Source: Patescibacteria group bacterium
Lineage (GTDB): Bacteria; Patescibacteriota; Microgenomatia; UBA12405
DNA: 36,577 nucleotides
NCBI GenBank assembly: GCA_023380755.1
Contig: JAMCSD010000004.1
Span: 1 to 36,577, forward strand
Direction: 5' to 3'
Part shown: positions 1 to 36,577 of the stretch, piece by piece
Layout of the letters: every line of letters starts with the position of its first letter
Numbering within the stretch: position 1 is the first letter of the stretch
Made by a program: the position numbers and the translations under genes
The notes under the pieces: model-generated
What the model was told of the DNA's origin: nothing
What the model saw: only the letters and a program-made list of their open reading frames with translations
Database searches by the model: none

Positions 1-36
1 CTTTGCTCGGATCCAAAACTACTACTTCCACCACCC
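1..36. repeat. 36-bp exact inverted copy of positions 453-488 (probable chimeric sequence end)
   Basis: 1-36 CTTTGCTCGGATCCAAAACTACTACTTCCACCACCC is the exact reverse complement of 453-488. The ORF track shows the same MLGSKTTTSTT start for 3..266(+) and 256..486(-). Confidence 0.95.
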
Positions 37-266
37 ACGGGGAATATAAGTTTAAAGCGATTTGCGTGGCCGATGATAAGCTAACTTATCCGTGCGGAGC
101 TTGCTTACAATATATGACCCAATTTTCCCAGGTAAACGATTATGATTTAGAAATCGTGGTGTCGGACTTAGAGGGAAAATACGAAATTAAAAAATTATCG
201 GAGTTATTACCGGAACGGTTTAAGAGTGCGACCTTTGATGGCAAACTAAAGGAGTTCAACCGATGA
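3..266 (+). CDS. cdd: Cytidine deaminase, C-terminal part only (5' truncated; first ~11 codons derive from the inverted copy)
   Basis: Zn-binding PCGACLQ motif, preceded by KFKAICV and followed by IVVSD...LSELLPERF, as in homotetrameric CDA. The N-terminal C/H-A-E motif is absent. Confidence 0.8.
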   Translation: MLGSKTTTSTTHGEYKFKAICVADDKLTYPCGACLQYMTQFSQVNDYDLEIVVSDLEGKYEIKKLSELLPERFKSATFDGKLKEFNR

Positions 267-835
267 TGAAAACAAATAAGAAGATTAAACGGGTGGCCTT
301 TTTCGGGGACGCCATGGTGAAGGAAGATGGAGAAAATTTTAAGAAAGCAATGGCAGTAGCCAAACTCCTGGCCAAAAACGGTTTTATTGTCGTTGACGGC
401 GGAGGACCGGGAATAATGTTGGCCGCTTCAAGGGGGGCCAAGGAAGCGGGTGGGGTGGTGGAAGTAGTAGTTTTGGATCCGAGCAAAGAACCGGGGAATT
501 ACGAAGGGACAAATCAAGAAAACCTGCAATTGGCCGATCGGGTTTATACAATGGAAAGTTATCCAGCACGGTTGGAAAAGCTATTAGAGCTGGCTGATGC
601 TTACGTGATTTTTGATGGCGGAGTAGGCACGCTATCGGAGGTGGGCATGACCTGGGAAATGGCTAAATTTAACCATGGACATCATGAGCCACTAGTGTTT
701 TTTGGTGATAACTGGGGGCAAGTGGTCCAAGATCTGGAAAAGGGAATGAATTATGAAAAAAAGGAGAAGGATGTAGTGTTTACCGTAGATAGTCCGGAGA
801 AGGTGCTGATGACACTAACCAAGGTTGAGAATTAG
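263..835 (+). CDS. LOG family nucleotide 5'-monophosphate nucleosidase (Rossmann-like)
   Basis: VAFFG, GGGPGIM and FDGGVGTLSE (variant of PGGxGTxxE); ATGA overlap with cdd. Confidence 0.85.
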   Translation: MMKTNKKIKRVAFFGDAMVKEDGENFKKAMAVAKLLAKNGFIVVDGGGPGIMLAASRGAKEAGGVVEVVVLDPSKEPGNYEGTNQENLQLADRVYTMESYPARLEKLLELADAYVIFDGGVGTLSEVGMTWEMAKFNHGHHEPLVFFGDNWGQVVQDLEKGMNYEKKEKDVVFTVDSPEKVLMTLTKVEN

Positions 836-1802
836 CACGAATTTCAATGGGAAAAAGTTCTTCCTTTAAGATGTGGGTTTTAGAAAGGGTAAGGCGAACT
901 ATTTGGGTATGGGAAGTGTTGTAGGACCAATTTTGGTCAAAAATAAAATTGCCCAAGGAATAGTAAATCTTTTTTCCGCGGTAAGTTTCACTCCCCTGCC
1001 AGACGTGGGGATGAGACCCATGAATAATATCGGCGCCAGCGTCAATTAACTGATGGGCCAGGGCCACCCGCCAGGGTTCAGGGGTGCTTAAATACTCGTT
1101 ACCCCAATGGAGAGAAACAATTAACCAATCGACTCCGGCCTTGTATTGTTTAACAAAGGAGACAAGGGTGGCAGTGTCGGTGGAGGGATGGGTAATTAAG
1201 TCAAAACCTAAGAAGCCGAAGGTAAGGCCGGAGATGGTTTGACGGGAGAAGACGGAGTCAGGGCTAGGTGAATAAACATAAGGGATGTGGTAGAGGGTTA
1301 AGAATTTTTGGGTAGCTTGGAGACCAGAAGCACCATAATTGAGGATATGGTTATTGGCCAGGGTGAAGCCAAACTTATATTGTTTTAAAAAGGGAAGAAA
1401 GCGAGGGTCGCCACAAAAAGTAAAGGTGCCGGTCCGACCTTCAGGACAATTGTCGATAATAGGACTTTCCAAGTTAGCAAAGGTGAAGTCATTACCAAGA
1501 AGCCAAGGACTGATTCCGGCAAAAGGCCAACTAAAATCTTTCTTGGCACGAGAATTAGCCGTAATAAAACGTCCCAATCCAAGATCCCCGACCAGTCCGA
1601 TGACAGCAGAAGGTTCGGGGGTAGGAGTCGGCGGCGGAAGTGACGGGAGGAGGGCAATTGGCAAAGATGAGGAATGGGGGGAAAGAAGCAGTCTCGAGCG
1701 GAAGCTCAAAGAAAGAAAAATCAGAAGAGAGACAAAAACTAAGGCGAGTAAAACCAAAGGCAGAAAGAGAGTCTTCACTAGTTTTATAATAACGTACGGC
1801 AT
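780..1802 (-). CDS. CapA/PGA_cap family metallophosphoesterase with N-terminal membrane anchor (start may be GTG at 1778)
   Basis: Motifs GDLGLGR, NLESP, LANNHILNYG, SLHWGNEY, GADIIHGSHPHV, YSLGNFIFDQ. Confidence 0.9.
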   Translation of the reverse strand: MPYVIIKLVKTLFLPLVLLALVFVSLLIFLSLSFRSRLLLSPHSSSLPIALLPSLPPPTPTPEPSAVIGLVGDLGLGRFITANSRAKKDFSWPFAGISPWLLGNDFTFANLESPIIDNCPEGRTGTFTFCGDPRFLPFLKQYKFGFTLANNHILNYGASGLQATQKFLTLYHIPYVYSPSPDSVFSRQTISGLTFGFLGFDLITHPSTDTATLVSFVKQYKAGVDWLIVSLHWGNEYLSTPEPWRVALAHQLIDAGADIIHGSHPHVWQGSETYRGKKIYYSLGNFIFDQNWSYNTSHTQIVRLTLSKTHILKEELFPIEIRANSQPWLVSSAPSPDYLR

Positions 1803-2583
1803 GAAAAAGATCGCCTTAGTTTTTGCAGCAGGATTAATTTTGGGAGGGTGCAGTTTAGCACCACAGCGCTCAGGAGCAGAAATAATGTCGAACCCACCGG
1901 CTAAGGTTTATATCGATGGGAAAGAGGCCGGGATGACCCCATATCGGAACAATAATTTAAAACCGGGGGAAATGCAGCTAAAACTAGTGACAAGTGACGG
2001 CAGCGAATGGCAAAAACAAATTAGGCTGGAAAATTACTCGGATACGGTGGTAGATTGGGAAATGGGGGATCAACAAAGCGGATATATCCTGACACTGGAA
2101 CGGCTGGGAGGACAAAAGTCAGGGTTGCTAGTAAACGCGGCACCAAACTCGGCAGCGGTGGCAATTGATGGGGAGATGAAAGGATTCTCACCATTAAAAA
2201 TCGAAGACGTTCAAGAAGGCGACAAACAAATAACGATTTCTTACCCGGGATACCAGAGCCAAACTATTTTTGCCAAGGGAGTGGCAGGATACCAATTGGT
2301 GGCGGAAGTGATACTGGCGCCGGAAACGCCGACCGTGACGACAACGCCAACACCGACACCAACGGAGGAATTGAACCAGAACTATGTGACGATCAAAACG
2401 ACGGAAACAGGCTGGCTGAGAGTACGAGATGCCGCTGCCGCTTCGGGCAAAGAGATTGCCAGAGTTAATCCGGGAGAAAAATACGTCTTGCTGGAAGAAA
2501 ACAATGGCTGGTCAAAAATTAAAGTCAACGCGACAATTTCCGGGTGGGTGTCATCGGCTTATGTGACGAAAGCCGGGCAATAA
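1801..2583 (+). CDS. Predicted lipoprotein with two PEGA-like domains, a Thr/Pro linker and a C-terminal SH3b-like domain
   Basis: Start moved to ATG 1801 (MKKIALVFAAGLILGGC, lipobox-like Cys; TATAAT at 1785-1790). SNPPAKVYIDG and NAAPNSAAVAIDG PEGA repeats; GWLRVR...NGWSKIK...GWVSSAYV SH3b. Confidence 0.8.
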   Translation: MKKIALVFAAGLILGGCSLAPQRSGAEIMSNPPAKVYIDGKEAGMTPYRNNNLKPGEMQLKLVTSDGSEWQKQIRLENYSDTVVDWEMGDQQSGYILTLERLGGQKSGLLVNAAPNSAAVAIDGEMKGFSPLKIEDVQEGDKQITISYPGYQSQTIFAKGVAGYQLVAEVILAPETPTVTTTPTPTPTEELNQNYVTIKTTETGWLRVRDAAAASGKEIARVNPGEKYVLLEENNGWSKIKVNATISGWVSSAYVTKAGQ

Positions 2584-3604
2584 AGGCTAAAAAAAGCAGG
2601 CCGATGCCAATAAAAACATAAAATTTCTGACGACTATTGAGGAAGAGAGCGATAAAGCCCAAAATGAGACTAAAAGCCCAATAAGTAAGAGCGATTTGCG
2701 GCCGGCTCCAGCCAAGGCGGAGAAGGCGATGATGAAGATGCTGACCATCACCCTGAAAAATAGAGCGATGATTTTTTAAGCGGCGAAAGATGGTAAACCC
2801 GGCATCGAGCATGGGGACACCCAAGACAAAGATGACTGTGGCTAACTTGGCGCCAGAAAGGATAGCCAAGAGACCCAAAAAAAATCCAGCCAAACTTTTA
2901 CCACTGTAACCGGGCATGATTTTTTGGGGATAAAAATTAAACGGCAAGAAGCCGAGATAAGCGCCAGTGACAGCACCAGCCAAAACAATAACCGGAAGCT
3001 GGGTCCGGTCAGCAAAACGCATGGCCAAAAGACCAATAAAAAAGGCACTGATGGCGGCAAATCCGGGAAGCTGCCCTTCAACACCAGTGGCCCAACCAAC
3101 ACTATTCATACACCAAGCCAACCAAATGATAGCCAACAAACCGGATAGGACCCAAAAGGAATGGGTTCCAAAAAAATTAAAGGTGAGGCGTAAAAAGGAT
3201 AAGTCGATGATGCCGCCAAAGGGATTAGAAATATAGGCAATCCCAATGCCAGAGGCAACAACAATGGCGGCAGCGAAAACATTAGTGAACAATCTTAATT
3301 TGGGGCTAATGTCCCGAAGGTCGTCCCAAAGACCGACGATTAAGGTCAGGAGGGCAGCCAAAAGAATTCCTAACAAATGCTTATCGAGCGGCAATAAAAA
3401 AAGGCTAGTAAAAAGAAGGCTAAAAAAGATGGGGAGACCGCCACCCCGAGGAACAGGGGTAAGGGCAGTGGCATTGTCGACCTTTTTTCGCTTAAGGCGG
3501 GGATCTTCCACCCAACCCTGACGAATGAAGAGCCAAATGGTAGTGGGGGTAATCAGGAAAGAGAAAAGGCAGGAAATGAGAATGGCACTTAAGAAAATGA
3601 TCAT
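2525..3604 (-). CDS. Polyprenyl-phosphate HexNAc-1-phosphate transferase (WecA/TagO, MraY-like)
   Basis: PRGGG, GLWDD, NFYPQKIMPG and HLHHRL motifs; about 10 hydrophobic segments. Confidence 0.85.
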   Translation of the reverse strand: MIIFLSAILISCLFSFLITPTTIWLFIRQGWVEDPRLKRKKVDNATALTPVPRGGGLPIFFSLLFTSLFLLPLDKHLLGILLAALLTLIVGLWDDLRDISPKLRLFTNVFAAAIVVASGIGIAYISNPFGGIIDLSFLRLTFNFFGTHSFWVLSGLLAIIWLAWCMNSVGWATGVEGQLPGFAAISAFFIGLLAMRFADRTQLPVIVLAGAVTGAYLGFLPFNFYPQKIMPGYSGKSLAGFFLGLLAILSGAKLATVIFVLGVPMLDAGFTIFRRLKNHRSIFQGDGQHLHHRLLRLGWSRPQIALTYWAFSLILGFIALFLNSRQKFYVFIGIGLLFLAFIARLSSHKPMTPTRKLSR

Positions 3605-3985
3605 TTAGGAAATAAGGGTGATGATTTGATAAAGCGTGATTAAAGACAATAAGCTGTAAATCAAAGAAAAGATGATTAAGGAGCGGGAAAGGAGACTTTT
3701 ATTACCAACAAAGAGAGCAGCAAAGACGGTATTAATTAAGCCAATAGTAATGGAGAAAATGGGAATAAAGAATAACTGGGAGGTGGAGCCAAGCTGACTT
3801 TCACCAAAGGGGAGAGAATAAAAAAGGGGAACCTCGGGCGGGAGCTGGTTAAATTTATAAATAAGGAAAGCCAGCTGGATGGCGATAACGATGAGGTTAA
3901 GGCGTAATAACTGGCTATTGATTTTTTGCTGCCAAAACAAGCCTAATTTTCCAATATTATTTTTTAGTGATTCGAAGAAGGTCAT
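3605..3985 (-). CDS. Small membrane protein (DUF1648-like)
   Basis: Three hydrophobic segments with LPPEVPLFY loop; abuts both neighbours. Confidence 0.65.
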   Translation of the reverse strand: MTFFESLKNNIGKLGLFWQQKINSQLLRLNLIVIAIQLAFLIYKFNQLPPEVPLFYSLPFGESQLGSTSQLFFIPIFSITIGLINTVFAALFVGNKSLLSRSLIIFSLIYSLLSLITLYQIITLIS

Positions 3986-5406
3986 GAGCGATGGTGATAA
4001 ACCTGGGCATCACCAAAGGCACGAACAAAATAATAATATTTATCAATAAAATCTTCGGTGCCCTTCTTTGGACGGTTGGCCATAGGATAGGTAATAATAA
4101 AATTGGGAAGGTGGGCTTCAAGTTTGTCCATGGTTTCCTTTTGGGCATTCAATTCAACGATATGGTACGCGACAGTAAAGCGGCCAACGGGAAGACGCCG
4201 GGATTCGGCATAAACGAAAGGCTCATCCCCCCAAACAAAAATTTGATCCTGAGGAGTAGTGGAGGCTTGGAGAAAATTAGCTAAATTTTGATTATCGTTG
4301 ACCCGAGAACCAAAATAGGCCTGGTAGGCAGCGGGAGATTCGAGGTGAAAAATATAACTATAAAAATTGAGGTAATAACGAACAACCGGATAATAATAGA
4401 ACTGATAGCCGACGGTGAGAATAAGGAGGCCAAGAAGGCTAAGGATGGCTAATAATTTGCTTTTGAGATGGACAAAAAGGAAACCCACTAACAAACAGAA
4501 AGGTGGAAGGACTTGAATTAAATAATGAGGGTAGGGACGACCAGAAAGAAGGGCACCGAAGATAGTAGCCGTAAACCAACCAACAACAAAAAGGACGTCA
4601 CGATGGACCTTCTTTTTAAGAAAAAGGAAGGCTAAGAGCATCCAGACACCAATAAGGACAAGCCCCCGTTGGCTGAGACCACCACTGGCGACACTGCTGG
4701 TATGACTGCCGGTAGCCCAGGAGGATAGATAGCCAAAATTTTGGAGAAGAGCGGCATTCAAAAAAGGCGTTAAAGCCCCATGAAGATAGAAATAGAAAGT
4801 CCAAAGAAGAATGGGTAGAGAAAAACCAGTTAGAAGGAAAAAGTACCTAGGAATCAAGGATTTGAGGTTCTGGAGGCTGGTTAAGAGGAGCCAAAAACAA
4901 ATAAAGGCGAATTCGATAGCAACCGGTACTTTGATGGTAAAGGCAAAACCAAGTAACAAACCAATCCATAAAAACCAAGAAGAGGAAGGCTTTTTAGCCC
5001 GCTGTAAAAAAAGTAAAAAGGCAGCAATGGTGGGAAGCAGCATAAAGATTTCGGCATTAGCAATGGTGCCTTCAATCAAAGGAATGGAGGAAAGGATAAG
5101 AAAAAGAAAGAAAGCGACAGTGCGGGCCCGACCAGAAAAGAAGTGGCGGACGAGAAGGTAAAAACAATAAAGGGTGGGGATCATCCACAGGAGGAGCAAG
5201 AGACGAAAACCAAAAACGGTGCCCCCAAGAGCGGCTAAGTAATATAAGGTCGGCGGTTTGTTGTCATGAATTTGCTGGTAAATGGTTAGGCCGTGTTTAA
5301 TGGCCTGGCCGAGGGTGAGGTAAATACCCTCATCACCATACCAGTAGGGTTCGAATAAGGTGGGAAGGCGCAAGAAGAGAAAAAGGGAAGCGGCAAGATA
5401 GACCAT
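3982..5406 (-). CDS. GT-C fold membrane glycosyltransferase (PMT/ArnT-like)
   Basis: N-terminal WYGDEGIY loop, DNKPP, many TM segments, KVP motif, soluble C-terminal domain. Confidence 0.8.
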   Translation of the reverse strand: MVYLAASLFLFLRLPTLFEPYWYGDEGIYLTLGQAIKHGLTIYQQIHDNKPPTLYYLAALGGTVFGFRLLLLLWMIPTLYCFYLLVRHFFSGRARTVAFFLFLILSSIPLIEGTIANAEIFMLLPTIAAFLLFLQRAKKPSSSWFLWIGLLLGFAFTIKVPVAIEFAFICFWLLLTSLQNLKSLIPRYFFLLTGFSLPILLWTFYFYLHGALTPFLNAALLQNFGYLSSWATGSHTSSVASGGLSQRGLVLIGVWMLLAFLFLKKKVHRDVLFVVGWFTATIFGALLSGRPYPHYLIQVLPPFCLLVGFLFVHLKSKLLAILSLLGLLILTVGYQFYYYPVVRYYLNFYSYIFHLESPAAYQAYFGSRVNDNQNLANFLQASTTPQDQIFVWGDEPFVYAESRRLPVGRFTVAYHIVELNAQKETMDKLEAHLPNFIITYPMANRPKKGTEDFIDKYYYFVRAFGDAQVYHHRS

Positions 5407-5429
5407 GGCTTTATTATGACACAGTAACT

Positions 5430-6941
5430 TTAAGCTTTTTTAACAGTAGTTTTGTACTCCAGCCGCTTACCCAACATCAATCGAGTATGGGAATGAAGCC
5501 CCGGTAGTACTGACATAGTGAGAGTGGCCACCGGCATAAAAGGCCATTGGAGTAAGTTTTTAAAAAAGCTTTTGAAATTTTTTTGAGGAGTTTTTGGCCG
5601 AAGTTTCCAATCGAGAAAAATGACGAGGAGCAGCGGAAGAAGACAAATAGTCAAGATAATATTGGAGATCCGGGGTAAATTAAAGCCAAGGGAAGTTTGA
5701 AAAAAGGTGGGGTTGAGAAGGACGGGTAAGCTGGTCCCTAAAGTAAGAATAAACCAATTACTAGACCAAATTAAATGGGTTTCAATGAGCTTGAAAATAC
5801 GCAATGCCCGGGTAAGGAAAGGGATTTCAGTATGAAGACGAGCCTGTTCGATAGCATAGGCAATGTCGACCGCCCCCCAAGCATGACGAAGACATTGGTT
5901 ATAGCGGTTTTTGAGGGCATCAAAATAGGTTTTACCATCCGGGGCATCAACAATGGTGGGTAAAAAGATGGGGTTGACCATCGCCCGGCCGCCAGTGGCA
6001 AAAAATGACTGGAGGAAAATATGCCAATCTTCGGGGATCATGTCCGGATCCCAGTAACCAGCCTGATTTATTAAATAGTAAGAAGAGGAATAACAAGAGT
6101 AATTAAAAAAGAGACCGTCAGGTTCCTGAATGTTGGCAATATGAAGGACATTGCCAATAGTACCGATAATGCGGATGGGGAAGGGCACTAAATCAATATT
6201 GTGGTGCCAAAAAATGGGTGATTGCCAGAATTTGAGGTAGCGGTGAGGATCGGAGGCAAAGAAATAGGTCAAGGCAGCAAAATAATGGGGATTAAAAATG
6301 GTGTCAACGTCGCAAGAAGAAAGAGTGAGAAACTTGAGGTTAAGTTGACCAGTATCAATAAAATTTTTCTTGAAATACTGGGCAGCCCACCGTTCGTTAC
6401 TGTGTTTGCCGGCTATCTCCCCAGGGAGACCGGGAGGATGGAAAGTAAAAATTAAACGGCCGAAAGTGCGGCCGTATTTTTCAGTGAAATAGTGGACGGT
6501 GCGGTCATTATTTTCAGCGCCAGCCCGTGCCTCGAGAGCAATAACGACGTGGAGCTTGGAAAGATCAATTTGGGTTTGAGCAGCCAGGCTGCCGACAGCC
6601 ATCTCGAGGACTTCGTTGGGTTCTTTATAAGCCGAAACGATGATAACGTGATTGATTTGGGCGTAATCGAGCCATTTTTTCGTTTTTTCCTGCTGAAAAC
6701 GCCGCAACCAATCAATAGTTTGGGATTTATTAATTTGAAAATAACCTTTGAGGGCAAAAAAGGAGGATTTAAAAGACTGATAAAGCCAGTAGACAAGAAA
6801 GGCGATAACAAAGTAACCGACCACCCGAGGAACTAGAATAGCTCCCCATAAAGGGAAGAGAATGATCATCCAGGCAAAGAGGCCGGGAAGCATTTCCCAA
6901 AAACGATAAATTCTGGTATTTTTGTTTATTGGGTAATTCAT
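5430..6941 (-). CDS. Membrane-bound GT2 family glycosyltransferase (processive/cellulose-synthase-like)
   Basis: CDVD (DxD), IPEDW and QCLRHAWG (QxxRW-like) motifs; flanking TM helices. Start set at ATG 6941 (MNYPIN) with TATAAT 13 nt upstream. Confidence 0.8.
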   Translation of the reverse strand: MNYPINKNTRIYRFWEMLPGLFAWMIILFPLWGAILVPRVVGYFVIAFLVYWLYQSFKSSFFALKGYFQINKSQTIDWLRRFQQEKTKKWLDYAQINHVIIVSAYKEPNEVLEMAVGSLAAQTQIDLSKLHVVIALEARAGAENNDRTVHYFTEKYGRTFGRLIFTFHPPGLPGEIAGKHSNERWAAQYFKKNFIDTGQLNLKFLTLSSCDVDTIFNPHYFAALTYFFASDPHRYLKFWQSPIFWHHNIDLVPFPIRIIGTIGNVLHIANIQEPDGLFFNYSCYSSSYYLINQAGYWDPDMIPEDWHIFLQSFFATGGRAMVNPIFLPTIVDAPDGKTYFDALKNRYNQCLRHAWGAVDIAYAIEQARLHTEIPFLTRALRIFKLIETHLIWSSNWFILTLGTSLPVLLNPTFFQTSLGFNLPRISNIILTICLLPLLLVIFLDWKLRPKTPQKNFKSFFKNLLQWPFMPVATLTMSVLPGLHSHTRLMLGKRLEYKTTVKKA

Positions 6942-6967
6942 TAAAATCACCCTGATTATACCAATAA

Positions 6968-7729
6968 ATGACTCCCCTACAGCAAGCAATCAAACAAACG
7001 CAGGAATATGCCTCGAGGTTTGGGGGAAGGTTAAGCAAAGAGGAATTATGTCAACGATTATTGTCGCCGCGAACATATTCTCCGGAAGAAATTCTCTTAA
7101 CAGCCAAAAGGCTAGGGATGACTTTTTACTCAGAACACTCGGAATGGCAGACTAGAAAATTGGACAAGGCAAAGAGGTTGGCAGACAAATTAAAAAGTTG
7201 GCCAGAGATACTGTTGATCGGGGTGACCGGATCGGTGGCCGCGGGATACCCAGACGAAGAAGAAGATATAGATCTTTTTAAATAACTCAATCACCATCAG
7301 CTATGGTGGACCAGATTAAAACTGAAGAGATGGCTGGGGCAACAACAAATCCCCCACCGAAAATACAGAGACCAGGAGCAACCAGATGCTTTTTGTTTTA
7401 ACCTCTGGCTGGACAGAAAAGCAATACTATTGCCCAAACAACGGCAAACACGACAGAATGCGGTCGACCTAGTAATGATGATTCCAGTGTTAAACAACAA
7501 CCAAACTTATGAAAAGTTCTTACAAGTAAACCATTGGGTAAAACAATATGTTGCCACCGGCTATCAAGAGAAGACGAGATTTATAGCTACCATAAAGGAG
7601 GAAAAAGAAGAAAAGAATGTAGTCACTAAAATTGTTAACGATGTTTGTTATGCGGGGCAAAGAATTTATATGGGCAGAAGAATCGGCAAGGGTGAAGTGG
7701 GCATACACAAAGCCTATTTCTACCCTTAA
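6968..7729 (+). pseudogene. Pol-beta superfamily nucleotidyltransferase-domain gene interrupted by one in-frame TAA (7283-7285)
   Basis: ORFs 6968..7285 and 7430..7729 share a frame. GVTGSVAAG...DIDLF motif just before the stop; after it the frame continues LNHHQLWWTR...FCFNLWLD without further stops. Confidence 0.75.
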
Positions 7730-7750
7730 GCATAAAACTGCTACAATAAG

Positions 7751-8389
7751 ATGGTGATTGAGTTATTTAAAAAGGTCTTCTTTACCTTTGGATATACTGT
7801 ATTTGCGGTAACTTTGGCGTGGTTAATTCTATTTGTATCGATATCGCGAACGTCGCTGGCAATTCTAGCCCGACAAAATGGCCTGGAAAAAAACAAAAGC
7901 CAGCTGATTGCCCTAGCCAATCCGACCAACGGGACAAATAGTAATGGAACATATAAATTGCCGGAGGTGTCGACATTACCAACAAACGTATTTTATGGCT
8001 TAAAGGTGATTCGGGACTATTTGTGGCTGACTTTTAGCTCCAGTTCAGCGGAAAAAGCAAGAATTTCATTGTTTTTGGCCGATAAAAAGATGGCCGAAAT
8101 GTATGCTCTCATTAAAACGCAACAAAGTTCTTATGCCTTGGAAGCAGCAACGGGAGCCTTGGAGAAATTGCGGTATTCTCAACGAGAAACTGATAAAATA
8201 GTTAATCAGCCTGAGGTAAAAGCCCAATCGACTCAAAATCTGGCGAAAGCAGGGGTGGCCTACCGGCAAATGGTAGAATCACTTAAATCTTTGATCGATC
8301 TTGACCAAATTAAATACTCGGAATTAACAAAAGGATTAGATGACTTCAATCAAGAAGAAAGCAGTAAAATTACGCAACAGACACTTTAA
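7751..8389 (+). CDS. DUF5667-like protein with N-terminal TM helix
   Basis: LPTNVFYGLKVIRDYLWLTF...KARISLFLADKKMAE pattern typical of this CPR-enriched family. Confidence 0.7.
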   Translation: MVIELFKKVFFTFGYTVFAVTLAWLILFVSISRTSLAILARQNGLEKNKSQLIALANPTNGTNSNGTYKLPEVSTLPTNVFYGLKVIRDYLWLTFSSSSAEKARISLFLADKKMAEMYALIKTQQSSYALEAATGALEKLRYSQRETDKIVNQPEVKAQSTQNLAKAGVAYRQMVESLKSLIDLDQIKYSELTKGLDDFNQEESSKITQQTL

Positions 8390-10514
8390 ATTAGGAAAAA
8401 TAATCCTGATTGGGGCCGGAGTAATTATACTGGGAGGAATGGCCGGACTGGCGGTTATTTTAAGGGATTTGCCGAACCCGACAATGCTAAGCAGCGGTAA
8501 TTATCCGGAATCGTCATTGCTTTATGACCGGAATGGGAAATTACTTTACGAGATGTATTCAGATAAAAATCGGGTACCGATTAAACTCTCGGATGTACCG
8601 GATAATATGAAAAAGGCCACTCTGGCAATTGAAGATGCCCGGTTTTACAGTCATGGAGGATTTGATTTTTTGGGTGTGGTCCGGGGTGTTTACCGGACAA
8701 TTTTTTTACGCCGATTGCAAGGTGGATCAACATTAACTCAACAACTGGTGAAAAATGGATTACTTACACCAGAAAGAACGCTGAGCCGAAAGGTGAAGGA
8801 GGGGGTGTTAACCGTGGCCACAGAGTTAATGTACAGTAAGGATCAAATTTTAGAGATGTATTTCAATCAGACACCTTATGGAGGCACTTTGTGGGGAGTG
8901 CAAGCGGCGGCCCGGGGTATTTTTAATAAAAACGCTAAGGATCTGGATTTGGCGGAAGCAGCATTGTTAGCCGGTTTACCCGGATCACCAACCCTATACT
9001 CCCCTTTTACGCATCCGGATTTAGCTAAAAAAAGACAAGAGTTGGTCTTAACGAGAATGGAGGAATTGAAAATGATTACGAAGGAACAACACGATAAAGC
9101 GTCAGCAGAAAAACTGGTTTATAACTTGTCTTCGGGAAGTATTAAGGCCCCACATTTTGTGTTTTATGTGAAAGACCAGTTGGTAAATACTTATGGAGAA
9201 GAGAAGGTGGAGCAAGGGGGCCTAAAGGTGACTACCAGCCTGGATTTGGATTTACAGAACTATGTCCAAACAGTTGTGGCCAGCGAGGTGGGAAAACTGA
9301 AGAAAATGAAAGTAAGCAATGGAGCGGCATTGATTACCGCACCAAAAACAGGAGAAATTTTGGCTATGGTAGGGTCAAAGGATTATTTTGCCGATGATAT
9401 TGATGGAAAATATAATGTGACCACAGCCCTGCGACAACCAGGATCATCAATTAAACCATTAAATTATGCGACGGGAATTGAAACCGGAAAGGTGACGGCA
9501 GCATCGGTGTATATTGATGAACCAACCTGCTTTGGGGTAGAAAATCTGAAGAATTATTGTCCAGGTAATTATGGCGATGCTTATCATGGGGTGCAAACCT
9601 TACGGACATCGTTAGGAAATTCGTTAAACATCCCAGCAGTAAAAACATTAAAGTTGGTGGGGGTGGAAACATTCATTGCTTCGGCATCCGCTATGGGGAT
9701 TAGTACATTTAAGGATCCGGCAAATTACGGCTTATCCCTAACTTTAGGCGGAGGTGAAGTCCACATGACCGACATGAGTGTGGCTTTTGGGGTATTGGCT
9801 AATTCCGGAATCCGGCAAGATTTACATTCGATCTTAAAGGTGGTGGACAAGAAGGGTAATACGGTTGATGAATATGTTCCCACGTTGGGAAAACGGGTGT
9901 TATCACGGGAGACAGCTTTTATTATTCAAAATATTTTGTCGGATGATGGAGCGAGGTCAATGGTTTTCGGGGCCGGGTCGCTTTTGAAAATTAAAGGCCA
10001 CCCAGAGGTAGCGGTAAAAACAGGCACAACCAACGATATGCGGGACAACTGGACAATAGGATTTACGCCAGATTACGTGGTCTTGGTGTGGGTGGGAAAT
10101 AATGATAATTCTAAAATGGGTTCAATTGTTTCAGGGACGACCGGGGCGGCGCCGATTTGGAACAAACTAATGAATAACCTCTTAAAGGATAAGGAGGCAC
10201 AAAAATGGATCCAACCAGCGAGTATTGTGGGGATGAACGTCTGTAACTTAACTGGAGAACTAGTACCAGACGGAGGGTGTGATAGCCACTATGAATATTT
10301 TAAGCCGGATATGGTACCATCAGAGAAATTACCGGTAAGGCGGTCGATTTTAATTGACAAAGATACCGGACTACCGGTACAACCGGGAGAGCAAAAAACC
10401 AACGTCGAGCCTCAAGACCATTTGGTGGTCGAGGATGTGACTCATTCGATCATGTGCCTGGACTGCCCGCCGGTTAACCCATCGGTGACACCAGCTCCTT
10501 TGATGGTCAACTAA
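8340..10514 (+). CDS. Class A bifunctional penicillin-binding protein (transglycosylase-transpeptidase), paralog 1
   Basis: GT51 motifs EDARFYSH, GGSTLTQQL, RKVKE; transpeptidase SSIK, SLN, KTGT. Confidence 0.95.
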   Translation: MTSIKKKAVKLRNRHFKLGKIILIGAGVIILGGMAGLAVILRDLPNPTMLSSGNYPESSLLYDRNGKLLYEMYSDKNRVPIKLSDVPDNMKKATLAIEDARFYSHGGFDFLGVVRGVYRTIFLRRLQGGSTLTQQLVKNGLLTPERTLSRKVKEGVLTVATELMYSKDQILEMYFNQTPYGGTLWGVQAAARGIFNKNAKDLDLAEAALLAGLPGSPTLYSPFTHPDLAKKRQELVLTRMEELKMITKEQHDKASAEKLVYNLSSGSIKAPHFVFYVKDQLVNTYGEEKVEQGGLKVTTSLDLDLQNYVQTVVASEVGKLKKMKVSNGAALITAPKTGEILAMVGSKDYFADDIDGKYNVTTALRQPGSSIKPLNYATGIETGKVTAASVYIDEPTCFGVENLKNYCPGNYGDAYHGVQTLRTSLGNSLNIPAVKTLKLVGVETFIASASAMGISTFKDPANYGLSLTLGGGEVHMTDMSVAFGVLANSGIRQDLHSILKVVDKKGNTVDEYVPTLGKRVLSRETAFIIQNILSDDGARSMVFGAGSLLKIKGHPEVAVKTGTTNDMRDNWTIGFTPDYVVLVWVGNNDNSKMGSIVSGTTGAAPIWNKLMNNLLKDKEAQKWIQPASIVGMNVCNLTGELVPDGGCDSHYEYFKPDMVPSEKLPVRRSILIDKDTGLPVQPGEQKTNVEPQDHLVVEDVTHSIMCLDCPPVNPSVTPAPLMVN
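9405..9458 (+). repeat. 54-bp exact direct repeat, copy 1 (PBP paralog 1 SxxK region)
   Basis: GGAAAATATAATGTGACCACAGCCCTGCGACAACCAGGATCATCAATTAAACCA, identical to 11730-11783. Confidence 0.95.
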
Positions 10515-10538
10515 GAACGAGTATAATCGGCCAGGGGT

Positions 10539-12647
10539 ATGAAAGGAGGATTTTTGAAGCAGGCGAAAATTCGGGTAATTCGTAGTATTCGGGGGGTGTT
10601 ACGGGTGGTGGTTCGAGGATTAATAGTATTGGGCTGGCCGCTTTATAAAGTATTGTTCGGCGTTAAGAAAGGAATTAATAAATCGTTTAACTATCGGAAG
10701 GCAGCAATTTATTTGTTGTTATCTAGTATTTTGGTGAGTTTATCGATAGGAGGGATATTTTTCTACAGAGAAATTTTAGTGGACCTGCCTCAAGTAACCA
10801 AAATTGATATTCCCCCAGCAATGTCTACCAAGTTATTAGACCGCAACGAGAGATTGCTATATAAATTTTATACTGGGGAAAATCGGACCTGGATACCCCT
10901 GTCGAAAATTCCCCAATCACTAGTCTGGGCAACTATTGCCATTGAGGACAAGGACTTTTACCAGCATCCCGGGGTGTCTCTGAAGGGAGTAGTTCAAGCG
11001 TTAATTTATGACTTTAAAACCCACGGAGATAATGGCTTAAGAGGAGGGTCCACCATTACCCAACAATTAGTAAAAAATGTCTTTTTAAGTCAAGAAAAAA
11101 CTTGGCAGAGAAAGATGAAGGAAGTATTGTTGGCTTTTTTGGTCGAATGGAAATTAGATAAAAATCAAATTTTGGAGCGGTACTTTAACCAGGTATCGTA
11201 TGGTGGAGAAACTTATGGGGTGCAAGAGGCGTCATTACGGTATTTTGGGAAAAATGTCTGGGAATTAACAATGGCTGAATCGGCTTTCCTAGCAGGAATT
11301 CCGGCAGCACCGACTACCTATTCGCCTAATGGCCCGAATAAAGATTTAGCTTTTGCCCGACAGCGACACGTATTGGATGAAATGGCAAGCTCGGGATTTA
11401 TTACCCCAGAAAAGGCGGAGGGACTGAAAAAGGTACCACTAAATTTACGGGAAGACGCCACAGTGATGCGCTATCCCCATTTTGTGTTTTATGTCAAAGA
11501 TTATCTGGTGAACCGTTTTCAGTTAACTAATCTAGACCGGGCCGGATTGACAGTAGTGACCAGTATTGATCCAATAATTCAGGAAGAAGCACAACGGATT
11601 GTAAAAGAGGAAGTGGATAAAATCCGGTATTTGCGTATTAGCAACGGGGCGGCTTTGGTTCTGGATGTAAGGACTGGAGGTATTTTAGCGATGGTCGGAT
11701 CAAAAGACTATTACGCAACAGATATCGACGGAAAATATAATGTGACCACAGCCCTGCGACAACCAGGATCATCAATTAAACCAGTAAATTATTTGTTGGC
11801 TCTAGAAAGGGGGCGGACGCTGATTAGTACAATAGATGACTCGCCAATAACCTATGAGATAAAAGGACAAAAGCCTTATACACCACAAAATTATAACGGG
11901 AAATTTATGGGGACGGTAACTTTGCGGACAGCTTTGGCCTCATCACTAAATGTACCGTCAGTAAAACTCTTGGCAGAAAATGGGGTGGAAAACATGGCCA
12001 GGTTGGGCCAAAGTATGGGGATTACTTCCTGGAATGACAGCAGCCGCTGGGGGTTGTCGCTGGCGCTGGGAAGTAATGAGGTGAAAATGGTAGATTTGTC
12101 CCAGGCATATTCGATTTTTGCTAACATGGGCAGCAAAATTGAAATTAATCCCATTGAGCAGATAAAAGATTTTAACGGTAAGGTGTTATGGCAAAAAAAT
12201 AACGAGGGGCAACAATTAATTGCCCCTGTCTATGCTTATTTGATTAATTCGGTTCTGAGTGACGACAATGCCCGGGCACCAATATTTGGGCTAAATTCAA
12301 AACTAAATATTGACGGCAAAACAGTCTCGGTAAAAACAGGCACCACAAATAATTTAAAGGATAACTGGACGATCGGCTGGACTCCAGATTATTTAGTAGC
12401 CACGTGGGTGGGTAACAACGACAGTACGCCAATGAGCTGGGTGGCATCGGGAGTCACCGGAGCATCCCCTATCTGGAACAAAATCATGACAGAGCTGCTA
12501 AAAAATAAGGCGGATAAACCATGGGTGATGCCGGCTGGAATAGTAGAAAAAAATATCTGCGGGCGGGATGAATATTTCGTGATGGGAACTGAAAATAACG
12601 TGGCCTGCCCAGTAACACCTACCGGAACGCCAACACCAAGGCCGTAA
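10539..12647 (+). CDS. Class A bifunctional penicillin-binding protein, paralog 2
   Basis: EDKDFYQH, GGSTITQQL, RKMKE; SSIK, SLN, KTGT. Confidence 0.95.
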   Translation: MKGGFLKQAKIRVIRSIRGVLRVVVRGLIVLGWPLYKVLFGVKKGINKSFNYRKAAIYLLLSSILVSLSIGGIFFYREILVDLPQVTKIDIPPAMSTKLLDRNERLLYKFYTGENRTWIPLSKIPQSLVWATIAIEDKDFYQHPGVSLKGVVQALIYDFKTHGDNGLRGGSTITQQLVKNVFLSQEKTWQRKMKEVLLAFLVEWKLDKNQILERYFNQVSYGGETYGVQEASLRYFGKNVWELTMAESAFLAGIPAAPTTYSPNGPNKDLAFARQRHVLDEMASSGFITPEKAEGLKKVPLNLREDATVMRYPHFVFYVKDYLVNRFQLTNLDRAGLTVVTSIDPIIQEEAQRIVKEEVDKIRYLRISNGAALVLDVRTGGILAMVGSKDYYATDIDGKYNVTTALRQPGSSIKPVNYLLALERGRTLISTIDDSPITYEIKGQKPYTPQNYNGKFMGTVTLRTALASSLNVPSVKLLAENGVENMARLGQSMGITSWNDSSRWGLSLALGSNEVKMVDLSQAYSIFANMGSKIEINPIEQIKDFNGKVLWQKNNEGQQLIAPVYAYLINSVLSDDNARAPIFGLNSKLNIDGKTVSVKTGTTNNLKDNWTIGWTPDYLVATWVGNNDSTPMSWVASGVTGASPIWNKIMTELLKNKADKPWVMPAGIVEKNICGRDEYFVMGTENNVACPVTPTGTPTPRP
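11730..11783 (+). repeat. 54-bp exact direct repeat, copy 2 (PBP paralog 2 SxxK region)
   Basis: Identical to 9405-9458. Confidence 0.95.
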
Positions 12648-12663
12648 AGAGCAATTAGATAAC

Positions 12664-12693
12664 AGGAATTAGGAATTAGGAATGAGGAATGAG
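12664..12693. repeat. Intergenic heptamer tandem repeat (AGGAAT[T/G]) x4
   Basis: AGGAATT AGGAATT AGGAATG AGGAATG AG between PBP paralog 2 and the DHH gene. Confidence 0.85.
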
Positions 12694-12704
12694 AAAATAG
12701 ATTC

Positions 12705-13718
12705 ATGAATAAAAAGATAGCAGCGGAAATTTGGCAGGAAATTCAAAAAGCCAAGCGGATTCTGTTACATCTCCACCCCAGCCCAGACGGAGACAGTCTG
12801 GGGGCGGCATTGGCGATGTGGTGGATGCTGCGGGGATTAGGAAAAGAAGTGGACCTTATTAAAGGCGATTCAAGCCCGCCAAAATACTTGTCATCATTAC
12901 CCGGCTTTGGAGAGATTAAGCTGTGGCATTACGATGAGGTGGAAACCGATAAGTATGACCTGTTTATTATTCTTGATTCCATGGATATTACTCGGGTCAG
13001 CAATTTTGGAACAGTGGAATTTCCCAACAAGTTAATGACGGTAGTCATTGATCATCATGCTTTAAACACGCGTTTTGGAAAAATAAATTTGGTTGACGGG
13101 AAACGAGTTGCTACCAGTGAGATCTTGTTTGACTTATTTACCGGGTGGAAAGTGCCCATTACCAAAGAAATGGCCATCAACTTAATGGTCGGGATGTACA
13201 CTGATAGCGGAGGGTTTAAATATGAGCTGGTCAACTGGAAGACATTTAGAGCAGCGGAAAAATTAGCTAAAATTGCCCCTGATTTTACCCGTTTTATTTT
13301 TGAACTGGAAAATAACAATGAACCTGACCGGATTAAGTTTATAGGTTTGGCGTTGAACAATATTAAGCTTTATTTTTCCCACCAGGTAGCAGTGTCGATG
13401 GTAAGTTTTGAGCAATTACAACAGGAACAAATTGAAGCAGGCAGTATCGATAAGGCTTATGTATCGGGAGTGTTGAAATCGGTAAGCGGCTGGAACGTGG
13501 GAATAGCCATGGCGGAAAAAGATAAAGGGGTGGTGGGAGTCAGTTTGCGAACCCGGGATCCAAACAAATGGGATGTGGCCAAAATTGCCTTAGCCACCGG
13601 GTTTGGCGGAGGTCACGCCACTGCTTCCGGAGCAACGATAAAATCCACAACCGAGGAAGCAAAAGATTTAATTTTGGGAAAAATTAAGGAGTTATACCCT
13701 GAGTTGGGGGAACCTTAA
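12705..13718 (+). CDS. nrnA: DHH/DHHA1 phosphoesterase (NrnA-like nanoRNase/pAp phosphatase)
   Basis: HPSPDGD, LDS, IDHH, TDSGGF, SLR and GGGHATASG motifs. Confidence 0.85.
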   Translation: MNKKIAAEIWQEIQKAKRILLHLHPSPDGDSLGAALAMWWMLRGLGKEVDLIKGDSSPPKYLSSLPGFGEIKLWHYDEVETDKYDLFIILDSMDITRVSNFGTVEFPNKLMTVVIDHHALNTRFGKINLVDGKRVATSEILFDLFTGWKVPITKEMAINLMVGMYTDSGGFKYELVNWKTFRAAEKLAKIAPDFTRFIFELENNNEPDRIKFIGLALNNIKLYFSHQVAVSMVSFEQLQQEQIEAGSIDKAYVSGVLKSVSGWNVGIAMAEKDKGVVGVSLRTRDPNKWDVAKIALATGFGGGHATASGATIKSTTEEAKDLILGKIKELYPELGEP

Positions 13719-14353
13719 CGATCGACGAGATTCCAATAAATGGTGCTGACGAGCTTCGGAAGGTAGACGGAGAGGTCTGGCGATTTGTCTGTATTTTTAA
13801 TAATAAGGAAGATCTGTTTCTGCGGTAGGCGGATGAGGTAGGCGGCGAGGAGGCCGTTAGTGGTATCGATTTTTTCGGCGACGGGAAGATCCTGAGGGAG
13901 GGCGGTGGCAATGGCAGTGGAAGTAGACGGAGCCGCCGAAGAGAGGGCGGCAAAAAGATTACTGGCTTCGAGACTATCAAAATTACGGGACCAGATAAAA
14001 GGCAGCTGACCATTGGGGCGCAGTTCAGTATAAATCGACCAAACTCCGGGGCTGTGAATGATAAGAGGATTAATTTCACTATCGAGACTGGTAGTGGGAG
14101 CCAGTTGAGGAACAGAAAGGGTGGAAAGAGAGAGATTGACAGTCGGCAATAGAGAACGACCGGCTAAAAGCCGGCGATGAATTTCCCGATAAAGGAAAAG
14201 GGAAAGGCAAAGCAGGGTGGTTAGCCCTAGAGTAATAATGACAAATAAGCGATTAAGATGCTGTTTTTGGGGATCGGCTGACTTTTTGGTTTTACCCGCA
14301 GTTTCATCTTTTTTGGATTTTGGTTTTGGGACTTTTTCTTGTTTGGGAAGCAT
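13715..14353 (-). CDS. Membrane-anchored hypothetical protein, possibly a degenerate class A beta-lactamase-like fragment
   Basis: Basic N-terminus and one TM helix; IATALPQDLPVAEKID resembles the IxAGLPxxVxVAHK(T/I)G segment; no SxxK found. Confidence 0.55.
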   Translation of the reverse strand: MLPKQEKVPKPKSKKDETAGKTKKSADPQKQHLNRLFVIITLGLTTLLCLSLFLYREIHRRLLAGRSLLPTVNLSLSTLSVPQLAPTTSLDSEINPLIIHSPGVWSIYTELRPNGQLPFIWSRNFDSLEASNLFAALSSAAPSTSTAIATALPQDLPVAEKIDTTNGLLAAYLIRLPQKQIFLIIKNTDKSPDLSVYLPKLVSTIYWNLVDR

Positions 14354-15287
14354 AAGCAGGATGACGAGTGATCTCCTTTAATGTTAGCAGACCAGGCTTG
14401 GCACCTAAGAAGGAAACCACGGAAGCCGAATTTTTAATAGCCCAGTGAAGCGCGGTGGGTAAATCACAACCATGAATAAGGGCGGCGACGAAGGTAGAGC
14501 CGAAGCCGTCGCCGGCACCTGTTTCATCAACAGGTTGAGTGTTAATAATGGGAGAATAATAATCTTGGGTGGCTAGGATGTGGGCACCGTCACGGCCTTT
14601 GGTGACCGCGACAATCGGCGAGCCAAGGGCTTTTAATTTTTGCCAAAAATTGGGATCAGAATAATCGCTGTGGATAATAGTTTGAGCTTCGGTTTTATTA
14701 AGAAGTAAAAAATCGACAAAAGGCAGAAGGGGCTTGAGCAGTTTAGGCTGGGCTAATTCCCGATTGCCGGGATTGAGGCTAATTTTGAGGTGATGCTCCC
14801 GGGCAAAGCCAATGATTTTTTCGAGAAGATTGAGGTTACCCTCGAGAGAAGTAATATAAAGCCAACGAGTGGATTTAAGTGAGGACCAGGCGAGATGTTT
14901 TTCCTGAAGACAGGTGGAACCACGATTGGTGAGAATGGTACGGCCGCCATCAGGAGCAATAAGGACAACAGAAAAATCAGAGCTGTTTTTTTCTTGGCTA
15001 ATCAGCGAAGTATCAACATGGTTGGCAACCAAATCCTGATAAACGTAATGGGAAAGCGGATCACTACCAACCAAAGAAACGGCGGCACTTTTTAGGCCCA
15101 AACGGGCAAAAGCAACAGCAGAATTAGTAGCTCCCCCACCAGAACCAATAAAGCTCTGAGTGATTTCAGTCTTGGCGGAGTAAGGTAAGACGAGCTCCTG
15201 ATGAGAAACGGAAAAATCGTTGGATTTAACAAAAATATCAACCGTAGCCGCACCGATGGAAATGACATCAAATGAATGAGTAAACAT
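14304..15287 (-). CDS. PfkB/ribokinase family carbohydrate kinase
   Basis: GGGATNSAVAFARLG (signature 1) and DETGAGDGF (signature 2). Confidence 0.92.
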   Translation of the reverse strand: MFTHSFDVISIGAATVDIFVKSNDFSVSHQELVLPYSAKTEITQSFIGSGGGATNSAVAFARLGLKSAAVSLVGSDPLSHYVYQDLVANHVDTSLISQEKNSSDFSVVLIAPDGGRTILTNRGSTCLQEKHLAWSSLKSTRWLYITSLEGNLNLLEKIIGFAREHHLKISLNPGNRELAQPKLLKPLLPFVDFLLLNKTEAQTIIHSDYSDPNFWQKLKALGSPIVAVTKGRDGAHILATQDYYSPIINTQPVDETGAGDGFGSTFVAALIHGCDLPTALHWAIKNSASVVSFLGAKPGLLTLKEITRHPAYASQTRKSPKTKIQKR

Positions 15288-15296
15288 AGGAGGCGT

Positions 15297-16121
15297 CTAG
15301 GAAAAAGAAAAATTAATTAACTTTTGTTGGATGGTGGCCGCCAGGTCAGAAATCACGGGAGTGAGAAGGTCATAGAGCTTATCAGAAGTAAGGCCGGCAA
15401 GGTGCTGTTGTAAAGAGGTTTTGAAAACATGACGCAAGTCAGTATTGATATTAATCTTAACAATGCCGGATTTGATGGCGGCTTGAATCTGATCGAGAGG
15501 AATACCGGAACCGCCATGGAGAGTTAAGAAACTGGTGGGGAGCTCGGCGCGGATAGCTGCCAGCTGGGGTAAGTTGAGATTTTCGGGACGGTCGGCGACA
15601 GCACCATGACGATTACCAATGGAAACCGCCAGGAAATCCGCAGCGGTGAGGCTTAAAAACTTCTTGGCCGCAACAGAGTCAGTCAAGACAACGGCATCAG
15701 GACTCTCGGTCGGTTTGATAGCATCGAATTCAACCTCGACTAAAGAGTGATAGTAATGAGCATAATCGACTAAGTCTTTGGCCAACATTTGATTGGTGGC
15801 GAGGTCGAGCTTGGAACCATCAAAATGAACCATGTCGAAGCCCAGGCGAAGGAGGGTTTTGAGCCGGGCACAATCGGCACCATGGTCCATATTAAGATAA
15901 AGCGGTAAGTTTTCGAGGCGAGCTTTTTGGACTAACAGAAAGAGGCGTTCGGCTCCAATAAAAGCGTCTTCACCAGCAGAAAGTTGAACTAAACAAGGCA
16001 GATTAGTGCGACGGACAGCCAGCTCGACAGCCTGGTAAACTTCAAAAGAATCAATGTTAAAAGCGGGCAAGGCTTGACCGTGGGATTGGTAGTCATGGAG
16101 CAGGTCGATTAATTTTTTCAT
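15297..16121 (-). CDS. fba: Class II fructose-bisphosphate aldolase
   Basis: DHG, FDGS, IGNRHG, LHGGSG and KININT motifs. Start at ATG 16121 overlapping the upstream TGA (ATGA). Confidence 0.9.
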   Translation of the reverse strand: MKKLIDLLHDYQSHGQALPAFNIDSFEVYQAVELAVRRTNLPCLVQLSAGEDAFIGAERLFLLVQKARLENLPLYLNMDHGADCARLKTLLRLGFDMVHFDGSKLDLATNQMLAKDLVDYAHYYHSLVEVEFDAIKPTESPDAVVLTDSVAAKKFLSLTAADFLAVSIGNRHGAVADRPENLNLPQLAAIRAELPTSFLTLHGGSGIPLDQIQAAIKSGIVKININTDLRHVFKTSLQQHLAGLTSDKLYDLLTPVISDLAATIQQKLINFSFS

Positions 16122-17047
16122 AATTTTTGGCTCATTAAAGCGCGGGCGGCTTCCAAAAGGTGGGCGGGCCCTAATCCATAATAATTCCAAAGTTGTCGAT
16201 AATCAGCAGCTGACTGGCCAAAGGTGTCCCGAACAGAAAGGTGCCGAAACTTTACTTTAAGACCAGAGGAGAGCAGTAAATGGGCTAAAGCTTCACCTAA
16301 ACCACCATTTCGCTGATGGTCTTCAATAACTAGAAGACGTTTGGTTTTTTTGAGGCTGCGAAGGATCGTTTTGGGGTCGAGAGGCTTAAGGGAAGAACAG
16401 TTGATAATTTCCAAGGAGAATTTTTTAAGAGAGAAGGCTTGGGTCAGAATGGGGCCATAACCGCAAACAGTAATGTCTTTACCTTTCTGTAAAACGACTG
16501 ATTTGCCGATGGTAAACGGAAGGGAGGAAGAATATTGGGGGGAAGGCGGTCGGACAAGGCGGAGATAGGCAGGATGATGGCTGCGAACTAAAACTTTAAC
16601 CATCTGCTGACATTCAGAAGAGTCAAGAGGGGCAAAAACTTCCATATTGGGCAGTGAGCGCATGAGGGCCACATCTTCAAGCATTTGATGGGTAGCACCG
16701 AGGTCGGCAGACATTAAGCCGGCATGAGAACCGATAATTTTGACATTGGCGTCGTTTAGACAAACCGATTGTTTGATAACCGCCCAATTGATGGCCGGAG
16801 AAAAACAGGCAAAGGAGGTCAAAAAAACAACCTTGCCCGTTTTGGCTAAACCGGCCGCGACTGCCGCAGCATTGGCTTCGGCGACCCCGCACTCAATAAA
16901 ACGTCGAGGATATTTTTTGGCAAAATCGGTTAAGTACAATGACGACTTGAGGTCGGCATTGACGACATAAATGTCTTTGTGAGTTTTGGCTAATTCGGTA
17001 AGAGTGCGGCCAAAAGCTTGCCGGAGGGAAGTCAGATTAGGTTCCAT
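16118..17047 (-). CDS. tkt: Transketolase, C-terminal subunit (split transketolase)
   Basis: ADL, ECGVAEAN, GATHQMLED, YLRL and IEDH motifs; start at ATG 17047. Confidence 0.9.
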   Translation of the reverse strand: MEPNLTSLRQAFGRTLTELAKTHKDIYVVNADLKSSLYLTDFAKKYPRRFIECGVAEANAAAVAAGLAKTGKVVFLTSFACFSPAINWAVIKQSVCLNDANVKIIGSHAGLMSADLGATHQMLEDVALMRSLPNMEVFAPLDSSECQQMVKVLVRSHHPAYLRLVRPPSPQYSSSLPFTIGKSVVLQKGKDITVCGYGPILTQAFSLKKFSLEIINCSSLKPLDPKTILRSLKKTKRLLVIEDHQRNGGLGEALAHLLLSSGLKVKFRHLSVRDTFGQSAADYRQLWNYYGLGPAHLLEAARALMSQKL

Positions 17048-17855
17048 AATCGGGATTGAGGCGGTTGATAACTGATTCAAGTTCGGCAGCGGTTCGCTGG
17101 TACAAGGATTCATCCATCACCTTGATGTCGTGGTAGTGATAATCATATTGGAAGGCGCGAACGCCTTTGCCGAAGATGGTGTTGGCAATAATACAATTAG
17201 GATAGGTAGAATCGGCAGCTTTCTCGAGCGCGGTCGCAATTTGACGGAAATCATGACCATCAACGACGGTAACCGTCCAGCCAAAGCGAAGATACTTAGC
17301 AGCTAGATCATCAAGGGGCATGATGTCCTGAATACTACCGTCAATTTGATATTTATTATGGTCGACGAGATTAATGAGGTTGCCAAGGTGGTACTTGGAA
17401 GCAAACATGGCGGCTTCCCAGACCTGACCTTCCTGGTGCTCGCCATCAGAAGTCAAGCAAACAGTGGTCCGGTCCCGGTCGCCAACGGCAAGACCGCAAG
17501 CAAAGGAGAGCCCCTGACCGAGGGCACCAGAAGCATACTCAACTCCCGGGGTGTCTAAAGAAACATGCCCCTGAAGCGGGGAGCCAAGCTGGGCATAAGT
17601 GGACAGTTTATTTTTGGGAAAGAAACCAGCGTGGGCCAAAACCACATACAAGGCCGGGCAAAGATGGCCGGCCGAAAGGATAAAATGATTATTTTTAAGC
17701 AGGCCGCCAAAGTAAACGGCAATGATCAGGTCCAACGAAGACAGCGAGCCGCCGATGTGGCCGCCGCCAGCATCGTGAATAAGGTTGAGGAGATCAAGCC
17801 GAAGCTCGTAAGATAATCGAACTAGTTCCGGGTACTTTTGGGCAGAGAAGAGCAC
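17037..17855 (-). CDS. tkt: Transketolase, N-terminal TPP-binding subunit
   Basis: GHIGGSLS, LSAGH, LQGH, GALGQG and SDGEHQEG...N TPP motif. Confidence 0.92.
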   Translation of the reverse strand: MLFSAQKYPELVRLSYELRLDLLNLIHDAGGGHIGGSLSSLDLIIAVYFGGLLKNNHFILSAGHLCPALYVVLAHAGFFPKNKLSTYAQLGSPLQGHVSLDTPGVEYASGALGQGLSFACGLAVGDRDRTTVCLTSDGEHQEGQVWEAAMFASKYHLGNLINLVDHNKYQIDGSIQDIMPLDDLAAKYLRFGWTVTVVDGHDFRQIATALEKAADSTYPNCIIANTIFGKGVRAFQYDYHYHDIKVMDESLYQRTAAELESVINRLNPDYGT

Positions 17856-17898
17856 AATTTAGTATAAAGCTTTTTTTGGTTTGTGCTACAGTACCCAC

Positions 17899-18402
17899 AT
17901 GGATGCTTTTTACAAGAAATATCGTTTAGGAGTGCAAAAATTCGTGGCAACACGAGTGGACAATGTCCAGGATGCCGAAGAGCTAGTGAACGATATTTTA
18001 CTGGCGGCTTACAATTCACAGCCTTATTTTGACGGAAGAGCGGCCGAATTTACCTGGATCTGCTCGATCGCCAAACATAAAATAATCGATTATTATCGGA
18101 AAAAACGGATAAAAACAGTACTATTTTCAGTGAATCCGGTTTTTGAAGAAATCGCGGATAAAGCGTTGGGGCCAGAAGAAGAAAGCCTGAAAGAAGAGCT
18201 AAAAGAAGAAATCAAGGGAGTGATGCAAGATTTGGGCGAAGGATATCGAGAATTGCTCCGACTTAAATATATAGACAGGCTATCAATGAAGCAAATTGCT
18301 CTCCGCCTAAAGCTGACAGTGAAAGCAGTAGAGTCAAAGCTAATGAGAGCCAAAAAAGCATTCAGATCATCATGGCAATACTCAAACGTAGCAAAAAAAT
18401 AG
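17899..18402 (+). CDS. ECF-type RNA polymerase sigma factor
   Basis: DAEELVNDI and FTWICSIAKHKIIDYYRK (region 2); C-terminal HTH with AVESKLMRAK (region 4). Start at ATG 17899 after an extended -10 (TGcTACAGT). Confidence 0.9.
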   Translation: MDAFYKKYRLGVQKFVATRVDNVQDAEELVNDILLAAYNSQPYFDGRAAEFTWICSIAKHKIIDYYRKKRIKTVLFSVNPVFEEIADKALGPEEESLKEELKEEIKGVMQDLGEGYRELLRLKYIDRLSMKQIALRLKLTVKAVESKLMRAKKAFRSSWQYSNVAKK

Positions 18403-18740
18403 TCAAGATTTCGGGACTGCTGTTAATCCGACAGGCTTGGGGGCTGCTGTGTAATTTGTATTTATTGACATACCAACCATTTTTAACTTTACGGACGATT
18501 CGGGCCCACCATGATAGGTCGCAAGTAATACTCTTGGCCATGACGGCTATTTCGCCGGCAGCTGCCTACTTGGCCGCCCGAGCGGTACTGGATATTCTCT
18601 GGTACGGTCAGTGGCAATATAACGTGGGAGCAGTGTTTGTGCTGACCGCATTAATAGAAATTGGTATTTTGGGATATTTGGGATACTGGACTTTGGAAGT
18701 TATCAGAAAAAATCATAAGGACCAGTTTAGAGAGGAATAA
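18372..18740 (+). CDS. Small membrane protein, 2-3 TM segments
   Basis: Hydrophobic segments; overlaps the sigma gene stop. Confidence 0.65.
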   Translation: MAILKRSKKIVKISGLLLIRQAWGLLCNLYLLTYQPFLTLRTIRAHHDRSQVILLAMTAISPAAAYLAARAVLDILWYGQWQYNVGAVFVLTALIEIGILGYLGYWTLEVIRKNHKDQFREE

Positions 18741-18741
18741 A

Positions 18742-19224
18742 ATGCCAGAAGTAGCCAGATTTTGGAGAATTCAAGCCCAGTTGCGACGGCTGGTCGGAGA
18801 AGAATGCCAAAATTGTGAGGAAAAAATATTTCCGCCACGAGACCTGTGCCCCCGATGCAGCCAAGAAAGCGGAACTACACTGCAACTTATTTTGAAAAGC
18901 GAGGGGGTTTATACCCACAAAGAAGAGAAGCAGGAAAAACTATCAAAGGAAACTTTATTGGGAATGGTAAGCGGCTACAAAGATGAAGCAGTCAGACGAA
19001 GGGTACTGACCCATTATGTGGAACAATTCAGTGATAAGTTGCCCCAAAAGCAAGCGGACCGAATGGTGTTATATTGTTTGTGCGATGCGGATATTGATTT
19101 GCTGCGCTGGAAGGGAGAAGAATGGGATGAGAGATTATTAGAAGAGAGGAGAAAAGAAAGCAGCAGTAAAATAAAGCAGCATGGAAGCAAAGAGGCGGGT
19201 GTTGATGATTACGGGTCTAAATAA
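18742..19224 (+). CDS. Zn-ribbon protein (DUF35_N-like N-terminus) with unrelated helical C-terminus
   Basis: MPEVARFWR...LVGEECQNC...FPPRDLCPRC; start at ATG 18742 right after the upstream stop. Confidence 0.7.
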   Translation: MPEVARFWRIQAQLRRLVGEECQNCEEKIFPPRDLCPRCSQESGTTLQLILKSEGVYTHKEEKQEKLSKETLLGMVSGYKDEAVRRRVLTHYVEQFSDKLPQKQADRMVLYCLCDADIDLLRWKGEEWDERLLEERRKESSSKIKQHGSKEAGVDDYGSK

Positions 19225-19762
19225 TCCCACCTGGCAGATGTGGCCGATCGTCAAGTGGTGGCAAATGAGTGGTTTTAGAGTGCAGGTTTTTGACCCAAAA
19301 TGGAAAAATGGCCGACCATTTGGGATAAAATTTAGGCGACTGTTAAAATTAATTGACCAAGTGGAGGAAGATAAATTATCCCTGGTGGGGATTAGCGCCG
19401 GAGGGAGTGCCGCTTTAAACGCATATGGGGTGCGACGAGATAAAATTAACCGAGTGGTGACGATTTGCAGCCAGCTGCGCCGCAGCCGGATTTTTGAAAA
19501 CAGAACGCTAAAACAGAGCCGGGCATTTCGGCAGTCGGTGACGAGACTAGAAAAAAGGGAGGATAAATGGGAAGAAGAAGATTTAAAAAATATAATGACA
19601 GTCCGAAGTATGCTCGGCGACGAGTTGGTGCCACTGGATACGGCGGCAATGCGGGGAGCGAAAAATATGATGGTTCCGACCGGAGAACATGTGTTTAGCA
19701 TTTTTGGGGCATTAACTCTTTTTAGCGCCCCAATTAGGCAGTTTATGCGAGTGAACCCATGA
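19181..19762 (+). CDS. Alpha/beta-fold serine hydrolase
   Basis: ITGL oxyanion strand, GISAG nucleophile elbow, GDELVP (Asp), GEH (His). Confidence 0.75.
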   Translation: MEAKRRVLMITGLNNPTWQMWPIVKWWQMSGFRVQVFDPKWKNGRPFGIKFRRLLKLIDQVEEDKLSLVGISAGGSAALNAYGVRRDKINRVVTICSQLRRSRIFENRTLKQSRAFRQSVTRLEKREDKWEEEDLKNIMTVRSMLGDELVPLDTAAMRGAKNMMVPTGEHVFSIFGALTLFSAPIRQFMRVNP

Positions 19763-20568
19763 AACTGCTGTCGTATAACATTTTGTGTGGAGGATTTAAG
19801 TCATACACTGATGAGGCTATGTATCCGAAAAGATTACCAGAGCTGGCGGCGGCGGTGAAGTCGGCCAGGGCGGACTGGGTGGCACTGATTGACACCTATA
19901 GATGGAAAAGGATTTTTACTGAGAAGGAAATTGGAGAGCACTTTGGCTACCAAAAGGTATTTAGTATCGACCTAAACGATGGGAGAATGAAAAATTTTGA
20001 GGCAGACAGTGGAATAACAGTAATGACTAATTTCGAGCAGGTAATATTCCAAACAGTGAGACTGGATAACTGCCAAGCAATAAAAACGGAGATCAGGGAA
20101 GAAGAAAAAACCTGGGAAATTTTTGCGGTGTATTTGGAAGTGGTAGAAGAGGAAATAAGAAAAGCCCAAATTAAGGCTTTACTGCAATTAGTCGACCCCA
20201 AAAAAGCGACAATCTTAATCGGAGATTTTAACAGCATTGACGGGAAAGACCTTTCTTGGCCAACTAAATGCTTGCTGCGCAGTGGAGCAAAAGTAATTGG
20301 GGATAGAACATTTAAACGAGCCATACCTGAAATGATGCGCGGAGAAGGAACGGCATTAATAAAAGCGCAAGGATTTCAAGATGCAGATCCAAAAAGGCGG
20401 CCAACAATTCCGAGTAAATTATTTGTTCTCCCCATCCCCTTCCCTTTATTGCGTCTGGATTATGGTTTTTATAACCAGAGGGTGAAGCCAATTAATTTTG
20501 AAGTACTGCGGGGACCATTGTTTGAAAAAACATCAGATCATTATCCGATACTCTGGGAAGTAAAATAA
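19759..20568 (+). CDS. Endonuclease/exonuclease/phosphatase (EEP) family protein
   Basis: SYNI, GDFNS, RLDY and SDHYPI motifs. Confidence 0.88.
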   Translation: MKLLSYNILCGGFKSYTDEAMYPKRLPELAAAVKSARADWVALIDTYRWKRIFTEKEIGEHFGYQKVFSIDLNDGRMKNFEADSGITVMTNFEQVIFQTVRLDNCQAIKTEIREEEKTWEIFAVYLEVVEEEIRKAQIKALLQLVDPKKATILIGDFNSIDGKDLSWPTKCLLRSGAKVIGDRTFKRAIPEMMRGEGTALIKAQGFQDADPKRRPTIPSKLFVLPIPFPLLRLDYGFYNQRVKPINFEVLRGPLFEKTSDHYPILWEVK

Positions 20569-20628
20569 GGAGAGAATTTGATCTCCAAAATAAAAGATTT
20601 AGCCAAAGAATAAAGGAAACAGGAAGTG

Positions 20629-20699
20629 AGACCCGGATGGGAGTTGAACCCATCTGAACGGTTTTGCAGACCGCTGTCTAACCGCTTGACTACCGGGTC
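20629..20699 (-). tRNA. tRNA-Cys(GCA), CCA not encoded
   Basis: Acceptor GACCCGG/CCGGGTC, anticodon arm GCGGT-CTGCAAA-ACCGT, T-loop GTTCAAC, discriminator U. Confidence 0.93.
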
Positions 20700-20749
20700 A
20701 AAAGAGGACGTGGCCTATTGTAACAATAAAATTTACGAGAAGCATTAGG

Positions 20750-21490
20750 CTAGAGTTTGTGAGAAGAACTACCCATACGGACGAATTTTACAGGGGTTTG
20801 GCAAGACTGCCGGATCTGGCGAGACATGGTCCGGTCAATGTCGGCATCACCAAAGTAATACACGAGATCAGGAGGAGAGGATAGGTTGTTAACCAGCTCC
20901 AAAAAATTGGCGACGGGATCAGCAGAAGTTTTGCCACTTTGGACATGGAGCTTGCTGACCCAATTATCTTCGAGCTTAAAGTCACCCAAATGAGCGATGC
21001 GCTCCTCATGGCGGGGGCGGATCAAAGGAAAATGGCGGGTAAGTAAGGCCCAAAGCTCCTCGGGTACGCCAAGAGGCGGCGTGTCGGCCACAGGAATGCG
21101 GCCAGTAAAAATTTCGGCCACAGCGGAGGCGCGGGTAACTTCATGAATAAACCGGTAACCAGCCCGAAAGTCGGTACGACGAGCATCAGCGGAAAGGTAG
21201 GGAGTAAAAGGATAAGGAAAAACTGAGCCATCAAGATCCATCAGGCTAACGATGTGGGGTGGCTGACCGGCGGCAAGCTGCCGGGCGAGGCGGCATTCAT
21301 AAGGATTAATTTCCAAGGTAGTGTGGGAAAGCCGGGGATTAAGGAGGGGTAAAATCGTCGCCCCAAGGGCGTGGTGTAAGGTTTCCTGATGGGTACGTTC
21401 AGCAACCATGATTTCCCATTCGGAGTTAGAGCTAACGGGAGCATGGTCGATGGCAGGAAAAAGTTCGACGGAAGAAGAGACTTCGGACAT
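20750..21490 (-). CDS. HAD-superfamily-like hydrolase with N-terminal extension
   Basis: LMDLDGS (motif I), FTGR (motif II), YFGDADID (motif IV). Confidence 0.6.
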   Translation of the reverse strand: MSEVSSSVELFPAIDHAPVSSNSEWEIMVAERTHQETLHHALGATILPLLNPRLSHTTLEINPYECRLARQLAAGQPPHIVSLMDLDGSVFPYPFTPYLSADARRTDFRAGYRFIHEVTRASAVAEIFTGRIPVADTPPLGVPEELWALLTRHFPLIRPRHEERIAHLGDFKLEDNWVSKLHVQSGKTSADPVANFLELVNNLSSPPDLVYYFGDADIDRTMSRQIRQSCQTPVKFVRMGSSSHKL

Positions 21491-21506
21491 GTACGCTCAT
21501 GGTAAC

Positions 21507-21536
21507 AAAAAATCCTCCCGGTGACTACCGGGAGGA
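21507..21536 (-). terminator. Intrinsic terminator of groESL
   Basis: 10-bp perfect stem TCCTCCCGGT/ACCGGGAGGA, 4-nt loop, six T on the minus strand, 60 nt after the groEL stop. Confidence 0.85.
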
Positions 21537-21551
21537 GGAGAAATAAACATC

Positions 21552-21580
21552 ACCCCGGTGTCGCAAAGCCTCACCGGGGT
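21552..21580 (-). other. Second GC-rich hairpin in the groEL 3' UTR
   Basis: ACCCCGGTG (21552-21560) pairs with CACCGGGGT (21572-21580); 11-nt loop; no U-tract. Confidence 0.7.
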
Positions 21581-21596
21581 AGTTTCGATGACTCAA

Positions 21597-23258
<1,662 letters not shown>

Positions 23259-23274
23259 TTAGGTTAAATTATAA

Positions 23275-23577
23275 TTATTTAACAATTGCCATAATATCTT
23301 CGAACTTTAAGATAAGGTATTCGACATCATTGACCTTGTATTCTTTGCCACCCCACTCACGATAAACAACGGTATCACCAACAGTGCAAGGAGCAGTTTT
23401 TTTGGTACCATAGTCAGTAACAAAATCAGCACCAACGGCTAAAACCTCGCCTTCTTGAGGTTTTTCTTCGTGGGATTCAGGCAAGACGATGCCAGAAGCA
23501 GTGACTTTTTCTTTTTTCTTGGGTTGAACTAACAAATAACCGGGTACGGGGAGGATGGGTGCAGTCGATTTGGCCAT
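23275..23577 (-). CDS. groS: Co-chaperonin GroES
   Basis: TASGIVLP mobile loop, GEVLAVG, VGDTVVY...GGKEYK; directly upstream of groEL. Confidence 0.97.
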   Translation of the reverse strand: MAKSTAPILPVPGYLLVQPKKKEKVTASGIVLPESHEEKPQEGEVLAVGADFVTDYGTKKTAPCTVGDTVVYREWGGKEYKVNDVEYLILKFEDIMAIVK

Positions 23578-23601
23578 ATATAGTTAGAAAGTAATAAATA
23601 A

Positions 23602-23628
23602 TTATCAGTCTAATAAATTGACTGCTAA
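23602..23628 (-). promoter_or_regulatory. CIRCE-like HrcA operator upstream of groES
   Basis: Minus strand TTAGCAGTC-N9-GACTGATAA (canonical TTAGCACTC-N9-GAGTGCTAA), immediately downstream of a -10 box. Confidence 0.85.
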
Positions 23629-23629
23629 T

Positions 23630-23657
23630 ATTATATCTATGGTTTCGAATCCCGCAA
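23630..23657 (-). promoter_or_regulatory. Housekeeping-sigma promoter of groESL
   Basis: Minus strand TTGCGG-16 nt-TATAAT. Confidence 0.65.
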
Positions 23658-23691
23658 GTAGTTAATTAGTTAGCAGTAGAATCAAATAAGG

Positions 23692-24504
23692 ATGGATTTA
23701 ATTAAAAGCGGCCAGGTTCAAGGCAGTTATTTTTGGTATTTAAAAAACGACCGTTTTATTGGCCAAAGGATTGCGTTGGATAAATATGAACCCTATATAA
23801 CAAAGTTATTTTTGGAATATGCCGAAGAAGAAGGGGCAGCGGCGGATGTAGGGGCTAATATTGGCTATGATACGGTACTTTTGTCCAAGAGGGCGAAAAA
23901 GGTCTATGCCTTTGAACCGGATAAAGACAATTATAAAATACTGGTCAAAAACTTGACGGAAAACACAGTGACCAACGTAGCGGCTTATCAAGCAGCGGTG
24001 GGCAGTAAGGGGGGAGAAATTACTTTATATAAATCAAGGGAAAATTTAGGCGACCACAGGGTGTTCCGGTCAGAAGAACGGAACGGAGAAAAGGTGAGGC
24101 TGGTGAAATTGGACGAAATTATTCTGGAAAGAGTCGGGCTAATTAAAATTGATACCCAAGGATTTGAGCCGGCGGTGATGGAGGGCGCGAAAAATATAAT
24201 ATATCGGGATAGGCCAACAATTTTTTGGGAATATTGGCCGTGGGCTTACAAACAGGCGGGGTTGGATTATCAAAAGATGATTAAATTTTTGGAAGATATC
24301 TACGGGCAAATTTATTATATTGATGAATATATCCAGATCATTCGGAAGGTAGATCAAAAATGGCTGGATAGCCATTTTCCGGAGAATGACGAGAGTAAAC
24401 AAGGGAACTTAATGGTGAGTACGAAATTGGATATTATTAAACAATATAAAGATTTTTGGCCGAAAAAATGGTTGAAAAGGAAACTGGGATATCCCCTCAC
24501 CTAA
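23692..24504 (+). CDS. FkbM family SAM-dependent methyltransferase
   Basis: YEP, DVGANIG, YAFEP, KIDTQGFE and RPTIFWEY motifs. Confidence 0.88.
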   Translation: MDLIKSGQVQGSYFWYLKNDRFIGQRIALDKYEPYITKLFLEYAEEEGAAADVGANIGYDTVLLSKRAKKVYAFEPDKDNYKILVKNLTENTVTNVAAYQAAVGSKGGEITLYKSRENLGDHRVFRSEERNGEKVRLVKLDEIILERVGLIKIDTQGFEPAVMEGAKNIIYRDRPTIFWEYWPWAYKQAGLDYQKMIKFLEDIYGQIYYIDEYIQIIRKVDQKWLDSHFPENDESKQGNLMVSTKLDIIKQYKDFWPKKWLKRKLGYPLT

Positions 24505-24506
24505 GG

Positions 24507-25448
24507 ATGAAACAACGTCAAGAGATAGTGGAGACATTTTGGTACATAGCGGCAGAACGACAAAAGATATTTTTTAATAAACTGCGAGGAATTTGTCCGT
24601 TAACCACGGACCCGATTTTGCGAGAATACAAATTTTGCAATAGTTATCGGGCCTCAGATCGGGTGTCGCAATTTTTAATTAAAAAAGTAATTTACGAAAA
24701 TAATAATTTAAGGGAAGAAGATTTATTGTTACGCATATTACTGTTTCGATTACTGAATAAAAATGAAACTTGGATGGCATTAGAAAATAAAATCGGGATA
24801 ATTACTAAAAATAATTTTAAAAAAGAAAAATTGATTAAAGCGCTGGCTAAAATTTCTCGGGCAAAGGGAGTAATTTATGGCAATGCGTTTATATTGTGTG
24901 CTAATAAATATTTTGGATTTGAAAAAAAATATGAAAATCATTTAGCACTCCTGGAAAAAATATTTAAAGAAAAAATTAACAAAAAAATTTTGGAGGCAAA
25001 AAGTTTACAAGAGTTGTTCGAAATACTTAAAGAACTACCATTGATCGGTGATTTTATGGCGTATCAAATGGCAATTGATTTGAATTACTCCCCTCTTTTT
25101 AATTATGATGAAAATGATTTTGTGGCGGCAGGGCCGGGAGCGAAACGGGGCATCCGAAAATGTTTTGAAAGTTTTGAAGACGAACAAAAAATAATTATGT
25201 GGACGGTGGAAAATCAAGAGAAAGAATTTAAACGCTTGGGGCTTAATTTCCAGGATCTGTGGGGGCGAAAACTGCACGCCATTGACTGCCAGGGGTTGTT
25301 TTGTGAAACGGATAAGTATTGCCGGGTAAAATTCCCGGAATTGAAGAGTAATCGCACCAGAATAAAGACTAAATATCAGCCTGCCAAAGAAAAAATTGAG
25401 TACTTCTACCCACCAAAGTGGGGACTAAATGAACGGATCCGATTATAA
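24507..25448 (+). CDS. aGPT-Pplase1 / 5-hmdU DNA kinase helical-domain-like protein (nucleotide-modification family)
   Basis: Recognised family pattern ERQKIF, DPILREYKFCNSYRASDRVSQ, LFRLLNK, LPLIGDFMAYQMAIDL (HhH-like hairpin), AGPGAKRG, IDCQGLFCETDKY, RIK. Start at ATG 24507, 2 nt after the FkbM stop. Confidence 0.75.
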   Translation: MKQRQEIVETFWYIAAERQKIFFNKLRGICPLTTDPILREYKFCNSYRASDRVSQFLIKKVIYENNNLREEDLLLRILLFRLLNKNETWMALENKIGIITKNNFKKEKLIKALAKISRAKGVIYGNAFILCANKYFGFEKKYENHLALLEKIFKEKINKKILEAKSLQELFEILKELPLIGDFMAYQMAIDLNYSPLFNYDENDFVAAGPGAKRGIRKCFESFEDEQKIIMWTVENQEKEFKRLGLNFQDLWGRKLHAIDCQGLFCETDKYCRVKFPELKSNRTRIKTKYQPAKEKIEYFYPPKWGLNERIRL

Positions 25449-25476
25449 TAGGATACTTAGTGGTTAGCGATAAATC

Positions 25477-26748
25477 ATGTCAAAAATCAAATCCGTCTTT
25501 GCCCGAGAAATTTTAGCCAGCGGCGGAGCGCCGTCGTTGGAAGTGACGGTAACACTGGAAAGTGGCGCCACCGGAGAAGCATCGGTAAGTTACGGAGCGT
25601 CAGCGGGAAGTAAAGAAGCCTACGTGATGGTGGATGGAGATAAATCACGGTACAACGGCAAAGGAATGTTGAAAGCAATTGCCAATATTAACGGAGAAAT
25701 TGCCAAGCTATTGGCCGGACAAGAAGCCAGCAACCAACGGGCAATAGATGAAGCAATGATTAAGGCGGATGGAACGGAAAACAAAAGCCGATTAGGGGGT
25801 AATGCGATGTTGGGAGTATCTTTGGCGATAGCCAGAGCAGAAGCCAATGAAGAAAAAATGCCTTTATATCGGTATTTGAGAAAAACCTACGGTATTGAAG
25901 GAGAAATAATAAAGTTACCCAAACCAATGATTGTGATGATCGAGGGCGGGAAACATGCCGATAACAGTACCGATCTGCAAGAATTTATGGTGGCAACTAT
26001 GGGCGAGCGGCCAGCCAAGGAAAACGTGCGGATGGAAATGGAAATTTATGAGGCAGTTAAAAAACTTTTAAAGGCAGACGGCTTTTCAACCAACGTGGGT
26101 AATGAAGGGGCCTTTGCCCCAGGCGGGATAAAAAGCAACGAGGCGCCGATTCAATACCTAGTAAAAGCGATTGAAGCAGCCGGATACAAACCAGGAATGG
26201 AGGCCGGAGTTTCAATCGATGCGGCCGCTTCGGAGCTGTATAACGAGGAAACGAAGCGATACGCCTTGAAATTGGAAGGGAAAGAATATGCTTCGGAAGA
26301 ATTAATTAATTTCTATTCAGGGTGGATAAATAAATACCCCTTTGTCAGCTGGGAAGATATGCTGTCGGAATTTGACTGGGATAATTGGCCGAAGTTGGTG
26401 GAAGCGATTAACGGTAAATTCCCGTTAATTGCCGATGATCTAACGGTGACTTCTTTAAAATTGTGGAAACAGGCCATTGAAAAGAAGGCAGCGACGGCAA
26501 TTTTGATTAAACTTAACCAAGCGGGAACTTTGACGGAAACAGTCGACTGCTGTTTGCTTGCCCGGGAAAATAATTTCTGGTCAGTCCCCTCCCATCGGGG
26601 CGGCGGGGAAACGAATGATACCTTTATGGTGGACTTAGCGGTGGCGGTGGGGGGTGAATACATTAAAGTCGGGCCGACACGGGGTGAGCGGGTGTGTAAA
26701 TACAACCGGTTGATGCGGATTGAAGAAGAACTAGGAGGGCAACAATAA
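25477..26748 (+). CDS. eno: Enolase
   Basis: GASAG, GGKHAD, QEF, GNEG, DAAASE, WED, ADDL, IKLNQ, SHR, IKVG and KYNRL motifs. Confidence 0.93.
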   Translation: MSKIKSVFAREILASGGAPSLEVTVTLESGATGEASVSYGASAGSKEAYVMVDGDKSRYNGKGMLKAIANINGEIAKLLAGQEASNQRAIDEAMIKADGTENKSRLGGNAMLGVSLAIARAEANEEKMPLYRYLRKTYGIEGEIIKLPKPMIVMIEGGKHADNSTDLQEFMVATMGERPAKENVRMEMEIYEAVKKLLKADGFSTNVGNEGAFAPGGIKSNEAPIQYLVKAIEAAGYKPGMEAGVSIDAAASELYNEETKRYALKLEGKEYASEELINFYSGWINKYPFVSWEDMLSEFDWDNWPKLVEAINGKFPLIADDLTVTSLKLWKQAIEKKAATAILIKLNQAGTLTETVDCCLLARENNFWSVPSHRGGGETNDTFMVDLAVAVGGEYIKVGPTRGERVCKYNRLMRIEEELGGQQ

Positions 26749-27314
26749 TGGCAACGGTCTATCTTTTTCGGCACGGACAATCAGAATTTAATTTGACGAA
26801 AACTTTTACCGGCTGGCTGGATGCTAAACTGACACCCTTAGGAGTGGAACAAGCCAAGGCTTTGGGGGTAATGCTCAAAGATAAGAAAATTGACTTGGCC
26901 TACACCACCCGCCTGTCGCGGGCGGCGGAGACCCTAAAGGAAGTGCTGGCGTACCACCCGGAATGTAAGCAGACAATTGTTGATGACCGAATGATCGAGA
27001 GATCTTATGGCGATTTATCAGGACACACCCATGCGGAAACTATCGAAAAGTACGGCCAAGAACAATTTGATAAATGGCACCGAGGGTGGGCAGATAAGGC
27101 CAATAACGGTGAATCATTTGCCGATGTGGAAGTACGCGTCGGATCATTTATTGAGGATCTGAAAAAACAATATACAGGCAAAGACTTGGGGATAGCCATT
27201 TCAGCTCACGGGAACTCCATCCGATTATTCCGAAAAATAATGGAAAACGCCTCGGTGGAAGAGGTGGTAGCCTGGACAATCCCCTACGATAAATACTTTG
27301 AATATACGATCTGA
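26748..27314 (+). CDS. gpmA: 2,3-BPG-dependent phosphoglycerate mutase (histidine phosphatase family)
   Basis: RHGQSEFN, FTGW, ERSYG and AHGNSIR motifs; TAATG coupling to eno. Confidence 0.85.
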   Translation: MATVYLFRHGQSEFNLTKTFTGWLDAKLTPLGVEQAKALGVMLKDKKIDLAYTTRLSRAAETLKEVLAYHPECKQTIVDDRMIERSYGDLSGHTHAETIEKYGQEQFDKWHRGWADKANNGESFADVEVRVGSFIEDLKKQYTGKDLGIAISAHGNSIRLFRKIMENASVEEVVAWTIPYDKYFEYTI

Positions 27315-27315
27315 A

Positions 27316-27738
27316 TTATTTGTCGCGTAAATAGAAATGGGTCAAGGCTTTGACCAAAACGCCACCAAAAAGCGCGGTCAAAATTACCGGGTCTAAAACG
27401 GCATCAGGATTTTGAGTAACTAGAGCCTTAATGATCATGCCGAAAGCCAGGATGAAAACGATGAACCAGGCAGCATTACGCTCGGCAAGAGCTTCGTGTT
27501 TCTCTTCGCGCTCATCACGCTTGAGGTGGATCATCATATCAAAGACGTCCAACATGATGATGGATACCCAGACCAGGGTGACTGTTTTGATGGTTTCAGG
27601 GCTGAGGCGGAAAATCGCGGTTACCAAGACCAGGGGGAGGACCATCACCAGGATATAGACCCAGCCCTGCCAGGTTTTGGGGGTTAATCCCCAACCGCCC
27701 CATTTGCGAATAGTAAACCAATCCGGATTGCCAATCAT
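27316..27738 (-). CDS. Membrane protein (DUF2178-like)
   Basis: Four TM segments with RDEREEK...AERNA motif, downstream of an XRE HTH gene as is usual for this pairing. Confidence 0.65.
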   Translation of the reverse strand: MIGNPDWFTIRKWGGWGLTPKTWQGWVYILVMVLPLVLVTAIFRLSPETIKTVTLVWVSIIMLDVFDMMIHLKRDEREEKHEALAERNAAWFIVFILAFGMIIKALVTQNPDAVLDPVILTALFGGVLVKALTHFYLRDK

Positions 27739-27743
27739 AGTTT

Positions 27744-27935
27744 TTAGTTAAAAATAAATAATTCTTCAATAGAAGTCCCCAGAACTTTAGCCACATCATG
27801 GGCTAATTGGAGCGAAGGGTTATATTTCCCGGCTTCCAAAAAGACAATGGTTTCGCGCCGGACGCCAACTTTATCGGCCAAATCCGATTGGGTTAAGTTG
27901 TGGCGGGCACGAAATTCTTTGATTTTGGTGCGCAT
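27744..27935 (-). CDS. XRE/Cro-C1 family HTH regulator
   Basis: 63 aa, [29 protein letters not shown]. Confidence 0.92.
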
Positions 27936-27936
27936 A

Positions 27937-27985
27937 TGTTAGAAATAATTAACAGTATGTTAACTCTTTCTAACATTTTTGTCAA
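27937..27985 (-). promoter_or_regulatory. Promoter (TTGACA-17-TAACAT) overlapped by two TGTTA-N8-TAACA operators
   Basis: Palindromes at 27937-27954 and 27958-27975, 21 bp apart; -35 at 27985-27980 and -10 at 27962-27957 on the minus strand. Confidence 0.75.
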
Positions 27986-28055
27986 ATGGAAATTGATACA
28001 TTGCATCACCGGCAAAAAAACTTAGAATGAAAACTGTTATCTTTTACGAAGGAAA

Positions 28056-28466
28056 ATGACAGAAATTGATTATCAACTGGAAGACCAAAAAATTGTTGAC
28101 CGTTACCATAATGAGAATCCTTGGGGGATGTCCACCTGCGTGGACTTAAAAGGATGCAACCCAGAAACGATCCGAAGTGAGGAAAAAATTAAACAATTTG
28201 TGGATGAGTTGGTGATGTTGATTGAGATGAAAAAATTTGGGGAATGCACCTGCGTCGATTTTGGCGATAACCCGCGGGTCTCGGGATTTTCGATGACTCA
28301 ATTGATTGAGACCTCGTTAATTTCCGGCCATTTTGCCAATAATACCAATGCCGCTTACCTGGATATTTTTAGCTGCAAAGCATATCCACCTTACAAAGCG
28401 GCAGAATTTTGCAAAAACTTTTTTGGCGCCCAAGAAGTGGAAGTCAAAGTAAATTTTAGGAATTAA
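28056..28466 (+). CDS. speD: Pyruvoyl-dependent decarboxylase proenzyme, AdoMetDC/SpeD family (substrate uncertain)
   Basis: VDLKGC, LIETSLISGH (self-cleavage Ser and His), LDIFSC. Confidence 0.75.
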   Translation: MTEIDYQLEDQKIVDRYHNENPWGMSTCVDLKGCNPETIRSEEKIKQFVDELVMLIEMKKFGECTCVDFGDNPRVSGFSMTQLIETSLISGHFANNTNAAYLDIFSCKAYPPYKAAEFCKNFFGAQEVEVKVNFRN

Positions 28467-28486
28467 AAAACAGAAATCGAGACGGT

Positions 28487-28572
28487 TGGCGGAAGGAGGG
28501 GGACTCGAACCCCCAAGCCCTTTCGAGCGCAGGTTTAGCAAACCTGTGGCTTACCATTCGCCGCATCCTTCC
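28487..28572 (-). tRNA. tRNA-Ser(GCT), CCA encoded
   Basis: Acceptor GGAAGGA/TCCTTCC, anticodon arm CAGGT-TTGCTAA-ACCTG, long variable arm, GTTCGAG, G73-CCA. Confidence 0.95.
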
Positions 28573-28625
28573 CTTAGCCTTCAAGTATACCAAATTTAAA
28601 ACTTATGCTTTATAGTTACTAATAG

Positions 28626-29189
28626 ATGCCAAAAAAGACCATCAGCGTACCCGAAGACGTGGACTTGGCCACCCTGCAAAAAACCCTGGAAGACTTACGT
28701 GAAGAAAAAATCTGGGTAGAATGGGAAGCGCCGGAAAGAAGTTTTAAGCAAATGAATAAGGATTTCTGGATCACCTCGATAGCGATATTAGTACTGGTGT
28801 CGGTGATCTTGATTTTTGTAAAGGAGTTCTTCTTAATTATGGCCTTAGCGTCGGCATTATTTTTGGCATATGTGCTGACAACCGTGCCGCCGGGGAAGGT
28901 AAAAAATAAGATTACGAACCGGGGGGTATATTTTAGCGACGTGTTTTATCCGTGGACGGATTTGGCCCGGTTTTGGTTTGGGAAATCGGTGGACAACATA
29001 GTGGTAAATTTTGAAACCCAACTGCGCTTTCCTAGAGAAGTAACCCTGATTATTGACGGGCTGGACCAGAATAAGCTGAAGGAGGTCTTGTTGCGGCAAC
29101 TGCCGCTAGTAGAGACTTCGCCAAAATTCGTGGACAAAGCCACGGTGTGGCTGGGAAAGAAGTTACCGCTGGAAGATCGGCCAAAATAG
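28626..29189 (+). CDS. Conserved hypothetical membrane protein (DUF5673-like)
   Basis: WEAPE...two TM helices...ITNRGV...YPW pattern common in CPR genomes. Confidence 0.7.
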   Translation: MPKKTISVPEDVDLATLQKTLEDLREEKIWVEWEAPERSFKQMNKDFWITSIAILVLVSVILIFVKEFFLIMALASALFLAYVLTTVPPGKVKNKITNRGVYFSDVFYPWTDLARFWFGKSVDNIVVNFETQLRFPREVTLIIDGLDQNKLKEVLLRQLPLVETSPKFVDKATVWLGKKLPLEDRPK

Positions 29190-29241
29190 AAGAAATAACT
29201 GTAAAATCGCCCCATTATCTTGTATAATCGCAAAGAACGCG

Positions 29242-29281
29242 CCCATCCTCCTTCGCCAAGGCTACGGAAGGATGAAATGGG
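29242..29281. repeat. Small palindromic REP-like element upstream of tRNA-Arg
   Basis: CCCAT...TCCTTCG-CCAAGGCTA-CGGAAGGA...ATGGG imperfect hairpin; only one copy in this window. Confidence 0.55.
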
Positions 29282-29294
29282 TATTTAACAAAAT

Positions 29295-29366
29295 GCGCCC
29301 ATAGTTTAATGGATAGAATAGCGGTTTGCGGAACCGTTGATCCAGGTTCGATTCCTGGTAGGCGCA
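29295..29366 (+). tRNA. tRNA-Arg(GCG), CCA not encoded
   Basis: Acceptor GCGCCCA/TAGGCGC (one C-A mismatch), anticodon arm GCGGT-TTGCGGA-ACCGT, GTTCGAT T-loop. Confidence 0.92.
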
Positions 29367-29420
29367 CAAGAAAAATAGAGGAAATGGCAAAGGTGTATAC
29401 TGCGTATAGAAAAACATTAT

Positions 29421-29777
29421 ATGCCAGAACGAGCAAGAGTATTTGTAGTTGAGGATAGTCAAGATTGGCTGAAGACGATTACAGGATTATTGGAAGACGA
29501 CGGACACGATGTAGTCTTAACAGCCAAGAGTCGGGAAGAAGCTTTGGCTTCCATTCCAAAATTGAGAGACTTAAAGATCCAGGTGGCGACTTTAGATGGA
29601 AATTTGAGTCCTTTGGAGTACGGTGGTACAGATGGACAAATAATATTAAAAGCAATGAGGGACGGAATGCCTGAGCTGAAAGTCATCGGAGTTACTGGGG
29701 GAAGAATTGACGGAGCAGATGTAAATGTATGGAAAGGTGATAGCAGCGATTTGGGGAAAATAGTGACTAATCTTTAA
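29421..29777 (+). CDS. Stand-alone response-regulator receiver domain protein
   Basis: VFVVEDS acidic pocket, TLDG phosphoacceptor Asp, VTG Thr, WKG Lys; no output domain. Confidence 0.8.
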   Translation: MPERARVFVVEDSQDWLKTITGLLEDDGHDVVLTAKSREEALASIPKLRDLKIQVATLDGNLSPLEYGGTDGQIILKAMRDGMPELKVIGVTGGRIDGADVNVWKGDSSDLGKIVTNL

Positions 29778-29798
29778 CCTGATACAATAAAGTGATCT

Positions 29799-29882
29799 GG
29801 AGAGATGCGCCGAATTGGTAAGGCAACGACCTCGAAAGTCGTCGCCCGCAAGGGCTTGGGGGTTCGAGTCCCTCTCTCTCCG
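29799..29882 (+). tRNA. tRNA-Ser(CGA), CCA not encoded
   Basis: Acceptor GGAGAGA/TCTCTCC, anticodon arm ACGAC-CTCGAAA-GTCGT, long variable arm, G73. Confidence 0.95.
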
Positions 29883-29884
29883 CT

Positions 29885-30151
29885 TTACTTGGAGACGTGT
29901 TTAAGCCAGAGTCTTTTGACTTTATCCAGGGTGAGGGTGGAAAGAACAAAACCAAGAGTGGGAATGATCGCATTTAAAAAGGGCTGGAAGACACCGATGG
30001 AAATCATAAAAAGGACCATAACAGCATAAGTTAATAGGGCAATGAGGCAACGGCGAGCCCAACTGGTTTCCCATTTTTTGTCAGCCTCAACCCGAGCGTT
30101 GCGGAGTTTAATGGCAGCGATTTCTTTGGAAAGAGCAGTTAAGGTGGTCAT
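29885..30151 (-). CDS. Small conserved membrane protein
   Basis: RNARVEADKKWETSWARR followed by two TM helices. Confidence 0.7.
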   Translation of the reverse strand: MTTLTALSKEIAAIKLRNARVEADKKWETSWARRCLIALLTYAVMVLFMISIGVFQPFLNAIIPTLGFVLSTLTLDKVKRLWLKHVSK

Positions 30152-30158
30152 GGTTTGA

Positions 30159-30614
30159 TTATATAATTTCGCCGACGTACCGACCGGAATTAGGAAAACC
30201 TTGCTGGTAATCGGCTAAAAGTTGGGAGGAAAGAGTATGTGGGTAAAGATTTTCGGGCAAATGCTGAAGATCGAGCCAAGACAGCCACATCGAACCATCG
30301 GGGTGCTGGGGATCGTGATGACCTTCCAGCTCAGGGCCTTTATTAATTTCTCCTAAGATAAATAATTCGACATTATGCTCGTTTTCATTGGAGACAAAAT
30401 AATCACGGATATAAAGGATCTTTTTAAAAGTGAATTCGGTATCGTCGCCACATTCTTCACGGATTTCCCGGGCACAACCGGCAGCAATGGTCTCCCCATA
30501 TTCAAGGTGGCCACCGATGTAAAAATAAAAATTATGTTTCCGGGTGTAAGAGGTCAATAGCTGACCGTCACGAATAATAACCAAACGAAGACGGACAAAC
30601 ATATGGTGATCCAT
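30159..30614 (-). CDS. Nudix hydrolase
   Basis: Nudix box GGHLEYGETIAAGCAREIREECG. Confidence 0.9.
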   Translation of the reverse strand: MDHHMFVRLRLVIIRDGQLLTSYTRKHNFYFYIGGHLEYGETIAAGCAREIREECGDDTEFTFKKILYIRDYFVSNENEHNVELFILGEINKGPELEGHHDPQHPDGSMWLSWLDLQHLPENLYPHTLSSQLLADYQQGFPNSGRYVGEII

Positions 30615-30632
30615 AAGTGAGGATTATACGCC

Positions 30633-31850
30633 CTAATTCTCATGAACAGCAGTCTGATGGGCGCGGAGCCGGGGCAAGAGGGAAAACAAAAAGAAGAAAG
30701 ACATCAGAGCCAGAAAAGCCTCGCCCAAGAAAGGGAGGCCGCGCCAGAAGCGGTAAACGTAAGCAGAAAACAAGGGGCCTAAAACCCGAGCCACTGACTG
30801 CAGCCCCTGATATGCACCCTGGACCCTCCCCTGCTCCCGAGGGCCAACGGCGGTGGAAATAAGGCCAGATGCCGAGGGTTCAAAAAGGCCATCGCCGATG
30901 TTAAGCAGAATGACACCAAGATAAAGAACAAGTGGAGAAACGGTAAAAATAGTGAGCAAGGAAATAGCAAAGCCGAGGGCGGCCAAAAAAACACCAATAA
31001 TGACCAGTTTGGCTTCGCCAAGGAGAGGCAAAAGTTGGCGAACCAAAAAACCCTGAGAGATGATGTCCAAAATACCAACAACAAAAAGAAGCAGGCCAAT
31101 TTGGGAGGCAGTCCAGCCCAAAACATCCTTGGAAAAAACCGAGTTATTGCCATACATGGCATTAAGAGCAAAAAAGAAAATAAAGGCAGCAATAAATAAT
31201 TTGGAAAGGAGGGAATGATTTAAAATGTGATTAAATTGGGCAATAGGATTAAGATGGGCGAGATTAATCTCGGCAGTGGCATGCTCGGGCGAAAGACTTT
31301 CGGGAAGGACTAAATAACCCCAGAGAAAATTAACCAGAGTAACCGCGGCAGCCACAAAAAGAGGGGTGACGATAGAAATATTGGACAAAAAGCCGCCTAA
31401 GGCAGGGCCAATCATAAATCCGAAACCACCGGCAGCACCCAGAAGGCCAAAAACCCGGCCGCGGTTTTTGGGCTCGGTAATATCGGCAACGTAGGCATAA
31501 ACAGTGCTGATATTGCCACCGGTAAGGCCATCAACAATCCGGCCTAAAAAAAGAATCGGCAGAGAAGCGCCAAAACCTAAGAGAAGGTAGCCAACGACAG
31601 AGCCCAGAAGGGAGGCCAATAAAACCGGGCGGCGGCCAAAGCGGTCCGCTAAAGCTCCCAGACTGGGACTGGCTAAAAATTGACAAAACGCATAGGCGGA
31701 AAGCAAAAGACCAACGTAAAGAGCAATTTCAGTAGAAGAGCGGGTAAAACGCTCCACTAAAAAAGGCAAAATGGGAATAATAATGCTGAAACCCAAAAAA
31801 TTAAGAAACATGGTGACCAAAATAAAGAGGAAACGGGAATCAGGCTTCAT
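30633..31850 (-). CDS. MFS transporter, DHA1/TetA-like family
   Basis: About 12 TM; motif A GALADRFGRRP, GRIVDG and motif C GFMIGPALGG. Confidence 0.92.
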   Translation of the reverse strand: MKPDSRFLFILVTMFLNFLGFSIIIPILPFLVERFTRSSTEIALYVGLLLSAYAFCQFLASPSLGALADRFGRRPVLLASLLGSVVGYLLLGFGASLPILFLGRIVDGLTGGNISTVYAYVADITEPKNRGRVFGLLGAAGGFGFMIGPALGGFLSNISIVTPLFVAAAVTLVNFLWGYLVLPESLSPEHATAEINLAHLNPIAQFNHILNHSLLSKLFIAAFIFFFALNAMYGNNSVFSKDVLGWTASQIGLLLFVVGILDIISQGFLVRQLLPLLGEAKLVIIGVFLAALGFAISLLTIFTVSPLVLYLGVILLNIGDGLFEPSASGLISTAVGPREQGRVQGAYQGLQSVARVLGPLFSAYVYRFWRGLPFLGEAFLALMSFFFLFSLLPRLRAHQTAVHEN

Positions 31851-31859
31851 AAGAATTCA

Positions 31860-33005
31860 CTAAACGTGGGCGGAAGGAGCATCCTCGGGGAGCCCGGGTT
31901 CTTTAGCGCGACGCTGAGAAAAAATCATGACGGCAATGAGAGTGGTAATAGGCACAGCCAAAACCAAACCAATACCACCGACCAGGGTGCGAACAATTTC
32001 TTCGGAAATAAATTCATAATTGATAATTTCAGAAAAAGGATGAGGATTGTCCACAAAGATGAGTAATAAAGGCAGGGCGGCACCAGCGTAAACCAGGATT
32101 AGGGTGTTTACCATGGAAGTGATGTGGTCGTGGCCAACATTCATGGCTTTTTTATAGAGATCCCACTTTTTAATTTTGGGCGAGGCGGTTTTTAATTCCT
32201 GGACGACAGAAGCTTGGGCGGCGGTAATATCGTCGAGAATACCCAAAACGCCAATAATAATACCGGCAAAAAGAAGACCCTGCATATTTAGCAGTCCTGG
32301 CTTATAAAGGGAGAGGGTGGCGGCATCTTCAGAGGCTAACCCGGAAAGGTGAACAAAACGAATAAAGACGAAAGCCAGAGCGCCGGTAATAATTAAAGAA
32401 AGCCAAGCGCCAAAAATGGCCACGGTAGTTTTGTGATTGAGGCCGTGGGAAAGATAAAAGGTTACCGGAATAACGAGAACGGCAGCAATCAGGGCAATCA
32501 GTATGGGGTTGGCACCATTAGCCAGAAGAGGCAAAAGAACTTTAAAAATAATTAAGAAAGTAAGGGAAAGGCTGATTAAGGAACTGACTCCCTTCCAACG
32601 AGCCACCAAAAGAGTAACAGCTAAAAAAATCAAGAGAAGAAGAAAAAGTTTATCGCGGCGGACAAAGTCATTAACAGCAAACACATCGTGACCATCGGGA
32701 TCGGAAGTGCGGATAACAGTAACTTTATCCCCTACCTGATAATGGACGATATTGGCCAGAGGTTGGTTGCCATTTTCGACAGTAATGGTATGGCCAGCCA
32801 GCGAACCTTTGGCAATGGCAATCTCTAACTTTTGGTAAAGTTGTTTATTGCCCATAACTTCAATGGTTTTTTCTTCGGAAACAGTGGTGATTTTGCCTTC
32901 AAGGGTTTCAGCGTTACCACCGACAGAAGAGGCATCCTGGGCAAAAGAGCGGACCGGGAAAAATAGGGCCACCAAGAAACAAAGACTAAGGAGGAATTTA
33001 TTCAT
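31860..33005 (-). CDS. YibE/F family membrane protein
   Basis: DFVRR, GLNHKT, GVLGILDD, DHITSMVNTLILVYAG and EEIVRTL motifs. Confidence 0.9.
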   Translation of the reverse strand: MNKFLLSLCFLVALFFPVRSFAQDASSVGGNAETLEGKITTVSEEKTIEVMGNKQLYQKLEIAIAKGSLAGHTITVENGNQPLANIVHYQVGDKVTVIRTSDPDGHDVFAVNDFVRRDKLFLLLLIFLAVTLLVARWKGVSSLISLSLTFLIIFKVLLPLLANGANPILIALIAAVLVIPVTFYLSHGLNHKTTVAIFGAWLSLIITGALAFVFIRFVHLSGLASEDAATLSLYKPGLLNMQGLLFAGIIIGVLGILDDITAAQASVVQELKTASPKIKKWDLYKKAMNVGHDHITSMVNTLILVYAGAALPLLLIFVDNPHPFSEIINYEFISEEIVRTLVGGIGLVLAVPITTLIAVMIFSQRRAKEPGLPEDAPSAHV

Positions 33006-33111
33006 GGTGTATTTTAGAGCAAATGCCAGGAAAATATCAGGGCAAGCTGGTTGTAATAAACTCGGGATAAAATCGTATTTAGAAGTAAACGGTTATCCAT
33101 TATTTTCCCCA

Positions 33112-33879
33112 ATGAAAAGAAAAAAAATTGTCAGAGACTTATCACTGGTAGTGGTGGTCATATTTTTGTCATACACGGCAGCATTTCCCTTAAAGGTACA
33201 AGCCAAGGAAAGTACGCCAGCAATAGCTATCCAAGCGAACAAGAACCGTTTTGGCAAACAAGTTGACCAATTAAGATTAGCCCTAGAAAAGGCAATTACA
33301 GAACTGGGCCAACGGGAGAATATTTTGAAAAAACAAATTGATACTTTGGTAGGAATGGATAACAGCCGGGTCCAGGCGGCAATAACTAATTTAGAAAAAC
33401 AAATCAGCAGATTAGAGTCTCTAAAAGTTCCCGAGAACCCCACCGAAGTCGGAGAATTGCACACGGTACAAAAACAATTAATGGATAGCCGATTGGCGGG
33501 GTGGAAGGCGGTGACAGCCGGAACAAAGGAGGTCTGGGTTTTGGAGCGAAATAGTCGGCTATATAAGCGGATTGGCAAACAGTTAACAGCAGACATTAAC
33601 AAAACGGTACAAAATTTAGCGCAGCAAGAAGATCAGCTAAAAACGCGGTTGGCAATAGAGACGGATAAGGAGTTGGTCAGCAACACCCAGGCAAGTATTA
33701 ATAGCCTCTCGGAAAAAATCAACCAATTAAAGGCGATGGAGGTGCCCGAAAACCCGACCAACGGAGACGACCTGAAAAAACTACAGGCCAATTACCTTGG
33801 ATTACGCAAAACGGCTATGCAGGAAGTGAAGGATGGTAAAAAGGCACTGGCAGAAGCCAAAAAGCTACAAACCCGCTAA
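33112..33879 (+). CDS. Secreted alpha-helical protein with two internal repeats
   Basis: Signal peptide (MKRKK...VQA) from ATG 33112; two ~90-aa units each containing VPENPT. Confidence 0.7.
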   Translation: MKRKKIVRDLSLVVVVIFLSYTAAFPLKVQAKESTPAIAIQANKNRFGKQVDQLRLALEKAITELGQRENILKKQIDTLVGMDNSRVQAAITNLEKQISRLESLKVPENPTEVGELHTVQKQLMDSRLAGWKAVTAGTKEVWVLERNSRLYKRIGKQLTADINKTVQNLAQQEDQLKTRLAIETDKELVSNTQASINSLSEKINQLKAMEVPENPTNGDDLKKLQANYLGLRKTAMQEVKDGKKALAEAKKLQTR

Positions 33880-34349
33880 AACCAGCGACCGGGATGAGCA
33901 AACTTCATGCCCCGACCGGGAAAAAGAAGTTGAAGATTGAGGTGGTTTTGGCTGGCCCAATTTTGAAGATCTTGGTGTTCACTTTGAAGTTTTTGACGGC
34001 GTTGCTGAGGAGTCAGGTTAGCCCAATTCTGGCGGTCAGTTTGGCGCTCCTGCTGCAACTGCGTTAACTTATTTTCAATAAGAGTTTTTTGAGCAGCAGT
34101 AATAGTGCCATTCTTGACATCAGCGTCGAGTCGGGAATCAAGAGCGGCCTGGCGGCGGGATTGGAGATCATTTTTATATTGGTCAAAAACTGATTGGACA
34201 TCACTTTCCTTGAGGCCAAAACGCTGCGCTATCCGCTGAACCAGGGTGGAAAAAGCGGGAGCCGGGGTTTGAGCAAAAACACGGCTGGCACCCACCGCGG
34301 CAACAATTAAAATAACTAGGAGGACTGATAAGAGAAGGGTATTTTTCAT
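33876..34349 (-). CDS. Secreted Gln-rich helical protein
   Basis: Signal peptide MKNTLLL...VFA from ATG 34349; LDADVKNGTITAAQ and LTPQQR segments. Confidence 0.7.
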   Translation of the reverse strand: MKNTLLLSVLLVILIVAAVGASRVFAQTPAPAFSTLVQRIAQRFGLKESDVQSVFDQYKNDLQSRRQAALDSRLDADVKNGTITAAQKTLIENKLTQLQQERQTDRQNWANLTPQQRRQKLQSEHQDLQNWASQNHLNLQLLFPGRGMKFAHPGRWF

Positions 34350-34386
34350 ATGAAAGGGAGTGTACTCAAAAAAGCTGAAAGGAGGC

Positions 34387-35055
34387 TTAAGGAGCGGGGT
34401 GAGCAGCAGCATTGATAGCGGCTTTAAGATCGGAGTAGCCTAAGGCGCCAGTAAAAAGACGGTTGTTGATATAAAAGGTAGGAGTAGCACTCAGGCCAAG
34501 AGCATTACCATCGCTAATATCGGCATTAATTAAAGAAAGAAAACGGTGGGAAGATAAATCTTGGTTAAACTGGGAAAGGTTGAGACCGAGGGCTTGGGCA
34601 TATTTTTGGTAAACCGGTAAAGGATTGGCGGGAGTGCTCCACTCACCCTGGTGCTGATAAAGATCACCAACCATTTCCCAATATTTACCCTGGCTGCCGG
34701 CAGCCAGGGAAGCTTCGGCGGCACTCACGGCGTTGGGATGCTGAGGCAGAGGAAAATTGCGAAAAACAAAGTTGATTTGGCCGGATTCTTCTTGGAGAAG
34801 CTGTTCTACAGCCGGGTATATGGCGGCGCAGGAGGGACACTGGAAATCACCAAATTCAACCAGGGTGACAGTGGCCGAAGAAGTCGCCTGGCGGTAACTC
34901 CAAGTGGGAACAAGCTTGGCAGGATCAACGGCGGCGGAACTAAGGTTGGAAGAAGCGGGAGAACGGCTTAAAAGAGAAAAGAGCAGGAGGCCGGTGCCAA
35001 AAAGAAGCAAAATGACGAGACCGAGTTTGGTAAGGGTTTTTAGTTCAGCGGGCAT
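34387..35055 (-). CDS. dsbA: Membrane-anchored DsbA-family thiol-disulfide oxidoreductase
   Basis: EFGDFQCPSC (CxxC), FRNFPL, cis-Pro loop ATPTFYIN, N-terminal TM. Confidence 0.88.
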   Translation of the reverse strand: MPAELKTLTKLGLVILLLFGTGLLLFSLLSRSPASSNLSSAAVDPAKLVPTWSYRQATSSATVTLVEFGDFQCPSCAAIYPAVEQLLQEESGQINFVFRNFPLPQHPNAVSAAEASLAAGSQGKYWEMVGDLYQHQGEWSTPANPLPVYQKYAQALGLNLSQFNQDLSSHRFLSLINADISDGNALGLSATPTFYINNRLFTGALGYSDLKAAINAAAHPAP

Positions 35056-35467
35056 GGAATTTCCCCCAAAGAAAAAGACAAAGAGTAATGACGGAAAAAG
35101 CAGTTAAAGAAAGTAGAGGAATGGTAATGAAGCCAAAAAGAGTAAAAAAGTGAGTGGTACAAGAAACTCCAACGGTACAAGGAGCGGTTCTTTCGGAAAG
35201 AATCCGAAAATAAAGGAGATTATGATAAAGAGCAATGAAAAAACCCAAAAGACTAAGGGGTAACACATAAAGGTGGATGAAGCGGTCTTTAGTCAAAATG
35301 CCAACGGCCAAGATAAGGACGAGAGGGTACATGAGGATCCGCTGGTACCAACAAAGAACACAAGGGGTGAACTTTAAAACTTCACTAAAAAACAAACTAC
35401 CTAAGGTGGCCACTAAGGCCTGAAGCCAAGCGAGGTAAAGAATGGCGGATGAAAGTGATTTGGACAT
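35045..35467 (-). CDS. dsbB: Disulfide bond formation protein B (DsbB/BdbC-like)
   Basis: PCVLCWYQRILMYP, second Cys pair CTVGVSC, four TM. Confidence 0.92.
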   Translation of the reverse strand: MSKSLSSAILYLAWLQALVATLGSLFFSEVLKFTPCVLCWYQRILMYPLVLILAVGILTKDRFIHLYVLPLSLLGFFIALYHNLLYFRILSERTAPCTVGVSCTTHFFTLFGFITIPLLSLTAFSVITLCLFLWGKFHAR

Positions 35468-35501
35468 AGTAGATTAATTATAGATTATAAAAGAAAAAGC
35501 A

Positions 35502-35540
35502 TTAGCAATCGTTGACATAGTCTGCTAAGGTGATTAAAAT
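35502..35540 (+). promoter_or_regulatory. clpB promoter (TTGACA-17-TAAAAT) overlapped by a CIRCE-like operator
   Basis: TTAGCAATC-N9-GTCTGCTAA at 35502-35528; -35 at 35512-35517 lies in its spacer; -10 at 35535-35540; ATG 5 nt downstream. Confidence 0.85.
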
Positions 35541-35545
35541 TAGGC

Positions 35546-36577
35546 ATGCAACAACCTCAGTTTACACAGTTAGCGGCGGAGACCATAAACAAAGCGGCGG
35601 AGGAAGCGGCCCGATTGAAAAATCCGGAAATTACAGAATTGCATTTATTGTGGGCATTAAAAAATACGCCAGGAATGGCAGCAGAACTCCTAAAACCGAT
35701 TGACCAGGATACAATTCAAAGATGGCTTAAAAATCTGCCAACGATTATGAGCGGTGAACCGCGGCCAAGTATGGAACTGCAGCGAATTATTGCGGACGCT
35801 ATCCGGAAAAGCCAGGATTTGGGGGATGTATATGTGCCGCAAGAAATGCTATTGTGGGGGCTGTTGGGGACGGGGAATCCCCTCCTCTCGGCCTACTGGG
35901 ATGAACGGACTTTGCGAAATGAGATTATCAGTTCACGCGGAGGGAAAACCGTGGATACAGAAACAAAAGAAGCAACTTATAAAACCCTGGAAAAATTCAC
36001 CACCGATCTGACCGAACTGGCCCGATTGGGTAAGCTGGATCCGGTGATCGGCCGGGAAGAAGAAATCAGACGAGTGATGCAGGTATTGTCCCGAAGGACA
36101 AAAAATAACCCGGTGCTGGTGGGCGACCCGGGAGTGGGGAAAACGGCAGTAGTGGAAGGATTGGCCCAACGAATTGTGGCCGGAGATGTGCCGGAATCAT
36201 TGAAAAATAAAAAACTGTTAACTTTGGAAATGTCAACGATTTTGGCGGGAGCTAAATACCGGGGTGAATTCGAAGAAAGACTGAAGAGCTTAATTGACGA
36301 AGTGATTCGAAGCGAAGGGCATATTGTCTTATTTGTGGACGAATTACACACAATTGTCGGCGCCGGCGGCGCGGAAGGGGCGGTGGATGCCAGTAACATG
36401 CTCAAGCCGGGATTGGCCCGAGGAACCTTACGGATGATCGGAGCGACGACCCTGGCGGAATACCGGAAGTACATCGAAAAGGATACGGCGTTAGAACGGA
36501 GATTTCAGCCGGTGATGGTTAAAGAACCAACAGTGGAAGACACGATTTCGATTTTGCGGGGCTTAAAAGAAAAGTAT
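35546..36577 (+). CDS. clpB: ClpB/Hsp100 AAA+ chaperone, 5' part (runs off the window; absent from the ORF track)
   Basis: MQQPQFT...ITELHLL Clp-N domain, [29 protein letters not shown] (Walker A), LFVDELH (Walker B), [12 protein letters not shown]. ClpB versus ClpC cannot be fully settled without the M-domain. Confidence 0.92.

Follow-up and report, generated by a model that had tools for sequence, protein, structure and literature searches.

Probable gene conversion at the SxxK motif of tandem class A penicillin-binding protein genes in a Patescibacteria genome

Tandem class A PBP genes at the locus

The window, that is the whole stretch of DNA analysed here (36,577 nt, contig JAMCSD010000004.1), belongs to a Patescibacteria group bacterium with a very small genome. 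The source assembly is an 806-kb metagenome bin of 9 contigs that is 77% complete. Two penicillin-binding protein (PBP) genes, PBP A and PBP B, lie in tandem on the forward strand, and each contains one copy of a 54-nt repeat. The features are as follows.

8340..10514, + strand: PBP A, class A (bifunctional) PBP, 724 aa, with PF00912 and PF00905
9405..9458, + strand: putative converted tract, PBP A copy, 18 codons (GKYNVTTALRQPGSSIKP) including SxxK (SSIK); exact 54-nt match to 11730-11783
10539..12647, + strand: PBP B, tandem class A PBP paralog, 702 aa, with PF00912 and PF00905
11730..11783, + strand: putative converted tract, PBP B copy; exact 54-nt match to 9405-9458

Both proteins have the N-terminal GT51 glycosyltransferase and the C-terminal acyl-serine transpeptidase of class A PBPs. 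PBP A matched Transgly (PF00912) at 2.7e-59 with 200 bits (cut-off 27) and Transpeptidase (PF00905) at 2.3e-22 with 80 bits. The corresponding values for PBP B were 7.6e-59 with 198.5 bits (cut-off 27) and 4.6e-22 with 79 bits. Both translations show the motifs SSIK (SxxK), SLN (SxN) and KTG. The amino-acid identity of PBP A and PBP B is 45%. Orthologues of PBP A were found in 60 of the 60 relatives searched, at 53-74% identity, and the PBP B orthologue lies directly downstream of the PBP A orthologue throughout the family and order. By this distribution, the duplication is ancient and predates the divergence of these relatives. Members of the family and order carry the name Ca. Shapirobacteria.

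The 54-nt identical tract

The 18 tract codons are in frame in both ORFs and are identical at every synonymous site. The two copies start 2325 nt (775 codons) apart, in frame, and are the only ones in the 806-kb assembly. Mismatches at 9404 (T/C) and 9459 (T/G; 11784 in PBP B) bound the tract, and beyond the second of these a further 8 bases are identical. In both genes the tract encodes the family consensus residues. The first-pass annotation had described a perfect 54-bp tract of 18 codons across SxxK, and its coordinates and identity proved exact. The silent differences that it gave for the conserved residues just outside (GGG TCA AAG GAT vs GGA TCA AAA GAC; GAT ATT GAT vs GAT ATC GAC) are present as well, and so is the silent divergence at KTG/DNWT, where the same codon is used for 6 of 13 shared residues.

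On both the upstream and the downstream side of the tract, PBP A is A-like and PBP B is B-like. There is no crossover or mis-join, and the patch is non-reciprocal. The exactness of the identity in the source genome rests on one metagenome-assembled contig. The 54-mer was absent in exact form from the other genomes and metagenomes scanned; no other record of the exact PBP A and PBP B proteins and no independent assembly of the species was found, in collections from which records of the source genome itself may be missing.

Outside the tract, the same codon is used at 101 of 260 identical residues (0.39). The tract identity is longer than this background between the paralogs allows. The probability of 18 identical codons was 1.1e-9 with codons drawn from the genome codon usage and 3.2e-8 with the pair's own per-residue rates. 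Across 20,000 simulations, exact runs in register reached 32-35 nt at most, compared with the 54 nt observed, and none of the 20,000 exceeded 35 nt. When the PBP B codons were permuted within residue classes, 54 nt was reached in 0 of 3000 permutations, with a maximum of 29.

The tract in related genomes

The same 18 codons were compared between A and B within 93 species that carry both genes. The median identity was 40 of 54 nt (14 nt different), with a median of 7 synonymous differences in the tract. Ten genomes have all 18 residues identical in the two genes, and their synonymous differences numbered 0, 2, 3, 4, 6, 7, 10, 11, 12 and 12. Protein-level selection does not explain the identity, as the first-pass annotation had argued, because up to 12 silent differences occur where all 18 residues match.

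The 54-nt identity is missing from most orthologous A-B pairs. Since pairs in the relatives are without it and the duplication is older, the identity is derived. Against the same-genus orthologues, codon identity was 0.41-0.43; synonymous sites are saturated at this distance, yet the tract is without any difference. This saturation even within the genus, set against zero differences in the tract, points to a recent conversion event.

Recurrence in other genera

The first-pass annotation had also proposed asking whether the tract is repeatedly homogenised in relatives, and this comparison showed independent homogenisation of the same stretch in other genera. In G029 (L062), the patch spans 105 nt with 4 mismatches (101/105), of which 59 nt are exact, and takes in the variable residues FAPD. 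The patch in L148 matches at 87/90 nt, with 53 nt exact, and covers the variable residues FAND. A 32-nt run in L156 and a 37-nt run in L082 lie at the same place. Runs of at least 32 nt numbered eight among the 93 pairs, and five of the eight fell within approximately 40 codons around SxxK. Exact runs of this length were present in 6/54 within-genome A-B pairs and in 3/2862 between-genome pairs (Fisher 2e-9). With between-genome pairs matched for GC3, the count was 1/600 (1.6e-6 against the within-genome 6/54).

The within-genome excess of synonymous codon identity was +0.134 in the SxxK block and +0.046 in the background when the two strongest cases were left out. Outside the strongest cases, the weaker excess of within-genome identity (p<0.05 in 12 of 39 genomes) may in part come from codon preferences tied to position at conserved residues and not from conversion. 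The codon of the catalytic serine is AGC in both paralogs in 2 of the 93 genomes and TCN in both in 91, and it is discordant in none (Fisher 2e-4). The SxxK stretch was homogenised repeatedly, and the copies in other genera are independent and slightly decayed.

Recombination and mismatch-repair genes

RecA is encoded in the genome (425 bits). No MutS_V or MutL was found in G000, G001 (96% complete), G029 or G051. For the source genus, the non-detection of MutS and MutL is weak from the source genome alone (77% complete) and is backed by the same-genus genome. Ordinarily, MutS and MutL stop recombination between sequences that have diverged. Such runs do not depend on the loss of mismatch repair, because G043, which has MutS and MutL, still shows a 37-nt run.

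Alternative explanations

An artefact of assembly or polishing, in which two truly differing copies were collapsed to one sequence, is improbable, and it is the best of the alternatives. The genome is a 9-contig metagenome bin for which no second assembly was found, and bubble merging is able to remove isolated differences between near-identical repeats. However, graph simplification can merge variants only where exact k-mers flank them. It could erase one or two differences from a tract that was homogenised beforehand, but not the approximately 14 nt differences (7 synonymous) that are typical of the relatives. Lineage-specific sequence is kept immediately on either side of the tract in both genes, and there is no contig join at the repeat. 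Moreover, similar patches with few mismatches are found at the same site in independent assemblies of other studies (L062, L148, L156).

Selection at the nucleotide or RNA level would require that both mRNAs need the same sequence, for example as an antisense RNA target, a shared structure or a pausing signal. The within-genome identity of the block is raised in many genomes, and a co-evolving trans factor could produce such a pattern. We nevertheless consider this very improbable: orthologues do not conserve the tract at the nucleotide level, and in most genomes 5-12 synonymous differences separate the copies. Patches elsewhere run on into variable residues and their boundaries differ, which fits copying and not a fixed element. 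An embedded RNA element or conserved nucleotide element at the tract was rejected. There was no Rfam match at E up to 1 in positions 8000-13000. The assembly contains neither a third copy nor an antisense partner of 13 nt or more; 12-mers were found in it 7 times (approximately 4 expected). The identity is explained neither by protein-level selection nor by a conserved nucleotide element.

Chance together with shared codon bias over a run of invariant residues has a negligible probability: although neither lineage varies at the 18 residues and codon identity is generally slightly higher within than between genomes (+0.046), it is already effectively refuted by the simulations and the permutation (P 1e-9 to 3e-8; longest simulated run 35 nt) and by the GC3-matched between-genome pairs, of which 1 in 600 has a run of at least 32 nt.

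Discussion

We believe that the identity very probably originated in a recent, non-reciprocal gene conversion with a short tract, in which one of the tandem class A PBP genes received the SxxK stretch of the other. The first-pass annotation had claimed recent conversion between the paralogs, and the claim is supported by an identity that lies at the nucleotide level, is missing in most orthologous pairs and has paralog-specific flanks. Approximately 54 nt would have been copied (at most 54 between the flanking mismatches). The SxxK block is among the blocks in which A and B would be most alike, with residues that are almost invariant (GKYNVTTALRQPGSSIKP in both lineages). Because its amino acids are almost invariant, this block would give the longest seeds of identity for invasion or template switching. 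Strand invasion or template switching may have taken place between the two copies, separated by 2.3 kb, either within one chromosome or between sister chromosomes. The heteroduplex in the flanks, only 70-80% identical, would have been resolved as a short patch, permitted without MutS/MutL.

Compared with the same-genus orthologues, the tract matches A at 43 and B at 44 of 54 nt; being equally far from both, it favours neither gene as the donor. Both genes already encoded the same 18 residues, so the event altered neither protein and was probably neutral. It is probably part of a recurrent, low-level process of concerted evolution that affects the conserved blocks of the pair, with its main hotspot around SxxK. 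As an event it is of an ordinary kind, a further example of a known process that left both proteins unchanged.

Interlocus (ectopic) gene conversion between bacterial paralogs is known, for example, from tufA/tufB in Salmonella and from rRNA operons. The present case resembles it in that a non-reciprocal patch lies between paralogs of one genome, a run of identity breaks the divergence, and the patch depends on local similarity. In contrast to the known cases, the Shapirobacteria-like PBP paralogs are very old and only 45% identical, the genes are not homogenised, and the host is an uncultured organism with a reduced CPR genome in which MutS/MutL were not detected. Because of this age and low identity, conversion would reach only very short patches of 30-105 nt that lie in invariant motifs. 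Our literature search found general work on bacterial gene conversion and none on PBP paralogs or CPR. Genome-wide descriptions of gene conversion in Mycobacterium tuberculosis are given in recent papers (PMC12046097, PMC13061034).

The tract had also been likened to mosaic PBPs within one genome, and this comparison holds as an analogy only. In Streptococcus pneumoniae and Neisseria, mosaic PBP genes arise by interspecies recombination and lead to beta-lactam resistance; blocks of hundreds of bases come from another species and bring amino-acid changes that lower the affinity for the drug. Here, too, a recombination tract lies within the transpeptidase domain of a PBP. Unlike in mosaic PBPs, the 54-nt tract comes from the neighbouring paralog and brings 0 residue changes. 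A foreign donor was rejected, since the tract is an exact match to the neighbouring paralog and the residues it encodes are the consensus of both lineages. A link to beta-lactam resistance or susceptibility is not supported.

Short direct repeats recombine to give deletions and fusions, either RecA-dependently above approximately 25-30 nt of identity or by RecA-independent slippage. The two 54-nt direct repeats, 2325 nt apart, are long enough in principle for unequal exchange. It is plausible that they could recombine into an in-frame A/B fusion PBP, because 2325 is a multiple of 3. In contrast to such systems, no deletion or fusion product was seen here or in the relatives. No chimeric A/B gene was found among the relatives, and G017, which has a single PBP at the locus, is A-type throughout.

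A wider idea, which we regard as rather unlikely, is that the surroundings of SxxK are a recurrent micro-conversion hotspot of the ancient tandem PBPs throughout Ca. Shapirobacteria-like bacteria, and that the exchange may matter functionally. If this is true, an active-site change, for example from TCN to AGC in the catalytic serine codon, could spread between the synthases in genomes without MutS/MutL. The repair of a damaged active site could likewise spread from one synthase to the other.

Conversion at the tract shows that a very small, uncultured CPR genome still carries out homologous exchange between sequences whose proteins are only 45% identical. Over short stretches, these PBP genes depart from the gene tree, which matters for annotation and phylogeny. 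For uncultivable organisms, such tract conversion also offers a natural readout of recombination.

The tandem PBP genes and their shared tract

Each of the tandem genes combines a GT51 transglycosylase with a transpeptidase domain, and PBP A and PBP B are therefore class A penicillin-binding proteins.

8340-10514, + strand: PBP A, 724 aa, GT51 transglycosylase (PF00912) and transpeptidase (PF00905)
10539-12647, + strand: PBP B, 702 aa, GT51 transglycosylase (PF00912) and transpeptidase (PF00905)

The amino-acid identity between the two proteins was 45%. The first-pass annotation had claimed a 54-nt identity between the genes, and this was exact (9405-9458 versus 11730-11783). The tract consists of 18 codons in frame, GKYNVTTALRQPGSSIKP, which include the SxxK motif. 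It is bounded upstream by a synonymous mismatch one base away and downstream by an immediate non-synonymous mismatch (TTA Leu versus GTA Val), followed by 8 identical bases. The silent differences quoted for the flanks were found in both genes, and codon identity was low in the KTG/DNWT region, where silent divergence had also been described.

The assembly comprises 9 contigs totalling 806 kb and is 77% complete, and the relatives of this genome bear the names Candidatus Shapirobacteria, Microgenomates or Patescibacteria. GC skew was positive in all 2-kb bins of 1-36577, with a cumulative curve that climbs without a turn, and AT skew was positive in all bins except one. This one-way skew is compatible with a location entirely on one replichore. 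A 29-nt inverted repeat (arms 7270-7298 and 7750-7778, 97% complementary, 451 nt enclosed) lies between the end of one ORF and the start of the next gene, and its arms overlap the stop of the former and the start of the latter. The bounded segment could be a small insertion or an invertible segment.

6968-7285: short nucleotidyltransferase-like ORF, C-terminus ...EEEDIDLFK
7751-8389: DUF5667 gene

Chance and selection

Outside the tract, PBP A and PBP B used the same codon at 101 of 260 identical residues. The probability that all 18 residues share a codon was 1.1e-9 under the codon usage of the genome and 3.2e-8 with per-residue rates taken from the pair itself. The longest exact run in 20,000 simulations was 32-35 nt, and no 54-nt run arose when PBP B codons were shuffled within residue classes.

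Both PBP genes were gathered from 93 species. Over these 18 codons, paralogs within one genome had a median of 40/54 nt in common and a median of 7 synonymous differences. In the 10 genomes in which all 18 residues match, the synonymous differences numbered 0 (the window), 2, 3, 4, 6, 7, 10, 11, 12 and 12. As many as 12 thus persist despite matching residues, which bears out the earlier claim that protein-level selection cannot explain the tract. Orthologues do not conserve its nucleotide sequence, no Rfam match was found, and no further copy of 13 nt or more, sense or antisense, occurs in the assembly.

Recurrence in related genomes

Repeated homogenisation in relatives had been proposed as a check, and patches or runs at the SxxK stretch were found in four. 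In G029, a genome of another genus, a 105-nt A/B patch with 4 mismatches (59 nt exact) spans the same motif and the variable residues FAPD. The locus L148 carries a patch of 87/90 nt (53 nt exact) with FAND within it, and the loci L156 and L082 have exact runs of 32 and 37 nt. Exact runs also occurred at other invariant blocks in other genomes (TQQLVKN, 43 nt; GGGEVRMIDL, 34 nt; APHFVFYVKE, 32 nt). Exact runs of at least 32 nt were present in 6/54 within-genome A-B pairs versus 3/2862 between-genome pairs (Fisher, 2e-9), and in 1/600 GC3-matched between-genome pairs (1.6e-6). Among 93 pairs there were 8 such runs, 5 of them within ~40 codons around SxxK. The within-genome excess of codon identity peaked in the SxxK block (+0.134 versus a background of +0.046), with the two strongest genomes omitted. 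A switch between TCN and AGC serine codons needs two base changes. The catalytic serine codon was TCN in both paralogs of 91 genomes and AGC in both paralogs of 2 distantly related genomes (L048 and L148), with no discordant genome.

The most that an assembly artefact could have done is remove one or two differences from a tract already homogenised. It could not have built the tract from the usual ~14 nt differences, and the presence of similar patches in assemblies made independently speaks for a real phenomenon. Exact 54-mer and exact-protein searches found no second assembly for comparison. The gene conversion proposed by the first-pass annotation is upheld: chance is excluded statistically, the flanks are paralog-specific and the pattern recurs in relatives. 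The tract is a real, statistically secure short gene-conversion tract.

The pair is old: the A orthologue followed by the B orthologue occurs across the family and order. PBP B is not universal. The relative G017 (L046) lacks a B gene 3' of A and has unrelated genes on the opposite strand there. In the B genes of G035 (L050) and G022 (L063), the SKDY...DID segment that immediately precedes the SxxK motif is missing; they read MVGGVNGDFNVTT and MVGSVNGDYNVTT, respectively. In the order-level relatives G045 (L067) and G054 (L068), ~2-3 kb of other sequence separates A and B.

Codon identity at shared residues between this genome and other species of the genus was 0.41-0.43, equal to that of the paralogs, and synonymous sites are saturated even within the genus. 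With zero differences, the tract must date from well after the genus-level split.

Mechanism and significance

On both sides of the tract PBP A remains A-like and PBP B remains B-like, and the patch is shown to be non-reciprocal. Invariant residues would keep the two genes most alike at the tract, and such identity seeds may allow the copies, which lie 2.3 kb apart, to exchange sequence through RecA-mediated strand invasion or template switching. A RecA gene is present in the genome. MutS (PF00488) and MutL (PF01119) were undetected in 4 of the 5 genomes checked, namely the window's (77% complete), its 96%-complete congener G001, G029 and G051; in G043 they lie side by side. Losing mismatch repair would make exchange across diverged flanks easier. 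Since G043 has a run as well as MutS and MutL, such a loss is not strictly necessary.

Deletion between the 54-nt repeats would fuse A to B with the reading frame intact, since 2325 = 3 x 775. The suggested chimeric PBP is thus possible as a product, but no fusion was seen, and the sole single-gene relative at the locus (G017) is A-type throughout. The likeness drawn to mosaic PBPs holds by analogy only.

Same-genus orthologues share 43/54 nt (A) and 44/54 nt (B) with the tract, which favours neither gene as the donor. No residue was changed by the event, which was therefore probably neutral. Because the process itself is familiar, the interest of the finding is modest; the tract is one case of a recurrent pattern in this lineage.

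Follow-up and report, generated by a model that had tools for sequence, protein, structure and literature searches.

A solitary HMUDK_hel gene beside an FkbM methyltransferase gene in a Patescibacteria genome, most likely neighbours by juxtaposition

Two genes lying 2 nt apart in a Patescibacteria genome may form a functional system or may simply have come to stand side by side. The question arises from an earlier note on this DNA, which described an FkbM methyltransferase gene and a gene of a phage thymidine-hypermodification family as a two-gene unit between groES and eno, and took the two for partners. The window, that is, the whole stretch of DNA analysed, is the entire 36.6-kb contig C4 of an 806-kb genome in 9 contigs that is 77% complete. 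The described arrangement is correct: the two ORFs (23692-24504 and 24507-25448) are co-oriented with a 2-nt gap, no terminator was found between them, and they are flanked by groES (23275-23577, minus strand) and eno (25477-26748, plus strand). The locus is laid out as follows.

20628-20699, minus strand: tRNA-Cys, part of the same backbone as groEL-groES, FkbM and eno
21597-23577, minus strand: groEL-groES operon, conserved backbone, divergent from FkbM
23692-24504, plus strand: FkbM methyltransferase gene, 270 aa, class I SAM methyltransferase
24507-25448, plus strand: HMUDK_hel gene, 313 aa, pI 9.4, stand-alone
25477-27314, plus strand: eno and a His_Phos_1 phosphoglycerate-mutase-like gene, conserved downstream backbone

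The start giving 313 aa is an ATG that aligns with the N-termini of HMUDK_hel homologs. The low local GC reported earlier was also found (9 of 60 bases at 24781-24840), and the HMUDK_hel gene as a whole (34.6%) has the lowest GC content among the 36 ORFs of the window (mean 45.0%, sd 3.8), 2.7 sd below the window genes; the FkbM gene has 40.0%. Fourteen neighbouring ORFs were scanned or recognised, among them genes for a sigma factor, Exo_endo_phos, GroESL, Eno, His_Phos_1, AdoMet_dc, a response regulator, NUDIX and MFS proteins. None of the 14 is phage-like, in agreement with the earlier note, and tRNAs also lie in the neighbourhood of the HMUDK_hel gene. We consider it probable (about 0.58) that genes with separate histories are juxtaposed here and that an intact, solitary HMUDK_hel protein acts alone on DNA bases, without FkbM.

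HMUDK_hel is the present Pfam name of a family earlier called aGPT-Pplase clade 1. The assignment of the second protein to this family was borne out by a full-length match to PF18723 (E 4.2e-95, 318.7 bits, cut-off 25, profile positions 2-280 of 281); phrog_2396 was matched at E 1.3e-54. When 51 diverse members were compared, phage PaMx11 gp50, Maynard gp81 and LuckyBarnes gp38 among them, the protein was found to have all of the family-invariant residues (R18, N45, R48, D51, G181, D191, G209, G211, G215, C266, E267 and K270). The HhH-like hairpin proposed from the sequence was located at residues 177-181, between predicted helices 167-175 and 181-193; the invariant D191 follows G181 by 10 residues and the near-invariant E202 by 21. 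Near the C-terminus lies a Cys-Glu-x-Asp-Lys-Tyr motif, also present in PaMx11 gp50 and Maynard gp81, in which C266 is kept in 50 of the 51 members, E267 and K270 are invariant and T268 varies.

25035-25049, plus strand: LPLIG codons (residues 177-181), HhH-like hairpin between two helices
25302-25319, plus strand: codons of C266-E267-T268-D269-K270-Y271, family-wide motif and candidate catalytic centre

The AF2 model of the protein (pLDDT 93.6) matched the helical domain in that of the SP10 5-hmdU DNA kinase F8WQ30 (Foldseek, BFVD; E 3.6e-13, TMq 0.80), and hhalign gave a probability of 99% against PaMx11 gp50. Searched by sequence and by profile, the PDB gave no relevant match to the protein. 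Its best PDB fold matches by Foldseek, which are weak (E about 0.2, TM 0.33-0.49), are PaMx11 PUGT and HhH glycosylases. The HhH-GPD glycosylases (AlkA, OGG and AGOG) share with it the helix-hairpin-helix element and a weak overall fold similarity (E 0.17-4, TM 0.3-0.49), but no sequence similarity. PADLOC returned no match for the HMUDK_hel protein and a weak, generic methyltransferase match for FkbM.

Since we know of no HMUDK_hel family member with demonstrated activity, what is said here of its chemistry and substrate is inference. The earlier note goes too far in giving the family an established role in hypermodification of phage DNA: the enzymes that have been tested are the P-loop kinase and those of clade 2, the amino acid:DNA transferases (AADT). 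In vitro, the kinase gp54 and the clade-2 transferase gp51 suffice to form the glycine-thymidine adduct from 5-hmdU DNA, and the clade-1 protein M6 gp55 was omitted (PMC8989533). The AADT set (PF18724; M6 gp51, ViI gp247 and PaMx11 gp46/PUGT, PDB 8z2m) shares with the window protein a distantly related helical HhH-containing fold, the best match in the PDB, and, towards the C-terminus, a conserved Cys that has a Glu in its vicinity. The AADT Cys attacks C6 of 5-phosphomethyl-dU (PMC8989533, PMC11472151). Cys266 aligns with the catalytic Cys247 of PUGT, but in a non-significant hhalign match. The two groups differ in that neither their sequences nor their profiles are significantly similar, the TM score is 0.38-0.40, the motif order is E-T-x-x-C in AADT and C-E in HMUDK_hel, and the metal-binding Glu-Thr pair is unconserved in HMUDK_hel, in which T268 varies.

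From these comparisons a mode of action may be proposed. The basic, all-helical, HhH-glycosylase-like HMUDK_hel protein would use the LPLIG hairpin to bind DNA, from which it would flip out a base of the uracil or thymine type, with a 5-hydroxymethyl or other C5 modification as the most plausible case. The invariant Cys266-Glu267 pair would then act on the flipped base, the thiolate attacking C6 as it does in the related amino-acid:DNA transferases. The protein would work alone, with incoming phage DNA or damaged bases more likely targets than a biosynthetic pathway, and FkbM would play no part. It is possible, if doubtful, that solitary HMUDK_hel is a one-protein defence, which recognises 5-hydroxymethyluracil-type bases in invading phage DNA and inactivates this DNA by covalent trapping on Cys266, base excision or group transfer, FkbM perhaps having been recruited in this genus.

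A housekeeping-type repair function, in which 5-hydroxymethyluracil or oxidised pyrimidines would be removed in a glycosylase-like manner in a repair-poor genome, is unlikely. It would fit a basic protein whose weak PDB matches point to an HhH-glycosylase-like fold, and a gene that is solitary, as is usual for repair glycosylases. Exo_endo_phos genes (the AP-endonuclease family) are also found 3.9 kb upstream in the window and as a divergent neighbour in the locus of one homolog from the candidate phyla radiation (CPR). However, HMUDK_hel occurs in about 1-6% of related genomes, unlike a housekeeping function, and its GC content looks foreign. The invariant Cys-Glu motif suggests C6-attack chemistry over N-glycosidic cleavage, and the closest HMUDK_hel relatives are in nucleotide-modification or defence-island clusters.

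Whether FkbM is a partner of HMUDK_hel can be judged from the places in which each occurs. The FkbM protein matches PF05050 (E 1.1e-19, 71.6 bits, cut-off 22.7), TIGR01444 (E 4.7e-31, 108.2 bits, cut-off 37.7) and phrog_8156 (E 1.5e-33). The two proteins might form a base-modification or defence module, in which, for example, HMUDK_hel presents or activates a C5-substituted pyrimidine and FkbM methylates it. The 2-nt spacing on the same strand with no intervening terminator is consistent with such a module, as is the location of FkbM at most 2.5 kb from full-length HMUDK_hel in 3 of 4 genomes of the bacterial family. An FkbM-domain gene also directly adjoins HMUDK_hel in 3 of 50 viral loci (L043; L061, in the order TAGT-FkbM-HMUDK_hel-ThyA; and L078, in the order HMUDK_hel-FkbM-Tmk-like kinase-ThyA), and these immediate neighbours are the only three FkbM matches in the viral flanks. 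Because of these viral pairings, recruitment of FkbM by HMUDK_hel is conceivable. The FkbM subfamilies differ, however: the CPR FkbM belongs to phrog_8156 and those of the phage clusters to phrog_28597 and phrog_36045, and the window FkbM is 27% identical to that of L061, which rules out orthology between the CPR and phage-cluster proteins.

The cellular loci also stand against a module, which we regard as quite unlikely. In a neighbourhood survey of the FkbM pairing, just one locus among the 79 other cellular ones with HMUDK_hel had FkbM within 6 kb, that of a same-genus genome, in which the gap is 221 nt as against 2 nt in the window. This same-genus genome is the one among nine other HMUDK_hel-bearing genomes that shares the adjacency, and six of the nine are without any FkbM domain. 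Two CPR homologs have neighbours of 280 aa and 267 aa, which on comparison proved unrelated to FkbM. Conversely, 45 of 101 relatives have FkbM homologs with 40-55% identity, and almost all of these 45 lack HMUDK_hel, which is present in 6 of the 101; some 40 genomes, most of those of the family, have FkbM at the same position but no HMUDK_hel.

The order groESL/FkbM/eno is syntenic in 11 of the 12 loci examined, and it is the slot between FkbM and eno that varies. Nothing lies in the slot in G007, G021, G027, G037 and G041, and elsewhere unrelated genes occupy it: a 152-aa ORF in G019 that by eye, unscanned, is NUDIX-like, a 241-aa ORF in G033 that is short-chain-dehydrogenase-like on the same terms, and further inserts in G031 and G040. 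HMUDK_hel itself lies across groESL from FkbM in G041, abutting tRNA-Cys, and is separated from FkbM by 43 kb in G026. Most likely, FkbM is a resident of the conserved groESL/FkbM/eno backbone and HMUDK_hel is its neighbour by juxtaposition. FkbM would have been inherited vertically in a tRNA-Cys - groEL-groES/FkbM/eno-gpm backbone of this CPR (Patescibacteria-type) family, and HMUDK_hel would be horizontal cargo that entered the variable FkbM-eno slot in an ancestor of the genus.

If HMUDK_hel acts without FkbM, it is of interest whether it has other partners. The phage proteins PaMx11 gp50, M6 gp55, ViI gp160 with its Maynard gp81 homolog, PhiW-14 C9DG43 and the C-terminal half of SP10 gp186 share with the window protein PF18723, the motifs FCN..R..D[RK], P.[IL]G.FMAY[QE]..D, GPGA.RG and CE.DKY.R, and the predicted fold (TM 0.64-0.80), although they are 22-33% identical to it. 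They adjoin or are fused to a 5-hmdU DNA kinase, nearly always together with a ThyA-type dUMP hydroxymethylase, whereas the window protein has neither. A ThyA homolog was found in 22 of 25 viral contigs with the HMUDK_hel family (12 of 12 of those at least 90% complete), and within 6 kb in 32-34 of 50 viral HMUDK_hel loci.

Some cellular copies also have partners. They are accompanied by DUF1643, MazG_C and DCD in cyanobacteria (HMUDK_hel-DUF1643-MazG_C-DCD in Nostocales) and by MazG_C, ThyA, TIR or Nmad2 in actinobacteria and Bacteroidota, and relatives at 44-50% identity are fused to a Tmk-like kinase, MazG+MazG_C, NADAR+N6-MTase or a glycosyltransferase. One cluster, TIR-Nmad2-(Tmk-like kinase fused to HMUDK_hel)-ThyA, lies in a defence island. 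A cluster with the aGPT-Pplase domain is an unvalidated defence candidate of DefensePredictor (PMC13092281). DUF1643 gave no informative match in the PDB. The HMUDK_hel domains of these clusters are 44-56% identical to that of the window, have all the invariant residues and are likewise in a cellular setting, but the window gene has no partner genes, its surroundings are housekeeping genes and not a defence island, and it falls in a different clade.

The earlier description of the gene as an orphan is upheld by the window, the genome and the closest HMUDK_hel-bearing relatives, in none of which an hmU-producing ThyA homolog, kinase or transferase was found. The suggested genome search for a dUMP hydroxymethylase found PF00303 absent from the genome and these relatives (no match in G000, G001, G026, G041 and G154), while 10 of 14 genomes gave a positive control. 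No match was found in ten genomes to the 5-hmdU DNA kinase PF18748 or the amino acid:DNA transferase PF18724, in searches run without a positive control, though the PF18724 model detects PaMx11 gp46 at E 1.6e-27. No Tmk-like PF02223 gene was found near HMUDK_hel, and G000 has no PF02223 match at all. TIR, Nmad2, Tmk-like kinase, ThyA, MazG_C, DUF1643 and DCD were absent from the 14 window neighbours scanned or recognised, and queries for the same seven had no match in 12 CPR loci. ThyX is present in 67 of the 101 relatives, and a role of HMUDK_hel as a substitute thymidylate synthase where ThyA is missing is ruled out by G001 and G041, which carry ThyX beside Tmk.

The missing genes might instead be dispersed: a hypermodification or defence system could have its partners encoded at other sites in the genome or receive them from an infecting phage or from the host organism. 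CPR bacteria depend on partner cells, the genome is incomplete and the relatives of HMUDK_hel work in multi-gene clusters, all of which would suit such a system. It is nevertheless very unlikely, since PF00303, PF18724 and PF18748 are likewise missing from G001, G026 and G041, which are 96-98% complete, the only Tmk gene of relatives with this completeness adjoins ThyX and so belongs to ordinary dTMP metabolism, and a de novo search of 25 solitary loci (12 CPR and 13 Bacillota) found no recurrent neighbour.

The HMUDK_hel protein belongs to a monophyletic solitary CPR/Patescibacteria clade (SH-aLRT 99) with short branches, indicating slow evolution, and identity is 56-73% across distant CPR lineages; the clade seemingly extends to small-genome gut Bacillota. 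This clade would have shed the ThyA-type hydroxymethylase, the P-loop/Tmk-like kinase, AADT, MazG_C, DUF1643, TIR and Nmad2. More than 7,500 database relatives exist. The family is large, with over 3,800 clusters at 50% identity, and occurs in at least 582 species genomes; within the phylum the gene is patchy, being found in 4 of 400 other genomes. To judge from this patchiness and the low GC content, the gene was probably acquired horizontally. Nothing convincing was found in the way of flanking direct repeats or signs of mobile elements around the insert. A perfect 26-nt inverted repeat, of which 0 are expected by chance, is shared by HMUDK_hel and eno. Its arms are predicted to pair as a 26-bp duplex, and the eno arm is the likely donor.

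24841-24866, plus strand: left arm, in a variable surface loop of HMUDK_hel (residues ~112-120, LAKISRAK)
25497-25522, plus strand: right arm, eno codons 7-15 (FAREILASG), conserved in relatives

That the gene is a functionless phage remnant under neutral drift, as its low GC, patchy distribution and absent partners might suggest, is highly improbable given an ORF intact in all copies with every family-invariant residue, the identity and short branches across distant CPR lineages, the many database relatives, and the lack of close viral relatives by single-protein search or of any viral contig with a copy above 49% identity, the value of the best viral match by profile.

In conclusion, the analysis of this window chiefly corrects the earlier reading: the two genes proposed as a system most likely came together by chance, at a slot whose content varies. 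HMUDK_hel genes accompany thymine hypermodification genes in phages and, in bacteria, clusters that are candidates for defence. If the solitary protein does defend the cell, it would be a one-gene defence directed at modified phage genomes. The solitary clade, with one gene, no partner and a minimal genome, is the simplest natural form of HMUDK_hel and therefore offers a clean entry to the function of the domain.

The gene at 24507-25448 is a genuine, intact and orphan member of the catalogued HMUDK_hel family (Pfam PF18723) and represents a distinct solitary clade. The 36,577-bp window is the entire contig C4 of an 806-kb genome in nine contigs (77% complete), which, judged by its size and relatives, belongs to the candidate phyla radiation (Patescibacteria). 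The genes concerned are as follows:

23275-23577, minus strand: groES, left flank of the gene pair
23692-24504, plus strand: FkbM-family methyltransferase, 270 aa (PF05050 E 1.1e-19; TIGR01444 E 4.7e-31)
24507-25448, plus strand: HMUDK_hel protein, 313 aa (PF18723 E 4.2e-95, nearly the whole model)
25477-26748, plus strand: eno, right flank of the gene pair

The earlier note was correct in all particulars of what it observed here, namely a two-gene unit with a 2-nt gap on one strand, very low local GC and an HhH-like LPLIG hairpin. G and C make up 9 of the 60 bases at 24781-24840, and the GC content of the HMUDK_hel gene (34.6%) is the lowest among the 36 ORFs of the window (mean 45.0%, sd 3.8). 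LPLIG occupies residues 177-181 between two predicted helices. The length of 313 aa is counted from the ATG that aligns with the N-termini of homologs, and the domain search found no domain besides PF18723. The interpretation, a coupled module for base modification, repair or defence against phages, was partly supported.

The HMM search bore out the proposed family membership, and Pfam HMUDK_hel is aGPT-Pplase clade 1 of the literature. PF18723 matched PaMx11 gp50 (E 5.6e-41), which adjoins the 5-hmdU DNA kinase gp49 and the ThyA-like gp51, and Maynard gp81 (E 3.8e-78), which is taken from its genome position to be the homolog of ViI gp160. A profile built from relatives of the window protein aligned with gp50 at 99% probability, and both have the motifs FCN..R..D, P..G.FMAY[QE]..D, GPGA.RG and CE.DKY.R. 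PaMx11 gp46, a transferase characterised by experiment, is in a separate family, PF18724. The AlphaFold model of the window protein is of high confidence (pLDDT 93.6) and superposes on the model of SP10 gp186, a 5-hmdU DNA kinase fused to a helical domain (TM 0.80), as well as on PhiW-14, phiRSL1 and "Pplase1" viral proteins. Among solved structures the top match was PaMx11 gp46/PUGT, followed by HhH glycosylases, all of them weak (best matches E ~0.2, TM 0.33-0.49). Within the pathway, enzyme activity has been demonstrated for the P-loop kinase and for the clade-2 transferase (PMC8989533, PMC11472151, PMC13458397); kinase gp54 and transferase gp51 sufficed to form the glycine-thymidine adduct from 5-hmdU DNA in vitro, a reaction from which the clade-1 protein M6 gp55 was omitted (PMC8989533), and no established activity for the HMUDK_hel family was found in this literature.

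The window protein is basic (pI 9.4) and retains the HhH-like hairpin, the invariant D191, the GPG loop and a Cys266-Glu267-x-Asp-Lys-Tyr motif; 50 of the 51 family members compared, those of phages among them, share this motif. The clade-2 transferases, which are distant relatives, attack C6 of 5-phosphomethyl-dU through a conserved Cys that has a Glu close by (PMC8989533, PMC11472151). In a local hhalign match that falls short of significance, Cys266 aligns with Cys247, the catalytic residue of PUGT. From these features we propose that the window protein may be a base-flipping, thiol-dependent enzyme whose substrate would be a C5-substituted uracil in DNA. Such an enzyme would act alone, and more probably on foreign or damaged DNA than in a biosynthetic route.

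A functional pair with the FkbM methyltransferase is improbable. FkbM homologs (40-55% identity) were present in 45 of 101 related genomes, 42 of them in the same family, whereas HMUDK_hel was in six. The order groEL-groES, FkbM, eno was kept in 11 of the 12 loci examined, so FkbM is a resident gene of this backbone. The FkbM-eno stretch is a slot of variable content: it carries no insert in five genomes (G007, G021, G027, G037 and G041), holds by eye a NUDIX-like 152-aa ORF in G019 and a short-chain-dehydrogenase-like 241-aa ORF in G033, and has other inserts in G031 and G040. HMUDK_hel occupies it only in the window genome and the same-genus genome G001, where the gap is 221 nt. In G041 HMUDK_hel lies on the opposite side of groESL, against tRNA-Cys; in G026 it is 43 kb from FkbM; and the FkbM domain is absent altogether from six of nine other HMUDK_hel-bearing genomes. 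The neighbourhood survey of the best 80 loci from species-representative genomes found FkbM within 6 kb of HMUDK_hel in the same-genus locus only.

In favour of a pair, two genera (g1 and g8) have apparently independent HMUDK_hel insertions inside the same ~4-kb backbone of tRNA-Cys, groESL, FkbM and eno, at different points: between FkbM and eno in the window (20628-26748) and beside tRNA-Cys in G041 (L008, 7356-12674). We tentatively attribute these insertions to a tRNA-adjacent site and the variable slot. Because of them, and of the differing FkbM-eno cargo in other genera, the backbone resembles a local hot spot for insertion. An HMM of FkbM proteins also found an FkbM-domain gene directly beside HMUDK_hel in three of 50 IMG/VR viral loci:

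L061, 4457-7181: TAGT-FkbM-HMUDK_hel-ThyA-HD ... UDG-PolA
L078, 5989-9172: HMUDK_hel-FkbM-Tmk-like kinase-ThyA
L043, 5914-7597: FkbM-domain gene adjoining HMUDK_hel

These viral FkbM proteins are of other subfamilies (phrog_28597, phrog_36045) than that of the candidate phyla radiation (phrog_8156). The viral pairs sit with a ThyA homolog, a Tmk-like kinase or a TET-associated glycosyltransferase, and the three clusters suggest methylation of a hypermodified pyrimidine in some phages. In the window genome, the pairing of FkbM and HMUDK_hel is most likely incidental.

The absence of hypermodification partners noted for the window was also seen at the scale of whole genomes. No ThyA-family gene, and hence no dUMP hydroxymethylase of that family, was found in the window genome (77% complete), in G154, or in the 96-98% complete G001, G026 and G041; PF18724 and PF18748 had no match in ten genomes, both searches being run without a positive control. 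Tmk-like genes are distant from HMUDK_hel and adjoin ThyX, in ordinary dTMP synthesis. ThyX is a tandem-duplicated fusion (open frames of ~470-620 aa) in many genomes of the window genome's family, adjoining Tmk at 15177-17274 of contig C3 in G001. Viral contigs with HMUDK_hel had a ThyA homolog in 22 of 25 cases (12 of 12 for contigs with a completeness of 90% or more), and 32-34 of 50 viral loci had one within 6 kb. That the gene is a drifting remnant is unlikely in view of its conservation, and the idea that it stands in for thymidylate synthase was rejected because G001 and G041 carry ThyX.

A perfect 26-nt inverted repeat, with arms 630 nt apart and 0 expected by chance, links the gene to eno:

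24841-24866: left arm, in a variable loop within HMUDK_hel
25497-25522: right arm, eno codons 7-15

The repeat is not in the same-genus genome, where the loop reads LKAIKEEC (LAKISRAK in the window). The donor was probably the conserved eno arm, and the repeat may have arisen by template switching, as a patch copied from eno. Both the minimum-energy and centroid RNA folds of 24800-25560 contain a predicted 26-bp duplex, which in a shared transcript could be an RNase III site or influence eno translation.

The family is large: 3,824 clusters (50% identity) match at E<=1e-3, with more than 7,500 matching proteins in the 90% collection, and at least 582 species genomes have a relative. Relatives at 44-50% identity are frequently fusions, with an N-terminal thymidylate-kinase-like domain, a C-terminal MazG plus MazG_C, NADAR plus an N6/N4 DNA methylase, or a glycosyltransferase. 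On the metagenome contig L036 (2716-6508), a ThsB-type TIR (PADLOC E 7e-47), Nmad2, a fusion of a thymidylate-kinase-like domain with HMUDK_hel, and a ThyA homolog form an operon within a defence island, a candidate nucleotide-modifying defence system; the island reads helicase, TIR, Nmad2, kinase-HMUDK_hel, ThyA, TPR, SLATT and PLD/helicase nuclease. Nostocales copies (~390-430 aa, with a C-terminal extension) lie with DUF1643, MazG_C and often dCTP deaminase (DCD), a cluster conserved in ~20 cyanobacterial species (L096-L120, L147), and Actinomycetota copies with MazG_C and/or ThyA. No DUF1643, MazG_C, DCD or ThyA partner was seen in the 12 Patescibacteria loci or, except for one ThyA homolog (L155), in 13 gut Bacillota loci, and de novo clustering across these 25 solitary loci gave no recurrent neighbour family. 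No copy on viral contigs exceeded 49% identity to the window protein. A tree built from 51 domains places the solitary Patescibacteria proteins in one clade with short branches (SH-aLRT 99), apart from a clade in which fusions and viral proteins are mixed. This solitary clade provides an experimental entry point to the HMUDK_hel family.
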